Assembly (NCBI RefSeq): GCF_013167455.1 | Contig: NZ_CP038328.1 | Source: Escherichia coli O157:H7 | Lineage (GTDB): Bacteria; Pseudomonadota; Gammaproteobacteria; Enterobacterales; Enterobacteriaceae | Strand: one strand, 5' to 3' | Length of the DNA stretch: 64,000 bases | Shown: positions 1 to 64,000 of the stretch, piece after piece | How the letters are laid out: every line of letters begins with the position of its first letter | Position numbering within the stretch: the first letter of the stretch is position 1 | Notes under the pieces: model-generated | Database searches by the model: none | What the model saw: the letters and a program-made list of their open reading frames with translations, nothing else | What the model was told of the DNA's origin: nothing | Made by a program: the position numbers and the translations under genes

Positions 1-146
1 GCGACGGTATTGATGCCGCCGCCGCTGCGGGCGTGACCTGCGTAATCCAGCCTGGCGGTTCCATCCGTGATGACGAAGTGATTGCCGCCGCCGACGAGCA
101 CGGTATTGCGATGCTCTTCACCGATATGCGCCACTTCCGCCATTAA
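1..146 (+). CDS. purH: 3' end of bifunctional AICAR transformylase/IMP cyclohydrolase (partial, 5' end outside window)
   Basis: Frame-3 translation ends ...[17 protein letters not shown], which I recognise as the PurH C-terminus; stop TAA at 144-146, just upstream of purD. Confidence 0.8.
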
Positions 147-157
147 TGGAGCGACAG

Positions 158-1447
158 ATGAAAGTATTAGTGATTGGTAACGGCGGGCGCGAGCACGCGC
201 TGGCCTGGAAAGCGGCCCAGTCGCCGCTGGTTGAGACTGTTTTTGTTGCTCCGGGTAACGCAGGCACAGCGCTGGAACCCACGCTGCAAAACGTCGCTAT
301 CGGCGTGACCGATATCCCGGCGCTGCTGGATTTCGCGCAAAACGAAAAGGTAGATCTAACCATCGTCGGCCCGGAAGCGCCGCTGGTGAAAGGCGTGGTC
401 GATACCTTCCGCGCCGCCGGGATGAAAATCTTCGGCCCAACCGCAGGCGCCGCACAGCTGGAAGGCTCGAAAGCGTTTACTAAAGATTTCCTGGCCCGCC
501 ATAACATTCCTACGGCGGAATATCAGAACTTCACCGAGGTAGAACCTGCGCTGGCGTATCTGCGTGAGAAAGGCGCGCCAATCGTCATTAAAGCGGACGG
601 TCTGGCTGCCGGGAAAGGCGTTATCGTGGCGATGACGCTGGAAGAAGCGGAAGCGGCTGTTCACGATATGCTGGCGGGCAACGCGTTTGGCGACGCGGGT
701 CATCGCATCGTTATCGAAGAGTTCCTCGACGGCGAAGAAGCGAGCTTTATCGTGATGGTGGACGGCGAGCATGTGCTGCCGATGGCCACCAGCCAGGATC
801 ACAAACGCGTAGGCGATAAAGATACCGGGCCGAACACGGGCGGAATGGGCGCTTACTCTCCTGCGCCGGTAGTGACAGATGACGTTCATCAGCGCACGAT
901 GGAACGTATCATCTGGCCAACCGTGAAAGGCATGGCGTCGGAAGGCAACACCTACACCGGTTTTCTCTACGCGGGCCTGATGATCGACAAACAGGGCAAT
1001 CCGAAGGTTATCGAATTTAACTGCCGCTTTGGCGATCCAGAAACCCAGCCGATTATGCTGCGCATGAAGTCCGATCTTGTTGAACTCTGCCTGGCGGCCT
1101 GTGAAGGCAAACTAGACGAGAAAACGTCAGAGTGGGATGAACGTGCTTCTCTCGGCGTGGTGATGGCTGCGGGTGGATATCCGGGCGATTACCGCACCGG
1201 TGACGTGATCCACGGCCTGCCGCTGGAAGAAGTGGAAGACGGCAAAGTGTTCCACGCGGGCACAAAACTGGCGGATGACGAGCAGGTGGTAACCAGCTGC
1301 GGGCGCGTACTGTGCGTCACCGCGCTGGGTCATACCGTAGCAGAAGCACAGAAACGCGCCTATGCCTTAATGACCGATATCCACTGGGACGACTGCTTCT
1401 GCCGGAAAGATATCGGCTGGCGCGCTATCGAACGCGAGCAGAACTAA
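158..1447 (+). CDS. purD: phosphoribosylamine-glycine ligase (GAR synthetase), 429 aa
   Basis: ORF 146..1447; conserved N-terminus MKVLVIGNGGREHALAWK begins at 158; ATP-grasp fold sequence. Confidence 0.95.
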   Translation: MKVLVIGNGGREHALAWKAAQSPLVETVFVAPGNAGTALEPTLQNVAIGVTDIPALLDFAQNEKVDLTIVGPEAPLVKGVVDTFRAAGMKIFGPTAGAAQLEGSKAFTKDFLARHNIPTAEYQNFTEVEPALAYLREKGAPIVIKADGLAAGKGVIVAMTLEEAEAAVHDMLAGNAFGDAGHRIVIEEFLDGEEASFIVMVDGEHVLPMATSQDHKRVGDKDTGPNTGGMGAYSPAPVVTDDVHQRTMERIIWPTVKGMASEGNTYTGFLYAGLMIDKQGNPKVIEFNCRFGDPETQPIMLRMKSDLVELCLAACEGKLDEKTSEWDERASLGVVMAAGGYPGDYRTGDVIHGLPLEEVEDGKVFHAGTKLADDEQVVTSCGRVLCVTALGHTVAEAQKRAYALMTDIHWDDCFCRKDIGWRAIEREQN

Positions 1448-2769
1448 CGCGACAATTTTGCCAACAGCGTTTTGCGCGTGATCCCTAACTGACGGGCGGC
1501 TTCGGTTTTGTTGCCGCCCGTTTTCTCCAGTGCCGCCAGAATCACTTCTTTTTCGACTTCCACCAGCGGCTGAATATCCAGGCTTTGTGCCAGCGGGATC
1601 GGCGTACTGGCAATCGCCAGCGGCAGCTCGCGTTCGGAAATATATTCCCCAGTCAGCAGCACCACCGCCCGTTCCACCGCATTTTCCAGTTCACGAATAT
1701 TTCCCGGCCAGTCGTAATGAATCAACAGATCCATCGCCTGGGGCGTAAAGCCTTTTACCGCCTTGCGATTACGTTCAGCAAAGCGCTGCAGAAAATGGCC
1801 AGCCAGCAGAGGAATATCTTCCCGCCGTTGCCGCAGCGATGGTACTTCAATCGCCACCACGTTCAGGCGATAGTAGAGATCCTGGCGAAAACGCCCGGCA
1901 TTCACCTCTGCGGCAAGATCGCGATGGGTCGCGGCAATCAGCCGGACATCAACCGAAATAGTCTGGTTGCTACCGACACACTGAACTTCGCGCTCCTGAA
2001 TCGCACGCAGCAGACGCACCAGCATCATCGGCGAGATATCGCCAATTTCATCGAGAAACAACGTGCCGCCGTCCGCCTCAACAAAGCGCCCTTCCCGGCG
2101 TTTATCGGCTCCAGTAAACGCCCCTTTTTCGTGACCGAACAATTCAGATTCCAGCAAGGATTCGTTGAGTGCCGCACAGTTGAGCGTTACCAGCGGTTTT
2201 TCGCTACGTGCGCTACTGGCGTGAATCGCCCTGGCGACCAGCTCTTTACCGGTGCCGGAATCGCCGTGGATCAGCACCGTGGCTTCCGATGGCGCGACGA
2301 GGGCGATTTCACTGAGCAGGTGTTGCATCGCCGGGCTTTTACCGACCATACCGAACTGGCTGGCAGTCACCGCAGGCGTTTCAGCATCAATAATGTGCGT
2401 ATGCGCGAGCGCCTTTTCCAGCGTCGCCTGCAGGTTATCGAAATCCAGCGGCTTGATGAGATAATCCAGCGCCCCGGTTTTCAACGCCTCTACCGCCGTC
2501 TCGACGCTAGAGTATGCGGTCATAATCAGTACCGGAATCGCCGGATTTAACGCTTTGATCTCTTTTAGCGTGGCAATGCCGTCCATCTCCGCCATTCGCA
2601 CATCGCAAAGCACAAGATCAAAAACCCGCTCCCGCACCTGCTCCAGCGCCTGTCGCCCGCTGTTCGCCAGCGCGACGTTATAGCCCCAGCCGCGCAGCAA
2701 AGCCTGCAAAATAGTGCAGTGGCTAATGTCATCATCCACCACCAGAATATCGATATTATCGTGCGTCAT
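1444..2769 (-). CDS. zraR: sigma54-dependent response regulator (receiver + AAA+ + HTH), 441 aa
   Basis: ORF track; receiver domain N-terminus, GDSGTGKE Walker A, GAFTGA sigma54-contact motif; convergent with purD, 3' ends overlap. Confidence 0.95.
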   Translation of the reverse strand: MTHDNIDILVVDDDISHCTILQALLRGWGYNVALANSGRQALEQVRERVFDLVLCDVRMAEMDGIATLKEIKALNPAIPVLIMTAYSSVETAVEALKTGALDYLIKPLDFDNLQATLEKALAHTHIIDAETPAVTASQFGMVGKSPAMQHLLSEIALVAPSEATVLIHGDSGTGKELVARAIHASSARSEKPLVTLNCAALNESLLESELFGHEKGAFTGADKRREGRFVEADGGTLFLDEIGDISPMMLVRLLRAIQEREVQCVGSNQTISVDVRLIAATHRDLAAEVNAGRFRQDLYYRLNVVAIEVPSLRQRREDIPLLAGHFLQRFAERNRKAVKGFTPQAMDLLIHYDWPGNIRELENAVERAVVLLTGEYISERELPLAIASTPIPLAQSLDIQPLVEVEKEVILAALEKTGGNKTEAARQLGITRKTLLAKLSR

Positions 2770-4142
2770 CCTTGTGGGTCCTTACGCGTAATATTGACCG
2801 GAAGCCAGAGGGTGAACCTTGCGCCTTTTCCCTCCAGGCTTGCGACCTGAATTGTACCACCGTGTTGTTCAACAATATTATGCACGACCGCCAGCCCCAG
2901 TCCGGTGCCTTCGGCTTTGGTGGTGAAGTACGGGGTGAAGATGGCTTCAAGCTGATCTGCCGCAATTCCCTTACCGCTGTCGGTAACGCTGATTTTCACG
3001 CCCGCGCCGCTTTCGCTGGCCGTCACGCTAATCACGCCATGCTGACCAATCGCCTGAATAGCATTGAGATAAAGATTCAACAGGACCTGAGTCAGCCTGT
3101 CCGGATCGGCCTGAATTTCCGGCAACGTGTCGTTGGCGGTAAAGCGTAACTGGATCTCCCGGCAGTTTGCATCCTGGCTTACCAGCTGTAATGAGTGGTT
3201 AATCAGCGTGTTGAGATCCACCGCCTGCAAAGCCAGATGCGTTGGCTTAACCAGTTCCAGCAGCTCGCTTACCACGCGGTTTAAACGGTCAGCTTCTTTC
3301 GCCATCACCTGCGCCAGTTGATGCGCTTCTCCCCCTGCTGGCGCGCGCTCGGCAAAGTATTTTGCCAGCCCTTTAATCGAGGAAAGCGGGTTACGAATTT
3401 CGTGGGCAACGCCTGCCGCAAGATGCCCCAGCGCCACCAGCTTCTCTTTGCGCTTCATTTCATCTTGTAGAAGCTGGCGCGAGCGCAGATAGCGGCGATA
3501 CCAGAAGAATGACAATACGCTTGCCAGCAAGACCGTCGCCAGGGCGAAGAGGATAATCAGGGTGTTTCTCTGCTCACGATCTTCGGCACTCACAATATTA
3601 CTGGCGTCGAAAGCGATGAAAATTGCTTGTGGTGTCGCGGCATACTGCTGCATATGGCGCATCCGGTGCATTCCAGCAGCAAACATCGGTTGAAACTGGC
3701 GATAAATTTCCAGAACAGGCTCGCCGTCTGCGCTATCGATCCGCCGCCACACTTCTTCATCTCCCGGATGTAACTGCTGCATTTCCTGCGGGGAATAAAG
3801 CTGTTTTCCCACCATGCCGGAGTTGCTATGCATCACGATTGTTCCTTGTTCATCCGTGACCGCAAACCAACGTACTCCAGGCTGCCCGGCCATTTCTTCC
3901 AGTAAGGCCTGCTGCTGCGCATGATGCATGCGCATCCCCATGCCGACGCGCGAGCCGGATTCGAGAGCACGAATAAGTACACTGCCTTTTTCCAGCAGCG
4001 TTTGTCTGGCGGCGGCAGTCTCGCGGCCATAATCGCGAATCACCGTCACCGCAAACAACCCTACCAGCCCAACAATGACCACGGGGAGGATCGCGCTTAA
4101 CCATTTAGCTAAGGAGTCTTTAGAACGTTGCATAAAACGCAT
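2766..4142 (-). CDS. zraS: sensor histidine kinase for Zn/Pb envelope stress, 458 aa
   Basis: ORF track; TM segments, HEIRNPL H-box, C-terminal ATPase domain; 4-nt overlap with zraR. Confidence 0.9.
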   Translation of the reverse strand: MRFMQRSKDSLAKWLSAILPVVIVGLVGLFAVTVIRDYGRETAAARQTLLEKGSVLIRALESGSRVGMGMRMHHAQQQALLEEMAGQPGVRWFAVTDEQGTIVMHSNSGMVGKQLYSPQEMQQLHPGDEEVWRRIDSADGEPVLEIYRQFQPMFAAGMHRMRHMQQYAATPQAIFIAFDASNIVSAEDREQRNTLIILFALATVLLASVLSFFWYRRYLRSRQLLQDEMKRKEKLVALGHLAAGVAHEIRNPLSSIKGLAKYFAERAPAGGEAHQLAQVMAKEADRLNRVVSELLELVKPTHLALQAVDLNTLINHSLQLVSQDANCREIQLRFTANDTLPEIQADPDRLTQVLLNLYLNAIQAIGQHGVISVTASESGAGVKISVTDSGKGIAADQLEAIFTPYFTTKAEGTGLGLAVVHNIVEQHGGTIQVASLEGKGARFTLWLPVNITRKDPQG

Positions 4143-4240
4143 CTTCTTCTTTGCCTGCTCATCCCTTTCTGACAGCAGAAATCATGCCATCTTTTATCAG
4201 CGCTTACCCTGCGCTGTAACACAAAGGCTTAAGTTTCAAT

Positions 4241-4286
4241 GAGTAAAAATGACTCGCTACCCGCAGCAGGCGAGTCATTTTTACTC
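4241..4286. promoter_or_regulatory. perfect 17-bp inverted repeat GAGTAAAAATGACTCGC / GCGAGTCATTTTTACTC with 12-bp spacer; candidate ZraR enhancer (UAS)
   Basis: Read directly from sequence; lies in the divergent zraP-zraSR control region upstream of the sigma54 element. Confidence 0.7.
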
Positions 4287-4328
4287 GTTTATCATGCCAG
4301 ATTACCCGTCATATCAGCGTTTCATCGT

Positions 4329-4344
4329 TGGCACGGAAGATGCA
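4329..4344 (+). promoter_or_regulatory. sigma54 -24/-12 promoter element (TGGCAC-N5-aTGCA) for zraP
   Basis: TGGCACggaagaTGCA at 4329-4344, about 36 nt upstream of the zraP start codon. Confidence 0.65.
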
Positions 4345-4379
4345 ATACCCGAAGTAAGACAACCACTGGAGGATTAACC

Positions 4380-4805
4380 ATGAAACGGAACACGAAAATT
4401 GCCCTGGTAATGATGGCGCTTTCAGCAATGGCGATGGGATCGACATCTGCATTTGCTCACGGCGGACACGGTATGTGGCAGCAAAATGCCGCGCCTTTGA
4501 CCAGCGAACAACAGACAGCGTGGCAGAAAATCCATAATGACTTTTACGCTCAAAGCAGCGCACTGCAACAGCAACTGGTGACGAAGCGTTATGAATACAA
4601 TGCCCTGTTAGCCGCGAACCCACCGGATAGCAGCAAAATTAACGCGGTCGCCAAAGAGATGGAGAATTTGCGTCAGTCGTTAGATGAGTTACGGGTGAAA
4701 CGGGATATTGCGATGGCTGAAGCGGGTATTCCGCGCGGAGCCGGAATGGGCATGGGCTACGGCGGCTGCGGTGGTGGCGGTCATATGGGTATGGGCCACT
4801 GGTAA
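4380..4805 (+). CDS. zraP: periplasmic zinc-binding stress chaperone, 141 aa
   Basis: MKRNTKIALVMMALSAMAMGSTSAFA signal peptide starts at 4380; Gly/Met/His-rich C-terminus; the ORF-track start at 4239 is an upstream in-frame extension over the palindrome. Confidence 0.9.
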   Translation: MKRNTKIALVMMALSAMAMGSTSAFAHGGHGMWQQNAAPLTSEQQTAWQKIHNDFYAQSSALQQQLVTKRYEYNALLAANPPDSSKINAVAKEMENLRQSLDELRVKRDIAMAEAGIPRGAGMGMGYGGCGGGGHMGMGHW

Positions 4806-4806
4806 A

Positions 4807-5508
4807 TCAGAACGTTTTCTCGTTGGGTTGCCAGCGACAGAAATCAGAGTTTGCCACTAACAGTAATTGCGAACCTTCGGGCGCTTCCAGCCATGCCACG
4901 CTGACATCAACAGAAGAGCGGCTCTGGCGGCGCTCGATATGCGCTATTGCCTGCGAATCTAAATCAGGTTTAATGGTTTGCCCTTCGCAGGTGGTCACGG
5001 TCTGTTCCATCGCATGCCAGCGCCCCTGGCGCAGCACGACTCTCCCCTGACGTAAGGCATCGCTAATCTGGCGGATCTGATCAGCCCGATAACGGTATAA
5101 ATCGATTTGGTCGTTAGAAAGCTGCTGCTTTTCCCCATCGGATTCACGTTGCATAAAGCTCAGATCACCGCGATCGTCAAAACGCGCGCGAATATTCACC
5201 GGGGGTTTGCTGTAAACATTGATATTGATGAGCGTGAGGTTATCGCCCTGCCAGCGATACTCTCGCGTCGTGGTATCGCCACTGCGCCACGGGCTAAACA
5301 CGGCAAGAAAATGCACATTATCGCCGCTGTCTTTTCGCCAGATGCGTACCGCGCCCTGGTCTTCAGCAAATCCACTGGCGGTAAAGGGAGGAAGTGAAGA
5401 GTTGTGACTACAAGCAGTGAGAAACAGAGCGCCAGCCAGCATCAATGATCGACGCCAGAAAGACAAAAGGGGTGAAACCACCCCTTCGTTAAAACTGTTC
5501 ACTGCCAC
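4807..5508 (-). CDS. yjaH: DUF1481-family protein, probable lipoprotein (start codon uncertain)
   Basis: ORF track, 233 aa; position between zraP and hupA as in K-12; hydrophobic N-terminus ending ...LTACS. Confidence 0.8.
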   Translation of the reverse strand: MAVNSFNEGVVSPLLSFWRRSLMLAGALFLTACSHNSSLPPFTASGFAEDQGAVRIWRKDSGDNVHFLAVFSPWRSGDTTTREYRWQGDNLTLININVYSKPPVNIRARFDDRGDLSFMQRESDGEKQQLSNDQIDLYRYRADQIRQISDALRQGRVVLRQGRWHAMEQTVTTCEGQTIKPDLDSQAIAHIERRQSRSSVDVSVAWLEAPEGSQLLLVANSDFCRWQPNEKTF

Positions 5509-5514
5509 GCAATC

Positions 5515-5787
5515 TTACTTAACTGCGTCTTTCAGTGCCTTGCCAGAAACAAATGCCGGTACGTTAGCTGCGGCAATTTTGATTTCTTTACCGGTCTGCG
5601 GGTTGCGGCCAGTACGCTCAGCGCGGTGGTTCACTTTGAAGGTACCGAAACCAACCAGTTGTACAGCATCGCCTTCTTTCAGAGACTCAGTAATTGCAGC
5701 CAGAGTGGACTCCAGAGCAGCTTTAGCCTGGGTTTTGGACAGTTCTGCTTTCTCTGCAATTACATCAATCAGTTGAGTCTTGTTCAT
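5515..5787 (-). CDS. hupA: nucleoid protein HU alpha subunit, 90 aa
   Basis: Full-length match to HU-alpha ([90 protein letters not shown]). Confidence 0.97.
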
Positions 5788-5973
5788 AAGTTATCCTTAC
5801 AATGTGTTTATCGCTTGCTAAGCATCGAGTGCGACGGAAATGCCAGAATAGCACTCTCCTGCATACACGCACCGATAGCCACTTTTTTTCGCCCCCCAAA
5901 TGTAGACCAGACGGGGGGCGAAAGGGAAGACTCCAGGTACGACAAATCAGGCGTTAAATCACGTTTTCTGGTC

Positions 5974-6564
5974 TTATTGCTGAAAAATTATACCAATATT
6001 GCTCTCATCCGCCTCACGCAGGTCTGCCCTAAGGCCTTTTATCAGCTCGATATCGCGTTCTTCGCACTCAGCTAAAAGTCGGAATATTTCCCACTGAATG
6101 TCCCATTCTTGCTCTACAGCTGGGTTTTCTTTGAGCTCTTCATCGCTCATTTCGCGACCAGCCTGAGTCATTTCCAGCATCGCAACGGTCGTGATGGAGG
6201 TCTTACTCACTTCCACCGCGTGTTCGAGCGTTTCACCACTCAAACGCGAATGGACCAGTTCACTTAACGCCACGCAGGCATCGATTGCCGGATAAACGCC
6301 GTACAGATCGAAATCGTCGGCTGAAGGAATCGCTTCTTCAAATTTCTCCAGTTGGCTGTCGAAATTTACTTTTGCATCTTTAACGGTCAGCGTTTCCCAG
6401 ATGAGATCGAGAATACGACGGTAAATTTGCCCATCACCAAAACCGGTTTGCTGGCAGAACATGGCGTAATTGGGGTACATGCGTTCGCATAAGCAAGCCA
6501 TGAAAGTGACATGCTGCCAGCTTTCCAGGCGTTCCAGACGCAGATGAATTGGGTTTTGTAACAT
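5974..6564 (-). CDS. yjaG: DUF416-family protein, 196 aa
   Basis: ORF track; conserved position between hupA and nfi. Confidence 0.85.
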   Translation of the reverse strand: MLQNPIHLRLERLESWQHVTFMACLCERMYPNYAMFCQQTGFGDGQIYRRILDLIWETLTVKDAKVNFDSQLEKFEEAIPSADDFDLYGVYPAIDACVALSELVHSRLSGETLEHAVEVSKTSITTVAMLEMTQAGREMSDEELKENPAVEQEWDIQWEIFRLLAECEERDIELIKGLRADLREADESNIGIIFQQ

Positions 6565-6606
6565 GTTGAGTTCTCAAATACGGAAATTATCCGCAGTTTA
6601 CCTGAA

Positions 6607-7278
6607 TTAGGGCTGATTTGCTGTATAGCGCACGAACGCCGGACGTTCCGAGGCCACCGCGTCCGCCCAGCGCGTTGGCTCCGGCAGACGATAGCCTTTC
6701 ATGCAGCGTTGTACCCACGCCAGCGCGCTGTCCACGCTGACCCGATGACCAGTAGCGATAAATAGCGGGTTACAGCGCGCTTTGCTGCGCCAGACCCAGG
6801 CCAGCTGCTCGCCTTTATCCATCAGTGGGGCCAGCGCGCCCGGTTCGCTGGAGAGCGGTTCGAATTTACCGCATAGTCGTTTTTTCGCTACGCCAATGGT
6901 CGGCACATCCACCAGCAAACCAAAATGGCTGGCGACGCCAAGACGGCGAGGATGCGAGATCCCATGACCATCGACAAACACTAAATCCGGCTTTTGTGAC
7001 AGCATCTCCCACGCTGCCAGCAGCGCAGGATATTCGCGGAAGGAAAGAAAACCTGGAATGTAAGGCATGGTGGTAGCGATGCGGGCCACTTTATACTCCA
7101 CCAGCTCAAGCGAGGGGTATTTCAGCAGCACCATCGCCGCTCGCGTCACTTCTCCGCCCTGCTCAAACCCGACATCGGCTCCGGCGATCAGATCCGGCGG
7201 ATCCTTATCGAGTCGATCCTCGCGGATCACAGAAGAAGCCAGTTCGATTTGTTGAGCGCGTAATGACGCGAGATCCAT
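6607..7278 (-). CDS. nfi: endonuclease V (deoxyinosine 3' endonuclease), 223 aa
   Basis: ORF track; recognised Nfi sequence; 9-bp gap to hemE. Confidence 0.93.
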
Positions 7279-7287
7279 AATCGCTCC

Positions 7288-8352
7288 TTAGCGGTGATAC
7301 TGTTCAGACAGTCGATGCACTGCCTCCACGAACACGCCAGCATGTTCTGGCGGCACATCCTGATGAATGCCGTGACCAAGGTTAAAGACATGACCTTCGC
7401 CGTGACCGAAACCTGCAAGTATAGTCGCTACTTCTTCTTCAATGCGGGCAGGCGGCGCGTACAGCATCGACGGATCCATATTACCCTGCAACGCGACTTT
7501 ATTGCCCACACGGCGGCGCGCATCGGCGATGTCCGTTGTCCAGTCGAGGCCCAGCGCATCGCAACCGGTTTCTGCCATGGCTTCCAGCCACTGTCCGCCG
7601 CCTTTGGTAAACAGCGTGACCGGTACGCGGCGACCGTCGTTTTCACGCAGTAAACCATCAACAATTTTATGCATGTAATAAAGCGAGAACTGTTGATAAT
7701 CGCGCCCGGTAAGCACGCCGCCCCAGGTGTCGAAAATCATCACAGCCTGAGCACCGGCTTTAATCTGCGCATTCAGATACAAAGCGACGCTTTTCGCCAG
7801 TTTATCGAGTAGAGCGTGCAGCGCCTGCGGATCGGCATACATCATTTTTTTGATCACGGTGAAGGCTTTGCTGCTGCCGCCTTCCACCATGTAGGTCGCC
7901 AGCGTCCACGGGCTGCCGGAAAAACCAATCAGCGGCACTTCGCCTTTCAGTTCGCGACGAATGGTACGCACCGCGTTCATCACGTACCCCAGTTCATCTT
8001 CCGGGTCCGGAATTGGCAGTTTATCGACGTCAGCTTTGCAGGTGACTGGCGAGGTAAAACGCGGACCTTCTCCGGCTTCAAAATAGAGCCCTAACCCCAT
8101 CGCGTCCGGGACGGTGAGGATATCGGAAAAGAGGATCGCCGCATCCAGCGGGTAGCGACGCAGCGGTTGCAAGGTCACTTCACACGCCAGCTCGGCGTTT
8201 TTGCACAGCGACATAAAATCGCCCGCCTGGGCGCGCGTGGCTTTATATTCCGGTAGATAGCGACCCGCCTGGCGCATCATCCATACAGGAGTGACATCAA
8301 CGGGCTGGCGCAGCAGCGCCCGCAGATAACGATCGTTTTTAAGTTCGGTCAT
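7288..8352 (-). CDS. hemE: uroporphyrinogen decarboxylase, 354 aa
   Basis: ORF track; URO-D family sequence. Confidence 0.95.
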
Positions 8353-8391
8353 TTTGGCTGTTCCTTAGTGCGTCAGGCGGTCAGTGTATCA

Positions 8392-9165
8392 TCACTCATA
8401 CTCTGCCCGACACATCGCCACCGTATCTTCTATCAGACGGCGCGCTACGGTGCCGGGCGGCGGGAGTAACGGCAAATCGTCATAGCGATACCAGTTCGCC
8501 TCGAGCAATTCTTTCGGGTCGATCACGATGTCGCCGCTGTCATATTCCGCCATAAACGCGGTCATTAAAGACTGAGGAAACGGCCACGGCTGGGAAGTCA
8601 CATAACGCAAGTGTTTAACTTTAATTCCGCTCTCTTCCATCACTTCCCGCGCGACCGCCTGCTCGAGGGTTTCGCCCACTTCGACGAATCCGGCAAGTAC
8701 CGTATGGACACCGTTACGATGGCGGGTATGCTGGGCGAGGAGGATCGAATCATCGCGACGGATGGCAACAATAATGCAGGGGGCGATTTGCGGGTAGTAA
8801 CGCTCACGGCAATGGCTGCACAGCATCGCCCATTCGGTTTTGCTTGGATACATTTCATGCCCGCAGTAACCACAGTATTTATGCGATCGGTAAAACTCCG
8901 CCAGTTGTACGCCACGTCCGGCCAGTTGAAACAGCCCAACATCGAGATCAATGACCTGACGTACCGACCCCATATCGTAACGCCGCTGCTGTTGTATTAA
9001 CCAAACAGGTTCCCCCTGCCATTCGCCGATTTGTAGTGCGCGCTGACCCACAAGATCGAAATTTGCCGCTTCGCCATATGGCAATTCTCCCTTCGGCAAC
9101 CATAATTTTTGTTCATGGCTGACGACCCACCAGCCGTGATCTAATTTTTCAATTATACGATCCAT
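8392..9165 (-). CDS. nudC: NADH pyrophosphatase (Nudix hydrolase, zinc ribbon), 257 aa
   Basis: ORF track; Cys cluster CGYCGH...CSHC and Nudix box. Confidence 0.93.
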
Positions 9166-9259
9166 AGCTCTTGCACTACCTTTGCATCACTGGCATGTTT
9201 AACATGGTTTTTACATTTCTCACTGAGCAGTTTTTGAATACAAACTTGCGGAGTCAATC

Positions 9260-9736
9260 ATGCTTAACCAGCTCGATAACCTGACGGAGCGCGTCAGAGG
9301 AAGTAACAAACTGGTTGATCGCTGGCTACATGTACGTAAGCATCTGCTCGTGGCTTACTACAATCTGGTTGGCATTAAGCCTGGCAAAGAATCGTACATG
9401 AGGCTAAACGAAAAAGCCCTTGATGATTTTTGTCAGAGCCTGGTCGATTACTTGTCTGCCGGACATTTCAGTATTTATGAGCGCATTCTTCATAAGCTGG
9501 AAGGCAACGGGCAACTCGCGCGCGCCGCGAAGATTTGGCCGCAACTCGAAGCCAATACCCAACAGATTATGGATTACTACGATTCCAGCCTGGAAACCGC
9601 TATCGATCATGATAATTACCTTGAGTTTCAACAGGTTTTATCTGACATCGGCGAGGCGCTGGAAGCGCGCTTTGTGCTGGAAGATAAGCTGATTCTGCTG
9701 GTGCTTGACGCCGCCCGCGTCAAACATCCTGCTTGA
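9260..9736 (+). CDS. rsd: regulator of sigma D (anti-sigma70 factor), 158 aa
   Basis: ORF track; position upstream of the thiC leader. Confidence 0.9.
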   Translation: MLNQLDNLTERVRGSNKLVDRWLHVRKHLLVAYYNLVGIKPGKESYMRLNEKALDDFCQSLVDYLSAGHFSIYERILHKLEGNGQLARAAKIWPQLEANTQQIMDYYDSSLETAIDHDNYLEFQQVLSDIGEALEARFVLEDKLILLVLDAARVKHPA

Positions 9737-9784
9737 GTTCTGCGCTGTTAACGCGTAATTTACATTCAACGCCCCGTTTGTGGG

Positions 9785-9885
9785 GCTAATTTCTTGTCGG
9801 AGTGCCTTAACTGGCTGAGACCGTTTATTCGGGATCCGCGGAACCTGATCAGGCTAATACCTGCGAAGGGAACAAGAGTTAATCT
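9785..9885 (+). promoter_or_regulatory. TPP (thi-box) riboswitch in the thiC leader
   Basis: Conserved thi-box core CTGAGA...ACCTGATCaGGcTAATACCtGCGAAGGGAAC read at about 9812-9872, upstream of thiC. Confidence 0.85.
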
Positions 9886-9965
9886 GCTATCGCATCGCCT
9901 TTGCGGCGATCGTCTCTTGCTTCATCCGTCGTCTGACAAGCCACGTCCTTAACTTTTTGGAATGA

Positions 9966-11863
<1,898 letters not shown>

Positions 11864-11864
<1 letters not shown>

Positions 11865-12499
11865 TGTATCAGCCTGATTTTCCTCCTGTACCTTTTCGTT
11901 TAGGACTGTACCCGGTGGTGGACAGCGTACAGTGGATCGAACGTCTGTTGGATGCAGGCGTACGTACTCTCCAGCTACGCATCAAAGATCGGCGCGATGA
12001 AGAGGTGGAAGCCGATGTCGTGGCGGCAATTGCGCTGGGCCGCCGCTATAACGCGCGATTGTTTATCAACGATTACTGGCGGCTCGCGATCAAGCATCAG
12101 GCGTATGGCGTCCATTTGGGGCAGGAAGATTTGCAAGCCACCGATCTCAATGCCATCCGCGCGGCAGGCCTGCGGCTGGGCGTTTCGACCCATGACGATA
12201 TGGAAATCGACGTCGCGCTGGCAGCACGCCCCTCTTATATCGCGCTGGGACATGTGTTCCCGACGCAAACCAAACAGATGCCTTCTGCACCGCAGGGGCT
12301 GGAACAGCTGGCACGGCATGTTGAGCGACTGTCGGATTATCCCACCGTGGCGATTGGCGGTATCAGTCTGGCACGCGCGCCTGCGGTGATAGCAACGGGT
12401 GTCGGCAGTATCGCCGTCGTCAGCGCCATTACTCAAGCCGCAGACTGGCGTTTGGCAACGGCACAGTTGCTGGAAATTGCAGGAGTTGGCGATGAATGA
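11864..12499 (+). CDS. thiE: thiamine-phosphate synthase, 211 aa
   Basis: ATG at 11864 overlaps the thiC stop by 1 nt (the ORF track uses GTG at 11861); [22 protein letters not shown]-terminus. Confidence 0.93.
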
Positions 12500-13247
12500 C
12501 CGTGATTTTATGCGTTATAGCCGCCAAATCCTGCTCGACGATATCGCTCTTGACGGGCAGCAAAAACTGCTCGACAGCCAGGTGCTGATTATCGGTCTTG
12601 GCGGGCTGGGTACACCTGCTGCGCTATACCTGGCGGGCGCTGGCGTCGGGACGCTGGTACTGGCAGATGACGACGATGTGCATTTAAGCAATCTGCAACG
12701 ACAAATCCTCTTTACCACTGAAGATATCGATCGCCCGAAATCGCAGGTCAGCCATCAGCGACTGACACAGTTGAATCCCGATATTCAACTGACAGCATTA
12801 CAACAACGGTTAACGGGTGAGGCGTTAAAAGATGCGGTTGCACAAGCCGATGTGGTGCTCGACTGTACCGACAATATGGCGACTCGCCAGGAGATTAATG
12901 CCGCCTGCGTGGCACTCAACACGCCGCTTATCACCGCCAGCGCGGTCGGATTTGGCGGTCAGTTGATGGTACTGACGCCGCCCTGGGGGCAGGGTTGTTA
13001 CCGCTGCCTGTGGCCAGAAAACCAGGAGCCAGAACGCAACTGCCGCACGGCGGGCGTGGTTGGCCCGGTGGTCGGGGTTATGGGCACTTTGCAGGCACTG
13101 GAAGCCATTAAGTTATTAAGCGGTATAGAGACGCCTGCGGGAGAACTCCGACTGTTCGACGGTAAGTCGAGCCAGTGGCGCAGCCTGGCGTTGCGCCGCG
13201 CCAGTGGTTGCCCGGTATGCGGAGGAAGCAATGCAGATCCTGTTTAA
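12492..13247 (+). CDS. thiF: ThiS adenylyltransferase (E1-like), 251 aa
   Basis: [15 protein letters not shown] start at 12492 overlapping the thiE end; GLGGLG nucleotide-binding motif; the ORF-track start at 12399 is an upstream extension. Confidence 0.92.
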
Positions 13248-13431
13248 CGATCAACCGATGCAGTGCGCCGCCGGGCAAACTGTTCACGAACTACTGGAGC
13301 AACTCGTTCAACGACAAGCGGGCGCGGCTCTGGCGATTAATCAGCAAATCGTCCCGCGTGAGCAGTGGACGCAACATATCGTGCAGGATGGCGACCAGAT
13401 CCTACTTTTTCAGGTTATTGCAGGGGGTTGA
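13231..13431 (+). CDS. thiS: sulfur-carrier protein ThiS, 66 aa ending in Gly-Gly
   Basis: [25 protein letters not shown]...FQVIAGG; overlaps the thiF 3' end. Confidence 0.9.
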
Positions 13432-13432
13432 G

Positions 13433-14203
13433 ATGTTACGTATTGCGGACAAAACGTTTGATTCACATCTGTTTACCGGCACCGGGAAATTCGCCTCTTC
13501 ACAACTGATGGTAGAGGCAATCCGCGCTTCCGGCAGCCAGCTGGTGACGCTGGCGATGAAACGTGTCGACTTGCGCCAGCACAACGACGCTATCCTCGAA
13601 CCGCTTATCGCGGCGGGTGTGACCCTGCTGCCAAATACATCCGGGGCGAAAACAGCGGAAGAAGCCATTTTCGCCGCCCATCTGGCTCGTGAAGCGTTAG
13701 GCACAAACTGGTTAAAATTGGAGATTCACCCTGACGCCCGCTGGCTGTTGCCCGATCCCATCGAAACCCTGAAAGCCGCCGAAACGCTGGTACAACAGGG
13801 ATTTGTCGTGCTGCCTTACTGCGGGGCCGATCCGGTATTGTGTAAACGTCTGGAAGAAGTCGGCTGTGCAGCGGTGATGCCGCTCGGCGCGCCGATTGGC
13901 TCGAATCAGGGGCTGGAAACCCGCGCCATGCTGGAGATTATTATCCAGCAGGCCACAGTTCCGGTGGTTGTCGATGCTGGCATCGGCGTTCCCAGCCATG
14001 CCGCGCAGGCGCTGGAAATGGGGGCCGACGCGGTGTTAGTGAATACGGCGATTGCCGTCGCGGACGATCCCGTCAACATGGCGAAGGCATTTCGTCTGGC
14101 AGTAGAAGCAGGCCTGCTGGCACCTCAGTCCGGACCGGGCAGCCGCAGTTATTTTGCTCATGCCACCAGCCCGCTGACCGGATTTCTGGAGGCATCGGTA
14201 TGA
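13433..14203 (+). CDS. thiG: thiazole synthase, 256 aa
   Basis: [20 protein letters not shown] start 1 nt after the thiS stop; the ORF-track start at 13175 is an out-of-context extension. Confidence 0.94.
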
Positions 14204-15333
14204 AAACCTTCAGCGATCGCTGGCGACAACTGGACTGGGACGACATCCGCCTGCGTATCAACGGCAAAACGGCTGCTGACGTAGAGCGGGCGCTAAATGC
14301 CTCGCAACTCACCCGCGACGATATGATGGCGCTGTTATCGCCAGCCGCCAGTGGCTATCTGGAACAACTGGCCCAACGGGCGCAGCGTCTGACCCGTCAG
14401 CGATTTGGCAACACAGTTAGTTTCTACGTCCCGCTTTATCTTTCCAATCTTTGCGCTAACGACTGCACGTACTGCGGATTCTCTATGAGCAACCGCATCA
14501 AGCGCAAAACGCTGGATGAAGCGGATATTGCCAGGGAAAGCGCCGCTATACGGGAGATGGGCTTTGAACATCTGCTTTTAGTCACCGGTGAACATCAGGC
14601 GAAAGTGGGGATGGATTACTTTCGTCGTCATCTCCCTGCCCTGCGTGAACAGTTCTCTTCACTACAGATGGAAGTACAGCCGCTGGCGGAGACGGAATAC
14701 GCCGAGTTAAAGCAACTTGGTCTGGATGGCGTGATGGTTTATCAGGAGACATATCACGAGGCGACTTATGCCCGCCATCATCTGAAAGGCAAAAAACAGG
14801 ACTTCTTCTGGCGGCTGGAAACGCCGGATCGGCTGGGCCGTGCGGGGATTGATAAGATAGGCCTCGGCGCGCTAATTGGCCTTTCCGACAGCTGGCGCGT
14901 TGACTGCTATATGGTTGCAGAACATTTGCTATGGCTGCAACAGCATTACTGGCAAAGCCGCTACTCTGTCTCCTTCCCACGCCTGCGTCCATGTACTGGC
15001 GGCATTGAGCCTGCGTCGATTATGGATGAACGCCAGTTAGTGCAAACCATCTGCGCCTTCCGGCTGCTTGCACCGGAGATTGAACTGTCACTCTCCACGC
15101 GGGAATCACCGTGGTTTCGCGATCGCGTTATTCCGCTGGCAATTAATAACGTCAGCGCTTTTTCGAAAACGCAGCCAGGTGGCTATGCCGACAATCACCC
15201 CGAGCTGGAACAGTTCTCACCGCACGACGAGCGCAGACCGGAAGCGGTTGCTGCCGCGTTAACCGCTCAGGGTTTGCAGCCGGTATGGAAAGACTGGGAC
15301 AGCTATCTGGGACGCGCCTCGCAAAGACTATGA
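14200..15333 (+). CDS. thiH: 2-iminoacetate synthase (tyrosine lyase, radical SAM), 377 aa
   Basis: ORF track; CNDCTYCGF radical-SAM motif; 4-nt overlap with thiG. Confidence 0.94.
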
Positions 15334-15715
15334 GACGGAATGTAAGAACGAAAATTTATTCCGAGCCGCTACGGAAGATGAAAAACGCAAGGTTGTTGAA
15401 AGCGTTGTGTTTTTTTATGGTAGTGCCGTCAGCAGGAATGTTGTCCAGGGCGAAAAGCTTCTTCCTCGTTTCGCCCTGCCTTTCTTAAAAATTCCGTAAT
15501 GCAAAGTCTGAAGCCATCGCCTGTTGAGCAATGAAAGAGATCTGATTGTAAGAGAGTAAATACTCAACTATGATAGAGACGAAAATAAGAACACATGTTC
15601 TCATCTTCCAGGATGCAGCAGACTGAAGAAATTCAGACATCCCGCAACCTGCGATTATCGCAAGGTCAAGGCAAAGTCCGGTAATGGCGTTCTGAATACC
15701 AGAGATAATTCTCTG

Positions 15716-15750
15716 GCGAAACCCACCTTAAGGTGGGTTTTGTTATTTTG
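15716..15750 (+). terminator. hairpin plus T-run between convergent thiH and htrC, possibly bidirectional
   Basis: AAACCCACC-ttaa-GGTGGGTTT followed by TGTTATTTT, read from sequence. Confidence 0.55.
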
Positions 15751-15767
15751 AGGGCTGAGGAAGCTGC

Positions 15768-16211
15768 TTATTTCTCAATAAGTTTTAGGCAATGGTGAAA
15801 AATTTCACTGAAAGCCCTGAACACAACAAAGTAAAATGCCTTATCTCCTCCGTCTAAGTCCACCTCAATCACGGCATAGCTACCATACCCGGCATGAATA
15901 ACGTTGCTTTCTGGCAGCGCCAAAATAGTTCTTTTTAAGTGTGTGCGCGCTAAGTTATAACGGTGCTGGCAGAAGGGACGAGATTCTTTAGGCGCGTGGT
16001 ACATTAACGATAGTTTTTCTTCGTTCGTCTGATGTTCATAATCTTTTGTGAAGCAGTGAAGAGAGTAGGTAACCCAAAAGCGATACTCTAAAGGCTCCTT
16101 GTCCTCATGATGCTGAACGTAGATAACCTGATGAGCATCAAGAAACGATAAATCACGAACGTCGCCATCCGGATGTTTAAAAGGTCGCCACTTCTCCACT
16201 TCCTGTTTCAT
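15768..16211 (-). CDS. htrC: HtrC/YjaZ-like protein, 147 aa as read here (see finding on frame structure)
   Basis: ORF track; AAGGA Shine-Dalgarno 6 nt upstream of the ATG; K-12 position between thiH and rpoC; protein identity from synteny, not from remembered sequence. Confidence 0.6.
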   Translation of the reverse strand: MKQEVEKWRPFKHPDGDVRDLSFLDAHQVIYVQHHEDKEPLEYRFWVTYSLHCFTKDYEHQTNEEKLSLMYHAPKESRPFCQHRYNLARTHLKRTILALPESNVIHAGYGSYAVIEVDLDGGDKAFYFVVFRAFSEIFHHCLKLIEK

Positions 16212-16373
16212 TCTCGTTCCTTAAGAAAGCTACACAGGAATAGTATCGAATCCTTGCCGAGTTTGACTCAATTAGTTCAGTCAGTTTCAGGATATTAGTC
16301 ATCTCTACATTGATTATGAGTATTCAGAAATTCCTTAAATATTCTGACAAATGCTCTTTCCCTAAACTCCCCC

Positions 16374-16400
16374 CATAAAAAAACCCGCCGAAGCGGGTTT
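16374..16400 (-). terminator. rho-independent terminator after rpoC
   Basis: Minus-strand GCCCGCTTCGGCGGG hairpin followed by a T7 run, immediately 3' of the rpoC stop. Confidence 0.8.
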
Positions 16401-16423
16401 TTACGTTATTTGCGGATTAACGA

Positions 16424-19400
16424 TTACTCGTTATCAGAACCGCCCAGACCTGCGTTCAGCAGTTCTGCCAGGCTGGCAGATGCGTCTTCTGCAGTCACCT
16501 GCGGTGCAGCCGGAGCTTCACCCGCAGCACGGCGACGCATACGATCCTGGTGGTACGCGTAACCGGTACCTGCCGGGATCAGACGACCCACGATAACGTT
16601 CTCTTTCAGGCCGCGCAGTTCGTCGCGTTTGCCCGCAACGGCTGCTTCGGTCAGCACGCGAGTGGTCTCCTGGAACGATGCCGCGGAGATGAAGGACTCG
16701 GTTGCCAGAGACGCTTTGGTGATACCCAGCAGATCGCGGGAGTAAGTTGCACCCACTTTGCCGTTCGCTTCCAGTTCGCGGTTTGCGATCTTGACGCGAG
16801 AGTATTCAACCTGTTCGCCTTCCAGGAAGTCGGAGCTGCCCGCGTTAACGATGGTAGCTTTACGCAGCATCTGACGAACGATAACTTCGATGTGTTTATC
16901 GTTAATCTTAACGCCCTGCAGACGGTATACGTCCTGTACTTCGTTAACGATGTAACGAGTCACAGCATGAACACCACGCAGACGCAGAATGTCGTGCGGC
17001 GCTTCCGGACCGTCGGAAATTACGTCACCACGTTCTACACGTTCACCTTCGAACACGTTGAGCTGACGCCATTTCGGAATCATCTCTTCGTACGGATCGC
17101 TACCGTCTACCGGGGTGATAACCAGACGACGTTTACCTTTGGTTTCTTTACCGAAGGAAACGATACCGCTGATTTCAGCCAGGATTGCCGGCTCTTTCGG
17201 ACGACGTGCTTCGAACAGGTCCGCAACGCGTGGCAGACCACCGGTGATGTCCTTGGTACCGCCGGATTCCTGCGGAATACGCGCCAGGGTGTCACCAGAG
17301 CTGATCTGTACGCCATCTTCCAGCTGAACAATCGCTTTACCCGGCAGGAAGTACTGCGCAGGCATATCGGTACCTGGGATCAGAACGTCGTTACCCTGAG
17401 CATCAACGATTTTCAGTGCCGGACGCAGATCTTTACCACCTGCGGTACGTTCTGCGGAATCCAGAACCACCAGCGAAGACAGACCGGTCAGTTCGTCGGT
17501 CTGACGAGTAATGGTCTGGCCGTCGATCATGTCAGTAAAGCGTACAAAACCGCTTACTTCGGTGATAACCGGCATGGTGTGCGGGTCCCAGTTTGCAACG
17601 GTTTCGCCGCCAGCAACCTGTTCGCCATCGCCTTTTGCCAGTACCGCACCGTAAGGTACTTTGTAGCTTTCTTTGGTACGACCGAATTCGTCGATCAGTT
17701 TCAGTTCGGTGTTACGGGAAGTGATAACCAGTTTACCGCTGGAGTTCACAACCGACTTCACGTTGCTGAGCTTGATGCTACCTTTGTTTTTCACCTGGAT
17801 GCTGGATTCAGCAGCCGCACGAGATGCCGCACCACCGATGTGGAACGTACGCATGGTCAGCTGTGTACCCGGTTCACCGATGGACTGTGCCGCGATAACA
17901 CCGATTGCTTCACCCTTGTTGATGATGTGGCCACGCGCCAGGTCACGACCGTAGCAGTGCGCACATACACCAAAGTCGGTGTCACAAGATACAACAGAAC
18001 GTACTTTAACCGCGTCGACAGAGTTCTCTTCCAGCAGGTCACACCACTGTTCGTGCAGCAGCGTGTTGCGCGGAACGAGGATATCAGCAGTACCCGGCTT
18101 CAGAACGTCTTCAGCAGTTACACGACCCAATACGCGATCGCGCAGCGGCTCTTTAACGTCACCACCCTCGATAACCGGAGTCATCATGATACCTTCATGG
18201 GTACCACAATCGTCTTCGGTAACCACCAGGTCCTGCGCCACGTCAACCAGACGACGAGTCAGGTAACCGGAGTTCGCAGTTTTCAGTGCGGTATCCGCCA
18301 GACCTTTACGAGCACCGTGGGTGGAGATGAAGTACTGGAGTACGTTCAGACCTTCACGGAAGTTCGCGGTGATTGGCGTTTCGATGATGGAGCCATCCGG
18401 CTTCGCCATCAGACCACGCATACCAGCAAGCTGACGAATCTGTGCCGCAGAACCACGCGCACCGGAGTCGGCCATCATGTAGATGCTGTTGAAGGAAACC
18501 TGCTTCTCTTCCTGACCGTCACGGTTAATAACGGTTTCAGTTTGCAGGTTATCCATCATCGCTTTGGATACACGATCGTTCGCCGCAGCCCAGATATCGA
18601 TAACTTTGTTGTAGCGTTCGCCCGCAGTTACCAGACCAGACTGGAACTGCTCCTGAATTTCAGCAACTTCTGCTTCTGCCTCGGAGATGATTTCGTGTTT
18701 CTTCTCCGGGATGACCATGTCATCGATACCAACAGATGCACCAGAACGCGCTGCATATGCAAAGCCGGTGTACATGATCTGGTCCGCAAAAATAACGGTC
18801 GGTTTCAGACCGAGAATGCGGTAGCAGGTGTTCAGCATTTTGGAGATTGCTTTTTTACCCAGCGCCTGGTTGACGATGGAGTAAGGCAGACCTTTCGGTA
18901 CAATCATCCACAGAATGGCACGGCCAACAGTCGTGTCTTTCAGGCTGGTTTTCGCTACTAATTCACCGTTAGCATCTTTTTCATACTCGGTGATACGCAC
19001 TTTAACGCGCGCATGCAGAGAAGCCAGACCAGAGCGATACAGACGTTCTGCTTCTTTCGGGCCAGTCAGCACCATGCCTTCGCCTTTGGCGTTAACACAG
19101 TCACGGGTCATGTAGTACAGACCCAGTACAACGTCCTGAGACGGAACGATGATTGGTTCGCCGTTCGCCGGGGACAGGATGTTGTTGGTAGACATCATCA
19201 GCGCACGCGCTTCCAGCTGGGCTTCCAGCGTCAGCGGTACGTGAACAGCCATCTGGTCACCATCGAAGTCGGCGTTATATGCCGCACAAACCAGCGGGTG
19301 CAGCTGGATAGCTTTACCTTCGATCAGTACCGGTTCAAATGCCTGGATACCCAGACGGTGCAGAGTCGGTGCACGGTTCAGCAGTACCGGGTGTTCGCGG

Positions 19401-20647
19401 ATAACTTCGTCCAGGATATCCCAAACGACAGCTTCTTCGCGCTCAACCATTTTCTTCGCAGCTTTAATGGTGGTAGCAAGACCACGCAGTTCCAGCTTGC
19501 CGTAGATGAACGGTTTGAACAGCTCCAGCGCCATTTTCTTCGGCAGACCGCACTGATGCAGACGCAGGTATGGACCCACGGTGATTACAGAACGACCGGA
19601 GTAGTCAACACGCTTACCGAGCAGGTTCTGACGGAAACGACCCTGTTTACCTTTGATCATGTCGGCCAAAGATTTCAGAGGACGCTTGTTAGAACCGGTG
19701 ATCGCACGACCGCGACGACCGTTATCCAGCAGGGCGTCTACCGCTTCCTGCAGCATACGTTTTTCGTTACGTACGATGATGTCCGGCGCAGCCAGATCCA
19801 GCAGACGTTTCAGACGGTTGTTACGGTTAATGACGCGACGATACAGATCGTTCAGGTCAGAAGTCGCGAAACGACCACCATCCAGCGGAACCAGCGGACG
19901 CAGATCTGGCGGCAGTACCGGCAGAACGGTCAGGATCATCCACTCTGGTTTGTTACCAGACTGAACGAACGCTTCCAGCAGTTTGATACGCTTGGTCAGC
20001 TTTTTACGCTTGGTTTCGGAGTTGGTTTCGTTCAGCTCTTCACGCAGCTGTTCGCACTCTTGCTCCAGATCCATGCTCTTCAGCAGGGCCTGGATTGCTT
20101 CCGCACCCATTTTCGCGTCGAATTCGTCACCGAACTCTTCCAGCGCGTCCAGATACTGCTCTTCAGTCAGGATCTGCTGACGCTCCAGGTTGGTCATACC
20201 GCCTTCGATAACCACATAGGATTCAAAGTACAGTACGCGTTCGATATCGCGCAGCGGCATATCGAGCAGCAGGCCGATACGGGACGGCAGCGATTTCAGG
20301 AACCAGATGTGCGCAGTCGGGGAAGCCAGTTCGATGTGGCCCATACGCTCACGGCGTACTTTAGTCTGGGTCACTTCAACGCCACACTTCTCACAGATGA
20401 CGCCACGGTGTTTCAGGCGCTTGTACTTACCGCACAGGCACTCGTAATCTTTTACCGGCCCAAAGATACGGGCGCAGAAAAGGCCGTCACGTTCTGGTTT
20501 GAACGTACGGTAGTTGATGGTTTCCGGCTTTTTAACTTCACCGAAAGACCATGAACGGATCATGTCTGGCGAAGCCAGAGCAATTTTGATCGCATCAAAC
20601 TCTTCGGTTTTAGTCTGCGCTTTCAGAAACTTTAATAAATCTTTCAC
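16424..20647 (-). CDS. rpoC: RNA polymerase beta' subunit, 1407 aa
   Basis: ORF track; [83 protein letters not shown]-terminus with zinc-finger cysteines. Confidence 0.98.
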
Positions 20648-20723
20648 GGATTTGCTCCCGTCGGAGTTAGCACAATCCGCTGCCGGGTTTTACCCCGACA
20701 GCAGTGACCTGTTTGAGCGAGAA

Positions 20724-23700
20724 TTACTCGTCTTCCAGTTCGATGTTGATACCCAGCGAACGAATCTCTTTCAACAATACGTTGAAGGATTCTGGCATGC
20801 CCGGCTCCATCTGATGGTTGCCGTCCACGATGTTTTTATACATCTTAGTACGACCGTTCACGTCATCAGACTTAACGGTGAGCATTTCCTGCAGGGTGTA
20901 TGCTGCGCCGTATGCTTCCAGCGCCCACACTTCCATCTCCCCGAAACGCTGACCACCGAACTGTGCCTTACCACCCAGCGGCTGCTGAGTAACCAGGCTG
21001 TAAGAACCGGTGGAACGCGCGTGCATCTTGTCGTCGACCAGGTGGTTCAGTTTCAGCATGTACATGTAACCAACGGTTACCGGACGTTCGAACTGTTCAC
21101 CAGTGCGGCCGTCGTACAGGCGGATCTGACCAGAAGTCGGCAGGTCGCCAAGTTTCAGCAGCTCTTTAATTTCTGCTTCTTTCGCACCGTCGAACACCGG
21201 CGTTGCGATTGGCATACCTTTGCGCAGGTTTTCAGCCAGACGCATAACTTCTTCATCGCTGAAGGTACTCAGGTCAACTTTCTGACGAACGTCAGCGCCC
21301 AGATCGTACGCACGCTGGATGAATTCACGCAGTTTCGCGACTTCCTGCTGCTGTTTCAGCATGGCGTTGATCTTGTCGCCGATACCTTTCGCAGCCATAC
21401 CCAAGTGGGTTTCGAGGATCTGACCGATGTTCATACGAGACGGTACGCCCAGCGGGTTCAGTACGATGTCTACCGGCGTACCGTTTTCATCGTAAGGCAT
21501 ATCTTCGATCGGGTTGATCTTAGAAATTACACCCTTGTTACCGTGACGACCTGCCATCTTGTCACCAGGCTGGATACGGCGTTTAACCGCCAGATATACC
21601 TTAACAATCTTCAGCACGCCCGGTGCCAGATCGTCGCCCTGGGTGATTTTGCGGCGTTTCGCTTCGAGTTTCTTCTCGAACTCGTGTTTCAGTTCGTCAT
21701 ACTGCTCAGCCAGCTGTTCCAGCTGATTTTGTTTCTCTTCGTCGGTCAGGCCCAGCTCCAGCCAGCGATCGCGCGGCAATTTGTCGAGCTTCTCAGCTTC
21801 AACGCCACCGGCTACCAGCACAGCACGGATACGGCTGAACAGACCCGCTTCGAGGATCTGCAGTTCTTCAGACAGGTCTTTCTTCGCCTGTTTGAGCTGC
21901 ATTTCTTCGATTTCCAGCGCACGTTTGTCTTTTTCTACGCCATCGCGAGTAAAGACCTGAACGTCGATAACCGTACCGGATACACCGTTTGGTACGCGCA
22001 GAGAAGAGTCTTTAACGTCAGACGCTTTCTCACCGAAGATCGCACGCAGCAGTTTTTCTTCTGGGGTCAGCTGAGTTTCACCTTTCGGCGTAACCTTACC
22101 AACCAGAATGTCGCCACCGGTCACTTCCGCACCAATATAAACGATACCGGATTCATCCAGTTTGGAGAGCGCAGCTTCACCCACGTTCGGGATGTCAGCG
22201 GTGATCTCTTCTGGCCCCAGCTTGGTGTCACGGGACACACACGCCAGTTCCTGAATGTGGATGGTGGTGAAACGGTCTTCCTGAACAACACGCTCGGATA
22301 CGAGGATGGAGTCTTCGAAGTTGTAACCATTCCACGGCATGAACGCTACGCGCATGTTCTGACCAAGCGCCAGTTCACCGAGGTCGGTGGACGGACCGTC
22401 TGCCAGCACGTCGCCACGTTCAACCGGTTCACCCAGAGACACACACGGCATCTGGTTAATACAGGTGTTCTGGTTAGAACGGGTGTATTTGGTCAGGTTG
22501 TAGATGTCGATACCTGCTTCACCCGGATACATCTCGTCTTCGTTAACTTTGATAACGATACGGGAAGCATCCACGTACTGAACGACACCACCACGTTTAG
22601 CAACCGCAGTTACACCGGAGTCAACGGCAACAGCACGTTCCATACCAGTACCAACCAGCGGCTTATCAGCACGCAGAGTCGGAACGGCCTGACGTTGCAT
22701 GTTCGCACCCATCAATGCACGGTTGGCGTCATCGTGTTCCAGGAACGGGATCAGGGACGCACCGACGGATACCACCTGCTGGGTGGATACGTCCATGTAG
22801 TCAACCTGGTCACGGCTGAACAAGCTGGATTCGCCTTTGCTACGGCAGGTTACCAGGTCTTCTACGAAGTGGCCTTCTTCATCCAGGTTGGAGTTCGCCT
22901 GGGCGATAACGTAGTTGCCTTCTTCGATAGCAGACAGGTAGTGAATTTCGTCAGTTACAACACCGTCAGTCACTTTACGATACGGAGTCTCAAGGAAGCC
23001 GTATTCGTTAGTCTGTGCGTACACGGACAGAGAGTTGATCAGACCGATGTTCGGACCTTCAGGGGTTTCGATTGGACATACGCGACCGTAGTGAGTCGGG
23101 TGTACGTCTCGAACTTCGAAGCCTGCACGTTCACGGGTCAGACCGCCTGGGCCGAGTGCGGAGATACGACGTTTGTGCGTAATCTCAGACAGCGGGTTGT
23201 TCTGGTCCATAAACTGAGACAGCTGGCTGGAACCGAAGAACTCTTTCACTGCTGCGGAAATCGGCTTGGCGTTGATCATATCCTGAGGCATCAGGGTATC
23301 CAGATCGCCCAGAGACAGACGCTCTTTCACCGCACGCTCTACACGTACCAGGCCAACGCGGAACTGGTTTTCCGCCATTTCGCCAACGGAACGGATACGA
23401 CGGTTGCCGAGGTGGTCGATATCATCGACTTCGCCTTTACCGTTACGGATATCGATGAGCTTTTTCATAACATCAATGATGTCGTCTTTGCTCAGGATAC
23501 CAGAACCTTCGATTTCTTCGCGCAGCAGAGAACGGTTGAACTTCATACGACCAACCGCAGACAGGTCATAACGGTCTTCGGAGAAGAACAGGTTCTCGAA
23601 CAGGCTTTCCGCTGCTTCACGAGTCGGCGGCTCGCCAGGGCGCATCATGCGGTAGATTTCTACCAGTGCGCTCAGACGGTCGTTAGTTGGGTCGACACGT

Positions 23701-24752
23701 AAGGTTTCAGAGATATACGGGCCGTGATCCAGATCATTGGTGAACAGCGTTTCGATACGCTTGTGACCAGACTGGCTCAGCTTAGCCAGCAGATCCAGGC
23801 TCAGCTCCATGTTCGCTGCGCAGATCAGCTCGCCGGTAGACTCATCAATATAGTCTTTAGCAACCACTTTACCTGCGATGTACTCAACCGGGACTTCGAT
23901 CAGTTTGACGTCGTCTTTTTCCAGCTGGCGAATGTGGCGCGCAGTGATACGGCGGCCTTTTTCTACGTACACTTTACCGTTAGCTTCGATGTCAAAGGAT
24001 GCGGTTTCACCACGCAGGCGTTCCGGCACCAGTTCCATCTGCAGCTTGTTATCACGGATTTCAAAGATAACTTTTTCAAAGAACAGGTCGAGGATCTGCT
24101 CTGTGGTGTAGTTCAGGGCACGCAGAATGATGGTCGCAGGCAGTTTACGGCGACGGTCGATACGTACGAACAGGTTGTCCTTCGGATCGAATTCGAAGTC
24201 CAGCCAGGAACCACGGTAAGGGATGATGCGCGCGTTATACAGCACTTTACCCGAAGAGTGGGTTTTACCTTTGTCGGAGTCAAAGAAGACGCCCGGACTA
24301 CGGTGCAGCTGGGAAACGATAACACGCTCAGTACCGTTGATAACAAAGGTACCGTTGTCTGTCATGAGCGGAATTTCGCCCATGTAGACTTCTTGTTCTT
24401 TAATGTCTTTTACGGTGCCTTCCGGCGCTTCGCGCTCATAGATCACCAGACGCAGTTTAACGCGCAGCGGTGCGGAATAGGTCACGCCACGGATTTGACA
24501 TTCCTGGACGTCAAACACCGGTTCGCCAAGGCGGTAGCTGACGTATTGCAGCTCGGAATTACCGCTGTAGCTCTGAATCGGGAATACGGAACGGAAAGCA
24601 GCTTCCAGACCATACTGCCCTTCAGGATCTTGCTCGATAAATTTCTGAAACGAGTCAAGCTGGATAGAAAGGAGATAAGGTACATCCAGAACTTGTGGAC
24701 GTTTACCAAAATCCTTACGAATACGTTTTTTCTCGGTATAGGAGTAAACCAT
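20724..24752 (-). CDS. rpoB: RNA polymerase beta subunit, 1342 aa
   Basis: ORF 20724..24785; canonical start [17 protein letters not shown] at 24752; 76-bp gap to rpoC. Confidence 0.98.
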
Positions 24753-25000
24753 AGGGTTCCTCAGCTCGCTGACAAGTCGACCCATCTGTCCATTGAGCGG
24801 ACAGTTTGTGCAACACTATTTTGTTGACCGGAAAATGGAACACTTTCCGCAATGCCTGTTGCTATCACGCTTAAACCATTTCATTGCGATTTACACAGAA
24901 CGGACGTCCTGTCGCAGTATATTAAGTCGTCGATAGAAACAAGCATTGAAAGGCACAGCAGTAGTCAAACAGTGTGAAACGCTACTGGTGCCTTACAGCG

Positions 25001-25032
25001 CAAAAAGGCTGGTGACTAAAAAGTCACCAGCC
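25001..25032 (-). terminator. rplL-rpoB intercistronic attenuator hairpin (partial terminator)
   Basis: Minus-strand GGCTGGTGACT-ttttag-TCACCAGCC followed by TTTTTGC, about 40 nt 3' of the rplL stop. Confidence 0.6.
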
Positions 25033-25071
25033 ATCAGCCTGATTTCTCAGGCTGCAACCGGAAGGGTTGGC

Positions 25072-25437
<366 letters not shown>

Positions 25438-25503
25438 TTAAATTGTTCCTGAATATCAGAATAAGTTTATACGTAAGCGAATGCGTTAAAAAGATAACTG
25501 CGA

Positions 25504-26001
25504 TTAAGCAGCTTCTTTCGCATCGCGTACAGCAGCCAGAGTACGAACCAGTTTGCCAGCCGAAGCTTCTTTCATGGTTGCCATCAGGCGTGCAATTGCT
25601 TCTTCGTAGGTCGGCAGAGTTGCCAGGCGGTCGATCTGAGACGCCGGGATCAGCTCACCTTCAAAGGCAGCGGCTTTGACCTCAAATTTTGCATTCGCTT
25701 TCGCGAACTCTTTGAACAGACGAGCAGCAGCGCCCGGGTGTTCCATAGAGTATGCAATCAGGGTCGGACCAACAAACGCGTCTTTCAGGCACTCGAACGG
25801 AGTACCTTCAACAGCACGGCGCAGCAGGGTGTTACGAACAACACGCATGTATACGCCAGCTTCGCGACCTGCTTTACGCAGTTCAGTCATTTTATCTACA
25901 GTTACGCCACGGGAATCCGCAACTACTGCAGACAGCGCGCCTTTGGCTACTTCGCTGACTTCAGCAACAATCGCTTGTTTGTCTTGAAGATTTAAAGCCA
26001 T
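25504..26001 (-). CDS. rplJ: 50S ribosomal protein L10, 165 aa
   Basis: Full-length match [80 protein letters not shown]... Confidence 0.97.
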
Positions 26002-26253
26002 TAGCTTTGCTCCTGGATGTTTGCCAGAGAAAATCTCTGGAACTCACTTCACTCCTCCAAACGGAGAGAGCGTCTTAATTACGGTGAGCAGAAACAAGCC
26101 AGAATATAAAAGAATAATCTTAGCGTTCTGTCACCGTCTACGCAGGGGATTAAGTTTCTTGCGAAACTCCTGCGGTCTTCGACGGAGGCCTGGATAGGCC
26201 AGGCTCCAACGAACAAATCTTTTTAGCTGCTAACTTTCGTTAGCATACGTGGG
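26002..26253 (-). promoter_or_regulatory. rplJ (L10) mRNA leader, the autoregulatory target of the L10-(L7/L12)4 complex
   Basis: Position between the predicted PL10 promoter and the rplJ start; function from established rplJL autoregulation, not verified by folding. Confidence 0.6.
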
Positions 26254-26259
26254 GGTAAG

Positions 26260-26288
26260 ATTGTAGACAAAATCACCGCCCACGTAAA
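26260..26288 (-). promoter_or_regulatory. candidate PL10 promoter (-35 TTTACG, 17-bp spacer, -10 TACAAT)
   Basis: Hexamers read on the minus strand about 30 bp downstream of the rplA stop. Confidence 0.5.
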
Positions 26289-26292
26289 GGCA

Positions 26293-27492
<1,200 letters not shown>

Positions 27493-27587
27493 TTACGGGC
27501 AAGACCCATAAAAACAAAAGGCGCGAAATTGTATTCCAATCTCGCGCCTTGTGCAACGATTAAATCGCCGCTTTTTTGATCGCTGGG

Positions 27588-28133
27588 TTAGGCTTTTTCA
27601 ACCTGGCTGAAGTCCAGCTCTACCGGGGTCGCACGACCGAAGATAGAAACAGACACTTTCAGACGAGATTTCTCGTAATCCACTTCTTCAACAACACCGT
27701 TGAAGTCAGCGAACGGACCATCATTAACACGGACCATTTCACCCGGTTCAAACAGCGTTTTCGGACGCGGCTTATCACCAACCTGCTGCAGGCGGTTCAT
27801 AATCGCATCGACTTCTTTATCGCTGATTGGCGCAGGACGATCGGAAGTACCGCCGATGAAGCCCATCACACGCGGTACGCTGCGCACCAGGTGCCAGCTC
27901 GCGTCGTTCATCACCATCTGAACGAGGACGTAGCCAGGGAAGAATTTACGTTCGCTTTTGCGACGCTGACCGCCACGGATTTCAACCACTTCTTCGGTTG
28001 GTACCATGACTTCACCAAACAAATCTTCCATGTTGTGTAATTTGATATGCTCACGCAGCGACGTTGCTACGCGGCCTTCAAAACCGGAAAACGCCTGAAC
28101 GACGTACCAGCGCTTTTTAGGAGCTTCAGACAT
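27588..28133 (-). CDS. nusG: transcription termination/antitermination factor NusG, 181 aa
   Basis: ORF track; [73 protein letters not shown]... with NGN and KOW domains. Confidence 0.97.
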
Positions 28134-28134
28134 C

Positions 28135-28518
28135 TCAGAACCTCAGGCCAGTGATAAAGGATACCAGGCGAACCAGAATACCATCCAGTCCCCACAGGAT
28201 CAGTGACATTACTGCGGTAACCGCAGCCACAATCAGCGTGGTGTGCAATGTTTCCTGGCGAGTCGGCCAAATGACCTTACGGACTTCGGTACGCGCTTCA
28301 CGGGCAAAAGCAACGGTAGCTTTACCTTTTGTCGTTAACAGCGCGACACCACCCGCTGCAGCAATCAGAATTACTACGGCCAGCGCACGCAGCGGCAGCA
28401 TAATGTCGCGATAAAGATAGTTGCCGACAATCGCCACCAAGAGCAATGCCACCACAACGACCCACTTCATCGCTTCCAGGCCGCGCCCGCTTCCTTGAGC
28501 TTCGGTATTCGCACTCAT
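28135..28518 (-). CDS. secE: preprotein translocase subunit SecE, 127 aa
   Basis: ORF track; three TM segments; 1-nt gap to nusG. Confidence 0.95.
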
Positions 28519-28689
28519 AAACCAACCTGTCAGAAGTTTTCTACAAACATTTTCACCCCGCGATCGCGAGGCAAACCAAATCGAAACGCGTATTAGCTTT
28601 TCGGATTATACGCCCTCAACAGAGCCTGTCTCAGCAATGATTATGACAAAGAAAATCACTGATGAGCCAGGTTCTGGTACGAAAGCGTG

Positions 28690-28718
28690 CAAAAAGGGCA
28701 TCAAATGATGCCCTTTTA
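28690..28718 (-). terminator. rho-independent terminator after tufB
   Basis: AGGGCATC-aaat-GATGCCCT hairpin with flanking A-run/T-run, 3' of the tufB stop. Confidence 0.65.
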
Positions 28719-28747
28719 GTGCGCATTGCGTCAAATGTTATCGGCAA

Positions 28748-29968
<1,221 letters not shown>

Positions 29969-30046
29969 TCACCACATCAACCAGGCAACATGCCCGACTT
30001 GTTGAATGCAATAAACAGAAGGAAAAAACAGGGAGGAGAAAAGAAG

Positions 30047-30122
30047 TGGTGCTGATAGGCAGATTCGAACTGCCGACCTCACCCTTACCAAGGGTGCGCT
30101 CTACCAACTGAGCTATATCAGC
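30047..30122 (-). tRNA. thrT: tRNA-Thr (anticodon GGU)
   Basis: Reverse complement reads GCTGATATAGCTCAGTTGGTAGAGCGCACCCTTGGTAAGGGTGAGGTCGGCAGTTCGAATCTGCCTATCAGCACCA. Confidence 0.95.
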
Positions 30123-30128
30123 ACATCT

Positions 30129-30203
<75 letters not shown>

Positions 30204-30319
30204 ATCCTGGAACTCGGCTACCTGATTTTCATTCTGCACTGAATATCGAGAGAAGCTCTCTTTATTCGAGCCGGTAAGCGAACTTATCGTCTCGGGCTAC
30301 GCCATCGCGTGGCCGAAAT

Positions 30320-30404
<85 letters not shown>

Positions 30405-30412
30405 GGACTTGA

Positions 30413-30488
<76 letters not shown>

Positions 30489-30849
30489 ATCAAGTAGCGC
30501 GCATTCTATGGAGACATGCGAGTTCATGCAACTAAAAAATTGCATAATTTGTTTTATTGGTCACATTTTATGCGACACGATGAAGAAACAGCCGAATGGA
30601 GGGCAGATTAGCACACTTTTTCAACATCATTGTGCTCAACAATGCGCTCCTGCTAAACCATAATTCTTTTTATCAGATGGAATATCTGTCACATTGCTTT
30701 TCAACGATAGCTTCCTGGGAGAGATTTTTTCTTATTATTCCTCCCCATCTGGTGTTACCCTCCTGCCCATTAACCCATTCAACAGAACTGTGACGCGCCA
30801 TGGCAAATATCGCTTTGCCGATAGAGCTATGACCGCCAGAAACATGCTT

Positions 30850-31800
30850 ATGAGTATAAAAGAGCAAACGTTAATGACGCCTTACCTACAGTTTGACCGC
30901 AACCAGTGGGCAGCTCTGCGTGATTCCGTACCTATGACGTTATCGGAAGATGAGATCGCCCGTCTCAAAGGTATTAATGAAGATCTCTCGTTAGAAGAAG
31001 TTGCCGAGATCTATTTACCTCTGTCACGTTTGCTGAACTTCTATATAAGCTCGAATCTGCGCCGTCAGGCAGTTCTGGAACAGTTTCTTGGTACCAACGG
31101 GCAACGCATTCCTTACATTATCAGTATTGCTGGTAGTGTCGCGGTGGGGAAAAGTACAACCGCCCGTGTATTGCAGGCACTATTAAGCCGTTGGCCGGAA
31201 CATCGTCGTGTTGAACTGATCACTACAGATGGCTTCCTTCACCCTAATCAGGTTCTGAAAGAACGTGGTCTGATGAAGAAGAAAGGCTTCCCGGAATCGT
31301 ATGATATGCATCGCCTGGTGAAGTTTGTTTCCGATCTCAAGTCCGGCGTGCCAAACGTTACAGCCCCTGTTTACTCGCATCTTATTTATGATGTGATCCC
31401 GGATGGAGATAAAACTGTTGTTCAGCCTGATATTTTAATTCTTGAAGGGTTAAATGTCTTACAGAGCGGGATGGATTATCCACACGATCCACATCATGTA
31501 TTTGTTTCTGATTTTGTCGATTTTTCGATATATGTTGATGCACCGGAAGACTTACTTCAGACATGGTATATCAACCGTTTTCTGAAATTCCGCGAAGGGG
31601 CTTTTACAGACCCGGATTCCTATTTTCATAACTACGCGAAATTAACTAAAGAAGAAGCTATTAAGACTGCCATGACGTTGTGGAAAGAGATCAACTGGCT
31701 GAACTTAAAGCAAAATATTCTACCTACTCGCGAGCGCGCCAGTTTAATCCTGACGAAAAGTGCTAATCATGCGGTAGAAGAGGTCAGACTACGCAAATAA
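30850..31800 (+). CDS. coaA: pantothenate kinase (type I), 316 aa
   Basis: Canonical start [20 protein letters not shown] at 30850 (the ORF-track start at 30694 is an upstream extension); P-loop GSVAVGKST. Confidence 0.95.
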
Positions 31801-31828
31801 TTTGCAGGGGAGCTAATGCTCCCCTTTC

Positions 31829-32794
31829 TTATTTTTCTGCACTACGCAGGGATATTTCACCGCCCATCCAGGGTTTTATTATTCCATCCTGCTCAAGCAA
31901 TAAAGCGCCTTGTTTGTCTATTCCGCGTGAAATGCCAAATATTTCTTTATCACCAATGATAAGTTTCACTGGGCGATTAATAAAATTATCCAGCTTTTCC
32001 CAGCGCGAAAGATAAGGTGCCAATCCTTCTTGTTCGAAGAGTTCCAGCGCCGCGCGTAATTCACGTATTAGCATGGCCGCCAACGTATTACGATCGAGAT
32101 TGATCCCCGCTTCCTGCAGCGTGATCCACCCCTGATTAACGACACTCTCTTCAACACGACGCATTGCCATGTTGATCCCGGCTCCAATGACTATTTGCGC
32201 CGCATCGCCGGTTTTGCCAGTCAGCTCCACAAGAATGCCTGCCAGCTTGCGATCCTGCAGATAGAGGTCATTAGGCCATTTGACACGAACTTTATCTGCT
32301 CCCAGCTTGCGTAATACTTCCGCCATCACGATACCGATAACCAGACTTAAACCAATCGCCGCCGCCGGGCCTTGTTCCAGACGCCAGAACATCGACAAAT
32401 ATAAGTTTGCGCCAAAAGGCGAAAACCATTTCCGACCCCGGCGACCACGGCCAGCCTGCTGGTATTCTGCAACGCAGGCATCGCCCGATTTAAGCTCTCC
32501 GATACGATCAAGAAGGTACTGATTCGTGGAGTCAATCACTGGCAGCACAGTTACACTACCGCCATCCAGCTGACCCAATATCTGTTCAGCATTAAGTAAC
32601 TGGATAGGCTCAGGCAGGCTGTATCCTTTACCCGGAACGGTAAAGACATCAACGCCCCAGTCACGCAGTGTCTGAATGTGTTTATTAATAGCCGCCCGGC
32701 TCATTCCTAACGTTTCACCCAACTGCTCACCTGAGTGAAATTCGCCATTCGCTAACAGCGCGATTAATTTCAGTGGCACGGTGTTATCCTTCAT
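31829..32794 (-). CDS. birA: biotin-protein ligase / bio operon repressor, 321 aa
   Basis: ORF track; N-terminal HTH, GRGRRGR biotin-binding loop. Confidence 0.95.
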
Positions 32795-33819
32795 GAAATT
32801 GTCTCCACTGCGCTCACTTCACCTGATGCACCAATAAAGCGGACTTCAGGCTCAAGCCAGACATTAAATTTTTCACCCACTTTTTGTCTTACATGGTGTG
32901 CCAGTTGCACCACATCTTCGCTTTTTGCATTGTCTTCATTAATGAGAACTAACGCCTGTTGACGGTGCACCGCAACCCCACCCATTTGCATCCCTTTTAG
33001 CTGGCACTGATCGATAAGCCAACCTGCTGCCAGTTTTACTGAACCATCCGCCTGGGGGTAATTTGGTGCTGTTGGAAATTGTGACAGTAATGCTTTAGCC
33101 GTTTCGGCAGATACAACAGGGTTTTTGAAGAAACTACCGGCATTGCCATTCACTTTTGGATCAGGGAGTTTGGTGGTGCGCATATGACACACCGCATCAA
33201 ATACTTGCTGTGGCGTTACTGTTGTAGGATCCAGACGAGTTAAGTCACCATACGTTAGTACAGGTTGCCACTCTTTTGGCAGACGCAGACCTACGGCTAC
33301 AATGGCGAAGCGGTCCTGGTATTCATGTTTAAAAATACTGTCGCGATAGCCAAAACGGCACTCTTTGGCAGTTAAGCGCACTTGCTTGCCTGTCGCCAGT
33401 TCAACACAATCAACATAAGCGCAAACTCGCTGTAATTCTACGCCATAAGCACCAATATTCTGGATAGGTGATGAGCCGACACAACCAGGAATTAATGCCA
33501 GATTTTCCAGACCAGGCATACCTTCCTGCAAAGTGTATTTTACCAGGCGATGCCAGTTTTCTCCGGCTCCTACATGTAAATACCACGCATCAGGTTCATC
33601 ATGAATTTCGATACCTTTGATCCGGTTGATGATCACCGTGCCGCGATAGTCTTCCAGAAAAAGTACATTACTTCCTTCACCCAGAATAAGAACGGGTTGC
33701 CCTTCTGCGGTTGCATGCTGCCAGGCATTGAGTAGTTGTTGTTCGTCTTCGGCACATACAATGTGCTGAGCATTATGATCAATGCCAAATGTGTTCCAGG
33801 GTTTTAAGGAGTGGTTCAT
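32791..33819 (-). CDS. murB: UDP-N-acetylenolpyruvoylglucosamine reductase, 342 aa
   Basis: ORF track; FAD-binding MurB; 4-nt overlap with birA. Confidence 0.95.
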
Positions 33820-33910
33820 AGCTGCTTTCCTGATGCAAAAACGAGGCTAGTTTACCGTATCTGTGGGGGGATGGCTTGTAGTTATGACGACAGGGAGAGT
33901 TTGTAGAAAC

Positions 33911-33942
33911 GCAAAAAGGCCCAGTCTTCCGACCGGGCCTTC
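33911..33942 (-). terminator. rrn operon terminator (single hairpin) downstream of the 5S rRNA
   Basis: Minus-strand AGGCCCGGTCGGAAGACTGGGCCT hairpin followed by TTTTTGCGTTTC. Confidence 0.6.
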
Positions 33943-33953
33943 TGCTTAATTTG

Positions 33954-34073
33954 ATGCCTGGCAGTTCCCTACTCTCGCATGGGGAGACCCCACACTACCA
34001 TCGGCGCTACGGCGTTTCACTTCTGAGTTCGGCATGGGGTCAGGTGGGACCACCGCGCTAAGGCCGCCAGGCA
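33954..34073 (-). rRNA. rrfB: 5S ribosomal RNA, 120 nt
   Basis: Reverse complement matches E. coli 5S (TGCCTGGCGGCC...GGGAACTGCCAGGCAT) with one variant base near the 5' end. Confidence 0.95.
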
Positions 34074-34166
34074 AATTCTGTTTTATCAGACCGCTTCTGC
34101 GTTCTGATTTAATCTGTATCAGGCCGAAAATCTTCTCTCATCCGCCAAAACACCTTCGGCGTTGTA

Positions 34167-37070
<2,904 letters not shown>

Positions 37071-37263
37071 TCACAACCCGAAGATGTTTCTTTCGATTCA
37101 TCATCGTGTTGCGAAAATTTGAGAGACTCACGAACAACTCTCGTTGTTCAGTGTTTCAATTTTCAGCTTGATCCAGATTTTTAAAGAGCAAATATCTCAA
37201 ACATCACCCGAAGATGAGTTTTGAGATATTAAGGTCGGCGACTTTCACTCACAAACCAGCAAG

Positions 37264-37339
37264 TGGCGTCCCCTAGGGGATTCGAACCCCTGTTACCGCC
37301 GTGAAAGGGCGGTGTCCTGGGCCTCTAGACGAAGGGGAC
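37264..37339 (-). tRNA. gltT: spacer tRNA-Glu (anticodon UUC)
   Basis: Reverse complement reads GTCCCCTTCGTCTAGAGGCCCAGGACACCGCCCTTTCACGGCGGTAACAGGGGTTCGAATCCCCTAGGGGACGCCA. Confidence 0.95.
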
Positions 37340-37424
37340 GTATCAGTCTGCTTCGCAAGACGCCTTGCTTTTCACTTTCTATCAGACAATCTGTGTGAGC
37401 ACTGCAAAGTACGCTTCTTTAAGG

Positions 37425-38966
<1,542 letters not shown>

Positions 38967-39097
38967 AAAAGTTTGATGCTCAAAGAATTAAACTTCGTAA
39001 TGAATTACGTGTTCACTCTTGAGACTTGGTATTCATTTTTCGTCTTGCGACGTTAAGAATCCGTATCTTCGAGTGCCCACACAGATTGTCTGATAAA

Positions 39098-39110
39098 TTG
39101 TTAAAGAGCA
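39098..39110 (-). promoter_or_regulatory. rrn leader boxA antitermination element (TGCTCTTTAACAA)
   Basis: Exact boxA consensus on the minus strand in the 16S leader. Confidence 0.7.
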
Positions 39111-39139
39111 GTTGCGACGCGGCTTTCAGCTCACTGTCG

Positions 39140-39180
39140 CGAGGTGGCGTATATTACGCTTTCCCGCTACAGAGTCAAGC
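39140..39180 (-). promoter_or_regulatory. rrn P2 promoter (-35 TTGACT)
   Basis: Minus-strand GCTTGACTCTGTAGCGGGAAAGCGTAATATAC. Confidence 0.6.
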
Positions 39181-39254
39181 ATTTATTTTTGCTTTCTCTG
39201 TCGGAATTCTCAGGAGAACCCCGCTGACCCGGCGGCGTGTTTGCCGTTGTTCCG

Positions 39255-39320
39255 TGTCAGTGGTGGCGCATTATAGGGAGTTATTCCGGCCTGACAAGAG
39301 GAAATTTAAAATAATTTTCC
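39255..39320 (-). promoter_or_regulatory. rrn P1 promoter with UP element (-35 TTGTCA, -10 TATAAT, A/T-rich UP element upstream)
   Basis: Minus-strand GGAAAATTATTTTAAATTTCCTCTTGTCAGGCCGGAATAACTCCCTATAATGCGCCACCACTG matches the rrnB P1 sequence as I remember it. Confidence 0.8.
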
Positions 39321-39342
39321 GACCGCGCAACATTCAACCAAA

Positions 39343-40200
39343 TCAGCCTAAAACTGCCAGTTTTTCGAGCGTTTCGAAGCCGTAACGCTGTAAAACGGGC
39401 AATAATTGTTCAGCTTCTGGCGTCATTGCCATACAAAAGGCAATATTCGCATCGGCAGATTTTGCATCCGGGGCTTCATGTTCTAACAACCAGGCCGTTC
39501 GGCGAGCAATCGCTGCGCCAGAATCCACCAGCCGGGTTCCCTCTGGCAGCACTTGTAACAGTTCTTCTTGTAGTAGAGGGAAATGGGTGCAACCCAATAC
39601 AACGGTATCTGGCGGCTCTTTCATTCTTAACCACGGGCGTAGGATACGTTTTAGTGCATCCAGAGAAACATCTTCGCCATGCAGCTTCGCTTCAGCCAAC
39701 TCAACCATCTCTGCCGAGCCCAGCATTTCTATCTGGCATTCATTAGCGAAACGCGCGATCAGCTCATGAGTATAAGAACGTTTAACTGTTCCGCGGGTTG
39801 CCAGTAATCCGACAATGCCATTTGCCGTCAGACGTGCAGCAGGTTTAATCGCCGGCACGACACCAACAACCGGGAAGTCGAACTTTTCGCGTAATGCAGG
39901 AAGTGAAACGGTACTGGCAGTGTTGCAAGCGACCACAGCCAGCGCAAGGGGATAACGTTCTTGCACCGCGGTGACAATTGCCACCACTCGCTCAACAATA
40001 AACGCTTCGCTTTTTTCGCCATACGGGAAAGCGACGTTATCGAAAGCATAAATGTAATGGAGATCCGGTAAGAGATGCCGGATCTCGTCATAGACCGACA
40101 ACCCACCGACGCCGGAGTCAAACACCAGCACGGTGGGACGTGGTTCAGAAGGTGTAGCTGCCAGACAAGGTGTATTCCCGTCCTGCAGTTTGGTAGCCAT
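39343..40200 (-). CDS. murI: glutamate racemase, 285 aa
   Basis: ORF 39343..40212; likely start MATKLQDG at 40200; [11 protein letters not shown] motif; 5' end overlaps the btuB 3' end by 56 bp. Confidence 0.93.
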
Positions 40201-41989
40201 AGACTGTCTCATAATCTTTGTCGAACAGGTTGGCTATTTTACCACGAACTGTCAGGTGAGAGGTGACCGGATACGCAACCGCAAGATCCCACAAGCTCAC
40301 ACCGCCCATTTTAACGGTTTGATAAGGATAAGATGAGTAATCCTTATCATAGCGAGTGCCTAAATACTGATAAGTAATACCCCAGTCGAAGTCATACAAC
40401 TGCCAGTCGAGCTGGTATTTCACCTGCTGTTTAGCACGGCGTAACAACGGCGTGTCGGTAATTGCATTGCGCGCATCGACATAATCATAACTCACAGTAT
40501 GCGTCAGTGGTCCGGTATCAAAATTGGCGGTCGCCTCGACGCCCTTAATCCGCGCTTTCCCTTCGTTGTAATATTTCAGGGTGTGATCATCATAATCGAT
40601 CAAGTCACTGACATCGTTACGATATCCGGAAATACGCCAGTTCACCCCAGCGGTTAAGCCTTCAAACGCGCCTTCCCACTGTTTGCTTTTCTCCGGGTCC
40701 AGATTCGGATTTCCGTAGAAGCCATACAGTTGCCCCAGATTTGGTGCCTTATAAGATGTCCCGTAGGAAGCAATGAAGCGATAACCTTCGATGAATTCCC
40801 AACCGGCGCTGGTTTGCCAGGTTCCATGACGACCAAACTGTGAGTTATCGTCGCTGCGTGCTGCGCCTTCAAAGGTAAAATCGCCGACTTGTTGCAGCCC
40901 GGTCAGATAGATGCCGGTATTACGTTGATCATATCCATCCTTAACATAAGCTGTGCCCGGTGCCGTGCTCTGCTTCTGCCAGTCAACACCCGCACCAACA
41001 TTACCGTGGCCAATGATGATGTTGTTTGCCCACTGGACGGTGTATTGCTTCATCTCATCGAGCGTCGCCGACGAATCATAACGACCATAATGGGGATCGT
41101 AGTTGTAATCTTTGCTATGGCTATAGCTGGTAATGAGTTGTGATTTAATCAGTTCGCCGTTATATCGCAGCCCGGCGTCCCAACTTTGACTATAGAGTTT
41201 ACGGGTATCGACCAATGGTGAACCCGGAGAATAATACGCGTCATAATTGGTACGGTTATCATAGCCATAGCCGCGCACAAAGCCGCTCCAGGCATCAGTA
41301 AAGTTATGCTCCAGCGCGCCATAAAGCGTTTTACTTAAAAAACCATCGTTATCTGGCTGCGCTTGCGTTCCGGTATTACCATAGGCAACAACATCATAAC
41401 CATGAGTATGGGCATAATCGCCCAACAACGTTACTCGTGTCTTATCCCCCAGTTGTTGCTGTGTAGAGACATCATAGTTTTGATAACTATTGCTTCCCCA
41501 CCCTGCTGAAATTTCCGTTCCGGGTTCATCGCGCGTCGTGATGATATTCACCACCCCACCTATTGCATCGGAACCATAAACGGCGGAGCGTGGCCCACGG
41601 ATATATTCAACACGCTGGACAAGCGCAATAGGGAACTGGCTAAGGTCGGCAGAACCACTCCCCCCCGCCAGATTCAGGCGTACGCCATCAATTAACACCA
41701 ACACATGACTGGCATTTGTACCGCGAATAAAAATAGATGAGAGCTGACCTGAACCGCCGTTTTGGGTGATATCGACGCCCGGAAGACGGCGCAGCACATC
41801 ATTAACCGAGGTCGACTGCCAGCGGTCGATATCCTGACGCGTCACAACGGTGGTTGGTGCAAGCACAGTGCTGCGCGGCTGTTCAAAACGGTTAGCAGTA
41901 ACGACGAGAGTATCCGGGCTGGTATCCTGTGCCCAAGCGGAAAAGGCTGTGACAGAACACGCCGTCAGCAGCGAAGCTTTTTTAATCAT
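40145..41989 (-). CDS. btuB: TonB-dependent outer-membrane vitamin B12 receptor, 614 aa
   Basis: Start [20 protein letters not shown] (signal peptide) at 41989; TonB box DTLVVTANR; C-terminal ...YTLSGSYTF; the ORF-track start at 42034 is an upstream extension. Confidence 0.95.
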
Positions 41990-42235
41990 TGTAAAGCATC
42001 CACAATAGAAGAAGGATGCCGCAGGTTTCATCAATATTACGCGATGATGAGAACCAGATGCGACGTTGGCCGGCAGGTCTTCGGGCTTGGAGGGGTATCT
42101 AAGATACTAAGAGATGATGACTTCCCACCGAATGGCAGTGTCCGCATAACGCAATCATCGCACCTTTCCTTACCGCTGCGCGTCAGCTCCAGATTCGCAC
42201 TGGATTCCCTATTAACTCACAGGACCGGCAAGTGG
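41990..42235 (-). promoter_or_regulatory. cobalamin (AdoCbl) riboswitch in the btuB leader
   Basis: B12-box AAGCCCGAAGACCTGCCGGCC on the minus strand (plus-strand 42066-42088) within about 240 nt upstream of btuB. Confidence 0.8.
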
Positions 42236-42357
42236 ATGCTACAGGTTGTAACAAGTTACTGTCCAGACGTAGCTCACAAATAGGAATTCATCAAGATCTG
42301 GACATCTGATGAGCAATCCCTACAATCGCCGCGTACTTTAATTTTTCAGGATACATC

Positions 42358-43458
42358 ATGACCCCCGAACACCTTCCAACAGAACAGTATGAAGCGCAGT
42401 TAGCCGAAAAAGTGGTACGTTTGCAAAGTATGATGGCACCGTTTTCTGACCTGGTTCCGGAAGTGTTTCGCTCGCCGGTCAGTCATTACCGGATGCGTGC
42501 GGAGTTCCGCATCTGGCACGATGGCGATGACCTGTACCACATCATTTTCGATCAACAAACCAAAAGCCGTATCCGGGTGGATAGCTTCCCCGCCGCCAGT
42601 GAACTCATCAACCAGTTGATGACGGCGATGATTGCGGGTGTGCGTAATAATCCCGTTCTGCGCCACAAGTTGTTCCAGATTGATTACCTCACCACGCTGA
42701 GTAATCAGGCGGTGGTTTCCCTGCTGTACCATAAAAAGCTGGATGATGAGTGGCGTCAGGAAGCGGAAGCCCTGCGCGATGCACTGCGCGCGCAGAATCT
42801 GAATGTGCATCTGATTGGTCGGGCAACGAAAACCAAAATCGCGCTGGATCAAGATTACATCGACGAGCGTCTGCCGGTCGCAGGGAAAGAGATGATCTAT
42901 CGTCAGGTAGAAAACAGCTTTACCCAGCCGAACGCGGCGATGAATATTCAGATGCTGGAATGGGCGCTGGACGTAACCAAAGGCTCAAAAGGCGATTTAC
43001 TGGAGCTGTACTGCGGCAACGGTAACTTCTCATTAGCGCTGGCGCGCAATTTTGATCGGGTATTAGCCACCGAAATCGCCAAGCCATCAGTCGCTGCCGC
43101 GCAATACAACATTGCCGCTAACCATATTGATAACGTACAAATTATTCGTATGGCGGCAGAAGAATTTACTCAGGCGATGAATGGCGTGCGCGAGTTTAAC
43201 CGCCTGCAAGGGATCGACTTAAAGAGTTATCAGTGCGAAACCATTTTTGTCGACCCACCTCGCAGCGGTCTGGACAGTGAAACCGAGAAAATGGTGCAGG
43301 CGTATCCACGTATTCTGTATATCTCCTGCAATCCGGAAACGTTATGCAAAAATCTGGAAACATTAAGCCAGACGCACAAGGTCGAACGTCTGGCTCTGTT
43401 TGATCAGTTCCCCTACACGCACCATATGGAGTGCGGCGTATTACTGACCGCGAAGTAA
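42358..43458 (+). CDS. trmA: tRNA (uracil54-C5)-methyltransferase, 366 aa
   Basis: ORF track; SAM-dependent methyltransferase with YCGNGNFS motif. Confidence 0.95.
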
Positions 43459-43497
43459 AACCCATGCCGGATGCGCCAGCATCCGGCATGATACCGA

Positions 43498-43857
43498 TTA
43501 CTCAGCAACTTCCTGCTTACGGTTACGCATCTTCGCGCCAATCCAGAACACCATAATGACGGAGAGTACTGCCGGGAAGAAGTTAGAGCCGATATCCGGA
43601 TATTCCGCACGAACTACCGTGCTGTACAGCAGTACGCCGAGAATAAAACAGGCAGCTGCCAGACCCGGCAAGCCTACCGGCATGGTGCGATTAAGATAAC
43701 GTTGATGCAGGCAGTAAACCGTCAGCACCAGGGAAATAATCGGGAATACAGAAAATGGCACAATGGAGCTAAACAGCGCTGCGAAAGTACCATTAATCGA
43801 TAAGCCAGCAACCAACGCCAGCAGCAGCGTACCTCTATCTTGATTTGCTTGTTTCAT
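43498..43857 (-). CDS. yijD: small inner-membrane protein, 119 aa
   Basis: ORF track; hydrophobic helices; start abuts the fabR stop. Confidence 0.9.
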
Positions 43858-44561
43858 TACTCGTCCTTCACATTTCCCGGAATAATTGCGGTTTTCTCTT
43901 GTTCACGGCGATACCAGTAATAAGCCCCTTTCGAAATCATTCGCAGTTGCAGTACCAGTCGCTCTTCTAATTGCCGACGTTGTTCAACGCCGACGTCCAA
44001 CGCCTCGGCACCCGCACTGAAGACAATTGTCACCATTGCTTCGGCTTGCGCTTCAGTAAACGCACGCGGCATATGGTTTTCGAGTTCCAGATAGTCCGCA
44101 AGTTCCGCAATGAAGTGCTGAATTTCACGCGCAACGGCGGCACGAAACGCAGCGGAGGTGCCGGAGCGTTCCCGCAATAATAACCGGAAGGCGTTAGGAT
44201 TATTACCGATGAACTCCATAAATGTGGAGACCGAGGTGCGGATCACACTCCCGCCTTTGGCGATACGCTGACGCGCCTGGCGCATGAGTTGGCGTAGCAT
44301 TAAACCGCTCTCATCAACCATGGTCAGACCCAGTTCGTCTACGTCTCGGAAATGCCGATAAAAAGAGGTGGGAGCAATGCCCGCTTCACGCGCCACTTCA
44401 CGCAAACTCAGGCTGGCGAAGCTGCGTTCAGCACTTAATTGGCTAAATGCGGCTTCCACCAGCGAACGGCGGGTTTTTTCTTTTTGTTGCGCTCTTACGC
44501 CCATCACGATGTCTGAATCCTTGCCAAAAGTACTGCTGGCACTATACCAGAGAATGAACAT
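43857..44561 (-). CDS. fabR: TetR-family repressor of unsaturated fatty-acid synthesis (start ambiguous: 44504, 44561 or 44600)
   Basis: ORF 43857..44600; Tet[23 protein letters not shown]; in-frame candidate starts MGVRAQ (44504) and MFILWY (44561). Confidence 0.88.
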
Positions 44562-44610
44562 ACTGGATTGCTCCAGTATTGTGAATGAACGGTAACGCAA
44601 TAAAACATAT

Positions 44611-45927
44611 TTACTGCAATTCTTTGGCCGGTTCTTTTACGTACAACAACGCCAACATCGACAGCAACGTGCCTCCACCCAGATACCACGCCGGAGCCGT
44701 CAAACTATCCAGCAACACGATGGATTGCGTAGCGAAATATTGAGCAAAACCGCCAAAGATTGCCACACCAATGCTATAAACCAGCGCAAAACCCAATGCC
44801 CGAATCCGTTTCGGCAACAGTTCAGAGATCAACAACATCACTGGCACACCGCCAAGCGTGGTAAAGCTGACCATCACGAAAACCACCGTCAGCAACATGC
44901 CTGGGCTTGGGTAATTCACCAACAGCCAGAATGACGGCCAGCTACAGATCAGCACCATCACACGGGAGATTAAAATCAGCTTTTTACGCCCGACCGAATC
45001 GCACAACATCCCCACCAGCAGCGCACCCACAAACGTAATAACGCCCGCCAGTAACATCGCTGCATGAGAATAGTTTTGGTTCATTCCTAAATACTTCGCC
45101 GCCCATGTACCGTAATAAAAGAGGGAGATATAGGTTGCGACTGTACTACCAATAGCGAGCAAGATACCGTTAGCGATAGTCGCTTTATGTTGCATAAGTA
45201 AGGAGAAGGCGCTTTCGCTGGCTGCGGCCTTCTTATTATGTGCTGGCTCAGGAACATCATTTTCCAGACTCAAACGCAACCAACAGCCGACAGGCGCTAA
45301 TAACACGCCAATAAAAAACGGCACACGCCAGCCCCATTCAGCCATGACGGTTTCTGAACCGGTCGCAAAGGGCAGCCATGCACTTAAACCTAAAGCGACA
45401 ACACCTCCAAAAGTTGTTGCCAGGCCTTGAGTCGCCAGTGACCAACTGCTGTAAAAACCGCGACGATTTGCCGGAGCTGATTCAACCAACAAAGACATTG
45501 AGGCACCGACTTCGCCTCCTGCCGCAACGCCCTGAATTAGACGCGCTAGCACCAGCGTCGCGGTTCCCCAATAGCCCGCCGTTTCATACGTCGGTGCGAT
45601 GCCGATCATCAGTGTACCAAGACTCATCAGCGCAATGGTGAACACCATCGCGGGTTTGCGTCCGAAACGATCGGCCCAGGCCCCCACAATAATGCCGCCG
45701 AGCGGGCGCATAAAAAAGCTCACGCCGAAAGTGGCAAACGCCAGCAGTAGCGCGACGTTTTTATCTGCACTGGGCGGAAAAAATAGCGTGCTGATATAGA
45801 CCACAAAAAAGTTGTAAACGCCAAAATCAAAAAATTCGAGCGCATTGCCAAACGCCGAGGCAAAAATCACCCGCCTGCCGCTGGGCTTTTTCTTCACACT
45901 CACGGTTTCATTTACGATCGCCGTCAT
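44611..45927 (-). CDS. MFS transporter, metabolite:H+ symporter (MHS) type, 438 aa; accessory
   Basis: ORF track; multiple TM helices; MFS signature [10 protein letters not shown] between TM2 and TM3; AAGGAA SD upstream; 42-bp gap from the upstream hydrolase gene. Confidence 0.85.
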
Positions 45928-45969
45928 TCCATGTTCCTTGCCAAAAAGTGTTGTTGTGTGTTGTTTTAT

Positions 45970-47136
45970 TTATTGCAGCCAGGCTTCTACCAGTGCGCCC
46001 CAGTAGCTGCTTGCCGGGACCAGACTTGCATCGTTGAAGTCGTAACCCGGGTTATGCACCATGCAGGAACCTTCCCCGACATCGCCATTACCGAATAACA
46101 GGAAACCGCCTTTGGGTTGGGCTTCCAGCATGAAAGAGAAATCTTCACTGCCCATCAGGGGCTTGATGCCAAACTCGGCCCGATCTTCACCAAACGTTTT
46201 ACACGCCACCTGCCAGGCGAAGCGCGCCATCTCCTCGTCATTTACTAATACTGGTGTACCGTTAACATGCGTAACCTCAGCCGTAGCGCCAAAGCTGGCA
46301 GCCTGGGCTTGTGCCAGAGCAGGAATACGGGTCAGAAGAAGTTGTCGGGTATCGCGGCTAAGAGAGCGGACGCTGATTTTCATCTCAGCACTGTCAGGAA
46401 TGACGTTAGCCGCCTCACCCGCAACAATGCTGCCGACGGTAATTACCGCCGCTTCCAGCGGATCGACATTGCGTGACACAATGCTTTGTAATGCGGTGGT
46501 GATATGTGCGGCAACTAGCACCGGATCGATGGCTTTGTGCGGGATCGCACCGTGTCCGCCACAACCACGAACTGTAATATGGAACTGATCCATTGACGCC
46601 ATCAGTGCCCCTGGCTGGAAATAAAACTTACCCACCGGCAGACCGGGCATGTTATGCATGCCGAAAATGACATCGCAGGGGAAATGATCAAAAAGCCCCT
46701 CTTTAACCATGATCTCACCGCCATTAATCATCTCTTCCGCAGGCTGGAAGATAAGACGTAACGTGCCGTTAAAACGGCGGGTTTCGGCAAAATAACGCGC
46801 GGCCCCCAGCAGTATGGTGGTATGCCCGTCATGCCCGCAGGCGTGCATTAAACCAGGATGTTTACTGGCCCAGGGCTTGCCACTATTTTCATAAATCGGC
46901 AGCGCATCCATATCCGCCCGCAGGCCAATACTTTTCTCTCCGTCGCCCACTTTTAACGTGGCCACTATCCCCGTCGTCGCCAGTCCTTGCTCTACTTCAT
47001 AGCCCCACTGACGCAGCTTTTCCGCAACCAAAGCACTGGTTTTAAATTCTTGTAATCCCAGCTCCGGGTTTTCGTGGATCTGATGGCGGATCTCACGCAG
47101 TTCTTCCTCAAACCCTCGAATATAGTGTTCGATCAT
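45970..47136 (-). CDS. M20D-family amidohydrolase (hippurate-hydrolase / N-acyl-amino-acid amidohydrolase-like), 388 aa; accessory
   Basis: ORF track; metal-binding motif ACGHDGH, QPAEE, GMHNMP; AAGGAA SD 6 nt upstream of the ATG. Confidence 0.85.
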   Translation of the reverse strand: MIEHYIRGFEEELREIRHQIHENPELGLQEFKTSALVAEKLRQWGYEVEQGLATTGIVATLKVGDGEKSIGLRADMDALPIYENSGKPWASKHPGLMHACGHDGHTTILLGAARYFAETRRFNGTLRLIFQPAEEMINGGEIMVKEGLFDHFPCDVIFGMHNMPGLPVGKFYFQPGALMASMDQFHITVRGCGGHGAIPHKAIDPVLVAAHITTALQSIVSRNVDPLEAAVITVGSIVAGEAANVIPDSAEMKISVRSLSRDTRQLLLTRIPALAQAQAASFGATAEVTHVNGTPVLVNDEEMARFAWQVACKTFGEDRAEFGIKPLMGSEDFSFMLEAQPKGGFLLFGNGDVGEGSCMVHNPGYDFNDASLVPASSYWGALVEAWLQ

Positions 47137-47465
47137 CGGCTATTCCTTTATTCACTTATAAACAGGCTAATTAACGGATTTTATTGATGGTGTAAATACA
47201 AATAACTCATCAATATAAAATATTTATATGTTTGTTTTATAAGAAGATTTCACAAAGACAATAACAAAAAAGCACGCTTCGGCAAGATAAAACTATCAGC
47301 CATAATAAAAAGCGATTAATAGTGAATAAATGGGTTAAGAAGGAGGCAGACAAAGCAAAGGCCGCTCACGCTATAGCCAGATTAATGACGGGGATCAATT
47401 GGCTTACCCGCGATAAAATGTTACCATTCTGTTGCTTTTATGTATAAGAACAGGTAAGCCCTACC

Positions 47466-48866
47466 ATGCCACATTCCTACGATTACGATGCCATAGTAAT
47501 AGGTTCCGGCCCCGGCGGCGAAGGCGCTGCAATGGGCCTGGTTAAGCAAGGTGCGCGCGTCGCAGTTATCGAGCGTTATCAAAATGTTGGCGGCGGTTGC
47601 ACCCACTGGGGCACCATCCCGTCGAAAGCTCTCCGTCACGCCGTCAGCCGCATTATAGAATTCAATCAAAACCCACTATACAGCGACCATTCCCGACTGC
47701 TCCGCTCTTCTTTTGCCGATATCCTTAACCATGCCGATAACGTGATTAATCAACAAACGCGCATGCGTCAGGGATTTTACGAACGTAATCACTGTGAAAT
47801 ATTGCAGGGGAACGCTCGCTTTGTTGACGAGCATACGTTGGCGCTGGATTGCCCGGACGGCAGCGTTGAAACACTAACCGCTGAAAAATTTGTTATTGCC
47901 TGCGGCTCTCGTCCATATCATCCAACAGATGTTGATTTCACCCATCCACGCATTTACGACAGCGACTCAATTCTCAGCATGCACCACGAACCGCGCCATG
48001 TACTTATCTATGGTGCTGGAGTGATCGGCTGTGAATATGCGTCGATCTTCCGCGGTATGGATGTAAAAGTGGATCTGATCAACACCCGCGATCGCCTGCT
48101 GGCATTTCTCGATCAAGAGATGTCAGATTCTCTCTCCTATCACTTCTGGAACAGTGGCGTAGTGATTCGTCACAACGAAGAGTACGAGAAGATCGAAGGC
48201 TGTGACGACGGTGTGATCATGCATCTGAAGTCGGGTAAAAAACTGAAAGCTGACTGCCTGCTCTATGCCAACGGTCGTACCGGTAATACCGATTCGCTGG
48301 CGTTACAGAACATTGGGCTGGAAACTGACAGTCGCGGACAGCTGAAGGTCAACAGCATGTATCAGACCGCACAGCCGCACGTTTACGCGGTGGGCGACGT
48401 GATTGGTTATCCGAGCCTGGCATCAGCGGCCTATGACCAGGGGCGCATTGCCGCGCAGGCGCTGGTAAAAGGCGAAGCCACCGCGCATCTGATTGAAGAT
48501 ATCCCTACCGGCATTTACACCATCCCGGAAATCAGCTCTGTGGGCAAAACCGAACAGCAGCTGACCGCGATGAAAGTGCCATATGAAGTGGGCCGCGCCC
48601 AGTTCAAACATCTGGCACGTGCACAAATCGTCGGCATGAACGTGGGCACGCTGAAAATTTTGTTCCATCGGGAAACAAAAGAGATTCTGGGCATTCACTG
48701 CTTTGGCGAGCGCGCTGCCGAAATTATTCATATCGGTCAGGCGATTATGGAACAGAAAGGTGGCGGCAACACTATTGAGTACTTCGTCAACACCACCTTT
48801 AACTACCCGACGATGGCGGAAGCCTATCGGGTAGCTGCGTTAAACGGTTTAAACCGCCTGTTTTAA
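47466..48866 (+). CDS. sthA: soluble pyridine nucleotide transhydrogenase, 466 aa
   Basis: ORF track; [27 protein letters not shown]-binding N-terminus. Confidence 0.96.
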
Positions 48867-49766
48867 CACTTTATCGAAATGGCCATCCATTCTTGCGCGG
48901 ATGGCCTCTGCCAGCTGCTCATAGCGGCTGCGCAGCGGTGAGCCAGGACGATAAACCAGGCCAATAGTGCGGCGTGGTTCCGGCTTAATGCACGGCAGAT
49001 AAACAACCCCATCGCGTTTGCGCTCCGGCGGCACAGCCAGCGCTGGCAGTAAAGTGATCCCGCTACCTGCCGCCACCATGTTGCGCAGCGTCTCCAGGCT
49101 GGTCGCGCGGAAGTGTGTATCTTCATCCGCCCCGGCTTCAAAGCAAAAACCCATTGCCTGATCGCGCAAACAGTGACCATCTTCCAGCATCAGCAGTTTT
49201 TCCCCTGCCAGATCGGCCATCGGTACGCATTCGCGGTTCGCCCACGGGTGGTCTTCATAGATAGCCAGCAACATTGGCTCATCAAACAACGGCACTTCAA
49301 TGAATGCTTCGCTCTCTTTCACCAGCGCGAGGATCACGCAATCGAGTTTGCCGCTGTCCAGTTGCGCCAGTAACTGGTGGGTCTGTGCTTCATGCAGATA
49401 CATTTCCAGCTTTGGAAAGGTCTGGTGCAGCATCGGGATAATATGCGGTAGCAGGTACGGTCCAACCGTGGGAATCAAACCAATATGCAGCGGTCCGGAC
49501 ATCGTCTCGCCCTGCTGGCTTGCCATCTCTTTAAGGACTTTCACCTCACGCAGCACGGTACGCGCCTGATCCACCAGCAGCATTCCCGCCTGGGTGAACA
49601 ACACTTTACGGCTGGTCCGCTCCAGCAACATCACGCCCAGCTCATCTTCCAGCTTACGAATTTGCCCGCTAAGCGTCGGCTGGCTAACGTGGCAGGAATC
49701 TGCCGCACGCCGAAAATGGCGGTGTTCAGCCAATGCCACCAGGTACTCAAGATCACGAATATTCAT
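48849..49766 (-). CDS. oxyR: LysR-family peroxide-sensing transcriptional regulator, 305 aa
   Basis: Canonical start [22 protein letters not shown] at 49766 (the ORF-track start at 49796 is an upstream extension); 3' end overlaps sthA by 18 bp. Confidence 0.96.
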
Positions 49767-49860
49767 TATCCATCCTCCATCGCCACGATAGTTCATGGCG
49801 ATAGGTAGAATAGCAATGAACGATTATCCCTATCAAGCATTCTGACTGATAATTGCTCAC
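49767..49860. promoter_or_regulatory. divergent oxyR/oxyS promoter region with OxyR-binding ATAG-type repeats
   Basis: GATAGgtagaATAGcaatgaacGATtATcccTATC read from sequence between the oxyR start and the oxyS 5' end. Confidence 0.65.
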
Positions 49861-49975
49861 AGAAACGGAGCGGCACCTCTTTTAACCCTTGAAGTCACTG
49901 CCCGTTTCGAGAGTTTCTCAACTCGAATAACTAAAGCCAACGTGAACTTTTGCGGATCTCCAGGATCCGCTTTTT
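49861..49975 (+). ncRNA. oxyS: OxyS small regulatory RNA
   Basis: GAAACGGAGCGGCACCTCTTTTAACCCTTGAAGTCACTGCCCGTTTCGAGAGTTTCTCAACTCGAATAACTAAAGCCAACGTGAACTTTTGCGGATCTCCAGGATCCGC plus T8 terminator matches OxyS as I remember it. Confidence 0.9.
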
Positions 49976-50032
49976 TTTGCCATAAAAAAGCCCGGCGATA
50001 AGCCAGGCTCAAATTTGTACATATAAATGTTC

Positions 50033-51406
50033 TTACCCCAACCGCGCCCTTGCAAAAGCAATCGCCTGCGCCACCTGCTGTGGTGAGACGCCGCCTTTTG
50101 CCGCACGCTTGTCGAGGCACGATTGCAGCGACAGAATCGGATAGACATCTTCACCAATCACCGGACTAAATTTCTGCAACTCGGTGAGCGGCAGCTCCTC
50201 CAGCGGTTTGCCCTGACGAATGGCTTCCACCACAGCTTCACCCACAATATGGTGTGCCTCGCGGAACGGCACACCTTTCGCCACCAGATAATCCGCCAGT
50301 TCAGTGGCGTTCGCGTAACCCTGTTGCGCCGCTTCCTGGCAACGCGGGCGTTTCACCTGAATGCCGTCCAGCACCAGCGCCGCCATATGCAGGCAGTCCA
50401 ACCAGGTATCGAGCGCGTCGAACAGACCTTCTTTGTCTTCCTGCATATCTTTGTTGTAAGCCAGCGGCAAACCTTTCAGCGTCATCATCATGCCGGTTAA
50501 CGCGCCCTGCACCCGACCGCATTTACCGCGAATCAGCTCCAGCGCATCCGGGTTTTTCTTCTGCGGCATTAATGATGAACCGGAAGTCACGCGGTCAGAA
50601 AGCTCCACAAACCCCGCTTCGCCGGTGTTAAAGAAAATCAGATCTTCAGCAAAACGCGACAGATGCACCATGCCGATAGCGGCAGCAGAAAGCAGTTCCA
50701 GCACGTGGTCACGGTCAGAAACGCTGTCGAGACTGTTACGGGTTGCTGAAGCAAATCCCAGCCAGCCCGCTAACTGTTCACGGTCGATTTCATAAGCCGT
50801 TCCCGCCAGCGCGCCACAACCTAACGGGCTGACATCCAGACGCTTAAGCGCATCCTGCAAACGGCTTTCATCACGCGCCAGCATCTCAACATAGGCCAGG
50901 CACCAGTGCGCGAACGTCACCGGCTGGGCGCGTTGCAGGTGAGTGTAACCTGGCATGACCGCGTCCTGATTGTTTTGTGCGGTTTCCACCAGCGCCGATT
51001 GCAGCTGCCGGTTAGCCGTCAGTAACTCACTAACGGTATCTTTGCACCACAGTTTCAGGTCAGTCGCTACCTGATCATTACGACTACGCCCGGTATGCAG
51101 CTTTTTGCCTAACTGGCCCACTTTGTCGATCAGTTTGCCTTCCACCCAGCTATGGATATCTTCGGCGTCGCTTTCAAGGATTTGTTGTGGCCTGGCGCGA
51201 ACATCTTCCAGCAGCACGTTCAGCGCCTCTTCCAGTTGCGCCTGCTCTTCTGCGGTTAACACGCCGACCGTGACCAAGGCTTTGGACCAGGCCACAGAGC
51301 CAACAATATCCTGCTCCGCCAGACGGTAATCAAAGCGCAGTGAGTCGTTGAATTGTTTGAACCGTTGATCTGCTGCCTGGGTAAAACGCCCGCCCCAAAG
51401 TGCCAT
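50033..51406 (-). CDS. argH: argininosuccinate lyase, 457 aa
   Basis: ORF track; [38 protein letters not shown]-terminus. Confidence 0.96.
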
Positions 51407-51466
51407 AACTCTGTTTCCTTATTTTGAAATTCAATGCCGGAAAGCTGCGCCTCCGGCCAACAAAAC

Positions 51467-52243
51467 TTAAGCTAAAATCCGCGTACCCATCGGCATACCG
51501 TTAAACAGTGCCGGAAGCTGCTCCGCATGACGCCAGGAGGCGATATCTACCGGACGGCCCAACGTGCGCGCAGCATCCAGCGCCGCGTTCACTTTCACTA
51601 TCATGCCGTCAGTAATAATGCCCTGCTCAATCAGTTGTTCTGCTTTCGCGGCGGTCATTTCGGCAATGCGTTGCCCTTTGCCGTCGAGAATGCCACTGAC
51701 GTCGGAGAGCAAAATCAGATCCGCGCCCAGCGTTGCCGCCAGCGCCGTTGCCGCCTGGTCGGCATTGACGTTCATCAGTTGCCCTTCGTCTGTTACGCCA
51801 ATGGAGCTGACCACCGGCAGATAACCGTTCTCCAGCAAGGAGTTGATAAGCTTAGGCGAACCTGGCTGCGCCAGTCCAACATGACCTAACTCTTCATCAA
51901 GCTGGGTCACTTTGACGCTGTCGCCGTCACCGAGAAACAAACCTACGGCCGCAATCTGATGTTTCTTCGCCCATGCCAACAGGGTTTTATTTGCCGTTCC
52001 CGCCAGTGCTCCGGTGATAATGTCAATCTGATCAGCAGGCGTCACCCGCAGGCCATTTTTCTTTTTCACCGGCAGATTCAGCCCTTTCATCAGCTCATCC
52101 ACCACGCAACCGCCGCCGTGCACAATCACCAGCGGACGCTGATGTGACTCACGATAATTCACCAGTGCGCTAAACAGACGTTCCAGCGCCTCTTCACTAT
52201 CCAGCAGTACGCCACCCAGTTTGATAATTAATGGATTCATCAT
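51467..52243 (-). CDS. argB: acetylglutamate kinase, 258 aa
   Basis: Start [14 protein letters not shown] at 52243 (the ORF-track start at 52276 is an upstream extension). Confidence 0.95.
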
Positions 52244-52250
52244 TGCACCC

Positions 52251-53255
52251 TTAAATAAGAGACTGCGTTTCCGCATAGCCGAAACGAATATTGGCGCACT
52301 GTACCGCTTGTGCCGCCGCGCCTTTCAGTAAGTTGTCTTCGGTCGCCACAATAATCAGATGTTCGCCCTGAACGGCAAACCCGATATCGCAAAATGGTAG
52401 CCCAACGACATTTTTCAGCGCCGGAACGCCTTTGTCATACAGCCGCACCAGCGGTTTATGGGCATACGCCTGCTGTAACGCTTGCGCCACTTGCGCCTGG
52501 GTCACACCCGGTTTCAGGCGGCAGGTAATGGTTTCGAGAATGCCGCGCGGGAAATTGCCCAGATGCGGGGTGAAGATAACGTCAGCACCGAGGTGTGTGG
52601 CGATCTCTGGTTGATGGCGATGGGTAAAGACGCCATACGGTTGCAGGCTAACTTCACAAAAACTATTTGAAATCGCTGCCTTACGTCCTGCACCGCTCAC
52701 GCCGCTGGTGGCGTTGATCACCGGCCACTGATTGAGGTCAAGAAGATCGGCATCAATCAACGGTTTCAGCGCCAACTGTGCTGCCGTCGGATAACAGCCT
52801 GGCACCGCAATCAAATTCGCTTCTTTTAATTTATTACCGCACCACTCCGCCAGACCGTAGGCTGCCTGTTCCAGCAGTTCCGGGTATTGATGGGTAAAGC
52901 CGTAATATTTTTCATAGAAGGTGGCGTCGTTAACACGAAACGCGCCGGAAAGGTCGAACACCACGCAGCCCGCGTCAAGAAACTGCGGCGCTAAATCGTG
53001 GCTAACTTCATGGGCGGTGGCGAGAAACACCACGTCCACCCCAGGGCTAAACTCGCTGATATCCGACATCGGCTGCAACGGCAGATCAACGATGCCTTTT
53101 AGCTGCGGATGCAAATCGGAGATTAACTTTCCCGCATCATTGCTTTGCGCTGAAACAGTCAAAGCGGTTATGTTCATATGCGGATGGCGATTTACACAGG
53201 TCACTAGCTCTGCGCCAGCGTAGCCGCTGGCACCCACAATCAGCGTATTCAACAT
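52251..53255 (-). CDS. argC: N-acetyl-gamma-glutamyl-phosphate reductase, 334 aa
   Basis: ORF track; [18 protein letters not shown]-terminus; 7-bp gap to argB. Confidence 0.95.
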
Positions 53256-53342
53256 CGGGGCTATTCACCTTCTTATGTCTGGTTGCCAGGTTAAACGTAA
53301 AACATTCACCTTACGGCTGGTGGGTTTTATTACGCTCAACGT

Positions 53343-53382
53343 TAGTGTATTTTTATTCATAAATACTGCATGAATATTGATA
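53343..53382. promoter_or_regulatory. tandem ARG boxes (ArgR operator) in the divergent argCBH/argE control region
   Basis: GTGTATTTTTATTCATAA and ACTGCATGAATATTGATA approximate the TnTGAATwwwwATTCAnw consensus. Confidence 0.6.
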
Positions 53383-53408
53383 CTATCATGACCAGAGGTG
53401 TGTCAACA

Positions 53409-54560
53409 ATGAAAAACAAATTACCGCCATTTATCGAGATTTACCGTGCTCTGATTGCCACACCTTCAATAAGCGCCACGGAAGAGGCACTCGATCAAAG
53501 CAATGCAGATTTAATCACTCTGCTGGCGGACTGGTTTAAAGATTTAGGCTTCAATGTGGAAGTGCAGCCTGTACCAGGAACTCGCAACAAATTTAATATG
53601 CTGGCAAGTACCGGACAGGGGGCTGGCGGCTTGTTGCTGGCGGGGCATACCGATACGGTGCCATTTGATGACGGTCGCTGGACGCGCGATCCGTTTACAC
53701 TGACGGAGCATGACGGCAAGCTTTACGGCTTAGGCACCGCCGACATGAAAGGCTTTTTTGCGTTTATCCTTGATGCGCTACGCGATGTCGACGTCACGAA
53801 ACTGAAAAAACCGCTCTACATTCTGGCGACTGCTGATGAAGAAACCAGTATGGCCGGAGCGCGTTATTTTGCCGAAACTACCGCCCTGCGCCCGGATTGC
53901 GCCATCATTGGCGAACCGACGTCACTACAACCGGTACGCGCACATAAAGGTCATATCTCTAACGCCATCCGTATTCAGGGCCAGTCGGGGCACTCCAGCG
54001 ATCCAGCACGCGGAGTTAACGCTATAGAACTAATGCACGACGCCATCGGGCATATTTTGCAATTGCGCGATAACCTGAAAGAACGTTATCACTACGAAGC
54101 GTTTACCGTGCCATACCCTACGCTCAACCTCGGGCATATTCACGGTGGCGACGCTTCTAACCGTATTTGCGCTTGGTGTGAGTTGCATATGGATATTCGT
54201 CCGCTGCCTGGCATGACACTCAATGAACTTAATGGTTTGCTCAACGATGCATTGGCTCCGGTGAGCGAACGCTGGCCGGGTCGTCTGACGGTCGACGAGC
54301 TGCATCCGCCGATCCCTGGCTATGAATGCCCACCGAATCATCAACTGGTTGAAGTGGTTGAGAAATTGCTCGGAGCAAAAACCGAAGTGGTGAATTACTG
54401 TACCGAAGCGCCGTTTATTCAAACGTTATGCCCGACGCTGGTTCTGGGGCCTGGCTCAATTAATCAGGCTCATCAGCCTGATGAATATCTGGAAACACGG
54501 TTTATCAAGCCCACCCGCGAACTGATAACCCAGGTCATTCACCATTTTTGCTGGCATTAA
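53409..54560 (+). CDS. argE: acetylornithine deacetylase (M20 family), 383 aa
   Basis: Start [22 protein letters not shown] at 53409 (the ORF-track start at 53370 is an upstream extension). Confidence 0.95.
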
Positions 54561-54566
54561 AACGTA

Positions 54567-54665
54567 GGCCGAATAAGGCGCTTGCGCCGCATCCGGCACT
54601 GTTGCCAAACTCCAGTGCCGCAATAATGTCGGATGCGATGCTTGCACATCTTATCCGACCTACAC
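54567..54665. repeat. REP/BIME palindromic repeats
   Basis: AGGCCGAATAAGGCGCTTGCGCCGCATCCGGCA and GTCGGATGCGATGCTTGCACATCTTATCCGACCTACA resemble the REP consensus. Confidence 0.7.
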
Positions 54666-54911
54666 CTTTGGTGTTACTTGAGGCGATTTTTTAACATTCC
54701 CATAAGTTACGCTTATTTAAAGCGTCGTGAATTTAATGACGTAAATTCCTGCTATTTATTCGTTTGCTGAAGCGATTTCGCAGCATTTGACGTCACCGCT
54801 TTTACGTGGCTTTATAAAAGACGACGAAAAGCAAAGCCCGAGCATATTCGCGCCAATGCGACGTGAAGGATACAGGGCTATCAAACGATAAGATGGGGTG
54901 TCTGGGGTAAT

Positions 54912-57563
54912 ATGAACGAACAATATTCCGCATTGCGTAGTAATGTCAGTATGCTCGGCAAAGTGCTGGGAGAAACCATCAAGGATGCGTTGGGAGAACA
55001 CATTCTTGAACGCGTAGAAACTATCCGTAAGTTGTCCAAATCTTCACGCGCTGGCAATGATGCTAACCGCCAGGAGTTACTCACCACCTTACAAAATTTG
55101 TCGAACGACGAGCTGCTGCCCGTTGCGCGTGCGTTTAGTCAGTTCCTGAACCTGGCCAACACCGCCGAGCAATACCACAGCATTTCGCCGAAAGGCGAAG
55201 CTGCCAGCAACCCGGAAGTGATCGCCCGCACCCTGCGTAAACTGAAAAACCAGCCGGAACTGAGCGAAGACACCATCAAAAAAGCAGTGGAATCGCTGTC
55301 GCTGGAACTGGTCCTCACGGCTCACCCAACCGAAATTACCCGTCGTACACTGATCCACAAAATGGTGGAAGTGAACGCCTGCTTAAAACAGCTCGATAAC
55401 AAAGATATCGCTGACTACGAACACAACCAGCTGATGCGTCGCCTGCGCCAGTTGATCGCCCAGTCATGGCATACCGATGAAATCCGTAAGCTGCGTCCAA
55501 GCCCGGTAGATGAAGCCAAATGGGGCTTTGCCGTAGTAGAAAACAGCCTGTGGCAAGGCGTACCGAATTACCTGCGCGAACTGAACGAACAACTGGAAGA
55601 GAACCTCGGCTACAAACTGCCCGTCGAATTTGTTCCGGTACGTTTTACCTCGTGGATGGGCGGTGACCGCGACGGCAACCCGAACGTCACTGCCGATATC
55701 ACCCGCCACGTCCTGCTGCTCAGCCGCTGGAAAGCCACCGATCTGTTCCTGAAAGATATTCAGGTTCTGGTTTCTGAACTGTCGATGGTTGAAGCGACCC
55801 CTGAACTGCTGGCGCTGGTTGGCGAAGAAGGTGCCGCAGAACCGTATCGCTATCTGATGAAAAACCTGCGTTCTCGCCTGATGGCGACACAGGCATGGCT
55901 GGAAGCGCGCCTGAAAGGCGAAGAACTGCCAAAACCAGAAGGCCTGCTGACACAAAACGAAGAACTGTGGGAACCGCTCTACGCTTGCTACCAGTCACTT
56001 CAGGCGTGTGGCATGGGTATTATCGCCAACGGCGATCTGCTCGACACCCTGCGCCGCGTGAAATGTTTCGGCGTACCGCTGGTCCGTATTGATATCCGTC
56101 AGGAGAGCACGCGTCATACCGAAGCGCTGGGCGAGCTGACCCGCTACCTCGGTATCGGCGACTACGAAAGCTGGTCAGAGGCCGACAAACAGGCGTTCCT
56201 GATCCGCGAACTGAACTCCAAACGTCCGCTTCTGCCGCGCAACTGGCAACCAAGCGCCGAAACGCGCGAAGTGCTCGATACCTGCCAGGTGATTGCCGAA
56301 GCACCGCAAGGCTCCATTGCCGCCTACGTGATCTCGATGGCGAAAACGCCGTCCGACGTGCTGGCTGTCCACCTGCTGCTGAAAGAAGCGGGTATCGGGT
56401 TTGCGATGCCGGTTGCTCCGCTGTTTGAAACTCTCGATGACCTGAACAACGCCAACGATGTCATGACTCAGTTGCTGAATATCGACTGGTATCGCGGCCT
56501 GATTCAGGGCAAACAGATGGTGATGATTGGCTATTCCGACTCAGCAAAAGATGCGGGCGTGATGGCAGCGTCCTGGGCGCAATATCAGGCACAGGATGCA
56601 TTAATCAAAACCTGCGAAAAAGCGGGTATTGAGCTGACGTTGTTCCACGGTCGCGGCGGTTCCATTGGTCGCGGCGGCGCACCTGCTCATGCGGCGCTGC
56701 TGTCACAACCGCCAGGAAGCCTGAAAGGTGGCCTGCGCGTGACTGAACAGGGCGAGATGATCCGCTTTAAATATGGTCTGCCAGAAATCACCGTCAGCAG
56801 CCTGTCGCTTTACACCGGGGCGATACTGGAAGCCAACCTGCTGCCACCACCTGAGCCGAAAGAGAGCTGGCGTCGCATTATGGATGAACTATCAGTCATC
56901 TCCTGCGATCTCTACCGTGGCTACGTACGTGAAAACAAAGATTTTGTGCCTTACTTCCGCTCCGCTACGCCGGAACAGGAACTGGGCAAACTGCCGTTGG
57001 GTTCACGTCCGGCGAAACGTCGCCCAACCGGCGGCGTCGAGTCACTACGCGCCATTCCGTGGATCTTCGCCTGGACGCAAAACCGTCTGATGCTCCCCGC
57101 CTGGCTGGGTGCAGGTACGGCGCTGCAAAAAGTGGTCGAAGATGGCAAACAGAGCGAGCTGGAGGCTATGTGCCGCGATTGGCCATTCTTCTCGACGCGT
57201 CTCGGCATGCTGGAGATGGTCTTCGCCAAAGCAGACCTGTGGCTGGCGGAATACTATGACCAACGCCTGGTAGACAAAACACTGTGGCCGTTAGGTAAAG
57301 AGTTACGCAATCTGCAAGAAGAAGACATCAAAGTGGTGCTGGCGATTGCCAACGATTCCCATCTGATGGCCGATCTGCCGTGGATTGCAGAGTCTATTCA
57401 GCTACGGAATATTTACACCGACCCGCTGAACGTATTGCAAGCCGAGTTGCTGCACCGCTCCCGCCAGGCAGAAAAAGAAGGCCAGGAACCGGATCCTCGC
57501 GTCGAGCAGGCGTTAATGGTCACTATTGCCGGGATTGCGGCAGGTATGCGTAATACCGGCTAA
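54912..57563 (+). CDS. ppc: phosphoenolpyruvate carboxylase, 883 aa
   Basis: ORF track; [58 protein letters not shown]-terminus; C-terminal ...MRNTG. Confidence 0.97.
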
Positions 57564-57578
57564 TCTTCCTCTCCTGCA

Positions 57579-57607
57579 AACCCTCGTGCTTTTGCGCGAG
57601 GGTTTTC
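57579..57607 (+). terminator. rho-independent terminator after ppc
   Basis: CCCTCG...CGAGGG hairpin followed by TTTTCTG, 15 nt after the ppc stop. Confidence 0.65.
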
Positions 57608-57745
57608 TGAAATACTTCTGTTCTAACACCCTCGTTTTCAATATATTTCTGTCTGCATTTTATTCAAATTCTGGATATCCCTTCAGATATCCTTAAGGAA
57701 TTGTCGGTAAATTCGGCGATATTTTTTTCAAGACAGGTTCTTACT

Positions 57746-59479
57746 ATGCATTCCACAGAAGTCCAGGCTAAACCTCTTTTTAGCTGGAAAGCCCTGGGTT
57801 GGGCATTGCTCTACTTTTGGTTTTTCTCTACTCTGCTACAGGCCATTATTTACATCAGTGGTTATAGTGGCACCAACGGCATTCGCGACTCGCTGTTATT
57901 CAGCTCGCTGTGGTTAATTCCGGTATTCCTCTTTCCGAAGCGGATCAAAATTATTGCCGCAGTGATCGGCGTGGTGCTATGGGCGGCCTCTCTGGCGGCG
58001 CTGTGCTACTACGTCATCTACGGTCAGGAGTTCTCGCAGAGCGTTCTGTTTGTGATGTTCGAAACCAACACCAACGAAGCCAGCGAGTATTTAAGCCAGT
58101 ATTTCAGCCTGAAAATTGTGCTTATCGCGCTGGCCTATACGGCGGTGGCAGTTCTGCTGTGGACACGCCTGCGCCCGGTCTATATTCCAAAGCCGTGGCG
58201 TTATGTTGTCTCTTTTGCCCTGCTTTATGGCTTGATTCTGCATCCGATCGCCATGAATATGTTTATCAAAAACAAGCCGTTTGAGAAAACGTTGGATAAC
58301 CTGGCCTCGCGTATGGAGCCTGCCGCACCGTGGCAATTCCTGACCGGCTATTATCAGTATCGTCAGCAACTAAACTCGCTAACAAAGCTACTGAATGAAA
58401 ATAATGCCTTGCCGCCGCTGGCTAATTTCAAAGATGAATCGGGTAACGAACCGCGCACCTTAGTGCTGGTGATTGGCGAGTCAACCCAGCGTGGACGCAT
58501 GAGTCTGTACGGTTATCCGCGTGAAACCACGCCGGAGCTGAATGCGCTGCATAAAACCGATCCGAATCTGACCGTGTTTAATAACGTAGTTACGTCTCGT
58601 CCGTACACCATTGAAATCCTGCAACAGGCGCTGACCTTTGCCAATGAAAAGAACCCGGATCTGTATCTGACGCAGCCGTCGCTGATGAACATGATGAAAC
58701 AGGCGGGTTATAAAACCTTCTGGATCACCAACCAGCAGACGATGACCGCCCGCAATACCATGCTGACGGTATTTTCGCGCCAGACCGACAAGCAGTACTA
58801 CATGAACCAGCAACGTACGCAGAGTGCGCGTGAATACGACACTAACGTGCTGAAGCCGTTCCAGGAAGTGCTGAAGGACCCTGCGCCGAAGAAACTGATC
58901 ATCGTTCATCTGCTGGGTACGCATATCAAATACAAATACCGCTACCCGGAAAATCAGGGCAAGTTTGATGGCAATACCGATCATGTTCCGCCGGGATTAA
59001 ACGCGGAAGAGCTGGAGTCATATAACGATTATGACAACGCTAACCTGTATAACGATCATGTGGTTGCCAGCCTGATTAAAGACTTTAAAGCAGCAGACCC
59101 GAACGGTTTCCTGGTTTACTTCTCTGACCACGGTGAAGAGGTTTACGACACGCCGCCTCATAAAACCCAGGGGCGTAATGAGGACAACCCGACGCGTCAT
59201 ATGTACACCATTCCGTTCCTGCTGTGGACGTCGGAAAAATGGCAAGCGACTCATCCGCGTGATTTCTCGCAGGATGTTGATCGTAAATACAGCCTTGCGG
59301 AACTGATCCACACCTGGTCAGATTTAGCGGGCTTATCTTACGACGGTTACGATCCAACCCGTTCAGTGGTGAATCCGCAGTTCAAAGAAAATACCCGCTG
59401 GATTGGTAACCCGTACAAGAAAAACGCGCTGATCGATTACGACACGCTGCCGTATGGCGACCAGGTAGGTAATCAGTAA
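57746..59479 (+). CDS. eptC: phosphoethanolamine transferase (LPS core heptose modification), 577 aa
   Basis: Start MHSTEVQAKPLFSWKALGWALLYFWFF at 57746 (the ORF-track start at 57701 is an upstream extension); N-terminal TM domain plus sulfatase-like domain. Confidence 0.93.
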   Translation: MHSTEVQAKPLFSWKALGWALLYFWFFSTLLQAIIYISGYSGTNGIRDSLLFSSLWLIPVFLFPKRIKIIAAVIGVVLWAASLAALCYYVIYGQEFSQSVLFVMFETNTNEASEYLSQYFSLKIVLIALAYTAVAVLLWTRLRPVYIPKPWRYVVSFALLYGLILHPIAMNMFIKNKPFEKTLDNLASRMEPAAPWQFLTGYYQYRQQLNSLTKLLNENNALPPLANFKDESGNEPRTLVLVIGESTQRGRMSLYGYPRETTPELNALHKTDPNLTVFNNVVTSRPYTIEILQQALTFANEKNPDLYLTQPSLMNMMKQAGYKTFWITNQQTMTARNTMLTVFSRQTDKQYYMNQQRTQSAREYDTNVLKPFQEVLKDPAPKKLIIVHLLGTHIKYKYRYPENQGKFDGNTDHVPPGLNAEELESYNDYDNANLYNDHVVASLIKDFKAADPNGFLVYFSDHGEEVYDTPPHKTQGRNEDNPTRHMYTIPFLLWTSEKWQATHPRDFSQDVDRKYSLAELIHTWSDLAGLSYDGYDPTRSVVNPQFKENTRWIGNPYKKNALIDYDTLPYGDQVGNQ

Positions 59480-59498
59480 TTATCAGCCAGGCGCTATT

Positions 59499-59583
59499 TG
59501 CCGGATGCGACGCTTGACGCGTCTTATCCGGCCTACAGATCGCGGCGGTAGACTGGATAAGGCGTTTACGCCACATCCGGCAA
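59499..59583. repeat. REP/BIME palindromic repeats (two units)
   Basis: TGCCGGATGCGACGCTTGACGCGTCTTATCCGGCCTACA and GTAGACTGGATAAGGCGTTTACGCCACATCCGGCA. Confidence 0.7.
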
Positions 59584-59616
59584 TACAACTGCCGCAATGT
59601 TTACATCGAACTCCCC

Positions 59617-59650
59617 TCAGGCCACACTTTTCAGGTGGCCTTTTTTAATA
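59617..59650 (+). terminator. rho-independent terminator between eptC and yijO
   Basis: AGGCCAC-acttttcag-GTGGCCT followed by a T6 run. Confidence 0.65.
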
Positions 59651-59693
59651 ATGCCAGTTACTGTTTTCCCGTCTCCATACCTAAGGGAATAAC

Positions 59694-60545
59694 ATGTATC
59701 ACGACGTCAGCTATCTGCTCTCCCGCCTGATCAACGGCCCGCTGTCCCTGCGCCAGATTTACTTTGCCAGCAGTAACGGCCCGGTGCCCGATCTTGCGTA
59801 TCAGGTCGATTTTCCACGGCTGGAAATTGTGCTGGAAGGTGAGTTTGTTGATACCGGCGCTGGAGCAACGTTAGTTCCCGGCGATGTGCTGTACGTTGCC
59901 GCTGGTGGCTGGAATTTTCCACAATGGCAAGCCCCTGCTACTACCTTTAGCGTGCTGTTTGGCAAACAGCAACTCGGCTTCAGCGTCGTGCAATGGGATG
60001 GCAAACAATATCAAAATCTGGCGAAGCAACACGTCGCCCGACGCGGCCCACGCATAGGTTCTTTTCTGCTACAAACGCTCAATGAAATGCAAATGCAGCC
60101 GCAGGAGCAGCAAACGGCAAGGCTTATCGTCGCCAGCCTGCTTAGCCACTGCCGCGATTTGCTTGGCAGCCAAATCCAGACCGCCTCACGCAGCCAGGCA
60201 CTATTCGAAGCTATTCGCGATTATATCGACGAACGCTATGCCTCCGCGCTTACCCGCGAATCTGTCGCACAGGCATTCTATATTTCACCAAACTATCTCT
60301 CGCACCTGTTTCAAAAAACGGGGGCCATTGGTTTTAACGAATACCTGAATCACACGCGACTGGAGCACGCTAAGACGTTATTGAAAGGCTATGACCTGAA
60401 GGTAAAAGAAGTGGCGCACGCCTGCGGCTTTGTCGACAGCAACTACTTCTGCCGTCTGTTTCGTAAAAACACCGAACGCTCGCCGTCGGAATATCGCCGG
60501 CAGTACCACAGCCAACTGACAGAAAAACCGACTACTCCAGAATAA
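59694..60545 (+). CDS. yijO: AraC-family transcriptional regulator, 283 aa
   Basis: ORF track; C-terminal AraC-type HTH; K-12 synteny. Confidence 0.9.
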   Translation: MYHDVSYLLSRLINGPLSLRQIYFASSNGPVPDLAYQVDFPRLEIVLEGEFVDTGAGATLVPGDVLYVAAGGWNFPQWQAPATTFSVLFGKQQLGFSVVQWDGKQYQNLAKQHVARRGPRIGSFLLQTLNEMQMQPQEQQTARLIVASLLSHCRDLLGSQIQTASRSQALFEAIRDYIDERYASALTRESVAQAFYISPNYLSHLFQKTGAIGFNEYLNHTRLEHAKTLLKGYDLKVKEVAHACGFVDSNYFCRLFRKNTERSPSEYRRQYHSQLTEKPTTPE

Positions 60546-60873
60546 GATGGGTTTGCTGCGGCGCAGAAAGCACTTTGCGCACCGCGCTCATTACCTGCTG
60601 CGGCTCACGCAGGAATGCGTAGATGCTGCATTGCACATAGCGGCAATGTTCAAATCGCTCGGCACCGGCAAGCTCGATATCCGTAATCAACAGAGCAACA
60701 TCCGCCCGACGGATATCCTCGTCCGCTAAACGATTCTCCGTTCCCAGCGCGCCCTGAGTTTCAATGCTGACTCCCCACTTCTCTAACAGGCACAACTTTT
60801 CCAGCCGTTCCGCCGCCATATATGTATGCGCCACGCCGCTTACGCAGGCGGTTACTGCCACCAGGTATGCCAT
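60532..60873 (-). CDS. frwD: PTS fructose-like IIB component, 113 aa
   Basis: ORF track; N-terminal active-site Cys motif MAYLVAVTACVSGVAHTYMAAE. Confidence 0.9.
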   Translation of the reverse strand: MAYLVAVTACVSGVAHTYMAAERLEKLCLLEKWGVSIETQGALGTENRLADEDIRRADVALLITDIELAGAERFEHCRYVQCSIYAFLREPQQVMSAVRKVLSAPQQTHLILE

Positions 60874-60874
60874 T

Positions 60875-61753
60875 TTAACCTCCCACGGTAACCTGAAATC
60901 CGGCCCGTTCTGCCATTTCGCGCATCGTTGTCACATCGGCTGACGACGGCGCAGGCACCTCTTTCATCGACCATGTTTTCCCCAGCAGGCGGTATTTCGG
61001 TTCGCCGTACTGATGAAACGGTAACAGATGGATCTGCCTGATTTTCAGCGGGATCAGTACATCCAGCGCCTGCTGCATATTCTCCCGGCTGAGCGTGAAA
61101 CCAGGGATCAGCGGTAAACGCGGGATCACGTTGACGCCCTCACTCACCAGCAAACGCAGATTCTCCAGCACGCGTGGCAGGTTCATCTTCACCACATCCC
61201 GCGCCTGAGTCGCGTCCATAATTTTTAAATCGAACAACACTTCATCGCACAATTTCGCCAGCGGTAACAGCTTGCTGGCTGGCGCGTCTCCGGCAGTTTC
61301 AATGGCGCATGACACGCCCCACAACCGCAGCCGCTGTAAAAAACGGGTAGCAAACTCCGCCTGCATTAACACTTCGCCGCCAGAAAGCGTGACGCCGCCG
61401 CCGGACGTGCGAAAGAAAATGTCATCTTTCATCACTTCCCGTTCCAGCGCGTCAAGGCTGATATCGCGACCAATCCGTTCAAACGCCCCGGAGGGGCATT
61501 CATCCGCATCACGCAAACATTTCGCACAGTGCAGACATTTCGCCTCTCTGCGTACCGTCTGGATTTTGCCGGAGATCGACTCCGGATTAGCACACCACGG
61601 GCAAAGATGCGGACAGCCTTTAAAAAAGACCACCGTACGAATGCCCTCGCCGTCATTCAGTGAATAACGCTGAATGTTGAAAATGCGCGCCACATCATTG
61701 CGGCGCGTTTCCACAACGTTACAGCTGATGCGCTGTCCGGCGGATGATGTCAT
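60875..61753 (-). CDS. pflC: pyruvate formate-lyase 2 activating enzyme (radical SAM), 292 aa
   Basis: Start MTSSAGQRIS at 61753 (the ORF-track start at 61822 is an upstream extension); CPHLCPWCANPE radical-SAM cluster motif. Confidence 0.93.
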   Translation of the reverse strand: MTSSAGQRISCNVVETRRNDVARIFNIQRYSLNDGEGIRTVVFFKGCPHLCPWCANPESISGKIQTVRREAKCLHCAKCLRDADECPSGAFERIGRDISLDALEREVMKDDIFFRTSGGGVTLSGGEVLMQAEFATRFLQRLRLWGVSCAIETAGDAPASKLLPLAKLCDEVLFDLKIMDATQARDVVKMNLPRVLENLRLLVSEGVNVIPRLPLIPGFTLSRENMQQALDVLIPLKIRQIHLLPFHQYGEPKYRLLGKTWSMKEVPAPSSADVTTMREMAERAGFQVTVGG

Positions 61754-64000
61754 CCTGGATCTCCTTCGACAGTTCGACAAAGAAGGCGCTGTATCCGGCA
61801 ACGCGCACCACCAGCCCGGCATAATCTTGTGGGCGCTGTTGCGCTTCCCGCAACGTGTCGGCGTTCACCACGTTAAACTGAATATGCTGCAACTTAAGCT
61901 GGGTAAACGCCCGTAAGAAGTCGGCCAGTTTGCGTAATCCCGCTTCACCTTCCAGGGTCGCCGGAGTGAATTTCACGTTCAGCAACGTACCGTTAGACAG
62001 CAGCGTGTTATCGAGCTTACTGACTGACTTCAGTACCGCTGTTGGCCCTTGTGCGTCCTGGCCCAGCATGGGTGACAAGCCGCCGTCTGCCAACTGTTCT
62101 CCGGCAAAACGACCGTCTGGCGTCGCGCCAACCACCGATCCCAACGGGACGTGAGCAGAAACGGTATACGATCCCGGCGTGAAGTAACCGCCGCGCGGGT
62201 TCTGGTATTTTTCCACTTCTTTGCAGTAGTGGCGCAACAGTTCGGCGCTAATGTTACCCACCTCGTCGATATCGTTACCGTATTTCTCAAAGCGGTTAAT
62301 TAAGCGAGCGCGGACTTTTTCGCCTTCTGGCGTTGCAAAGTTGGCTTTTAATACCGACAGCAATTCGTCAAAACTTAAACGCTGTTGATCAAAAACCATC
62401 CCTTTCAACGCATGGAGAGAATCGCTCAGGTTGGCGATACCAATTCCCTGTACGCCGGAGAAGTTATAACGCGCGCCGCCATCGGTAATATCGCGACCTT
62501 TTTCCAGACAATCGCTGATAAAAGACGAGAGCAGCGGTACAGGTGCCCAGTCGCGATGGCCGATATCACAAATATTGCTGCCCTCAACCATCAGGGTGAT
62601 GTAGTGGCTGATCTTGGCGCGGATCTGCTCCAGTAAACCTTCATAAGTCAGCGCAGCATTGCCTTCATTTTCATGCAGGCAGATTTCCATCACTTTCAGC
62701 AGATTAAACATCGCGATGTCATGCAAGCCGTAGGTTCTGCCGGGAATAGATAATTCCACACAGCCCACTACGGAATAGTCGCGCGCATCTTCCAGCGAAA
62801 CGCCACGGTTGAGGAACGCTGGCACCACCACTTCATCGTTAAAGATTTGCGGAATACCGGTGCCGAGGCGAATGGTTTCTGCGGTTTTCATCAGGAACGG
62901 CGTGTCGATCAAGGCGTTAGTGCGCACCCCTAGGTTCGGTTGCGGTAATTGTACGCTTTGATAGGCATCGAGGCAGAGGAACGAAAGCACGTTCACCGCG
63001 CTACGTCCGTTCTCGGTTAACCCGCCGAGCAGTGCGGTATAGCCAGTCGGGAAACCTGCGAAATAACGCGCGCTGCTGGTGGAGCGCAACAGCACAATGT
63101 CGTTGCATTTCACCCATAAAGATTCGAGCAGTTCTTTCAGGAACGCCGGATCTTCGCCCTGGGTTAAAGATGCCTGATAGAACGGCAACATATACTGGTC
63201 GAAGCGCCCTAAAGACAGCGAACTGGCGTTGGATTCGTATTGCAGAATGATGTTCATGTACCAGAATAACTGGCACGCCTGCCAGAACGTCTGCGGTTTA
63301 TGTTCGGCGTTATGGCGGGAGATCTCCGCAATAGTCAACAGTTCTTCGCGACGCTGGGCATCAGTGCAGCTTGCCGCCATCGTTTCCGCCAGTTCGGCGT
63401 AACGCAAAATGTGTTTCTGCGAGGCTTCGAGCAGTAACAGCGCTGCCTGATAAAAGTGATTCTCCGGCTGTTGCTGACAATGTTGCTGCATCTGTGCCAC
63501 CAGCTCCCCCAGCCCGTGATTCAGCAGGCGCGGGTAATCAATAATAATGTGCCCCTGGCCTTTATCCGTCTGGTTGATGCTGAAAATCTGCGTGCTAGTC
63601 GCGGCTTTTACTTCATCCGTCATCTGCCCGTTGATGAAATCTTTCATCGAACGTTTTTCCCAGTACGGGAACAACTCTTCGCGGTAGATACGTTTATCTT
63701 CTTCGCTGATAGCAAAACGGTCCTGCGGACGCGTCGGGAATTGACCCAGCTCTTTCAGCAGCCAGTAAGGGTCCATTTCCGGCGACATAATCCCGGCGCG
63801 CGGTTTTACGGTGCGGTTACCGGCAATCAGTTCTTCATCACGAATCGAAATTTCAACATGTTCAAGGATATACGCTGTTGCTTTCGCCCGGCGCAATATC
63901 ACCGGTTCGCCTTCGGTTTGCCGATGGCTGGCGGTATAAAGCAGCGCACGCTCCAGCGAGATTTCACGGGTATTGGCAAACAGTGCAGTTTTGAGGCGAG
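61719..64000 (-). CDS. pflD: glycyl-radical enzyme, pyruvate formate-lyase 2 homologue (partial; 5' end beyond window)
   Basis: ORF 61719..63902 stays open to the window edge; C-terminal glycyl-radical motif ...RVAGYSAFF; overlaps the pflC start. Confidence 0.93.
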   Translation of the reverse strand, partial: RLKTALFANTREISLERALLYTASHRQTEGEPVILRRAKATAYILEHVEISIRDEELIAGNRTVKPRAGIMSPEMDPYWLLKELGQFPTRPQDRFAISEEDKRIYREELFPYWEKRSMKDFINGQMTDEVKAATSTQIFSINQTDKGQGHIIIDYPRLLNHGLGELVAQMQQHCQQQPENHFYQAALLLLEASQKHILRYAELAETMAASCTDAQRREELLTIAEISRHNAEHKPQTFWQACQLFWYMNIILQYESNASSLSLGRFDQYMLPFYQASLTQGEDPAFLKELLESLWVKCNDIVLLRSTSSARYFAGFPTGYTALLGGLTENGRSAVNVLSFLCLDAYQSVQLPQPNLGVRTNALIDTPFLMKTAETIRLGTGIPQIFNDEVVVPAFLNRGVSLEDARDYSVVGCVELSIPGRTYGLHDIAMFNLLKVMEICLHENEGNAALTYEGLLEQIRAKISHYITLMVEGSNICDIGHRDWAPVPLLSSFISDCLEKGRDITDGGARYNFSGVQGIGIANLSDSLHALKGMVFDQQRLSFDELLSVLKANFATPEGEKVRARLINRFEKYGNDIDEVGNISAELLRHYCKEVEKYQNPRGGYFTPGSYTVSAHVPLGSVVGATPDGRFAGEQLADGGLSPMLGQDAQGPTAVLKSVSKLDNTLLSNGTLLNVKFTPATLEGEAGLRKLADFLRAFTQLKLQHIQFNVVNADTLREAQQRPQDYAGLVVRVAGYSAFFVELSKEIQDDIIRRTAHQL

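What the first reader, a model, noticed from the sequence alone, without database searches (positions are those of the whole stretch)
4143..4379. zraP-zraSR divergent control region with a perfect 17-bp palindrome and a sigma54 promoter
A 17-bp perfect inverted repeat (GAGTAAAAATGACTCGC, 12-bp spacer, GCGAGTCATTTTTACTC; 4241-4286) lies 40-90 bp upstream of a TGGCAC-N5-TGCA element (4329-4344) that is correctly placed for zraP. This is the expected enhancer-plus-sigma54 architecture for ZraR-activated zraP and is well preserved. I could not find an equally good -24/-12 element for the divergent zraSR transcript (best candidate GCAGAAATCATGCCA on the plus strand around 4179-4196 has 12-nt rather than 11-nt spacing).
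Basis: partly seen in the sequence, partly recalled or inferred. Interest (0 to 1): 0.15.

Follow-up and report, generated by a model that had tools for sequence, protein, structure and literature searches.

The report
Known ZraR enhancer with divergent sigma54 promoters

Summary
Window 4143-4379 is the E. coli zraS/zraP intergenic region. It is 100% identical to O157:H7 and a K-12 derivative and is present in 5419 of 5426 complete E. coli genomes.

- **Palindrome:** it is real (arms 4241-4257 and 4270-4286, 17/17, 12-nt spacer). It is the longest perfect inverted repeat in the 64-kb window, with a chance expectation of about 8e-5.
- **zraP promoter:** the -24/-12 element is real (TTGGCACGGAAGATGCA, 4328-4344, + strand).
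- **zraSR promoter:** In a sigma54 weight-matrix scan trained without these sites, it and the zraP site are the two best hits of the window.
- **Published binding:** both 17-mers are the motifs under published sigma54 ChIP-seq peaks. The strongest published ZraR ChIP-exo peak maps to window 4250-4282, inside the palindrome.
- **Conservation:** across 15 loci from five genera, two 15-nt boxes (GRGTAAAAATGACYC) are conserved, always 31 bp centre to centre. The spacer sequence differs in every locus and arm changes are almost all one-sided. This fits two protein sites, not a hairpin.

Verdict: already known, low interest.

The parts
1444..2769 (-). zraR: sigma54-dependent response regulator (the enhancer-binding protein), 441 aa
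   Evidence: ORF. Pfam finds Response_reg, Sigma54_activat, AAA_lid_14 and HTH_8. RefSeq names the same gene zraR in an O157:H7 genome whose intergenic region is identical. It differs from K-12 ZraR at 7 residues.
2766..4142 (-). zraS: sensor histidine kinase, 458 aa
   Evidence: ORF. Pfam finds HisKA and HATPase_c. RefSeq annotation.
4174..4190 (-). sigma54 promoter of zraSR: ATGGCATGATTTCTGCT. The -24 GG is at 4188-4187 and the -12 GC at 4176-4175. The predicted start is near 4163, 21 nt before the ATG at 4142.
   Evidence: Best weight-matrix hit of the whole window at 17.8 bits. Identical to the motif of sigma54 ChIP-seq peak OS39 (PMC4591121) and to the site listed in PMC2831329. Near-invariant in 15 loci from 5 genera. 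The Salmonella homologue TGGCATGATCTCTGCTTA is bound in ChIP-chip.
4241..4255 (+). ZraR box 1 (GAGTAAAAATGACTC, centre 4248), with internal partial dyad GAGT-N7-ACTC
   Evidence: Left arm of the palindrome. The consensus GRGTAAAAATGACYC is conserved in all 15 loci. The published ZraR ChIP-exo peak maps to 4250-4282, spanning box 1 and box 2.
4256..4271 (.). Stretch between the two boxes. Its length is constant but its sequence is free. The central 12 nt are the palindrome spacer.
   Evidence: 15 different spacer sequences in 15 loci, always 12 nt. Palindrome positions 16-17 also vary.
4272..4286 (-). ZraR box 2 (reads GAGTAAAAATGACTC on the minus strand, centre 4279), 31 bp from box 1
   Evidence: Right arm of the palindrome. 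GTCATTTTTACTC is invariant in 15 loci and the 31-bp spacing is invariant. These are the only two zero-mismatch copies of the box in the window.
4328..4344 (+). sigma54 promoter of zraP: TTGGCACGGAAGATGCA. The -24 GG is at 4330-4331 and the -12 GC at 4342-4343. The predicted start is near 4355, 25 nt before the ATG.
   Evidence: Second-best weight-matrix hit of the window at 15.4 bits. Identical to the motif of sigma54 ChIP-seq peak OS38 and to the site in PMC2831329. Conserved across genera. The same core is bound in Salmonella ChIP-chip.
4368..4373 (+). Shine-Dalgarno sequence GGAGGA of zraP
   Evidence: Read from the sequence. Conserved as GGAGRA or GAGGA in the alignment.
4380..4805 (+). 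zraP: periplasmic zinc-dependent chaperone and repressor of the system, 141 aa
   Evidence: ORF frame established. Pfam Metal_resist. RefSeq annotation.

Best explanation
The region is the shared enhancer-promoter module of the ZraPSR envelope-stress/zinc system of E. coli.

**Layout.** Two copies of a 15-nt ZraR recognition box (GRGTAAAAATGACYC) lie in inverted orientation, with centres at 4248 and 4279. That is 31 bp, about three helical turns, apart. In E. coli the pair happens to form a perfect 17-bp palindrome. The pair sits almost midway between two divergent sigma54 (-24/-12) promoters. The zraP promoter is at 4328-4344 (+) and the zraSR promoter at 4190-4174 (-).

**Mechanism (inferred from the NtrC family).**
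1. Sigma54 holoenzyme occupies both promoters as closed complexes.
2. When ZraS phosphorylates ZraR (zinc or envelope stress), ZraR dimers on the two boxes assemble into the active AAA+ oligomer.
3. By DNA looping, the oligomer contacts either closed complex and uses ATP to open it.
4. This gives strong induction of zraP and positive autoregulation of zraSR.

**What is shown and what is inferred.**
- Shown here: the sequence elements, their statistical distinctness, their conservation and their fixed geometry.
- Taken from the literature for an identical sequence: sigma54 binding, ZraR binding, and the ZraR dependence of both transcripts.
- Inferred: one ZraR dimer per box, looping, and the exact start sites (about 4355 and 4163).
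For: **Identity of the locus**
- The intergenic region is 100% identical to O157:H7 and to the K-12 derivative KLY. It is present in 5419 of 5426 complete E. coli genomes.
- The flanking genes are annotated zraR, zraS and zraP, with the expected Pfam domains.

**Promoters**
- I built a weight matrix from 40 published intergenic sigma54 sites, leaving out the two zra sites. Its two best hits in the 64-kb window are 4174-4190 (-) at 17.8 bits and 4328-4344 (+) at 15.4 bits.
- A shuffled window yields 0.05 hits at or above 17.8 bits and 0.31 at or above 15.4 bits.
- Both 17-mers are the motifs under sigma54 ChIP-seq peaks OS39 and OS38 (PMC4591121).
- They are listed as sigma54 promoters in PMC2831329.
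- The spacer is bound by RpoN holoenzyme in vitro (PMC8743547).
- The Salmonella homologues are bound in ChIP-chip and expressed in a sigma54-dependent way (PMC3844500).

**Enhancer**
- The palindrome is far beyond chance.
- ZraR ChIP-exo peak_9 (signal/noise 73) maps to window 4250-4282.
- Genomic SELEX finds this spacer as the single high-affinity ZraR target (PMC8249747).
- Deleting zraR under zinc lowers zraP by log2 12.7 and zraS by log2 3.2.

**Phylogenetic footprint (loci from Escherichia, Citrobacter, Salmonella, Kosakonia, Pluralibacter)**
- Only the two boxes, the two -24/-12 elements and the zraP Shine-Dalgarno sequence and start codon are conserved.
- Box spacing is 31 bp in all 15 loci.
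- The Escherichia loci differ from all other genera by an 11-bp indel (one helical turn) between box 2 and the zraP promoter. Helical phase is therefore kept.
Against: - Nothing found contradicts the reading.
- The original ZraR footprinting paper (Leonhartsberger et al. 2001, J Mol Biol) is not held in the library. The exact footprint limits could not be compared. My recollection that it describes two inverted repeats separated by a 14-bp spacer is from memory only.
- According to PMC4591121, EcoCyc listed both promoters as 'predicted' rather than experimentally confirmed. The start sites given here are predictions.
- A Salmonella review lists the ZraR enhancer consensus as 'not known'.
- Consensus matching alone does not discriminate. 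TGGCAC-N5-TTGCW with up to 2 mismatches gives 47 hits in the window against 39 expected.
Confidence: 0.95

Rival explanations
1. The palindrome works as a nucleic-acid structure rather than as protein-binding sites. It could be an RNA hairpin (terminator or attenuator of read-through transcripts) or a DNA cruciform.
For: As RNA the segment would fold into a long perfect hairpin, -29.6 kcal/mol with z = -8.3 against shuffles. Any perfect palindrome does this.
Against: - It lies upstream of both predicted start sites, so neither sigma54 transcript contains it.
- The scan found no terminator-like site. The stem is A/T-rich and has no T run after it.
- Across 15 loci the arms are only 13-17/17 complementary. 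Changes are one-sided in every case but one (C-A, A-C and G-T pairs). The 'loop' keeps its length exactly while its sequence is free. That pattern fits two spaced protein sites.
- A ZraR ChIP-exo peak sits on it.
Confidence: 0.02
2. The conserved sequence reflects a small protein gene. The 42-codon ORF at 4249-4377 is annotated as a hypothetical protein (WP_001297563.1) in some RefSeq E. coli genomes.
For: The ORF exists in the window. It is annotated in O157:H7 strain PV15-279. It stays open in four other Escherichia loci.
Against: - In E. albertii the start codon is ACG and the frame has a stop.
- In Citrobacter, Salmonella, Kosakonia and Pluralibacter the frame is shifted or interrupted.
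- The only 'conserved peptide' stretches coincide with box 2 and with the -24/-12 element.
- It is not annotated in the K-12 derivative, whose DNA is identical.
- It would begin upstream of the zraP start site.
Confidence: 0.02
3. The 46-bp palindrome is one composite site, each 17-bp arm being a half-site for a single symmetric ZraR assembly. The alternative favoured here is two independent dimer sites, each with its own internal dyad.
For: The two arms are perfect mirror images in E. coli. Their A-tract polarity is kept inverted in all 15 loci. The arrangement as a whole is therefore symmetric.
Against: - Each box has its own partial dyad, GAGT-N7-ACTC. Its half-site centres are 11 bp apart, the usual reach of a helix-turn-helix dimer. 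The box centres are 31 bp apart, too far for one dimer (read from the sequence; geometry).
- Paired dimer sites about three turns apart are the norm for NtrC-type activators (general knowledge).
- The sequence data cannot settle stoichiometry.
Confidence: 0.1

Closest known systems
The E. coli K-12 zraP-zraSR (formerly hydHG) intergenic control region itself. It was described by Leonhartsberger et al. 2001 (from memory, paper not held). It was mapped genome-wide in PMC4591121 (sigma54 ChIP-seq), PMC7657598 (ZraR ChIP-exo) and PMC8249747 (ZraR genomic SELEX).
   Same: The 237-bp sequence is identical to that of the K-12 derivative KLY. The sigma54 motifs are the same. The ZraR peak falls on the palindrome. 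The gene order is the same.
   Different: Nothing differs in the control region. The adjacent zraS in the window carries the more common, non-K-12 allele of the periplasmic sensor domain.
NtrC enhancer at glnAp2 and other NtrC-family upstream activating sequences
   Same: Paired dyad-symmetric activator sites about three helical turns apart, roughly 75-115 bp upstream of a -24/-12 promoter. The activator has REC, AAA+ and Fis-type HTH domains.
   Different: The box sequence differs. One enhancer is placed symmetrically to serve two divergent sigma54 promoters.
The divergent hyc/hyp sigma54 promoters of E. coli (OS27 hycA and OS28 hypA in PMC4591121)
   Same: Back-to-back sigma54 promoters in one intergenic region, each with a sigma54 ChIP-seq peak.
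   Different: They have a different activator (FhlA) and a different enhancer sequence. I did not examine how their activator sites are arranged.

Membership tests
sigma54-dependent (-24/-12) promoter | GG and GC dinucleotides separated by exactly 10 nt within a TGGCAC-N5-TTGCW-like context | tested here: met
   zraP: GG at 4330-4331 and GC at 4342-4343, 1 mismatch to the consensus. zraS: GG at 4188-4187 and GC at 4176-4175, 2 mismatches. Weight-matrix scores are 15.4 and 17.8 bits, ranks 2 and 1 in the window.
sigma54-dependent (-24/-12) promoter | Correct orientation and a short distance to a downstream gene | tested here: met
   The motif centres lie 44 nt (zraP) and 40 nt (zraS) upstream of the start codons. 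The predicted leaders are 25 and 21 nt.
sigma54-dependent (-24/-12) promoter | Occupied by sigma54 holoenzyme | not testable with these tools
   Literature for the identical sequence: ChIP-seq peaks OS38 (FAT 39) and OS39 (FAT 9) in PMC4591121; RpoN holoenzyme genomic SELEX peak in PMC8743547; Salmonella ChIP-chip in PMC3844500.
sigma54-dependent (-24/-12) promoter | Transcription requires rpoN and an ATP-hydrolysing enhancer-binding protein | not testable with these tools
   Literature: a zraR knockout lowers zraP and zraS expression under zinc. The rpoN-dependent listing is in PMC2831329.
Enhancer (upstream activating sequence) of an NtrC-family activator | Dyad-symmetric sites, usually paired on the same face of the helix, about 70-150 bp upstream of the promoter | tested here: met
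   Two boxes with the internal dyad GAGT-N7-ACTC, 31 bp centre to centre in all 15 loci. They lie at about -76 and -107 from the zraP start and about -85 and -116 from the zraS start.
Enhancer (upstream activating sequence) of an NtrC-family activator | Cognate activator with a sigma54-interaction AAA+ domain and a DNA-binding domain is encoded nearby | tested here: met
   ZraR (1444-2769) has the Pfam domains Response_reg, Sigma54_activat and HTH_8.
Enhancer (upstream activating sequence) of an NtrC-family activator | Bound by the activator | not testable with these tools
   Published ZraR ChIP-exo peak_9 converts to window 4250-4282. Genomic SELEX finds this spacer as the single high-affinity target.
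Enhancer (upstream activating sequence) of an NtrC-family activator | Conserved as sequence motifs with fixed spacing rather than as a base-paired structure | tested here: met
   Boxes conserved; 15 of 15 spacers differ in sequence and all have equal length; arm changes are one-sided.
Intrinsic terminator or structured RNA element | G+C-rich stem followed by a T run; compensatory changes that keep the pairing | tested here: not met
   No terminator-like site between 4000 and 4900. One double change against many one-sided changes. No Rfam match in the region.

The most novel reading that the evidence does not exclude
Besides the known boxes and promoters, the zraS side of the spacer holds a short semi-conserved block: TTACCCTG at 4203-4211 (TAACCCTG-like in most genera), followed by ACACAA at 4220-4225, which is conserved only in Escherichia and Citrobacter. 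It lies between box 1 and the zraS -24 element. It could be the site of an unrecognised architectural or regulatory factor that sets how the single enhancer is shared between the two promoters. That would help explain why zraP responds far more strongly than zraSR. The 11-bp indel on the zraP side keeps helical phase and fits a strict looping geometry.
Probability: 0.12. Interest if true: 0.25.

Novelty: already known. Interest (0 to 1): 0.06.

Why it matters
It matters little beyond correct annotation, because this is a textbook-type sigma54 enhancer-promoter module that has been mapped by ChIP-seq, ChIP-exo and genomic SELEX.

The second look adds four things:
1. The zraSR promoter is canonical, not aberrant.
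2. The conserved unit is two 15-nt boxes at a fixed 31-bp spacing, not the palindrome as such.
3. A comparative footprint gives a ZraR box consensus (GRGTAAAAATGACYC). One Salmonella review still lists that consensus as unknown.
4. The 42-codon ORF that some RefSeq records annotate across the enhancer is probably spurious.

Tried and rejected
- **Plain consensus search.** TGGCAC-N5-TTGCW with up to 2 mismatches gave 47 hits against 39 expected, so it does not discriminate. I replaced it with a weight matrix trained on published sites without the zra sites.
- **Original footprint paper.** I tried to read Leonhartsberger et al. 2001 (PMID 11243806), but it is not held. Text searches for its description ('14 bp spacer' with HydG; hydG/zraP/inverted repeats) found nothing. 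I used ChIP-exo coordinates from PMC7657598 instead.
- **Sigma70 promoter and terminator scan of 4000-4900.** Nothing found.
- **RNA fold of the palindrome.** It folds well, but that is uninformative for a perfect palindrome.
- **Coding reading of ORF 4249-4377.** Rejected on conservation.
- **IHF site.** I looked by eye for an IHF consensus (WATCAANNNNTTR) between the boxes and either promoter. Only poor, non-conserved partial matches turned up, so no claim is made.
- **Further ZraR boxes.** None exist in the window. Matches with 3 mismatches are at chance level.
- **Other sigma54 matrix hits.** Hits of 13-14.4 bits elsewhere in the window (28633-, 9170+, 39505-, 8762+) do not appear in the main text or its tables of PMC4591121 and are within chance.
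- **First related-loci call.** It failed because of a frame error of one base and was repeated correctly.

Full report
**What is in the sequence.** Window 4143-4379 is the 237-bp spacer between two divergent genes. One is a minus-strand ORF ending its 5' end at 4142. It encodes a 458-aa histidine kinase and is followed by a 441-aa response regulator at 1444-2769. The other is a plus-strand ORF starting at 4380 (141 aa). Pfam assigns HisKA and HATPase_c to the kinase. It assigns Response_reg, Sigma54_activat, AAA_lid_14 and the Fis-type HTH_8 to the regulator, and Metal_resist to the small protein. The spacer is 100% identical to E. coli O157:H7 and to the K-12 derivative KLY. It is found in 5419 of 5426 complete E. 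coli genomes, at 95% identity or more in all but 22. RefSeq names the genes zraR, zraS and zraP.

**Checking the palindrome.** The arms are 4241-4257 and 4270-4286, 17/17 complementary, with a 12-nt spacer. It is the longest perfect inverted repeat with a spacer of 20 nt or less in the 64-kb window, the runner-up having 12-nt arms. The expectation for arms of 17 nt or more is about 8e-5.

**Checking the zraP promoter.** The element is also there. Its literal form is TGGCAC-N6-TGCA, which equals the canonical TGGCAC-N5-TTGCA with an A at the first T. GG is at 4330-4331 and GC at 4342-4343, 10 nt apart.

**Checking the zraSR candidate.** The string GCAGAAATCATGCCA lies at 4175-4189, not 4179-4196. 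Read on the minus strand it is TGGCAT-GATTT-CTGCT, with GG-N10-GC, the same spacing as the zraP element.

I built a 17-column matrix from 40 intergenic sigma54 sites in Table 1 of Bonocora et al. 2015 (PMC4591121), leaving out the two zra sites. The two best hits on either strand of the whole window are ATGGCATGATTTCTGCT at 4174-4190 (-) with 17.8 bits and TTGGCACGGAAGATGCA at 4328-4344 (+) with 15.4 bits. The median training-site score is 15.7 bits. Shuffled windows yield 0.05 and 0.31 hits at those thresholds. Two such hits 154 bp apart, divergent, each correctly placed before a gene, are therefore not chance.

**Comparison with published binding data.**
- The same two 17-mers are the motifs under sigma54 ChIP-seq peaks OS38 (zraP, FAT 39) and OS39 (zraS, FAT 9) in K-12.
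- Zhao et al. list both as sigma54 promoters (PMC2831329).
- RpoN holoenzyme binds this spacer in genomic SELEX (PMC8743547).
- In Salmonella the homologous sites TGGCACGGAAGATGCAAG and TGGCATGATCTCTGCTTA are bound in ChIP-chip, and both operons are sigma54-dependent (PMC3844500).
- For ZraR, the supplement of Choudhary et al. (PMC7657598) gives ChIP-exo peak_9 (signal/noise 73) at K-12 4201786-4201818. The spacer is identical in sequence and length, and the zraP ATG is K-12 4201688 = window 4380, so this converts to window 4250-4282. Its centre is at 4266, against the palindrome centre at 4263.5.
- Genomic SELEX found this spacer as the single high-affinity ZraR target (PMC8249747).
- Deleting zraR under zinc lowers zraP by log2 12.7 and zraS by log2 3.2.
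- The original footprinting paper could not be read.

**Comparative footprint.** Using ZraP as the handle, I collected 14 further loci from E. coli, E. whittamii, E. albertii, another Escherichia, several Citrobacter, Salmonella, Kosakonia and Pluralibacter. In the alignments the spacer is otherwise randomised. Five islands survive:
1. The zraS -24/-12 element.
2. GRGTAAAAATGACYC (box 1).
3. GRGTCATTTTTACTC (box 2).
4. The zraP -24/-12 element.
5. The zraP Shine-Dalgarno sequence and start codon.

The perfect 17/17 palindrome is confined to E. coli and E. whittamii. Elsewhere 13-16 of 17 positions are complementary. Positions 16-17 of the arm are free, and changes are one-sided in all cases but one. 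All 15 spacers differ in sequence but are always 12 nt. The conserved unit is thus a 15-nt box present twice in inverted orientation, 31 bp centre to centre in every locus. Each box has its own partial dyad, GAGT-N7-ACTC, with half-sites 11 bp apart. That is what a helix-turn-helix dimer would read. One dimer per box is my inference, not something I tested.

**Geometry.** I use the convention of PMC4591121, which places the start 19 bp downstream of the motif centre. The predicted starts are about 4355 (zraP, 25-nt leader) and about 4163 (zraS, 21-nt leader). The boxes then lie at about -76 and -107 for zraP and about -85 and -116 for zraS. One enhancer therefore sits almost midway between two divergent promoters. 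From the palindrome centre to the zraS motif centre is 80.5-81.5 bp in all loci. To the zraP motif centre it is 72.5 bp (71.5 in E. albertii) in Escherichia and 83.5 bp in every other genus. That is an 11-bp, one-helical-turn, difference that preserves the face of the helix.

**Mechanism.** By analogy with NtrC-type activators (established knowledge of the family), sigma54 holoenzyme waits as a closed complex at both promoters. Phosphorylated ZraR assembles on the box pair into the active AAA+ ring. It then loops to either promoter to drive open-complex formation. This induces the chaperone/feedback protein ZraP and autoinduces ZraSR. The binding and dependence steps are documented in the cited papers. 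Looping, stoichiometry and the exact start sites are inferred.

**Rivals.**
- *Hairpin, terminator or cruciform.* The RNA fold is strong, as for any palindrome. However, the element is upstream of both predicted starts, no terminator-like site is found, Rfam has nothing there, and the variation pattern is not compensatory.
- *Coding reading of the 42-codon ORF 4249-4377.* Some RefSeq records annotate it, but it fails on conservation.

**Verdict.** The supposed weakness of the zraSR promoter is a counting error. Everything essential is already in the literature, so novelty is 'already known' and interest is low.

Noticed in passing
window 3550-4030 (zraS codons about 41-196, periplasmic sensor domain): The ZraS sensor domain is sharply dimorphic in E. 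coli. 4183 genomes are at least 95% identical to the window allele and 1236 genomes are only 60-80% identical, with none in between. The adjacent spacer is at least 95% identical in almost all genomes. Against K-12 ZraS (465 aa) the window protein (458 aa) is 85% identical overall. Nearly all differences and the 7-residue gap fall in residues 41-196, and the rest is about 98% identical.
   Followed up: partly
window 4249-4377 (+): A 42-codon ORF spans box 1, box 2 and the zraP promoter. It is annotated as a hypothetical protein (WP_001297563.1) in O157:H7 strain PV15-279 but not in the K-12 derivative, whose DNA is identical. It is not conserved as a reading frame outside E. coli and its closest Escherichia relatives, so it is probably a spurious call.
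   Followed up: yes
window 4287-4327: All non-Escherichia genera have 11 more bp between box 2 and the zraP -24 element than the Escherichia loci. This is a one-helical-turn indel that keeps the enhancer and promoter in phase.
   Followed up: partly
window 4203-4226: Semi-conserved blocks with no assigned function lie between the zraS promoter and box 1. TTACCCTG (TAACCCTG-like in most genera) is at 4203-4211. ACACAA at 4220-4225 is invariant in the Escherichia and C. amalonaticus-group loci but degenerate in C. rodentium, Salmonella, Kosakonia and Pluralibacter.
   Followed up: partly
window 4284-4300 (-): A second copy of TGGCATGAT (direct repeat ATCATGCCA at 4181-4189 and 4291-4299) gives a -24-like element right next to box 2, but no -12 GC. 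Its matrix score is only 6.6 bits and it is not conserved in E. whittamii or beyond. It is probably chance.
   Followed up: partly
window 4370-4395: A second published ZraR ChIP-exo peak (peak_8, signal/noise 34; K-12 4201673-4201698) converts to the zraP start-codon region, just downstream of the predicted zraP start. It might reflect cross-linking of looped ZraR to the promoter complex. This was not tested.
   Followed up: no
window 1444-2769 (-): ZraR differs from the K-12 protein at seven residues: R48Q, I126S, L250Q, C264R, T270I, A394G and L397Q, written as window residue, position, K-12 residue. Three fall within the sigma54-interaction AAA+ domain. Consequences unknown.
   Followed up: no
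window 9788-9888, 15581-15741, 25006-25067, 30050-30488, 33956-38966, 42055-42244, 49862-49971: Ordinary RNA features of this E. coli chromosome region reach Rfam gathering scores. They are a TPP riboswitch, sroH, a P26-family match, four tRNAs, an rRNA operon (5S, 23S, a spacer tRNA, 16S and a StyR-44 match in the spacer), a cobalamin riboswitch and OxyS.
   Followed up: no
window 28633-28649 (-), 9170-9186 (+), 39505-39521 (-), 8762-8778 (+): These are the next-best sigma54 matrix hits (13.2-14.4 bits). They are at the level reached by shuffled sequence and do not appear in the main text or its tables of PMC4591121.
   Followed up: partly

What the first reader, a model, noticed from the sequence alone, without database searches (positions are those of the whole stretch)
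15334..15767. 434-bp convergent thiH-htrC spacer with two hairpins: candidate small RNA locus
Besides the hairpin plus T-run at 15716-15750, a second stem (GGGCGAAA...TTTCGCCC, about 15448-15480) lies 115 bp after the thiH stop. The spacer is long for a convergent pair and contains no credible ORF. A small RNA called SroH has been reported in the htrC/thiH intergenic region in K-12; if conserved, it would sit here. Strand and boundaries cannot be fixed from sequence alone.
Basis: partly seen in the sequence, partly recalled or inferred. Interest (0 to 1): 0.2.

Follow-up and report, generated by a model that had tools for sequence, protein, structure and literature searches.

The report
Known sRNA SroH, partnered with YjaZ
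The spacer holds the already catalogued E. coli small RNA gene sroH, but comparison with other genomes shows it is a highly structured RNA that always travels with the neighbouring gene yjaZ on plasmids and chromosomes from enterobacteria to cyanobacteria, giving this function-unknown RNA a testable partner.

Summary
Both hairpins exist, and sroH lies at 15581-15741 on the + strand (Rfam RF00372, 201 bits, threshold 80). It has a sigma70-like promoter (15546-15574), and its terminator is the hairpin at 15719-15740. The other hairpin (15446-15478) lies outside sroH, in spacer shared by all E. coli. As a gene, sroH is already known.

New here: sroH and the convergent gene yjaZ (htrC) form one mobile unit.
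- About 31% of E. coli genomes lack both.
- The pair recurs on ColE1-type and IncF plasmids, a plasmid with phage tail genes, Aeromonas, Oceanimonas and cyanobacteria.
- All 7 close-family yjaZ loci chosen by protein alone carry the RNA abutting the stop codon.
- 33 of 40 RNA-selected loci carry yjaZ; the other 7 keep the RNA beside yjaZ remnants.
- A seven-helix structure is supported by covariation (97.8% paired vs 34-47% in controls), with about 57 invariant positions.
- In this O157:H7-type window a 71-bp deletion frameshifts yjaZ while sroH is intact.

The parts
14200..15333 (+). thiH, the last gene of the thi operon (context)
   Evidence: 377-aa ORF. Annotated as 2-iminoacetate synthase ThiH in identical E. 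coli records.
15380..15419 (+).
   Evidence: Inverted repeat I5. Folds at -14.6 kcal/mol, z = -4.2 on the + strand, against -4.3 kcal/mol on the minus strand. Its role as terminator is inferred.
15446..15478 (.). It is outside sroH and its function is unknown.
   Evidence: It lies in the first ~164 nt of the spacer, which E. coli strains lacking sroH and yjaZ also have.
15498..16371 (.). Variable sroH-yjaZ module, present in about 69% of complete E. coli genomes (boundaries approximate)
   Evidence: Three-way alignment of the O157, K-12 and EcPF16 loci. 3737 of 5426 genomes carry sroH. Absence from phylogroups B2 and D was already inferred as loss (PMC3318445).
15546..15574 (+). sroH promoter: -35 TTGTAA, 17-nt spacer, -10 TATGAT
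   Evidence: It ends 7 nt before the Rfam 5' end. Comparable promoters lie upstream of the RNA in most other loci.
15581..15741 (+). sroH small RNA gene, full length as defined by Rfam
   Evidence: RF00372, 201.1 bits, model positions 1-161. MFE -55.8 kcal/mol, z = -5.6.
15581..15608 (+). 5' leader hairpin (P0), found only in the E. coli and enterobacterial plasmid clade
   Evidence: Inverted repeat I1. Absent where the promoter abuts the core.
15609..15718 (+). Conserved structured core. P1 15611-15615/15638-15642; P2 15623-15627/15632-15636; long-range helix 15643-15646/15686-15689; P3 15647-15653/15659-15666; P4 15670-15671/15678-15679; P5 15699-15705/15710-15716. Invariant unpaired blocks: CAGCAGA, GGUAA, UUCUGAAUA, CGAA.
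   Evidence: Alignments A1 and A3, and model R1 at 141 bits in the window.
15719..15749 (+). sroH terminator (P6 stem 15719-15740 plus U-tract). It is shared tail to tail with yjaZ.
   Evidence: The stem covaries at 5 of 6 pairs. TTTGTTA follows it in all 29 aligned RNAs.
15743..15745 (-). Position of the stop codon (TAA) of an intact yjaZ, 4 nt from the terminator stem. It is out of frame in this strain.
   Evidence: K-12-type annotation and alignment. Same geometry in all loci with an intact gene.
15768..16211 (-). yjaZ (formerly htrC), truncated by a frameshift: 147 aa instead of 179
   Evidence: A 71-bp deletion between 15807 and 15808 relative to K-12. NCBIfam NF007263 matches only residues 1-137, at 311 bits against a cut-off of 324. 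The most conserved motif, KKLRLHVTSAYP, is lost.
16379..16402 (-). rpoC terminator hairpin, just beyond the right edge of the module (16371)
   Evidence: Present in the strain that lacks the module.

Best explanation
The spacer contains sroH, a known small RNA of about 161 nt. It is transcribed from its own sigma70-type promoter in the same direction as thiH. It ends at the hairpin at 15719-15740, which it shares tail to tail with the convergent gene yjaZ.

SroH is not a lone, lineage-specific sRNA. It is the RNA half of a two-gene RNA-protein cassette (SroH plus YjaZ, Pfam PF27200) that spreads horizontally. The RNA folds into a conserved multi-helix structure: P1/P2 arm, a junction formed by a long-range helix with P3 and P4, then P5 and the terminator. 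Long unpaired blocks are invariant.

Inferred mechanism: SroH acts through YjaZ by direct, specific RNA-protein recognition. Most plausibly it restrains or regulates YjaZ, as an RNA antidote does in a toxin-antitoxin-like pair. This is more likely than action as a classical base-pairing regulator of distant mRNAs.

Shown here: identity, strand, boundaries, structure, genetic coupling and mobility. Inferred only: physical binding, the direction of control, and any toxicity of YjaZ. In this window yjaZ is inactivated by a frameshift, so sroH is effectively an orphan.
For: Identity: RF00372 at 201 bits, promoter, terminator.

Coupling:
- A strain without yjaZ also lacks sroH.
- The Rfam model finds sroH next to yjaZ on four plasmids of different types.
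- It also finds it in Oceanimonas, Aeromonas and the cyanobacterium Waterburya.
- With my model R1, all 7 close-family YjaZ proteins chosen by protein alone (12 loci) have the RNA at 107-133 bits, convergent and abutting the stop codon.
- Of 40 evaluable RNA-selected metagenome instances, 31 have yjaZ adjacent and 2 have it displaced by an IS element. The other 7 are intact orphan RNAs beside yjaZ remnants.

Structure:
- 97.8% of cells are paired, against 34-47% when partners are slid.
- 17 pairs and 157 cells change on both sides.
- 0 of 500 shuffles reach the covariation score.
- P2, P3 and P5 form in all 29 sequences with different sequences and lengths.
- 57 columns are invariant, while YjaZ proteins are about 50% identical.

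Strand: 52 G-U pairs against 5 A-C mismatches, and promoters are conserved upstream.

Not coding: the internal ORF varies from 4 to 41 codons.

Co-divergence: a distant YjaZ (L098) has a diverged RNA at 68.6 bits. Three more distant ones have a differently conserved RNA-like block at the same place.

Toxin-antitoxin-like hints:
- The cassette sits on plasmids beside RelE/ParE, HigA, ParD, RelB/YafQ and HigB genes, and next to a Tn3 transposase.
- The RNA is kept while yjaZ decays at least three separate times, including about 315 E. coli genomes.
Against: - No experiment here or in the held papers shows that YjaZ binds SroH or that YjaZ is toxic.
- YjaZ matches no PADLOC or PHROG family.
- An sroH deletion in K-12, which has an intact yjaZ, is viable and only sensitive to envelope stress (cited in PMC5389530). 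That argues against a strongly active toxin.
- SroH was enriched in an Hfq PAR-CLIP experiment (bioRxiv 10.1101/2020.06.29.178624) and bound kbl mRNA in vitro (PMC6172242), as a trans-acting sRNA would.
- The loss asymmetry rests on small numbers and on different sampling in the two directions.
- In pS51A (L033) the annotated yjaZ-like gene ends about 87 bp from the RNA's terminator, so abutment is not universal.
Confidence: 0.6

Rival explanations
1. SroH is an ordinary trans-acting, Hfq-associated base-pairing sRNA that regulates unlinked mRNAs such as kbl or envelope-related genes. Its position next to yjaZ is incidental.
For: - It bound kbl mRNA in gel-shift assays (PMC6172242).
- It was enriched in an Hfq PAR-CLIP experiment.
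- It has a terminator hairpin with a U-tail and one ARN-rich stretch (PMC5575007).
- The deletion has an envelope-stress phenotype (cited in PMC5389530).
Against: - The RNA keeps 57 invariant positions and seven helices in hosts as different as E. coli and cyanobacteria, and on plasmids, where no shared target set is expected.
- Its presence tracks yjaZ, not host phylogeny.
- Overexpression gave no biofilm or motility phenotype (PMC4606813).
- It is not an established Hfq target.
Confidence: 0.15
2. SroH acts only in cis, as the convergent antisense partner of yjaZ. Collision of the two transcriptions, or pairing of the overlapping 3' ends (type I-like, with 3' overlap), sets yjaZ mRNA levels without any RNA-protein contact.
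For: - Convergent layout with a shared terminator. The intact yjaZ stop codon lies 4 nt from the stem in nearly all loci.
- On the yjaZ strand the stem is followed by only three U, so read-through into antisense sroH is plausible (and direct reading of the sequence).
Against: - Antisense pairing is automatic for two strands of the same DNA. It needs neither compensatory changes in five helices nor invariant unpaired blocks.
- The G-U bias shows that the structure is selected on the SroH strand itself.
- Orphan RNAs stay intact with their promoters after yjaZ is lost.
- No better-than-random pairing to the yjaZ start region was found, though only 4 loci could be tested.
Confidence: 0.15
3. SroH and YjaZ work together, but not as antidote and toxin. 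The RNA is a scaffold, substrate or sensor of a YjaZ ribonucleoprotein, for example in stress adaptation or anti-phage defence.
For: - The same coupling, mobility and conservation evidence as for the best explanation.
- The cassette appears as a lone, oppositely oriented insert among tail genes of a phage-like plasmid and on small plasmids.
- NCBI names YjaZ 'stationary phase growth adaptation protein'.
- sroH rises 2.6-fold after replication inhibition (PMC11228462).
Against: - No match to known defence families.
- No match in phage genomes or viral contigs.
- Intact orphan RNAs without yjaZ are harder to explain if the RNA has no role alone.
Confidence: 0.2

Closest known systems
SroH (Rfam RF00372; E. 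coli K-12 sroH, first reported in the htrC/thiH intergenic region)
   Same: It is this gene. The Rfam match is full length at 201 bits, in the same position and orientation. The sequence is at least 99% identical in the 3733 E. coli records that match it best.
   Different: Nothing differs at the locus. The Rfam model annotates only the terminator stem. The six further helices, the link to yjaZ and the spread beyond enterobacteria are additions from this work.
Type III toxin-antitoxin systems (ToxIN, CptIN, TenpIN)
   Same: A structured non-coding RNA is strictly linked to one protein gene, on plasmids and chromosomes. A direct and specific RNA-protein relationship is proposed for both.
   Different: In type III systems (from my own knowledge) the RNA is a tandem repeat array upstream of the toxin gene, in the same operon. 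Here there are no repeats, the RNA is a single unit, and the genes are convergent. YjaZ matches none of those toxin families.
Type I toxin-antitoxin pairs with 3'-end overlap (for example txpA/RatA in Bacillus subtilis, from my own knowledge)
   Same: An RNA gene and a protein gene are convergent and their transcripts can overlap at the 3' ends.
   Different: Type I toxins are small hydrophobic peptides. YjaZ has 179 residues and a confident globular model. The SroH structure and invariant loops go beyond what antisense pairing needs.
RelE/ParE/HigB/YoeB superfamily toxins (for the protein partner)

Membership tests
Rfam RF00372 sroH | Covariance-model score at or above the curated gathering score (80 bits), over the full model | tested here: met
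   201.1 bits, E = 2.1e-49, model positions 1-161 of 161, window 15581-15741 (+).
Rfam RF00372 sroH | Located between thiH and yjaZ (htrC), with its own promoter and an intrinsic terminator | tested here: met
   Flanking genes; promoter at 15546-15574; terminator hairpin with U-tract.
Rfam RF00372 sroH | Expressed as a discrete transcript of about 160 nt | not testable with these tools
   Reported for K-12: a primary transcript with a poly(A) tail plus processed forms (PMC5389530). A K. pneumoniae orthologue has a mapped transcription start (PMC3415461). No expression data for this strain.
Hfq-dependent trans-acting base-pairing sRNA | Binds Hfq and depends on it | not testable with these tools
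   Enriched in an Hfq PAR-CLIP experiment but described there as not an established Hfq target.
Hfq-dependent trans-acting base-pairing sRNA | A conserved seed complementary to conserved target mRNAs, with a distribution that follows the host lineage | tested here: not met
   The distribution follows yjaZ and mobile elements across phyla, not host lineage. The only reported target is an in vitro interaction with kbl.
Type III toxin-antitoxin system | The RNA antitoxin is an array of tandem repeats upstream of the toxin gene in the same transcription unit | tested here: not met
   No tandem repeats between 15300 and 16420. The genes are convergent.
Type III toxin-antitoxin system | Strict co-occurrence of the RNA and protein genes | tested here: met
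   7 of 7 protein-selected close-family loci have the RNA. 33 of 40 RNA-selected instances have yjaZ, and the other 7 keep remnants.
Type III toxin-antitoxin system | The protein is a toxic endoribonuclease that is bound and neutralised by the RNA | not testable with these tools
   No toxicity or binding data. There is only a weak resemblance to the RelE/ParE fold.
Type I toxin-antitoxin system | The toxin is a small hydrophobic peptide (under about 60 aa) | tested here: not met
   YjaZ has 179 aa and a globular alpha/beta model with pLDDT 90.
Type I toxin-antitoxin system | The antisense RNA overlaps the toxin mRNA | tested here: inconclusive
   The shared terminator lies 4 nt from the yjaZ stop, so a 3' overlap is likely. 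Transcript ends were not measured.
RelE/ParE toxin superfamily (YjaZ) | Sequence-profile match to the family | tested here: not met
   No Pfam hit at E up to 1. hhalign against five RelE/ParE/YafQ/HigB proteins gave probability 0.2%. No PDB sequence hit of note.
RelE/ParE toxin superfamily (YjaZ) | RelE-like fold | tested here: inconclusive
YjaZ family (Pfam PF27200; NCBIfam NF007263) | Full-length match above the curated cut-off | tested here: not met
   The window ORF scores 311 bits against a cut-off of 324 and matches only residues 1-137 of 179, because of the 71-bp deletion. The K-12 allele scores 430 bits.

The most novel reading that the evidence does not exclude
SroH-YjaZ would be a new class of horizontally mobile RNA-protein module. 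A single-copy, multi-helix RNA, convergent with a RelE/ParE-like protein gene and sharing its terminator, would bind that protein and neutralise or regulate it. This would be a toxin-antitoxin-like or defence-like system with an architecture unlike types I and III, and a diverged sister RNA would accompany distant YjaZ relatives.
Probability: 0.35. Interest if true: 0.75.

Novelty: already known. Interest (0 to 1): 0.45.

Why it matters
As a locus this is ordinary.

The comparative result matters because SroH has had no function and was regarded as a poorly conserved enterobacterial sRNA; one study found it the least conserved between E. coli and Klebsiella (PMC3415461). Three results here change that picture:
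- Its core is nearly invariant as far as cyanobacteria.
- It has a covariation-supported structure that Rfam does not annotate.
- It is tied to one protein family, YjaZ, which is also of unknown function and has lost its heat-shock designation.

Two "unknowns" of the E. coli genome thereby become one testable hypothesis. If the pair proves to be a toxin-antitoxin-like or defence module, it would add a new architecture to RNA-protein addiction systems and would explain why the cassette is common on small plasmids.

Tried and rejected
- **Coding RNA.** The invariant AAGGAUGCAGCAG looks like a ribosome-binding site plus AUG. The ORF from that AUG is 4-41 codons long and shares only MQQT, so I rejected it. 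The 51-aa antisense ORF (15485-15640) and the other small ORFs have no Pfam match, and the region upstream of the core is not conserved outside the E. coli clade.
- **Structure on the yjaZ strand (a 3' UTR element).** Rejected: 52 G-U pairs against 5 A-C mismatches, and promoters are conserved on the SroH strand.
- **Type III system.** No tandem repeats.
- **Phage origin.** No blastn match in 50,697 phage records and no core motif in viral contigs. No significant fold match among viral proteins.
- **Known defence or phage protein families.** None matched.
- **Sequence-level RelE/ParE relationship.** None found.
- **Pairing of SroH with the yjaZ start region.** No better than shuffled controls (z from -1.8 to +1.4). 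My script could evaluate only 4 loci, so this test is weak.
- **17-mer scan of species-representative genomes.** It returned only 28 chance hits in unrelated phyla. Possibly the E. coli representative lacks sroH; I did not check.
- **Unavailable resources.** Vogel et al. 2003 is not in the held library.

Full report
**1. The observation**

The window is E. coli. The spacer is 100% identical to O157:H7 genomes. thiH ends at 15333, and a minus-strand ORF ends at 15768, which gives the 434-bp spacer.

Both hairpins are real and fold better than chance:
- 15719-15740: perfect 11-bp arms followed by a T-run, -22.5 kcal/mol, z = -4.05.
- 15446-15478: perfect 10-bp arms with a 13-nt loop, -15.0 kcal/mol, z = -4.03.

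It forms only on the + strand (-14.6 against -4.3 kcal/mol) and runs into seven T. It is the better candidate for the thi operon terminator, though that role is inferred.

**2. What is there**

A scan of the whole window against Rfam places sroH (RF00372) at 15581-15741 on the + strand. The match is full length at 201.1 bits against a threshold of 80.

A sigma70-like promoter, TTGTAA-17-TATGAT, ends 7 nt upstream at 15574. The hairpin at 15719-15740 is its terminator. The 161-nt RNA folds at -55.8 kcal/mol, z = -5.6.

The strand is the same as thiH, and the boundaries are fixed. The stem at 15446-15478 is not part of sroH.

What the held papers say about SroH:
- Its function is unknown. The transcript is a polyadenylated primary transcript with processed forms, and the deletion is sensitive to envelope stress (PMC5389530).
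- It binds kbl mRNA in vitro (PMC6172242).
- Overexpression gives no biofilm or motility phenotype (PMC4606813).
- It was enriched in an Hfq PAR-CLIP experiment without being an established Hfq target.
- It rises 2.6-fold after replication inhibition (PMC11228462).

**3. The surroundings**

The neighbour is yjaZ. Its old name htrC and its heat-shock role have been retracted (PMC11551758).

In K-12-type strains yjaZ is 540 bp, and its TAA stop lies at the position equivalent to 15743-15745, inside the T-run of the sroH terminator. This window carries a 71-bp deletion between 15807 and 15808. The deletion shifts the frame after about residue 135 and removes the most conserved motif of the family.

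Counts across 5426 complete E. coli genomes:
- 3737 carry sroH, and 3733 records match it at 99% identity or more.
- Only 3422 carry the yjaZ segment that is deleted here.
- About 31% have neither gene. In strain EcPF16 the thiH-rpoC spacer is 241 bp and lacks roughly 15498-16371. This agrees with the reported absence from phylogroups B2 and D, inferred there as loss (PMC3318445).

**4. sroH and yjaZ travel together**

A sensitive DNA search of the module against plasmids found 103 records: Serratia, Enterobacter, Escherichia, Klebsiella, Citrobacter and others. In several of them only the sroH part matches at the DNA level.

The annotated loci show a lone yjaZ-like gene in very different settings:
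- an 88-kb plasmid with phage tail and baseplate genes
- the 5.8-kb ColE1-type plasmid pS51A
- two IncF conjugative plasmids

Rfam finds sroH convergent to yjaZ in all four, at 89-144 bits. An independent survey lists htrC among genes found on ColE1 plasmids (PMC5864857).

A protein search shows the YjaZ family (PF27200) reaching Aeromonas, Oceanimonas, Thiolinea and cyanobacteria at about 50% identity. In Oceanimonas, Aeromonas and Waterburya the RNA is again present, convergent and abutting the stop codon, at 97, 74 and 70 bits.

A core-motif scan of metagenome contigs gave 45 loci and 46 motif instances. They break down as follows:
- 31 have a convergent yjaZ immediately downstream.
- 2 have an IS element inserted between the RNA and yjaZ.
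- 5 run off the contig end.
- 1 is a chance match inside a coding gene.
- 7 are intact orphan RNAs next to yjaZ remnants. They fall into two lineages, and one has close relatives with an intact yjaZ (L090, L091).

In the other direction, all 7 close-family YjaZ proteins picked by protein alone (12 loci) have the RNA at 107-133 bits with my covariance model. The strain without yjaZ and the chance hit score nothing.

**5. Structure**

An alignment of 29 distinct RNAs has 57 invariant columns. All 29 fit a single layout:

AA-[P1 GGAUG]-CAGCAGA-[P2]-A-[P1' CAUCC]-[long-range CGYU]-[P3 ACC...GGU]-C.A-[P4 GG...CC]-GGUAAA-[long-range RRCG]-UUCUGAAUA-[P5]-CGAA-[terminator]-UUUGUUA

P2, P3 and P5 form in every sequence, with different sequences and lengths.

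Covariation results:
- On the MAFFT alignment, 95.7% of cells pair against 33-47% with slid partners. 15 pairs change on both sides, and 0 of 500 shuffles reach the covariation score.
- On the model-based alignment of 41 distinct sequences the figures are 97.8%, 17 pairs and 157 cells, again 0 of 500. That alignment is fitted to the model and so leans towards it.
- The long-range helix covaries at three positions: CGCU/GGCG, CACU/GGUG, CGUU/GACG, CGCC/GGCG and CGCU/AGCG.
- P1 is invariant, so it is neither supported nor contradicted. P4 is weak.

The strand is settled by 52 G-U pairs against 5 A-C mismatches and by sigma70-type promoters upstream of the core. These are often TTGCAA-16/17-TATAAT ending 6 nt before AAGGAUGC. 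The 28-nt 5' hairpin of the E. coli RNA is specific to its clade.

The RNA is not a small-protein gene. The Rfam model annotates only the terminator stem.

**6. The protein partner**

YjaZ gives a confident model: pLDDT 90, pTM 0.85. It has no informative sequence relatives in the PDB, Pfam, PADLOC or PHROGs.

The wider superfamily has 714 cluster representatives at E of 0.001 or better, and 29 at 1e-30 or better. Of four distant members examined:
- One (L098) has a clearly homologous but diverged RNA at 68.6 bits.
- Three have only weak model hits (8-16 bits), but these fall exactly at the expected place and strand. They have a similar layout, and two of them (L092 and L096) share a conserved block of their own, CCACCCAAGYGUGG-UAUA-YUCAAGAGG.

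This looks like co-divergence of RNA and protein, but three examples are too few to be sure.

**7. Mechanism**

Shown:
- SroH is an independently transcribed, structured, non-coding RNA under strong purifying selection.
- It is genetically coupled to yjaZ in a mobile cassette with a fixed tail-to-tail geometry.

Inferred:
- The invariant unpaired blocks, the compensatory stems, and the change of RNA sequence in step with distant YjaZ proteins point to specific recognition by YjaZ. They do not point to antisense pairing, which needs none of this, or to regulation of host mRNAs, which differ among hosts.
- The antidote-like reading rests on four things: the plasmid and TA-rich neighbourhoods, repeated loss of yjaZ with the RNA kept, no yjaZ seen without the RNA, and the weak RelE/ParE resemblance.
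- Against it: an sroH deletion in K-12 is viable, and there are no toxicity or binding data.

I put about 0.6 on "acts through YjaZ" and about 0.35 on the specific antidote or new-module reading.

**8. Comparison and verdict**

The locus is a member of RF00372, so as a gene it is already known. It does not meet the defining features of type I or type III toxin-antitoxin systems that could be tested, although it may work like one. YjaZ cannot be filed under RelE/ParE.

Interest is modest for the finding as it was written. It is raised by the cross-phylum RNA-protein coupling and by the new structure, neither of which appears in any held paper that mentions sroH, yjaZ or htrC.

Noticed in passing
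window 15768-16211 (-); deletion site between 15807 and 15808: yjaZ in this O157:H7-type sequence carries a 71-bp deletion relative to K-12. The frameshift gives 147 aa instead of 179 and removes the conserved KKLRLHVTSAYP motif. About 315 of 3737 sroH-positive E. coli genomes lack this segment while keeping sroH at 99% identity or more.
   Followed up: yes
window 15380-15419 (+): A strand-specific hairpin (-14.6 kcal/mol, z = -4.2) runs into a run of seven T, 47 nt after the thiH stop. It is probably the real thi operon terminator. The consensus scan missed it, probably because its stem-loop does not fit the scan's criteria (loop of 3-8 nt).
   Followed up: partly
window about 15498-16371; locus L003: The whole sroH-yjaZ block is missing from about 31% of complete E. 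coli genomes, where the thiH-rpoC spacer is 241 bp. About 34 nt at the junction weakly resemble 15508-15535, which fits a deletion better than a never-inserted state.
   Followed up: partly
L041, L049, L057, L063 and L044, L082, L084: Intact orphan SroH-like RNAs, with a promoter and terminator, sit where yjaZ has been reduced to a remnant. One lineage lies next to a relBE-like pair and the other next to a superoxide dismutase gene. L058 and L080 have a roughly 1.3-kb insertion encoding a 418-aa transposase-like protein between the RNA and yjaZ.
   Followed up: partly
L092:2532-2665, L094:1600-1721, L096:2534-2669 (all minus strand): Distant YjaZ relatives have a differently conserved RNA-like element in the same place and orientation. 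L092 and L096 share the block CCACCCAAGYGUGG-UAUA-YUCAAGAGG. This may be a sister RNA family.
   Followed up: partly
window 15609-15623: The invariant core reads AAGGA-AUG-CAG-CAG-AC (E. coli has C at the first position). It resembles a ribosome-binding site plus a start codon followed by CAG codons. From memory, RelE cleaves CAG best in the ribosomal A site. Given YjaZ's weak RelE-like fold, this is a lead for a decoy or substrate role.
   Followed up: no
window 15485-15640 (-): A 51-aa ORF antisense to the 5' part of sroH contains a hydrophobic stretch (CVLIFVSIIVEYLL). It has no Pfam match, and the region is not conserved outside the E. coli clade, so it is probably not a gene.
   Followed up: partly
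L036, L090, L091, L044, L082, L084: An Fe/Mn superoxide dismutase gene lies next to the cassette both in a cyanobacterium and in an Erwinia-like lineage. This may be coincidence.
   Followed up: no
window 16212-16423: A genomic SELEX study lists an alternative-sigma RNA polymerase binding peak between rpoC and yjaZ (PMC5493296). No sigma70-like promoter for yjaZ was found by the consensus scan.
   Followed up: no
window 9788-9888, 25006-25067, 33956-38966, 42055-42244, 49862-49971: Other Rfam matches in the window: the TPP riboswitch upstream of the thi operon, P26, an rRNA operon with tRNAs and StyR-44, a cobalamin riboswitch, and OxyS. I take all of these to be expected for this E. coli region; none was examined.
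   Followed up: no

What the first reader, a model, noticed from the sequence alone, without database searches (positions are those of the whole stretch)
15768..16310. htrC region: 147-aa ORF preceded by an overlapping 41-codon ORF in another frame
The minus-strand ORF at 15768..16211 (MKQEVEKW...) has an AAGGA Shine-Dalgarno and an in-frame stop 3 codons upstream of its ATG, so it cannot be longer at the 5' end in this sequence. In a different frame, a 41-codon ORF (MTNILKLTELIESNSARIRYYSCVAFLRNENETGSGEVATF, from 16302) runs into and overlaps its start. I recall K-12 HtrC/YjaZ as about 179 aa, roughly 30 aa longer than this ORF. Either a 1-2 nt indel has split the gene here, or my recalled length is wrong and the upstream ORF is fortuitous or a small leader peptide.
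Basis: partly seen in the sequence, partly recalled or inferred. Interest (0 to 1): 0.25.

Follow-up and report, generated by a model that had tools for sequence, protein, structure and literature searches.

The report
Truncated O157 allele of yjaZ/htrC
This is the known E. coli O157:H7 version of the poorly understood gene yjaZ (htrC), shortened at its tail end by an old 71-base deletion, and the small upstream reading frame is most likely a chance feature, so the finding is ordinary.

Summary
There is a 147-codon minus-strand ORF at 15768-16211 with an AAGGA ribosome-binding site and a TAA stop just upstream. A 41-codon out-of-frame ORF (16177-16302) overlaps its start.

K-12 YjaZ/HtrC is indeed 179 aa, but it starts at the same MKQEVEKW methionine. 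The leader differs from K-12 by one base.

The missing 32 residues are at the C-terminus. A 71-bp deletion (junction at 15808-15812, between imperfect TCAGnGAAA repeats) shifts the frame after residue 134. This adds 13 foreign residues and an early stop. It removes the family's most conserved motif (FREKKKLRLHVTSAYP…).

The junction occurs in 308 of 5426 complete E. coli genomes, all O157:H7 or O55:H7. A further 3421 carry the intact region, and about 1690 lack the whole 0.9-kb yjaZ-sroH island.

The upstream ORF is most likely fortuitous:
- It also exists in K-12, where it is 46 codons.
- It has no properly spaced Shine-Dalgarno sequence.
- It has no homologue outside Escherichia rpoC-htrC leaders.
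- Its start is ATG→CTG in one divergent contig and deleted in one isolate.
- It shows 11 nonsynonymous to 3 synonymous changes.

RefSeq already annotates the allele as "protein HtrC". Interest is low.

The parts
15768..16211 (-). yjaZ/htrC, O157:H7/O55:H7 allele. It is 147 codons plus a stop: residues 1-134 are native and residues 135-147 are frameshifted.
   Evidence: ORF list. The region is 100% identical to O157:H7 genomes, where it is annotated 'protein HtrC', WP_000808338.1. NCBIfam NF007263 (YjaZ) matches residues 1-137 of the 179-position profile at 311 bits, below the 324-bit cut-off. The exact protein occurs on at least 1000 contigs.
15808..15812 (-). Junction of the 71-bp deletion relative to K-12, within TCAG microhomology. 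K-12 has TCAGGGAAA...(71 bp)...TCAGTGAAA.
   Evidence: Alignments with K-12, MS20675, E. albertii and E2586. A 45-nt probe across the junction hits 308 of 5426 genomes, all O157:H7 or O55:H7.
15768..15809 (-). Frameshifted tail SEIFHHCLKLIEK plus a premature TAA. It replaces the native REKKKLRLHVTSAYPISEKQKGKSVKFFTIAYNLLRNKQLPQPSK.
   Evidence: Translations and protein alignment.
16218..16223 (-). Shine-Dalgarno AAGGA (16218-16222) of yjaZ, overlapping the in-frame TAA (16221-16223).
   Evidence: Read directly from the sequence.
16177..16302 (-). 41-codon upstream ORF in another frame, overlapping the yjaZ start by 35 nt. Judged fortuitous.
16373..16402 (-). rpoC intrinsic terminator (AAAAACCCGCTTCGGCGGGTTTTTTT). 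It marks the left edge of the yjaZ-sroH island.
   Evidence: Terminator scan. Homology with E. coli C ends just after it.
15581..15741 (+). sroH small RNA, convergent with yjaZ. The two share the hairpin at about 15718-15742.
   Evidence: Rfam RF00372 at 201 bits against a gathering score of 80, E 4.7e-51. MG1655 annotation b4691. A promoter-like site lies at 15546-15574.
15491..16371 (.). About 0.9-kb island of 42% G+C carrying yjaZ and sroH. It is present in about two thirds of E. coli genomes and absent from the rest.
   Evidence: Alignment with E. coli C. Genome counts. G+C of 0.42 against 0.52 for the window.

Best explanation
The region is the O55:H7/O157:H7-lineage allele of yjaZ (formerly htrC), lying between rpoC and sroH/thiH. 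Its 5' end, ribosome-binding site and start codon are the same as in K-12.

It is 32 aa shorter because an ancestral 71-bp deletion shifts the frame after codon 134. The deletion lies between two imperfect 9-bp direct repeats (TCAGGGAAA and TCAGTGAAA), which is typical of slippage or illegitimate recombination. It appends 13 unrelated residues and stops 26 nt before the normal stop.

The deletion removes the most conserved part of the YjaZ family. In the AlphaFold model that part includes two core beta-strands and the C-terminal helix. The product is therefore most likely inactive, and this step is inferred rather than shown. The gene would then be a decaying, dispensable gene.

The 41-codon upstream ORF is a chance open frame in the A+T-rich leader. 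It is neither a lost N-terminus nor a conserved leader peptide.
For: - **Same start codon and near-identical leader as K-12.** The leader has one substitution and no indel.
- **71-bp gap at alignment columns 613-683, flanked by TCAGnGAAA**.
- **Polarity is a deletion, not an insertion.** K-12, MS20675, E. albertii, the E. fergusonii plasmid copy and homologues as far as cyanobacteria all encode the deleted segment. All are about 180 aa and align from residue 1.
- **The junction is lineage-specific.** It is in 308 of 5426 genomes: 294 identical (all named strains listed are O157:H7) and 14 with one mismatch (those listed are O55:H7). The intact region is in 3421 genomes.
- **The deleted part is structurally core.** The AF2 model has pLDDT 87, and residues 135-179 cover strands 139-150 and 158-160 and helix 161-169.
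- **The truncated protein falls below the NCBIfam cut-off.** It scores 311 bits against 324.
- **There are independent lesions elsewhere in Escherichia.** These are a frameshift plus a 109-bp leader deletion (L010), Y31* (L013) and a 1-nt insertion (E2586). The whole island is absent from about 31% of genomes.
- **The upstream ORF behaves like non-coding sequence:**
  - Leader homology is absent from the E. fergusonii and P0008 loci, where similarity begins at the start codon.
  - Those loci have no comparable ORF.
  - A search of 5.8 billion proteins finds only 5 tiny clusters, all of which are variants of the Escherichia leader ORF itself.
  - It has 11 nonsynonymous to 3 synonymous changes, against 4:7 and 5:4 for intact yjaZ alleles.
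  - Its ATG is CTG in L013.
  - Its length is 41 or 46 codons, depending on a yjaZ G12K substitution.
  - The only purine-rich stretch, GTAGAG, abuts the ATG.
  - MG1655 has no annotation for it.
Against: - The upstream ORF is intact in every full-length Escherichia leader examined except L013 and L010. At 93-97% nucleotide identity this carries little weight.
- No expression data could be consulted, so translation of the upstream ORF is not excluded.
- Loss of function of the 147-aa product is inferred from conservation and a predicted model, not shown.
- The gene is still transcribed in EDL933 (qRT-PCR, bioRxiv 10.1101/480244).
Confidence: 0.92

Rival explanations
1. One reading: a 1-2 nt indel near 16180-16215 split a longer gene, so the 41-codon ORF encodes the lost N-terminus of HtrC.
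For: The ORF is 32 aa shorter than K-12 YjaZ, and an ORF in another frame runs into its start.
Against: - K-12 has the same start, the same upstream TAA and the same upstream ORF. No indel lies between 16150 and 16423.
- All family members align from residue 1 with no extension.
- The length deficit is fully explained by the 3' deletion.
Confidence: 0.01
2. The upstream ORF is a real translated leader peptide or small protein. Because its ribosomes would cover the yjaZ Shine-Dalgarno sequence and ATG, it would modulate yjaZ translation.
For: - It has an ATG start and is intact in O157, O55, K-12, MS20675, E. albertii and E2586.
- It overlaps the yjaZ initiation region by 35-50 nt.
- A genomic-SELEX RNA-polymerase peak maps between rpoC and yjaZ, so transcription may start upstream of it (PMC5493296).
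Against: - It has no correctly spaced Shine-Dalgarno sequence.
- The N:S ratio is 11:3.
- The start codon is lost in L013, and the start is deleted in L010.
- The stop position is variable.
- There are no homologues beyond the Escherichia leader, and other YjaZ loci lack an equivalent.
- The leader RNA has no unusual structure (z +0.55).
- It is not annotated in MG1655 and is absent from the supplements that could be searched.
- A candidate sigma-70-like promoter, read by eye and scoring below the scan's threshold (TTGAGT-18-GATACT), lies inside the ORF. It would start the mRNA downstream of the ORF's ATG.
Confidence: 0.06
3. The 147-aa product is a functional shortened variant that has been retained, not a decaying gene.
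For: - The allele is fixed in 308 O157:H7/O55:H7 genomes with the ORF intact.
- It is transcribed in EDL933.
- PGAP annotates it as a normal coding sequence.
Against: - It loses 45 native residues, including nearly invariant E136, K138, R141, H143, S146 and A147 and the C-terminal helix.
- The N:S ratio against K-12 is 7:5, higher than in intact alleles.
- The gene is repeatedly disrupted or absent elsewhere.
Confidence: 0.1

Closest known systems
E. coli K-12 yjaZ (b3989, synonym htrC; NP_418416.1, 179 aa)
   Same: - Same locus between rpoC and sroH/thiH.
- Same start codon, Shine-Dalgarno sequence and leader.
- 127 of the first 134 residues are identical.
   Different: A 71-bp deletion replaces the last 45 residues with 13 frameshifted ones. 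The heat-shock function once assigned to htrC has been retracted by EcoCyc (PMC11551758).
YjaZ family (Pfam PF27200; NCBIfam NF007263, 'stationary phase growth adaptation protein')
   Same: The N-terminal three quarters match the profile at E 2e-93. The family is widespread in Enterobacterales, Aeromonas and cyanobacteria and occurs on 559 plasmids.
   Different: It lacks the conserved C-terminal FREKKKLRLHVTSAYP...FFxIAxNLLxGKxLP block and scores below the curated cut-off.
Lineage-specific truncated genes (pseudogene-like alleles) of E. coli O157:H7
   Same: A short deletion between direct repeats causes a frameshift and a premature stop, and it is fixed in one clonal lineage.
   Different: None of substance. 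This is an ordinary example.

Membership tests
YjaZ/HtrC (NCBIfam NF007263 equivalog) | Whole-protein score at or above the curated cut-off of 324 bits | tested here: not met
   The window protein scores 311.4 bits and matches profile positions 1-137 of 179. K-12 YjaZ scores 430.1 bits. It is an orthologous but truncated allele.
YjaZ/HtrC (NCBIfam NF007263 equivalog) | Orthologous position rpoC - yjaZ - sroH - thiH | tested here: met
YjaZ/HtrC (NCBIfam NF007263 equivalog) | Conserved C-terminal block (E136, K138, R141, H143, S146, A147, F161, I164, L174, P175) | tested here: not met
   It is deleted or frameshifted in the window allele.
YjaZ/HtrC (NCBIfam NF007263 equivalog) | N-terminus at MKQEVEKW or its equivalent, with no extension | tested here: met
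   All 25 aligned family members begin within 8 residues of this start.
Translated leader peptide or small protein (the upstream ORF) | Shine-Dalgarno sequence 5-10 nt before the start | tested here: not met
   The upstream 25 nt are CTGAATACTCATAATCAATGTAGAG. Only GAG is present, and it abuts the ATG.
Translated leader peptide or small protein (the upstream ORF) | Conservation of the peptide, with purifying selection | tested here: not met
   The N:S ratio is 11:3. The ATG is CTG in L013. Length is 41 or 46 codons. There is no homologue outside Escherichia leaders.
Translated leader peptide or small protein (the upstream ORF) | Ribosome occupancy or an initiation peak at its start | not testable with these tools
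   No ribosome-profiling data are held. The supplements searched had no entry.
RelE/ParE-BECR toxin fold (considered for the YjaZ family) | Significant structural similarity to solved members | tested here: inconclusive
   [not shown]
RelE/ParE-BECR toxin fold (considered for the YjaZ family) | Adjacent cognate antitoxin gene | tested here: not met
   No partner gene lies in the island. There are no PADLOC hits.
sroH sRNA (Rfam RF00372) | Covariance-model score above the gathering threshold | tested here: met
   201.1 bits against 80, full length 1-161.

The most novel reading that the evidence does not exclude
YjaZ-family proteins may be solitary proteins carried by mobile elements whose C-terminal half adopts a RelE/BECR-like ribonuclease-toxin fold. 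In that case the conserved RLHVTSAY strand would be part of the active site. The O157/O55 deletion, together with the several independent lesions and losses in Escherichia, would then reflect repeated inactivation of a costly toxin-like gene rather than neutral decay.
Probability: 0.08. Interest if true: 0.4.

Novelty: already known. Interest (0 to 1): 0.07.

Why it matters
It matters little. The result corrects where the K-12/O157 length difference lies: a 3' 71-bp deletion, not a 5' split. It also provides a clean O55:H7/O157:H7 lineage marker and flags the O157 "protein HtrC" as a probable non-functional remnant. That is useful for annotation hygiene and for anyone using htrC as a "heat-shock" reporter in EDL933. 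It opens no new biological question. The function of the YjaZ family itself remains unknown.

Tried and rejected
- **N-terminal split hypothesis.** Rejected by alignment with K-12.
- **Function of YjaZ or the small ORFs from protein libraries.** The local Pfam-A copy gave no hit; PF27200 is apparently newer than that copy. PHROGs and PADLOC gave none. PDB sequence and profile searches gave none.
- **Literature on translation or a transcription start at the upstream ORF.**
  - A peptide string search found 0 papers.
  - The preprint on ribosome profiling with stalled initiation complexes (10.1101/511675) has no held supplements.
  - The PIRT-Seq supplements and those of the E. coli/Klebsiella transcription-start-site paper (PMC3415461) have no yjaZ entry.
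  - Two further id look-ups, for what I recalled as the original 1990 htrC paper and a 2015 transcription-start-site paper, found nothing held.
  - One search on 'sroH' alone was wasted, because it returned papers on 'self-rated oral health'.
- **RNA thermometer or structured leader.** Rejected: MFE -26.4 kcal/mol against a shuffle mean of -28.2, z +0.55.
- **Promoter scan.** It found no site above threshold on the minus strand upstream of yjaZ.

Full report
**Observation**

The window is E. coli O157:H7. The 1084-bp rpoC-thiH interval is 100% identical to O157:H7 chromosomes. On the minus strand, rpoC ends at 16424, followed by its terminator at about 16373-16402.

The 147-codon ORF lies at 15768-16211. 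It is preceded by AAGGA (16218-16222) and an in-frame TAA (16221-16223). A 41-codon ATG-ORF (16177-16302) lies in another frame and overlaps the first 35 nt of the larger ORF.

**Where the missing 32 residues are**

Over the 212 nt between rpoC and the start codon, O157 and K-12 differ by one substitution and no indel. The gene is therefore not split at its 5' end.

The alignment instead shows a single 71-bp gap in O157, at alignment columns 613-683. In K-12 this segment is bounded by TCAGGGAAA on the left and TCAGTGAAA on the right. In window coordinates the junction is at the TCAG at 15808-15811.

Because 71 is not a multiple of three, the frame shifts after F134. The product ends in SEIFHHCLKLIEK and stops at 15768-15770, which is 26 nt before the K-12 stop position at 15743-15745.

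**Polarity and distribution**

The 71-bp segment encodes REKKKLRLHVTSAYPISEKQKGK. That block and the following KFFxIAxNLLxGKxLPxP are the best-conserved part of the family, retained from Enterobacterales to Aeromonas and cyanobacteria. These proteins are all about 180 aa and align with K-12 YjaZ from residue 1. The O157 state is therefore a deletion.

Counts across the 5426 complete E. coli genomes are as follows.

| State | Genomes | Source |
|---|---|---|
| Deletion junction (45-nt probe that cannot match intact alleles) | 308: 294 identical (listed named strains all O157:H7), 14 with one mismatch (those listed are O55:H7) | |
| Intact C-terminal region | 3421 | |
| Whole island absent (e.g. 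E. coli C) | about 1690 | |

In genomes lacking the island, about 32 bp replace roughly 0.9 kb of 42% G+C DNA carrying yjaZ and sroH. This agrees with the loss of sroH in phylogroups B2 and D, E. coli C and some Shigella reported in PMC3318445.

**Consequence for the protein (inferred)**

An AlphaFold2 model of K-12 YjaZ built on a 25-sequence alignment is confident (pLDDT 87, pTM 0.84). Residues 135-179 contribute the end of strand 124-136, strands 139-150 and 158-160, and helix 161-169.

The truncated protein scores 311 bits against NCBIfam NF007263, below the 324-bit cut-off, while K-12 scores 430. PGAP accordingly names it only "protein HtrC", or "hypothetical protein" in O55:H7. I infer that the product is inactive or unstable. 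This is not shown, and the gene is still transcribed in EDL933.

Relaxed constraint on the locus is supported by several observations:

- An environmental isolate has a frameshift plus a 109-bp leader deletion.
- A divergent metagenomic contig carries Y31*.
- Escherichia sp. E2586 has a 1-nt insertion.
- Several truncated protein clusters appear in the database.
- The N:S ratio of O157 against K-12 is 7:5, compared with 4:7 and 5:4 for intact alleles.

**The upstream ORF**

It is not specific to O157. K-12, MS20675, E. albertii and E2586 all have it, but there it is 46 codons long. The O157 stop codon is a by-product of the GG to AA change that makes G12K in YjaZ.

The evidence against a coding role is as follows:

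- There is no Shine-Dalgarno sequence at a functional distance.
- YjaZ homologues at 70-78% identity in other genomic contexts share no leader similarity. Their homology starts at the start codon, and they have no equivalent ORF.
- A search of 5.8 billion proteins returns only five tiny clusters, all of which are variants of the Escherichia leader ORF itself.
- In the most divergent orthologous contig the ATG is CTG.
- Distinct codon changes in the non-overlapping 30 codons are 11 nonsynonymous to 3 synonymous, which is close to neutral expectation.
- The leader RNA is not unusually structured (z +0.55).
- MG1655 RefSeq annotates nothing there.
- ORFs of this size are common. The window has 155 of 41-99 codons, and 15 of 44 long ORFs have such an out-of-frame ORF across their first start codon.

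Translation cannot be excluded without ribosome-profiling data, which I could not obtain.

**What the gene is**

YjaZ has no assigned function, and EcoCyc retracted the original heat-shock designation (PMC11551758). The family is frequent on plasmids: 559 PLSDB records, about half of them conjugative. It sits in mobile contexts next to umuDC-like or higBA genes.

**Verdict**

This is an ordinary, already annotated lineage-specific truncation. The upstream ORF is best regarded as fortuitous.

Noticed in passing
window 15581-15741 (+): Full-length sroH sRNA (Rfam 201 bits), convergent with yjaZ. It shares a bidirectional hairpin at about 15718-15742, and a sigma-70-like promoter lies at 15546-15574.
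   Followed up: partly
window 15485-15640 (-): A 51-codon ORF (MSEFLQSAASWKMRTCVLIFVSIIVEYLLSYNQ...) with a hydrophobic stretch. Its first 60 nt are antisense to the 5' end of sroH, an arrangement reminiscent of type I toxin-antitoxin pairs. The 156 nt are identical in the window and the 5 other E. coli alleles compared, although yjaZ diverges by up to 3%. Homologues occur only in Escherichia and are rarely called. It has no convincing ribosome-binding site. Its significance is unknown.
   Followed up: partly
window about 15491-16371: The yjaZ-sroH segment is a presence/absence island of 42% G+C, against 52% for the window. It is absent from about 31% of complete E. coli genomes, such as E. 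coli C, where about 32 bp replace it. It is present in E. albertii and a cryptic Escherichia clade.
   Followed up: partly
L010, L013, L014 (orthologous loci): Three independent yjaZ lesions outside the O157 lineage: a frameshift plus a 109-bp leader deletion, Y31*, and a 1-nt insertion near codon 126.
   Followed up: yes
[not shown]
   Followed up: partly
window about 16212-16372 (rpoC-yjaZ spacer): A genomic-SELEX peak for a minor-sigma RNA polymerase holoenzyme (apparently RpoE, from a truncated section heading) is reported between rpoC and yjaZ in K-12 (PMC5493296). No promoter passed the sigma-70 scan here.
   Followed up: no

Follow-up and report, generated by a model that had tools for sequence, protein, structure and literature searches.

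ERIC/IRU elements are said to have been described by Sharples and Lloyd in 1990, by Hulton, Higgins and Sharp in 1991, and by Wilson and Sharp in 2006. The properties that define these elements have been summarised (PMC2229807, PMC3184786, PMC10969869): an ERIC is about 127 bp in size, has TA at its flanks and duplicates its target (PMC2229807, PMC3184786), and differences in presence or absence among E. coli strains are a described property of the family (PMC10969869). In Yersinia, furthermore, a transcribed ERIC can change how the mRNA is degraded by RNase E (PMC2229807, PMC3184786, PMC10969869, summarising De Gregorio 2005). The other described system of concern here is the rplJ leader, in which the site of L10(L12)4 is a kink-turn hairpin located well upstream of the ribosome-binding site (PMC3616713, PMC10931766). 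A literature search found no paper treating ERIC together with rplJ in a relevant way.

The window, that is, the whole 64-kb stretch of E. coli O157:H7 DNA analysed, carries with a probability of roughly 0.9 an ERIC-free allele of the rplJ (L10) leader, whose core is identical to that of K-12 and which would belong to an old allele class and not to a recent deletion. Just past the PL10 start site, K-12 and roughly two thirds of E. coli have an ERIC/IRU miniature repeat of 125 bp, which enters the transcript and is predicted to form a long hairpin of its own at the leader's 5′ end. Where these strains have the repeat, the present strain and about one third of E. coli have only a 7-bp hairpin with a GAAA loop, followed by TA. 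Nothing contradicts the reading as ERIC presence and absence, and the polarity is less secure. The features concerned are as follows, in the order of transcription.

26293..26997 (-), rplA (L1) coding sequence, from the list of open reading frames; an identical protein is annotated as L1 in O157:H7
26293..26295 (-), rplA stop codon TAA
26260..26288 (-), PL10 promoter: -35 TTTACG at 26283..26288, 17-nt spacer, -10 TACAAT at 26260..26265
26228..26245 (-), predicted 5′-proximal hairpin UGCUAAC-GAAA-GUUAGCA, 7 bp with a GNRA loop, about +9 to +26 of the PL10 transcript
26224..26244 (-), allele-specific 21 nt, GCTAACGAAAGTTAGCAGCTA, in place of 142 nt in K-12
26224..26225 (-), TA dinucleotide where, according to the alignments, ERIC sits in long alleles
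26002..26223 (-), shared L10 leader core, 222 nt, 100% identity to K-12
26184..26207, 26141..26174, 26081..26138, 26052..26070 and 26024..26040 (-), predicted hairpins of the core
26010..26014 (-), SD sequence AGGAG
25504..26001 (-), rplJ (L10) coding sequence, from the list of open reading frames; annotated as L10 in matching genomes

The rplA-rplJ spacer of the window, 26002..26292 (-), is 291 bp long versus 412 bp in K-12 MG1655 (NC_000913.3, with the rplA end at 4179583 and the rplJ start at 4179996), a shortfall of exactly 121 bp. A preliminary description of this DNA had set 291 bp against a remembered value of about 410 bp, and the computed lengths bear this out, the K-12 spacer not being itself about 291 bp long. 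The same description held the shortfall to be confined to this spacer. Indeed, the neighbouring spacers tufB-secE (229 bp), nusG-rplK (158 bp), rplK-rplA (3 bp), rplJ-rplL (66 bp) and rplL-rpoB (319 bp, counted from the rpoB start that gives a 1342-aa protein) have the lengths given there, equal to those of K-12 and also to those of an E. coli contig with the long allele (L035). Across the 501 bp compared, O157:H7 genomes and the window have the same sequence (100% identity).

The leader sits in the 5′ UTR of rplJ, downstream of PL10. This promoter, proposed earlier as TTTACG-17-TACAAT, is correct as proposed and is the sole sigma-70-like match in the region in a consensus scan (one match, with 0.2 expected from shuffled sequences). 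Its -35 element begins 4 nt and its -10 element 27 nt past the rplA stop; the promoter is identical in K-12 and is conserved in at least 19 enterobacterial loci. When the start is taken about 7 nt downstream of the -10 element, the leader is estimated at about 250 nt here versus about 372 nt in K-12, in agreement with the earlier figures of about 250 and 370 nt.

The pairwise alignment with K-12 that the preliminary description had called for, together with a computation of the common prefix and suffix, places the difference precisely. The first 48 nt of the spacer, with the PL10 promoter and the start region, and the last 222 nt, with the conserved leader structure and the SD sequence up to the start codon, are both 100% identical to K-12, and between these two blocks 21 nt are found here versus 142 nt in K-12. 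The 142 nt are made of 17 nt, AATGCTTAATGCAGACG, which form a weak small hairpin of 3 bp, and of the 125-nt imperfect palindrome of the ERIC/IRU. The 21 nt of the window are neither a subsequence nor a junction of the long allele, and no simple deletion of K-12 yields GCTAACGAAAGTTAGCAGCTA. The difference is a replacement, not a deletion within the regulatory RNA. The changed segment covers about +9 to +30 of the PL10 transcript, and all conserved leader hairpins lie 3′ of it; the preliminary description had suspected a deletion inside the autoregulatory target, which is not supported, as the 222 nt before the rplJ ATG are those of K-12.

The 7-bp hairpin with the GAAA loop appears in both the MFE and the centroid folds, and has -9.4 kcal/mol when folded alone. 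After this hairpin, the leaders run in parallel: folding of the leader, another check that had been proposed, predicts the same downstream hairpins in the short and the long form, and in the predicted fold of the K-12 leader the ERIC folds independently of them. An alifold consensus of the core from 19 enterobacterial leaders has 54 pairs, 12 of which show compensatory changes. The K-12 rplJ leader thus shares with the window PL10 and all 222 nt to the ATG, including the conserved hairpins and the SD sequence, while it differs in having the weak 3-bp hairpin and the ERIC hairpin on the 5′ side, where the window has the 7-bp GNRA hairpin.

The region bound by L10(L12)4 reportedly lies about 130–200 nt upstream of the rplJ ATG, according to work of Johnsen in 1982 and of Climie and Friesen in 1987-88, and would therefore fall inside the block identical to K-12. 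Since promoter, core leader and SD sequence are all identical to K-12, the translational feedback by L10(L12)4 should work in this strain exactly as it does in K-12.

A scan of 24500..28800 with Rfam RF00557 (L10_leader), likewise proposed beforehand, gave no match at E <= 1. The seed of RF00557, we assume, comes mainly from other phyla with a terminator-type mechanism. PMC3616713 may be compared on this point. The miss was considered as an argument against a leader of the E. coli type and was rejected, as the leader sequence is that of K-12.

Short and long leaders are both common alleles in E. coli, the short one being found in about one third and the long one in about two thirds of the genomes. 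The sample consists of 5,426 complete E. coli genomes, 5,420 of which have the locus. Matches covering at least 80% of the K-12 form were found in 3,639 genomes (long allele), including K-12 derivatives, a B derivative, W and O111:H8. The 36-nt junction of the short allele is contained in 1,778 genomes, always in single copy; carriers include O157:H7 strains, UTI89, 536, EC958/ST131 (with one SNP), ATCC 25922 and clone D i14. In the comparison with the K-12 form, LF82 likewise has the short allele. By phylogroup, the short allele is represented in B2 and E, and the long allele in A and B1.

These counts bear on two further explanations. A deletion of recent origin inside the L10 autoregulatory leader, specific to this strain and possibly impairing the feedback, is suggested by the difference in length from K-12 and by that only; it is nevertheless highly improbable, since the same allele occurs in that many complete genomes of many lineages and since the replacement lies upstream of 222 nt that contain all the conserved leader structure and equal K-12. 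Hardly conceivable is an assembly artefact, in which a palindromic repeat collapsed in the source genome: long palindromes can indeed be mis-assembled, but 1,216 complete genomes have exactly the same junction and 561 more have it with one SNP, and a collapse would not create a new sequence of 21 nt.

Individual records show other changes. Two rplA-rplJ matches, each of the short allele, come from records that bear a plasmid label; these records are probably mislabelled or chimeric replicons. In E. coli Nord58 (L030, NZ_CP139846.1), the -10 region of PL10, at about 26-33 of the spacer, reads TT--CAACC versus TCTACAATC, that is, a 2-bp deletion plus a substitution. This change would weaken PL10, and could be a real mutation or an assembly error. 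In E. coli W5-6 (L028, NZ_CP032992.1), the central ERIC stem has lost one side through a deletion of 14 bp, which leaves a spacer of 398 bp; this is an example of ERIC decay in place.

The extra DNA in the K-12 spacer is, by the tests made on it (L001 1250..1374), recognisable as an ERIC repeat. The element is 125 bp long, close to the expected length of about 127 bp, and is bounded by TATATCCG and CGGATAG. Its centre matches the joined core of the ERIC1R and ERIC2 primers at 32 of 41 positions, the primer sequences having been confirmed from the literature, where 246 papers contain both. Folded as RNA, the element forms a single long imperfect hairpin, from UAUCCG to CGGAUA, in the MFE as well as the centroid structure. 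It is also multi-copy: at E <= 1e-3, the insert matches 13,119 places in 4,499 E. coli genomes, with a median of 3 and up to 6 copies per genome. Four intergenic paralogues, at pepB-iscX, aspS-nudB, hsdM-hsdR and yjbE-yjbF, align with it along the full length, and all four match the ERIC core better than the insert itself does.

TA is found on both sides of the K-12 ERIC (GACG-TA-TATCCG ... CGGA-TA-GAAAAG), and the exact boundary of the element is not fixable from sequence alone. With its length of about 125 bp, imperfect palindrome, ERIC core, intergenic position, transcription and multiple copies, the K-12 insert is like described ERIC/IRU elements, and the window differs from them in being the unoccupied state. 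In the window, blastn with the K-12 insert (word size 7) found no ERIC-like sequence at the site or elsewhere in the 64 kb, the matches being at chance level and at most 17 nt long. From the comparison of GCAG-C-TA-AAAAG in the window with GCAGACG-TA-[ERIC]-TA-GAAAAG in K-12, we infer that the TA at 26224..26225 may be the unoccupied ERIC target site.

For comparison with other Enterobacteriaceae, named GTDB loci were taken from a contig scan with a 21-mer of the leader core, and further contigs were found by exact look-ups of the L10 and L11 proteins. The scan gave 15 loci only, none from Escherichia, Salmonella or Klebsiella pneumoniae, although every E. coli leader contains the exact 21-mer; a species without a match in that collection may therefore still have the sequence. 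Across the loci so obtained, the site is structurally variable over the Enterobacteriaceae and the core invariant.

An ERIC is found at the same position in Huaxiibacter (412 bp spacer), in Pantoea ananatis (423 bp, diverged), in L036 and similar loci (419-420 bp), and in L047/L048/L051, L055/L062 and L059/L060 (412-414 bp). L036 has an rplA 93% identical to that of E. coli, and its L10 differs by A63V, P68Q and A75T. We take L036 and similar loci to be probably Salmonella, as the L10 differences match the Salmonella protein. Internally deleted ERICs occur in Klebsiella oxytoca (357 bp spacer), in L050/L054 (347 bp) and in L039 (CP034213.1; 346 bp), a close Escherichia relative with an rplA 98.4% identical and an identical L10. 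In Intestinirhabdus, the ERIC is expanded and the spacer measures 496 bp.

ERIC-free leaders, with spacers of 290-299 bp, are those of a Raoultella sp. (L012), L056/L061, L057/L058, L063 and L064. The last is CP000653.1, which we take to be Enterobacter sp. 638. In these leaders, a hairpin is followed by TA and an A-run at the place where ERIC sits in long alleles. L063 has a 16-mer identical to that of the window, GCTAACGAAAGTTAGC (GCTAAC-GAAA-GTTAGC), inside a 9-bp stem; the hairpin of L064 differs from that of the window in one loop base, that of L056 has one compensatory pair change, and that of Raoultella reads CTAACC-CC-GGTTAG. The ERIC-free leaders of L063, L064, L056/L061 and the Raoultella sp. 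thus have, like the window, a homologous 5′ hairpin and then TA and an A-run, while their flanks are species-specific and those of the window are E. coli-like, identical to K-12.

Two side observations concern these loci. Besides full copies, the locus has ERICs with an internal deletion (about 60-70 bp shorter) and an expanded one (about 84 bp longer, in Intestinirhabdus), and compensatory changes in the arms preserve the long hairpin (L005/L065/L066, L050/L054, L008). In L039 (CP034213.1), a gene for an IS200-like transposase (Pfam Y1_Tnp) lies between rplL and rpoB, at 5017..5629.

As to polarity, every ERIC-bearing allele has the small hairpin only (TCTGC-loop-GCAGA), and the extended hairpin GCTAAC-GAAA-GTTAGC is absent from all ERIC-bearing alleles sampled. 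The extended form is present in the ERIC-free alleles of four of the five lineages sampled outside E. coli, the fifth (L057/L058) having the small form only. Since the 21 nt of the window are not derivable from K-12 by deletion and the hairpin is homologous across genera, the short form is rather probably an old ERIC-free allele class, common to other Enterobacteriaceae and resembling an unoccupied TA target site, and this reading is favoured over a fresh loss.

A simple deletion, or a terminal remnant of an ERIC, was also considered as the source of the short allele in the window and in Raoultella. It was rejected, as the hairpin corresponds to the small 5′ hairpin and not to the ERIC termini.

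The opposite polarity deserves consideration. On this view, ancestral E. coli would have had the ERIC here, excision or deletion would have removed it in the ancestor or ancestors of B2 and E, and the 5′ hairpin would have been remodelled afterwards, so that the window would hold a derived deletion allele. The site contains an ERIC in the closest relatives sampled (L039 and the L036-like loci, probable Salmonella) and in several other genera; it is occupied in most of the taxa sampled, including Klebsiella oxytoca, Huaxiibacter, Intestinirhabdus and Pantoea ananatis; the internally deleted ERICs, with spacers of 346-357 bp, show that the element decays at the locus; and the flanks of the two alleles are identical in E. 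coli, with no elevated divergence that would mark an old polymorphism. We still regard this course of events as unlikely, though by no means negligible. The 21 nt of the window, being neither subsequence nor junction of the long allele, do not fit it, and the extended hairpin is common to ERIC-free alleles of other genera, once in identical form, which independent deletions are unlikely to recreate. It would also need two losses or recombination, as phylogroups B2 and E of E. coli are not taken to be sister groups.

For the preferred reading of an old ERIC-free class, the behaviour of the segment in other lineages is also of interest. L049 (GCA_019294355.1, 1086..1500) is a mosaic: compared with L036, its promoter is 100%, its downstream leader 99.5% and its rplA 99.6% identical, while its variable ERIC segment is much closer to K-12 (94.8% identity) than to L036 (71.8%). 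The mosaic implies that the variable segment has been exchanged between lineages independently of its flanks. Furthermore, the ERIC arms of the K-12 type and of the L036 type are no closer to each other than to paralogues. A single ERIC insertion event is therefore not established, and independent insertion or conversion is possible. Orthology of the two arm types was considered and found unsupported, the L036 type being no nearer to the K-12 type than paralogues are.

Polymorphism for the presence of an ERIC is of an already known kind and, as such, ordinary. For this strain, the comparison removes a false alarm: its L10 autoregulatory RNA is intact, and the K-12 reference is the form with extra, repeat-derived sequence. 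The coordinates of the K-12 L10 leader (about 370 nt) consequently do not hold for about one E. coli in three, O157:H7 and the B2 pathogens among them. In view of what ERICs do in Yersinia transcripts, it may be speculated that the two alleles differ in the stability or processing of the rplJL-rpoBC mRNA. ERIC-bearing and ERIC-free leaders offer a natural allele pair for relating an ERIC transcribed in a 5′ UTR to the mRNA stability of an essential operon.

A bolder idea, which we consider doubtful, is that the first 20-150 nt of the leader are an exchangeable cassette of at least three old classes (hairpin only, ERIC with arms of the K-12 type, and ERIC with arms of the L036 type), which would pass between enterobacterial genera in very short recombination tracts and be kept because each class gives a stable stem-loop at the 5′ end, by which the stability or processing of the rplJL-rpoBC mRNA is set. 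If this were true, the post-transcriptional set-point of L10, L7/L12 and the beta and beta′ subunits of RNA polymerase would vary systematically with the E. coli phylogroup.

The Rfam scans gave further matches under other family names. RF02858, Arrc08 (Actinobacillus sRNA 08), aligns along the whole spacer at 26001..26291 (-) with E = 3e-10; its scores, 45 bits in the window and 38 bits in K-12 (L001 1338..1605), are far under the gathering score of 219. The alignment suggests that the Arrc08 “sRNA” is the rplJ 5′ leader of Pasteurellaceae. An S15 match in the leader scan is at chance level. The K-12 ERIC (L001 1243..1371) has a weak full-length match to V_AS5 (Vibrio RNA AS5, “antisense RNA”; E = 1.6e-4, 30 bits versus a gathering score of 96), and this family is probably an ERIC-like repeat family. 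Finally, P26 (“Pseudomonas sRNA P26”) matches 25006..25067 (-) in the rplL-rpoB spacer with 74.5 bits versus a gathering score of 36; the matched region consists of a hairpin and a terminator-like stem, and is presumably the known attenuator region between rplL and rpoB.

Follow-up and report, generated by a model that had tools for sequence, protein, structure and literature searches.

The window analysed here is a stretch of 64,000 nucleotides from Escherichia coli O157:H7, and it is 100% identical to O157:H7 chromosomes. On its minus strand, the last gene of the rrnB ribosomal RNA operon is followed by murB. The features of this junction are given below in minus-strand order.

33954..34073, minus strand: 5S rRNA gene, last gene of the rrnB operon (Rfam, sequence reading and alignment to K-12 rrfB)
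33940..33953, minus strand: 14-nt leader CAAATTAAGCAGAA between the 5S 3' end and the hairpin
33918..33939, minus strand: predicted terminator hairpin GGCCCGGTC-GGAA-GACTGGGCC, with a 9-bp stem and a GGAA tetraloop
33907..33917, minus strand: U-run TTTTTGCGTTT, directly 3' of the stem, read from the sequence
33848..33860, minus strand: conserved block ATACGGTAAACTA, nearly invariant in 33 junctions from more than 15 genera while its surroundings drift
33820..33841, minus strand: murB 5' leader TTTTTGCATCAGGAAAGCAGCT, with a putative Shine-Dalgarno AGGA at 33831-33828 (role assigned from position)
32791..33819, minus strand: murB, UDP-N-acetylmuramate dehydrogenase (open reading frame list, NCBIfam equivalog)

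The 23S rRNA gene of the same operon occupies the minus strand down to 34166, and the 5S gene matched Rfam family RF00001 at 33956-34071 (minus strand, 93.2 bits). The mature 5S 3' end (…CTGCCAGGCAT), placed by sequence reading and by alignment to K-12 rrfB, lies at 33954, and CTGCCAGGCAT is present only once between 33700 and 34100. The open reading frame at 33819-32791 was identified as MurB by the NCBIfam equivalog NF000755 (E = 4e-163). The interval between the two genes, 33953-33820, is 134 bp long and holds one hairpin with its U-run. A preliminary description of this DNA had reported a 134-bp interval with a single terminator, and its coordinates proved exact, with the 5S end at 33954 and the start of the MurB reading frame at 33819. 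On the transcribed strand the order is CAAATTAAGCAGAA, then GGCCCGGTC GGAA GACTGGGCC, then TTTTTGCGTTT; the murB ATG lies 95 bp further on. The stem is made up of seven G-C pairs, one A-U pair and one G·U pair, and the 3' half of the leader is an A-rich extension that pairs with the U-run. Within the 5S gene, two adjacent bases differ from K-12 rrfB at 34061-34062 on the minus strand (GGCCTTAGC in the window vs GGCAGTAGC in K-12), presumably reflecting ordinary 5S allelic heterogeneity.

The preliminary description had placed the rrn operon and the murB-birA unit in convergent orientation. This was mistaken: murB is encoded on the same strand as rrnB, and birA follows murB on that strand in the RefSeq annotation of a 100%-identical O157:H7 record. 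The two units are co-directional and stand in tandem. Because murB-birA lies downstream on the rrnB strand, read-through from the rrn operon would enter murB in the sense direction. In enterics, murB-birA-coaA has been inserted between the rrnB and tufB operons, whose linkage is ancient (PMC6735719).

Conserved sequence was also found nearer to murB. The segment TTTTGCATCAGGA-AGC is conserved just before the murB ATG in 33 aligned junctions, and we infer that this leader holds the ribosome-binding site. The block ATACGGTAAACTA is likely to be a candidate -10 region of a murB promoter (TAAACT, 33854-33849) or another conserved regulatory site. A consensus promoter scan of 33600-34100 did not call a murB candidate -10.

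To place the single hairpin in context, we compared the junction with that of E. coli K-12, whose rrnB terminator region, with the hairpins T1 and T2, was reportedly described by Brosius et al. in 1981. In the K-12 reference sequence, MG1655 (NC_000913.3), the rrfB-murB interval is 300 bp and contains T1 and T2, separated by a spacer and then a 13-nt repeat of the 5S end. The preliminary description had given K-12 an interval of about 300 bp with T1, T2 and a partial 5S repeat, and MG1655 carries all three. In the alignment of the window to the K-12 terminator region, K-12 lacked the 134-bp single-hairpin arrangement, and a block of 166 bp was present in K-12 only (positions 258-423 of the K-12 locus, L001). 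The window leader is identical to that of T2 at 14/14 positions and to that of T1 at 10/14. The hairpin shows the reverse preference, with 19/22 positions identical to T1 and 13/22 to T2, and the tail again follows T2 (22/22, compared with 11/22 for T1). The earlier impression of a T1-like stem with a T2-like downstream sequence was thus well founded for hairpin and tail.

The extended 51-nt element was predicted to fold at -26.1 kcal/mol (z = -5.5), a stability that no sequence out of 200 shuffles reached. Over the whole element, T1 was more stable (-32.6 kcal/mol), having a longer A/U extension, and T2 less so (-22.7 kcal/mol). In the hairpin core the order changed, with -18.1 kcal/mol for the window, -15.8 for K-12 T1 and -14.7 for K-12 T2. 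The element has the GC-rich RNA hairpin of an intrinsic terminator. Its U-rich tract, UUUUUGCGUUU, begins at the base right after the stem and is the same tract as in K-12 T2. The hairpin also sits at the end of a transcription unit, beginning 14 nt past the 5S 3' end on the rrn strand. Across the 33 aligned single-terminator junctions, 28 distinct stem-loops were found, all of them with a GC stem, a tetraloop and a U-run and with fold energies from -22 to -30.5 kcal/mol; the TTTTTGCGTTT U-run is nearly invariant among these junctions, which come from many genera. Such conservation of structure over varying sequence is good comparative evidence for a working terminator. By its sequence features the window element belongs to the intrinsic (Rho-independent) terminator class, and efficient termination in vivo is predicted.

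The consensus promoter/terminator scan of 33600-34100 called nothing at all. As a control the same scanner was applied to K-12, where it found T1 and missed T2, a hairpin that does terminate in vitro (PMC3993855), and the empty result was rejected as an argument against a terminator. Both the window hairpin and K-12 T2 are missed because the A-rich leader pairs with the T-run, so that the stem grows longer and the tail retains too few T residues. When the 134 bp and the K-12 cassette were scanned permissively against Rfam, no match approached the gathering score, and the sub-threshold matches fell on terminator ends in models of unrelated sRNAs (MicC, STnc40 and BTnc231); these scans place no known RNA family in either sequence. 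The spacer of the K-12 cassette (L001 344-387) gave an RtT-like match that is probably noise, scoring 17 bits (E = 0.72) where the gathering score is 45.

With murB-birA co-directional and only 134 bp away, a single terminator might be deliberately less insulating than T1 and T2 together, so that growth-rate-dependent read-through would feed murB-birA. Expression of murB and birA would then differ between strains with and without the cassette. K-12 T2, which has the same U-run as the window, terminates in vitro at about 50% (PMC3993855), in contrast to T1, which alone lowers expression of a downstream reporter about 28-fold in vivo (PMC3333854). Neighbouring operons of the ancient rrnB-tufB block are also transcriptionally concatenated in Salmonella (PMC6735719). 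However, that concatenation was demonstrated for tufB-secE and other pairs and not for rrnB-murB (PMC6735719), the hairpin core of the window is stronger than either K-12 core, and murB retains its own conserved promoter-like block. We consider tuned leakiness of this kind improbable.

The frequency of the two arrangements was assessed in 5,424 complete E. coli genomes, using a query of which at least 80% can be covered by the long form alone. The K-12 tandem was present at the murB junction in 2,516 of the 5,424 (46%). The single hairpin of the window type accounted for about 42%, with about 2,285 records at 90-95% identity. A second short allele, 132 bp long and carrying the T2 hairpin, made up about 10% (about 500-600 records, at least 99% identical over the shared part). 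An evenly spaced sample of 60 rows contained 28 long forms, 24 short forms of the window type, 6 short T2 forms and 2 plasmid fragments, and the window-type class in this sample includes O157:H7, O55:H7, Nissle 1917 and UTI89. Intervals of 133-134 bp with the hairpin GGCCCAGTC-G(G/A)AA-GACTGGGCC were seen in UTI89, Nissle, C9 and CE10. The O157 hairpin is one base apart from this form, with a G that gives the G·U pair. We take UTI89 and Nissle to belong to phylogroup B2, CE10 to F, and O157:H7 and O55:H7 to E; K-12 is presumably of phylogroup A, and an O111:H8 strain, which carries the long form, presumably of B1.

The preliminary description had regarded the difference from K-12 as likely natural variation, which agrees with these counts: K-12 differs by a 166-bp T1-containing block, and the short form occurs in ~2,900 closed genomes. 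Our literature search found no paper describing strain polymorphism at the rrnB terminator, a polymorphism that is visible in thousands of public genomes. A further variant was seen in ECZP248, where the rrnB-murB interval is a 274-bp derivative of the long form with 26 bp lost within the cassette. The loss spans most of the partial 5S repeat and lies between two short GGCA repeats.

A collapsed assembly was also considered as a source of the short form, given that the 166-bp block is flanked by repeats and adjoins a multi-copy rrn operon. This explanation was rejected, and we give it practically no weight. About 2,900 genomes that were closed independently have the short form, as do other species, and the window hairpin differs from the sequence that collapse of a K-12-like junction would produce.

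The preliminary description had gone further and proposed that recombination between the repeated 5S-end segments removed the intervening DNA. On this account the O157 lineage would have started from a K-12-like T1-T2 junction and lost 166 bp. The repeats exist in K-12 as an 18-nt identical stretch, AACTGCCAGGCATCAAAT, and the two forms differ in length by 166 bp, exactly one repeat period. Deletions of this kind do occur at the locus. Strain SCZE5 has a 132-bp interval with K-12's T2 hairpin and flanks 100% identical to K-12, and the 132-bp allele of this type is precisely what the tandem should yield on crossing over at its 18-nt repeats. The window does not have this product: such a deletion would leave the T2 hairpin GGCCATCCTGACGGATGGCC in 132 bp, whereas the window has GGCCCGGTCGGAAGACTGGGCC in 134 bp. 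A simple single crossover between T1 and T2 of a K-12-like sequence was likewise rejected on account of the T2-T1-T2 mosaic of leader, hairpin and tail. The window allele type is, moreover, shared by B2, F and E strains and by sister species and so predates the O157 lineage, and nearly all outgroups have a single terminator. The proposed crossover is therefore real at this locus in other strains and did not give rise to the window hairpin; we judge a repeat deletion in the O157 lineage to be very unlikely. Nor did the idea of a strain-level loss survive, with the window allele in about 42% of complete E. coli genomes and the same hairpin type in sister species.

To examine related species, we scanned one genome per species with a degenerate DNA pattern for the MurB N-terminus. 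The scan gave 71 enterobacterial loci, a set in which E. fergusonii and E. marmotae were not recovered. The 5S end upstream of murB was resolved in 43 of the 71, and it was single in 40 of these 43. The single 5S ends of the 40 outgroup species lay 112-262 bp from murB, many of them at 132-134 bp. Two 5S ends about 168 bp apart, as in the cassette, were found only in Kluyvera genomosp. 3, Klebsiella indica and one Enterobacter.

Within Escherichia, E. whittamii has a 134-bp interval with a single type-I hairpin, GGCTCAGTC-GAAA-GACTGAGCC. In E. albertii the hairpin nearest murB is GGCCCGGTC-GAAA-GACCGGGCC (GGCCCGGTCGAAAGACCGGGCC); the contig stops 6 nt before the 5S end and so shows the hairpin type and not whether the form is short or long. 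Escherichia sp. E1V33 and E. coli E69 have 132-bp intervals with a type-II hairpin. The hairpin type of the window was also found in UTI89, Nissle, CE10, E. albertii, E. whittamii and Kosakonia oryzendophytica. At the single position a type-I hairpin is rare outside Escherichia, and other genera mostly have type-II.

Some junctions showed other combinations. Kosakonia oryzendophytica, of another genus, has a type-I hairpin with a T2-like tail as in UTI89, and in Enterobacter sp. BIGb0383 a T1 with its own tail is the sole terminator before murB. Terminator modules seem to have been reshuffled recurrently across the Enterobacteriaceae. Two contigs, labelled Chryseobacterium sp. 18061 and Flavobacterium psychrophilum (a metagenome-assembled genome), carried typical enterobacterial 5S-terminator-murB junctions, probably through contamination or mis-binning in public assemblies.

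The K-12 cassette is not confined to rrnB. In K-12 the same arrangement of T1, spacer, 13-nt 5S repeat and T2-type hairpin also follows rrfA and, in rrnD, rrfF. At the end of K-12 rrnG and rrnE there is just one hairpin, and rrnC and rrnH finish in tRNAs that have other terminators. Among about 5,400 genomes, the cassette was found at rrnA in 1,167 (21.5%) and at rrnD in 3,237 (60%), compared with 46% at rrnB, so that each locus able to carry it is polymorphic. Within K-12 the rrnA and rrnB cassettes are identical at 208/209 positions, and either matches rrnD at 197-198/209. The near identity of rrnA and rrnB is the expected signature of conversion between operons.

The other rrn operons of O157 were examined as well. 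Strain 133 of O157, whose rrnB matches the window at 100% identity, carries the cassette at rrnD, and its rrnE ends in one T2-type hairpin. A lone hairpin, also T2-type, was seen at rrnA of O157:H7 OK1. With single hairpins at rrnA and rrnE and the cassette only at rrnD, a single terminator is the rule in the O157 genome. At rrnE of strain 133 (L017 13200-13492) the 5S gene leads straight toward yjaB, without yjaA. The T2-type hairpin there matches that of O157 rrnA exactly and differs from the terminator of K-12 rrnE. The B2 strains in the sample (Nissle, UTI89 and others) matched the query for the long form at just one place per genome. This suggests that B2 strains are without the cassette at all rrn operons.

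The mosaic composition of the window element raises the question of where its T1-like hairpin came from. One account starts from an Escherichia ancestor that had the cassette at rrnB, in which an unequal exchange, or a short tract of conversion, ending in the shared shoulder GGGCCTTT joined the T1 hairpin to the T2 tail, with vertical inheritance thereafter. The K-12 tandem would then be either the surviving pre-deletion allele or a re-acquisition. The identities of hairpin (19/22 to T1) and tail (22/22 to T2) are consistent with such a chimera, as is the resemblance of the UTI89 and E. albertii leaders (AGCGAAAGGC) to T1 leaders of other genera. The cassette is old, being present at the junction in Kluyvera, Klebsiella indica and an Enterobacter, and recombinants exist, with T1 alone in Enterobacter sp. 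BIGb0383 and the same chimera in Kosakonia oryzendophytica. That other genera mostly have a type-II hairpin at the single position also points in this direction. However, the window leader is of the T2 type at 14/14 positions, so the T2-T1-T2 pattern needs two switches. Across loci, leader variants and hairpin types are not linked; variants of this leader follow the 5S gene in other rrn operons and in other species. No intermediate was seen in the junctions compared. We regard such an ancient chimera as possible but doubtful. It concerns origin only, and its functional prediction is the same as that of our preferred reading. An ancient exchange between T1 and T2 could nevertheless be the ultimate source of the T1-like hairpin, which would be the mechanism of the preliminary description in a much older form.

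Our preferred reading, which we hold with considerable confidence, is that these 134 bp represent the ordinary 3' end of rrnB in its single-terminator form, an intrinsic terminator and an old allele, and that the K-12 cassette is secondary. RNA polymerase would complete the 5S gene, transcribe the 14-nt leader and then form the 9-bp GC-rich hairpin with its GGAA tetraloop, followed by UUUUUGCGUUU. The rrn transcript would be released about 95 bp ahead of the co-directional murB-birA, and the remaining sequence would supply murB-birA with its own promoter-like block, which is conserved, and a ribosome-binding site. Since about 42% of E. coli carry the window type, E. whittamii and E. albertii have hairpins of this kind and 40 of the 43 resolved outgroups are single, the single terminator is most likely the older state. 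On grounds of parsimony, the K-12 tandem at this junction is probably derived. The single form would have been inherited as an old allele across phylogroups E, B2 and F, in a design common to sister Escherichia and to most Enterobacteriaceae. Recombination or gene conversion involving another rrn operon most likely brought the cassette into rrnB in the A/B1 lineages. Rare outside Escherichia at the single position, the T1-like hairpin may itself derive from a T1 copy.

These results bear on how the rrnB terminator is commonly pictured. Fewer than half of complete E. coli genomes, about 46%, have the T1-T2 tandem of textbooks and cloning vectors at this junction. In O157:H7, in uropathogenic E. 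coli and in most Enterobacteriaceae, a lone hairpin must end rrn transcription upstream of murB-birA. If the two forms differ in leakiness, expression of murB and birA could differ by lineage. As a long shot, the 166-bp cassette might be a portable terminator module, moved among rrn operons by recombination, whose presence or absence at rrnB has a measurable effect on the sense transcription that a very strong promoter sends into murB-birA; phylogroups would then differ systematically in how MurB (cell wall) and BirA (biotin regulation) are coupled to ribosome synthesis.

Compared with K-12 rrnB, the window has the same locus and flanks, and the last 95 bp before murB differ by two substitutions. 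The window has one hairpin where K-12 has two, and it is without the 166-bp block (T1 tail, spacer and 13-nt 5S repeat). At the T2 position the window stem is a 9-bp T1-like helix, whereas that of K-12 has 8 bp (GGCCATCC/GGATGGCC). Of the features of the K-12-type tandem, the window shares the T2 tail and the murB flank and lacks both the pair of hairpins and the 166-bp cassette. Without these two defining features, the window element lies outside the K-12 tandem arrangement.

K-12 rrnG and the rrnA and rrnE operons of O157 offer a closer parallel in overall design, with the 5S end, a leader of ~14 nt, a GC hairpin with a tetraloop and TTTTTGC. They differ from the window in having the type-II hairpin GGCCATCCTGACGGATGGCC and other downstream flanks. 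The junctions of E. whittamii, E. albertii, UTI89, Nissle and CE10 share with the window the position, the tail and the hairpin family GGC(C/T)C(A/G)GTC-G(A/G)AA-GAC(T/C)G(G/A)GCC. These Escherichia junctions differ by point changes only: the variable pair is G·U in O157, A-U in UTI89 and CE10 and G-C in E. albertii, which may be read as a stepwise compensatory series.

What the first reader, a model, noticed from the sequence alone, without database searches (positions are those of the whole stretch)
37071..37424. Short (354 bp) 16S-23S spacer with tRNA-Glu; 16S to tRNA-Glu segment only 85 bp
The 16S to tRNA-Glu segment is 85 bp and the tRNA-Glu to 23S segment is 193 bp. I recall the K-12 rrnB spacer as about 440 bp with a longer 16S-proximal segment, while several other tRNA-Glu rrn operons carry the short form. 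This locus therefore appears to carry a short-type spacer, probably through gene conversion between rrn operons.
Basis: partly seen in the sequence, partly recalled or inferred. Interest (0 to 1): 0.15.

Follow-up and report, generated by a model that had tools for sequence, protein, structure and literature searches.

The report
Ordinary short rrnB 16S-23S spacer
This is the normal short tRNA-Glu spacer between the 16S and 23S rRNA genes of E. coli O157:H7 operon rrnB; it is the commonest form in the species, and K-12 rrnB is the exception because it carries an extra 106-base block.

Summary
The rrn operon lies on the minus strand, and its 16S-23S spacer (37071-37424) is 354 bp: 85 bp, tRNA-Glu(UUC) of 76 bp, then 193 bp. 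The locus is rrnB (murI upstream, murB downstream) of E. coli O157:H7, 100% identical to Sakai and EDL933. K-12 rrnB is 440 bp (171+76+193). Outside one block the two spacers differ by a single SNP. The block, directly upstream of the tRNA, is 20 nt here and 106 nt in K-12; I take the 106-nt block to be the 'spacer loop' of Harvey et al. 1988. All four Glu operons of O157:H7 are 354 bp. Species-wide, about 81% of Glu spacers are short, 49% of complete genomes lack the 106-nt block, and about 68% of sampled rrnB loci are short. Single-copy genomes carry the block at rrnG, and a long rrnB appears only in genomes with two copies. So K-12-type strains probably copied the block from rrnG into rrnB, and O157:H7 probably did not lose it. 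Gene conversion among rrn operons is real: window 16S+spacer equals O157 rrnE with 0 differences in 1,896 nt. It need not explain shortness here. Known polymorphism, low interest.

The parts
37425..38966 (-). 16S rRNA gene (rrsB)
   Evidence: Rfam SSU_rRNA_bacteria, 1576.5 bits, full length. Annotated rrsB in Sakai, which is 100% identical here.
37071..37424 (-). 16S-23S transcribed spacer of rrnB, short tRNA-Glu type, 354 bp
   Evidence: Bounded by the Rfam rRNA hits. Identical to the rrnB and rrnE spacers of O157:H7 PV15-279.
37360..37424 (-). Constant 16S-proximal 65 nt. Spacer positions ~5-46 form the 3' half of the 16S RNase III processing stem, pairing with the leader upstream of the 16S.
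   Evidence: Duplex with the leader is -78.3 kcal/mol against -34.8 +/- 4.3 for shuffles; the core pairs AGTGCTCACACAGATTGTCTGAT with ATCAGACAATCTGTGTGGGCACT. The assignment as an RNase III stem rests on established E. coli rRNA-processing knowledge.
37340..37359 (-). 20-nt variable block CTTGCGAAGCAGACTGATAC. This is the short allele; K-12 rrnB and rrnG have a 106-nt block at this position.
   Evidence: Alignment A1 and block extraction. The short-junction 68-mer occurs 17,603 times in 5,368 genomes.
37264..37339 (-). tRNA-Glu(UUC), gltT
   Evidence: ARAGORN and Rfam tRNA at 60.1 bits. Invariant across all eight Glu spacers compared.
37191..37230 (-). boxB-like hairpin immediately upstream of the spacer boxA
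   Evidence: RNAfold of spacer 186-250 gives an 11+5 bp hairpin at -16.7 kcal/mol. The boxB role is inferred from established knowledge of rrn antitermination.
37178..37190 (-). Spacer boxA (TGCTCTTTAAAAA), the antitermination signal ahead of the 23S
   Evidence: TGCTCTTTAA occurs exactly twice in the 64 kb window, here and in the rrn leader at 39110..39101; 0.05 matches expected by chance.
37078..37186 (-). 23S 5' leader segment, matching Rfam StyR-44; its 3' end pairs with the sequence after the 23S
   Evidence: Rfam RF01830, 122.9 bits against a gathering score of 54. Duplex with the 23S-5S spacer is -63.9 kcal/mol against -40.0 +/- 4.4 for shuffles.
34166..37070 (-). 23S rRNA gene (rrlB)
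   Evidence: Rfam LSU_rRNA_bacteria, 2871.5 bits.
33956..34071 (-). 5S rRNA gene (rrfB)
   Evidence: Rfam 5S_rRNA, 93.2 bits.
39098..39110 (-). Leader boxA of rrnB
   Evidence: Pattern search and the leader sequence printed.

Best explanation
The region is the standard short tRNA-Glu spacer of rrnB in E. coli O157:H7. It is transcribed as part of the rrn precursor. In 5'-3' order on the operon strand it supplies: the 3' half of the 16S RNase III stem, a 20-nt linker, tRNA-Glu(UUC), a boxB-like hairpin plus boxA that renew antitermination before the 23S, and the 5' half of the 23S processing stem. It differs from K-12 rrnB by one SNP and by having the 20-nt linker where K-12 has a structured 106-nt block. 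That block is a presence/absence polymorphism within E. coli whose usual home is rrnG. K-12-like strains carry a second copy at rrnB, most simply explained by a short gene-conversion patch from rrnG. O157:H7 has no copy in any operon, so its short rrnB spacer is most likely the unconverted, common state. Shown here: the coordinates, the block structure, the frequencies, the nesting and the within-genome homogeneity. Inferred: the direction of the event and the processing and antitermination roles.
For: Anatomy. Locus and organism: murI upstream, murB and thrU-tufB downstream, 100% identity to Sakai, EDL933 and EC4115. Block swap: 20 nt against 106 nt after the shared ...AAGCAAGGCGT; only 1 SNP elsewhere, and the tRNA-to-23S part is 193/193 identical to K-12 rrnB. 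Operon tables: O157:H7 is 354 bp x4 (rrnB, C, E, G) and 446 bp x3 (rrnA, D, H); K-12 is 440, 354, 354, 431, 446, 437, 446. Species-wide: the 106-nt block is in 2,791 of 5,426 genomes with 4,008 copies; the short junction has 17,603 copies, median 3 per genome. The rrnB sample is 40 short / 12 long / 7 Ile-Ala, and the rrnG sample is 29 long / 29 short / 1 Ile-Ala. Nesting: six of six single-copy genomes checked carry the block at clpB-linked rrnG, as does NCTC9699. In the sample 15 of 40 block-positive genomes have two copies, about 19% of all genomes, which matches the 20% that are long at rrnB. The K-12 rrnB and rrnG blocks are identical while their flanks differ. Concerted evolution: window 16S+spacer against O157 rrnE shows 0 differences; the O157 Glu spacers differ by <=2 substitutions from each other but by 6 from K-12 rrnC and rrnE. 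Measured conversion rates between E. coli rrn operons, and an earlier experimental demonstration of 16S-23S spacer exchange by Harvey & Hill 1990, are given in PMC8022953.
Against: The direction is inferred from frequencies and nesting in samples of 40-60 genomes, not from a phylogeny with ancestral-state reconstruction. I could not examine the rrnB or rrnG spacers of outgroup species. The one genome-contig scan used an exact 20-mer and draws on many draft assemblies in which rrn spacers are often missing. The title of Harvey et al. 1988 (cited in PMC4696680) shows that loss of the block from rrnB also happens, so the opposite direction is mechanistically possible. The exact identity of O157 rrnB and rrnE shows recent conversion did touch this operon.
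Confidence: 0.85

Rival explanations
1. One reading: the ancestor of O157:H7 had the long (106-nt block) spacer at rrnB, and it was overwritten by a short spacer from rrnC or rrnE through gene conversion.
For: The window's 16S and spacer are identical to O157 rrnE over 1,896 nt, which shows recent homogenisation involving this operon. O157:H7 has only two spacer lengths genome-wide, against five in K-12. Loss of the block from rrnB is documented for a K-12 subline by the title of Harvey et al. 1988. [quoted passage not shown]
Against: Short is the majority state at rrnB (40 of 59). 49% of genomes have no block at all. Single-copy genomes have it at rrnG, never at rrnB, in the seven checked. 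Long rrnB tracks two-copy genomes. The block's 20-mer was found in no other species' representative genome (weak evidence).
Confidence: 0.13
2. Assembly artefact: the spacer was assigned to the wrong rrn operon when near-identical repeats were collapsed.
For: rrn operons are classic misassembly sites. No result here supports this reading.
Against: The 5.8 kb from murB to murI is 100% identical in at least 25 independently assembled complete O157:H7 genomes, including Sakai, EDL933, EC4115 and Xuzhou21. All four Glu operons of this lineage have the same spacer length, so mis-assignment could not change the result.
Confidence: 0.01
3. A simple 86-bp deletion in the O157 lineage rather than any exchange between operons.
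For: The net length difference is exactly 86 bp. 11 of 16 aligned bases (TTGCGAAGCAGACTGA against TTGGGAGTGAGGCTGA) hint at remote common ancestry of the two blocks.
Against: The 20-nt block is not a subsequence of the 106-nt block, so this is a replacement. The same 20-nt block is shared exactly with K-12 rrnC and rrnE and occurs 17,603 times across the species, so it was not created de novo here.
Confidence: 0.01

Closest known systems
E. coli K-12 rrnC and rrnE 16S-23S spacers (short tRNA-Glu type, 354 bp)
   Same: Same architecture and lengths (85/76/193), an identical 20-nt block, an identical tRNA-Glu and the same boxA.
   Different: 6 substitutions (column 15, the GTCGCCGACC / GTCACCTGCC motif, GAGAG / GAAAG and others). 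They sit at different chromosomal loci.
E. coli K-12 rrnB spacer (long tRNA-Glu type, 440 bp, with the 106-nt block; Harvey et al. 1988, J Bacteriol 170:1235)
   Same: It is the orthologous locus (murI-rrnB-murB). Outside the block the sequences differ by 1 SNP, and the 193-nt tRNA-to-23S part is identical.
   Different: K-12 has 106 nt where the window has 20 nt. The 106-nt block folds stably (-31 kcal/mol, z = -2.8). That this block is the 'rsl' of Harvey et al. is my recollection plus the paper's title; the paper itself was not readable here.
ECOR-collection spacer variants (Garcia-Martinez et al. 1996, J Bacteriol 178:6374; Anton et al. 1998, J Mol Evol 47:62)
   Same: The titles describe sequence diversity of the small (tRNA-Glu) 16S-23S spacer among natural E. 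coli and K-12, which is the same kind of polymorphism (citations confirmed).
   Different: I could not read these papers, so I cannot say which of their named variants the O157:H7 spacer corresponds to.
Experimental spacer exchange between rrn operons (Harvey & Hill 1990, Genetics 125:683; Espejo-type rate measurements in PMC8022953)
   Same: This is the same mechanism invoked here: RecA-dependent gene conversion between rrn operons, including whole-spacer swaps. The 7 of 59 rrnB loci carrying an Ile/Ala spacer are natural examples.
   Different: Those are laboratory events with a known direction. Here the direction is inferred.

Membership tests
E. coli short tRNA-Glu 16S-23S spacer | Lies between the 16S and 23S genes of one rrn operon | tested here: met
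   Rfam boundaries and RefSeq annotation of the identical sequence.
E. coli short tRNA-Glu 16S-23S spacer | Contains a single tRNA-Glu(UUC) and no tRNA-Ile or tRNA-Ala | tested here: met
   ARAGORN finds only tRNA-Glu at 37264-37339 between the rRNA genes.
E. coli short tRNA-Glu 16S-23S spacer | 85-nt 16S-to-tRNA segment ending in the 20-nt block CTTGCGAAGCAGACTGATAC | tested here: met
   Block extraction and alignment; identical to K-12 rrnC and rrnE.
E. coli short tRNA-Glu 16S-23S spacer | boxB-like hairpin plus boxA between the tRNA and the 23S | tested here: met
   boxA at 37178-37190 and the hairpin at 37191-37230. Function was not tested.
E. coli short tRNA-Glu 16S-23S spacer | Flanks complementary to the leader and the trailer, forming the RNase III processing stems | tested here: met
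   Duplex energies far below shuffles. Cleavage itself is not testable here.
Long (106-nt block) tRNA-Glu spacer as in K-12 rrnB and rrnG | Presence of the 106-nt block upstream of tRNA-Glu | tested here: not met
   Absent from the window and from all four Glu operons of O157:H7 PV15-279.
Rfam RF01830 StyR-44 | Covariance-model score above the gathering threshold | tested here: met
   122.9 bits against 54, full model length. The same hit occurs in K-12 rrnB, so it is a generic part of the spacer.
Product of rrn-rrn gene conversion at this locus in this lineage | A derived state at rrnB relative to its ancestor, with a donor operon in the same genome | tested here: inconclusive
   Potential donors exist (rrnC, E and G are all short, and rrnE is identical). 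However, the frequency and nesting data point to short as the older state at rrnB.

The most novel reading that the evidence does not exclude
The 106-nt block missing here is a young, lineage-restricted structured RNA insertion. It was found in only 51% of E. coli genomes, normally at rrnG, and its 20-mer was in no other species' representative genome. It has no Rfam family. If it has a function in precursor processing, or as a released small RNA, then O157:H7 and half the species would be natural nulls.
Probability: 0.1. Interest if true: 0.3.

Novelty: already known. Interest (0 to 1): 0.05.

Why it matters
It matters little. The result confirms that K-12 is not a good reference for the normal rrnB spacer: the short form is the species norm, and the K-12 long form is a minority allele. 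Spacer type per rrn locus (short Glu, long Glu, Ile/Ala) is a fast-evolving marker driven by gene conversion. That is relevant to spacer-based typing and to checking assemblies, but none of it is new in kind.

Tried and rejected
1. I tried to read the primary papers: Harvey et al. 1988 (PMC210897), Harvey & Hill 1990 (PMC1204094) and Garcia-Martinez et al. 1996 (PMC178516). None is held, so only titles and citations could be confirmed. The phrase 'ribosomal spacer loop' occurs in none of the listed papers.
2. I scanned the species-representative genomes for a 20-mer of the 106-nt block. The only result was a chance hit in Pontibacter. This gives no outgroup information on locus state and is only weak evidence of absence, because the match must be exact and many assemblies are drafts.
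3. An Rfam search of the K-12 long spacer at E<=1 found no family covering the 106-nt block.
4. The assembly-artefact and simple-deletion explanations were considered and rejected (see rival explanations).
5. An ungapped comparison of the window with PV15-279 failed after 23S position ~540 because of a 4-nt length difference. The window is therefore not that exact strain, but it matches Sakai, EDL933 and others over the whole operon.

Full report
OBSERVATION. The rrn operon in this part of the window is on the minus strand. Rfam places the 16S at 38966..37425, the 23S at 37070..34166 and the 5S at 34071..33956. ARAGORN finds a single tRNA-Glu(UUC) at 37339..37264. The spacer is therefore 37071-37424 = 354 bp: 85 bp from 16S to tRNA, the 76-bp tRNA, and 193 bp from tRNA to 23S. 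RefSeq annotation of the identical sequence in an O157:H7 genome gives the same boundaries.

LOCUS AND SOURCE. murI and btuB (with its cobalamin riboswitch) lie upstream. murB, birA, coaA, thrU-tyrU-glyT-thrT and tufB lie downstream. The operon is therefore rrnB. The 5.8 kb from murB to murI is 100% identical to E. coli O157:H7 Sakai (where it is annotated rrsB/rrlB/rrfB), EDL933, EC4115, Xuzhou21 and many others. This excludes an assembly artefact.

COMPARISON WITH ALL rrn SPACERS OF K-12 AND OF AN O157:H7 GENOME. In K-12 MG1655 the spacers are: rrnA 446 bp (Ile+Ala), rrnB 440 (Glu, 171/76/193), rrnC 354 (Glu, 85/76/193), rrnD 437 (Ile+Ala), rrnE 354 (Glu), rrnG 431 (Glu, 171/76/184) and rrnH 446 (Ile+Ala). 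In O157:H7 PV15-279, rrnB, rrnC, rrnE and rrnG are all 354 bp (85/76/193), and rrnA, rrnD and rrnH are all 446 bp.

WHAT THE DIFFERENCE IS. All eight Glu spacers share the first 65 nt, ending ...AAGCAAGGCGT. The short forms then have 20 nt (CTTGCGAAGCAGACTGATAC) and the long forms have 106 nt (TTACGCG...AATTTTCGT), followed immediately by the tRNA. Outside this block the window differs from K-12 rrnB by one SNP. The 193-nt tRNA-to-23S segment is identical. The 20-nt block is not a subsequence of the 106-nt block, so this is a replacement and not a plain deletion. The 106-nt block folds stably (-31 kcal/mol, z = -2.8), while the short 16S-to-tRNA segment is not unusually structured. The block matches no Rfam family even at E<=1. 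The sizes 106 and 20 fit my recollection of the 'ribosomal spacer loop' of Harvey, Hill, Squires & Squires 1988. [quoted passage not shown]

HOW THE SPACER WORKS. The anatomy is shown here; the functions rest on established rrn biology.
- Spacer positions ~5-46 are almost perfectly complementary to the leader upstream of the 16S (-78 kcal/mol against -35 +/- 4 for shuffles). This is the 16S RNase III stem.
- The variable block (window 37340-37359) lies between that stem and the RNase P site of tRNA-Glu, outside the stem's near-perfect core pairing.
- Downstream of the tRNA come a boxB-like hairpin (37191-37230) and boxA (37178-37190). The boxA decamer occurs only here and in the leader, at 39110..39101.
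- The last ~110 nt match Rfam StyR-44 and pair with the 23S trailer.
- K-12 rrnB has the same elements. The short/long difference therefore does not remove any recognised signal.

HOW COMMON EACH STATE IS. The 106-nt block is present in 2,791 of 5,426 complete E. coli genomes, with 4,008 copies and a median of one per genome; 49% of genomes have none. The short junction occurs 17,603 times in 5,368 genomes, median 3. About 81% of Glu spacers in the species are therefore short. At the murI-linked rrnB locus, a systematic sample of 59 genomes gave 40 short, 12 long (including K-12) and 7 with an Ile/Ala spacer. At the clpB-linked rrnG locus the sample gave 29 long, 29 short and 1 Ile/Ala (one short example was verified).

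DIRECTION OF CHANGE.
- In the sample, 25 of 40 block-positive genomes have one copy and 15 have two.
- Six single-copy genomes whose coordinates did not already indicate the locus all carry the block at rrnG, as does NCTC9699.
- Two-copy genomes make up about 19% of all genomes, matching the 20% that are long at rrnB.
- Long rrnB is therefore nested within long rrnG.
- In K-12 the two blocks are identical while their flanks differ (23 substitutions and a 9-nt indel in the spacers overall).
- The simplest history is that the block was copied from rrnG into rrnB in K-12-like strains by a short conversion patch.
- O157:H7, which has no copy anywhere, simply retains the common rrnB state.
- A 20-mer of the block was found in no other species' representative genome. 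This is weak evidence, because the match must be exact and many assemblies are drafts.

GENE CONVERSION IS STILL EVIDENT. The window's 16S plus spacer is identical to O157 rrnE over 1,896 nt. The four O157 Glu spacers differ from each other by at most 2 substitutions but by 6 from K-12 rrnC and rrnE. Paralogues within a genome are thus closer than orthologues between genomes, and O157:H7 has two spacer length classes against K-12's five. Rates of rrn conversion, and the earlier demonstration of spacer exchange, are summarised in PMC8022953. The type call and the mechanism class are right. The implied direction (this locus was converted to short) is probably wrong, at about 0.13 probability.

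COMPARISON WITH WHAT IS KNOWN, AND VERDICT. The spacer is a member of the well-known short tRNA-Glu class. All defining features tested were met, and it fails the defining feature of the long class. Spacer polymorphism among E. coli strains and its exchange by gene conversion have been described since 1988-1998: Harvey 1988, Harvey & Hill 1990, Garcia-Martinez 1996 and Anton 1998 (citations confirmed). Novelty: already known. Interest: about 0.05. The only mildly open point is the origin and function of the 106-nt block itself, which is not in this window.

Noticed in passing
window 33820-33955 (minus strand; between rrfB and murB): O157:H7 rrnB ends in a single terminator. About 169 bp present in K-12 are missing: terminator T1 and the inter-terminator segment reported to encode the sRNA RrB (PMC8144298). 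The remaining hairpin has a T1-like stem and T2-like flanks. O157 rrnA is similarly short (5S to mobB is 101 bp against 269 bp in K-12), while rrnD keeps the segment. Species-wide the segment is in 3,977 of 5,426 genomes, median 2 copies.
   Followed up: partly
window 26005-26297 (rplA-rplJ intergenic region, minus strand): This intergenic region is 121 bp shorter than in K-12. K-12 carries an extra block that resembles an ERIC/IRU repeat (from memory, not tested), replaced here by about 21 nt (GCTAACGAAAGTTAGCAGCTA).
   Followed up: partly
window ~36517-36530 (23S positions ~541-554, minus strand): This is a short hypervariable patch of the 23S gene. The window's rrlB differs here from O157 rrnE and rrnG and from all K-12 Glu operons. 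It also differs by 4 nt in length from rrlB of O157:H7 PV15-279 (2905 against 2901 nt), so this site varies even between O157:H7 strains.
   Followed up: partly
window ~37929-37965 and 37545 (16S positions 1002-1038 and 1422, minus strand): A cluster of 10 differences separates the window's rrsB (identical at these sites in O157 rrnE and rrnG) from O157 rrnC and from all four K-12 Glu-operon 16S genes. This is intragenomic 16S heterogeneity confined to one helix region.
   Followed up: no
murI-linked rrnB locus in other E. coli genomes (H53-H59): About 12% of sampled genomes (7 of 59) carry a tRNA-Ile + tRNA-Ala spacer at rrnB instead of tRNA-Glu. These are natural whole-spacer exchanges between operon types.
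   Followed up: no
window ~15700-16250 (yjaZ region, next to sroH at 15581-15741): The ORF corresponding to K-12 yjaZ (540 nt) is annotated as a 444-nt hypothetical gene in O157:H7. sroH itself is intact.
   Followed up: no
L001 47497-47612 (outside the window, downstream of rrnE in O157:H7 PV15-279): yjaA, present between rrfE and yjaB in K-12, is absent in O157:H7. From memory, this fits its use as a phylogroup marker.
   Followed up: no

Follow-up and report, generated by a model that had tools for sequence, protein, structure and literature searches.

One of the closest described counterparts of the transporter-fabR junction of Escherichia coli O157:H7 is the sthA-fabR region of K-12, which spans 330 bp and carries the same conserved blocks, the same palindrome, and the same fabR-yijD operon as O157. 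However, K-12 has no co-oriented gene upstream of fabR, and read-through into fabR is therefore no issue in that strain. In other Enterobacteriaceae, such as Salmonella, Citrobacter, Klebsiella, and Enterobacter, sthA and fabR are divergent, and the TTCACA, the CTCTGGTATAGTGCCAG block, the leader, and the start are the same as in E. coli. Unlike in E. coli O157:H7, these genomes contain no module between the two genes, an inverted repeat (TTGTGCTT..AAGCACAA) is present, and the stretch that holds the palindrome in Escherichia is variable. The module, which consists of genes for an M20 aminoacylase and a transporter of the major facilitator superfamily (MFS), has a relative in Limnobaculum zhutongyuii (locus L087). 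The same two genes are found there in the same order, with an M20 protein of 388 aa and a transporter that is 78% identical and has a collinear C terminus, although the genomic context is unrelated to that of the Escherichia copy.

With regard to the promoter of fabR, the closest class is that of the extended −10 (TGn-TATAAT) sigma-70 promoters, which are established in E. coli. The fabR spacer resembles this class in that a TG stands one base before a TATAAT-like hexamer and that no usable −35 is found at 16 to 18 nt. It differs from the class in having a possible second promoter (TTCACA-17-TATGTT) just upstream.

Organization of the sthA-fabR locus in O157:H7

The window analyzed here is a stretch of 64,000 nt from the E. 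coli O157:H7 contig NZ_CP038328.1, and its segment 43400-47600 matches E. coli O157:H7 chromosomes with 100% identity. The genes on the minus strand are, in order, M20 aminoacylase, MFS metabolite:H+ symporter, fabR, and yijD; sthA (47466-48866) diverges upstream of the module, and trmA converges downstream of yijD. The first of the two module genes (47136-45970, minus strand) encodes an M20 aminoacylase/amidohydrolase of 388 aa, which matches TIGR01891 with 358.9 bits (cut-off, 153.75) and is named M20 aminoacylase family protein in RefSeq. Its stop codon is followed, after 42 nt without a terminator, by the gene for the MFS metabolite:H+ symporter (45927-44611, minus strand; 438 aa, TAA at 44613-44611). 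This protein is annotated as a "citrate-proton symporter," and its best NCBIfam matches (TIGR00883 and TcuC) are under their cut-offs. The module has a G+C content of 49 to 57%, like its flanks, and contains only the two metabolic genes, with neither mobility genes nor a regulator gene. The region 47137-47345, upstream of the M20 gene, is strongly A+T rich (~36% G+C versus ~52% in the flanks) and is presumed to hold the module promoter, for which no regulator was found.

The fabR coding sequence (44507-43857, minus strand) corresponds to 216 aa when read from GTG 44507 or to 215 aa when read from ATG 44504. FabR matches the TetR-family repressor model NF008402 with 413.6 bits (equivalog cut-off, 151). 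The start of yijD (43857-43498, minus strand) overlaps the stop of fabR, and yijD is followed by a terminator at 43491-43462 on the same strand, a strong hairpin with a 13-bp stem containing 8 G-C pairs (−25.1 kcal/mol, z = −4.69). No Rfam family was found at E ≤ 1 across 43300-47700. An identical 12-nt stretch, TTTTGGCAAGGA (minus strand), occurs at 44518-44529 and 45935-45946, the ribosome-binding regions of fabR and of the transporter gene. By chance, ~0.3 repeats of this length would be expected in 3 kb, and the C in the fabR copy is Escherichia specific; the shared stretch is probably a coincidence.

The start codon of fabR and the gap to the transporter gene

The initial annotation described fabR as co-oriented with the cassette and separated from the transporter stop by 10 to 107 bp, depending on the start codon. 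Four in-frame start candidates are present on the minus strand: TTG 44600, ATG 44561 (the start of MFILWY), GTG 44507, and ATG 44504, which lie 10, 49, 103, and 106 nt past the transporter stop, respectively. Positions 1 to 206 of NF008402 align with residues 32 to 237 of the 247-aa fabR open reading frame, and the RefSeq start is GTG 44507, which gives 216 aa. The MFILWY frame of E. albertii contains a 1-nt insertion and as a result reads ATG TTC ATT CTT CTG GTA TAG. In other genera, single-base indels (TGG-AAGG versus TGGCAAGG) shift the frame upstream of the fabR start, C. youngae has an additional 6-nt deletion there, and Serratia keeps the ATG and lacks the GTG. The start of the family model, the RefSeq annotation, the indels, the TAG of E. 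albertii, and the ATG of Serratia together place the start of FabR at 44507 or 44504, which leaves a true gap of 103 to 106 nt after the transporter stop. The co-orientation and the short gap described earlier are in agreement with this result, whereas the range of 10 to 107 bp is not, since only 44507 and 44504 are supported. A long FabR isoform beginning at MFILWY was considered and rejected, given the E. albertii frame that runs into TAG, the indels elsewhere, and the family model that begins at residue 32. Neither the MFILWY codon nor TTG 44600 is a real fabR start, and annotations of a longer FabR, of 234 or 247 aa, are therefore without support.

Palindrome and terminator-like sites in the spacer

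A short palindrome, ACTGGA-gcaa-TCCAGT, had been noted immediately upstream of the MFILWY start. It is present at 44577-44562, and its arms extend to 8 bp (ATACTGGA-GCAA-TCCAGTAT, 44579-44560, minus strand), so that it overlaps the A and T of ATG 44561. It lies in the variable stretch between two conserved blocks that are described below. Folded as RNA, it forms an 8-bp stem with 3 G-C pairs and a GCAA loop (−10.7 kcal/mol, z = −4.25), and 0 of 200 shuffled sequences fold as well. A hairpin with 6-bp arms is not beyond chance (165 are present in the window versus ~96 in shuffles); hairpins with 8-bp arms are rarer, with 26 matches at ~14 sites versus 4.7 expected. The core of the palindrome is retained in the E. 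coli lineages and in the representatives of three other Escherichia species, and in E. albertii the stem has one mismatch that no compensating change restores.

The initial annotation had also seen no convincing terminator between the transporter gene and fabR, and our scan bears this out. A consensus scan of the transporter-fabR spacer found no canonical terminator and reported only two weak sites, namely, the palindrome with the tail GTTCATTCTC and a 6-bp hairpin in CTGGTATAGTGCCAG with the tail CAGTACTTTT. The number of terminator-like sites in the scanned 4.2-kb region is at chance level (9 versus 5.9 ± 2.6 expected). The tail of the palindrome hairpin, GUUCAUUCUC, contains no run of three or more U residues, by which a terminator would be recognized. 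The spacer shows no bias of C over G that would suggest Rho loading (21 C, 20 G). The published FabR core motif, ACAnnTGTnnnnT (PMC4804515), is not found upstream of fabR, and its two matches in the window are both inside sthA (47920-47937).

Conserved blocks of a probable promoter and putative leader upstream of fabR

We took 63 distinct sthA-fabR spacers from outside Escherichia and aligned the final 130 nt of each with the O157 sequence; two blocks stood out. Block 1 (CGTTACCGTTCATTCACAA, 44597-44579, minus strand) contains a −35-like TTCACA at 44585-44580; its consensus across the alignment is CGTAAACAATCATTCACAA, with a column conservation of 80 to 99%. Block 2 (TTCTCTGGTATAGTGCCAG, 44554-44536, minus strand), in which nearly all columns are at least 90% conserved, contains the extended −10 TGgTATAGT at 44549-44541. 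The TG of this element is at 44549-44548, and the hexamer TATAGT, at 44546-44541, fits TATAAT at 5 of 6 positions. The extended −10 sits ~35 nt upstream of the fabR GTG/ATG, and no recognizable −35 with a usable spacing (16 to 18 nt) accompanies it. Block 2 is followed by the putative 5′ leader of fabR (44535-44508, minus strand), with a Shine-Dalgarno sequence, AAGGA, at 44522-44518. The leader is conserved in the alignment as TGG(C)AAGGATTCAG...GTGATGGG, and transcription of fabR may start near 44534.

The promoter scan reported TTCACA-17-TATGTT, and a TAnnnT hexamer is found at the same spacing in several genera; a second promoter just upstream of the extended −10 is thus possible. Both candidate promoters lie beyond the transporter stop, and their sequences are the same in strains with the cassette and in strains without it. 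We suggest that the two conserved blocks are probably fabR's own promoter, the activity of the extended −10 being deduced from its conservation. In Pseudocitrobacter, ~125 nt is inserted between blocks 1 and 2, and block 2 still adjoins fabR. The insertion was seen in two Pseudocitrobacter loci (L048 and L056), where it separates TTCACA from the TGgTATAGT block; it may resemble an ERIC-like (enterobacterial repetitive intergenic) element. Reading TGGTATAG..GC as a sigma-54 element was rejected because neither Salmonella nor Citrobacter conserves the −12 GC. Our literature search found no report on the fabR promoter or on fabR autoregulation.

Comparison of O157 with K-12

The junctions of O157, O145, two B2-type alleles, and K-12 were aligned. 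From 44645 downstream, K-12 is 100% identical to O157; the identity covers the transporter tail, the entire spacer with its palindrome, and fabR. In the B2 allele, 1 nt of this region is different. The last 35 nt of the transporter open reading frame (44645-44611, minus strand) are therefore present verbatim in K-12 (positions 827 to 861 of its locus, L002). On the sthA side, the homology between O157 and K-12 runs to 47347, with 3 substitutions at 47362, 47350, and 47348. The variable segment in between (44646-47346, minus strand) is 2701 nt in O157 and is represented by a 73-nt filler in K-12-type genomes. The filler showed no detectable homology to the cassette or to any of the loci retrieved, and no convincing flanking direct repeats that would explain an insertion or excision were found.

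It had been proposed that the insertion replaced part of the native fabR promoter. Relative to K-12, this proposal is contradicted by the identity of K-12 from 44645 down and by the fact that both conserved blocks are intact and located downstream of the transporter stop. The suggested comparison of the fabR upstream sequence with that of K-12 thus gives identity throughout the spacer, and the difference, cassette versus filler, begins only further upstream.

The C terminus of the transporter is collinear with those of homologues from Limnobaculum, Pragia, and metagenomes, which end in VKEPRRELL, FKDPKRLEE, and similar sequences. Since this C terminus is native to the transporter family and since M20 and MFS genes form a unit in Limnobaculum, the 35 nt in K-12 is a relic of the gene, and K-12 has lost the module. 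On sequence comparison, K-12 is therefore a deletion derivative, and the direction of the event is opposite to an insertion in O157.

Distribution and history of the module

We scanned for the locus with FabR, using one genome per species, and mapped 80 loci by tblastn. The module is present at the same site in E. albertii and in three other non-coli Escherichia representatives (L007, L008, and L011). It is absent from sthA-fabR in the other sampled genera, which include Salmonella, Citrobacter, Klebsiella, Enterobacter, Kluyvera, Kosakonia, and Serratia, and in the non-Escherichia genera the sthA-fabR spacer is ~195 bp. The occupation of the same site across Escherichia and the absence from the other genera sampled indicate that an ancestor of the genus acquired the module and that part of the genus subsequently lost it.

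Compared with other Enterobacteriaceae, the Escherichia-specific insert spans 44598-47396 (minus strand), as delimited by tblastn, spacer lengths, and the alignment, and only 13 nt of insert-derived sequence (44610-44598) lies past the transporter stop. At the genus level, the original insertion replaced ~40 nt of the distal spacer, including a conserved inverted repeat, and altered block 1 at four positions of its left half. The inverted repeat, TTGTGCTTTTTTGCG..AAGCACAA, is seen in the distal ancestral spacer (at ~4870-4915 in loci L012, L034, L044, and others), and all Escherichia have the module or the scar in its place. This repeat could be a regulatory site shared by sthA and fabR.

Among 5426 complete E. 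coli genomes, the module is present in 1505, and the same scar, including the 73-nt filler, is present in 3918. The existence of one shared scar and two forms of the locus indicates that the loss of the module happened once. The module persists in ~28% of E. coli lineages, which comprise O157/O55, O145, B2, and others. In the five alleles inspected (O157, O145, 23CRST027, JJ1887, and RIVM_C036204), both genes are intact, and the gap to fabR is a constant 103 nt. The identity of the module alleles is at least 99% within O157/O55 and ~93.4 to 93.9% for B2 strains such as JJ1887, so that the E and B2 alleles have diverged by ~6.5%. A recent genomic island or mobile cassette was considered as an explanation and rejected, because the module has no mobility genes or flanking repeats, its G+C content is like that of the flanks, it occupies the same site in several Escherichia species, and its alleles have diverged by ~6.5%.

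Two further loci deserve mention. Positions 4760 to 5000 of L010 (NZ_JAATUR010000040.1), which is labelled E. coli SCPM-O-B-8794, contain a diverged copy of the deletion scar. The flanks of this locus are 90 to 95% identical to the window, which makes the strain effectively another Escherichia species, and the diverged scar allele has no match among the complete E. coli genomes. This suggests an old loss allele or one that has passed from one species to another. In L089 (NZ_CP050498.1, RM13322), ~1.1 kb of unannotated sequence with long G/C homopolymer-like runs (1636-2744) replaces fabR and the start of yijD, which is probably an assembly artefact.

Discussion

The initial annotation raised the possibility that transcription of the cassette adds to the expression of fabR. 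The co-orientation, the short gap, and the lack of a convincing terminator make read-through structurally possible. In Limnobaculum, the transporter gene is directly followed by a 12-bp G+C-rich stem and a T run (−22.7 kcal/mol, z = −4.0), whereas the Escherichia copy is without such an element. With the Escherichia module ending 13 nt past its stop codon and lacking a Limnobaculum-like terminator, read-through gains in plausibility. As judged from the arrangement of the genes, read-through from the cassette into fabR-yijD, ending at the yijD terminator, is structurally plausible.

The expression evidence found is indirect and comes from the Sakai strain, in which the O157-specific open reading frame ECs4893 rises 2.09 at the transition to stationary phase; fabR (yijC) is missing from the accompanying list of genes with a change of two-fold or more (PMC2241611). 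The gene order between argB and rplA points to ECs4893 being one of the two cassette genes. The absence of yijC from the changed genes argues, weakly, against a tight coupling of cassette and fabR. It can be proposed that induction of the module, for example, at entry into stationary phase, would drive extra transcription of fabR-yijD in the module-keeping E. coli lineages and in other Escherichia. FabR dosage, the repression of fabA and fabB, and membrane unsaturation would then be coupled to a nutrient signal, and this coupling would be absent from K-12-type strains. We regard this proposal as quite improbable.

Several other explanations for the junction have to be weighed. The palindrome hairpin at 44579-44560 might terminate or insulate the transporter transcript, leaving fabR transcriptionally independent of the cassette. 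The hairpin, with its 8 bp and GCAA loop, folds at −10.7 kcal/mol, better than any of the 200 shuffles, and is flagged by the terminator scan; its core is kept in the E. coli lineages and in three other Escherichia representatives, and fabR was not listed as changing when ECs4893 rose. However, only 3 of its 8 pairs are G-C, the tail has no U run, and the stem mismatch in E. albertii is uncompensated. Moreover, the hairpin is also found in K-12, where no upstream gene needs terminating, and it lies inside the putative TTCACA/TATGTT promoter. We consider a role in termination or insulation unlikely. The same dyad might instead be a protein operator, from which a transcription factor controls fabR within the TTCACA-17-TATGTT promoter spacer. 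Its perfect 20-bp dyad symmetry, its position exactly between the −35-like and −10-like hexamers, and the rarity by chance of dyads with 8-bp arms would fit such a role. Against this, genera other than Escherichia do not conserve the palindrome, and the copy in E. albertii is imperfect. The sequence bears no match to the published core motif of FabR (PMC4804515), no regulator gene is part of the module, and the literature search yielded nothing on fabR autoregulation. An operator at this position seems very improbable to us.

At the other extreme, M20, MFS, fabR, and yijD could form a four-gene operon in which the cassette promoter is a substantial source of FabR, resulting in a different set-point of lipid unsaturation in O157, B2, and other cassette lineages. 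This idea draws on the co-orientation of the genes, which are separated by 42 and 103 nt without a canonical terminator, on the lack in the module of the terminator that its Limnobaculum relative has, and on the stability of the arrangement, with a constant gap of 103 nt across alleles that have diverged by ~6.5%. Against it, the native promoter blocks are fully kept in the cassette lineages, which argues that fabR is not dependent on the cassette. In addition, biochemical work cited in PMC4804515 indicates that unsaturated thioester ligands strengthen the binding of FabR to its targets, and a FabR activity modulated by ligands may buffer modest changes in dosage. We regard a four-gene operon of this kind as quite improbable.

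We favor, with moderate confidence, the interpretation that 44504-44610 is fabR's own promoter and leader next to an old module without a terminator and that no junction was newly made here by an insertion in O157. The M20 and MFS genes entered the sthA-fabR spacer in an ancestor of Escherichia without a terminator of their own. A single later loss of the module, in the ancestor of K-12-type E. coli, left the 35-nt transporter relic and the 73-nt filler behind. In cassette-bearing strains, the only obstacle to a polymerase leaving the transporter gene would be a weak, AU-rich hairpin. Upon expression of the module, a degree of read-through into fabR-yijD would then be likely, and it may add to or interfere with the native promoter. 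Some points speak against the favored interpretation. The extended −10 is without a recognizable −35, and its activity is read from conservation; and the 8-bp hairpin, which is beyond chance (z = −4.25), could terminate or pause some of the transcripts.

The arrangement of cassette and fabR is ordinary and essentially known, and it suggests no new kind of element. What appeared to be an insertion in O157 is the ancestral state of Escherichia, whereas K-12 carries the deletion scar, and the fabR promoter is untouched in both. If read-through does occur, it would be a modest example of the lineage-specific rewiring of a core lipid regulator by an accessory operon.
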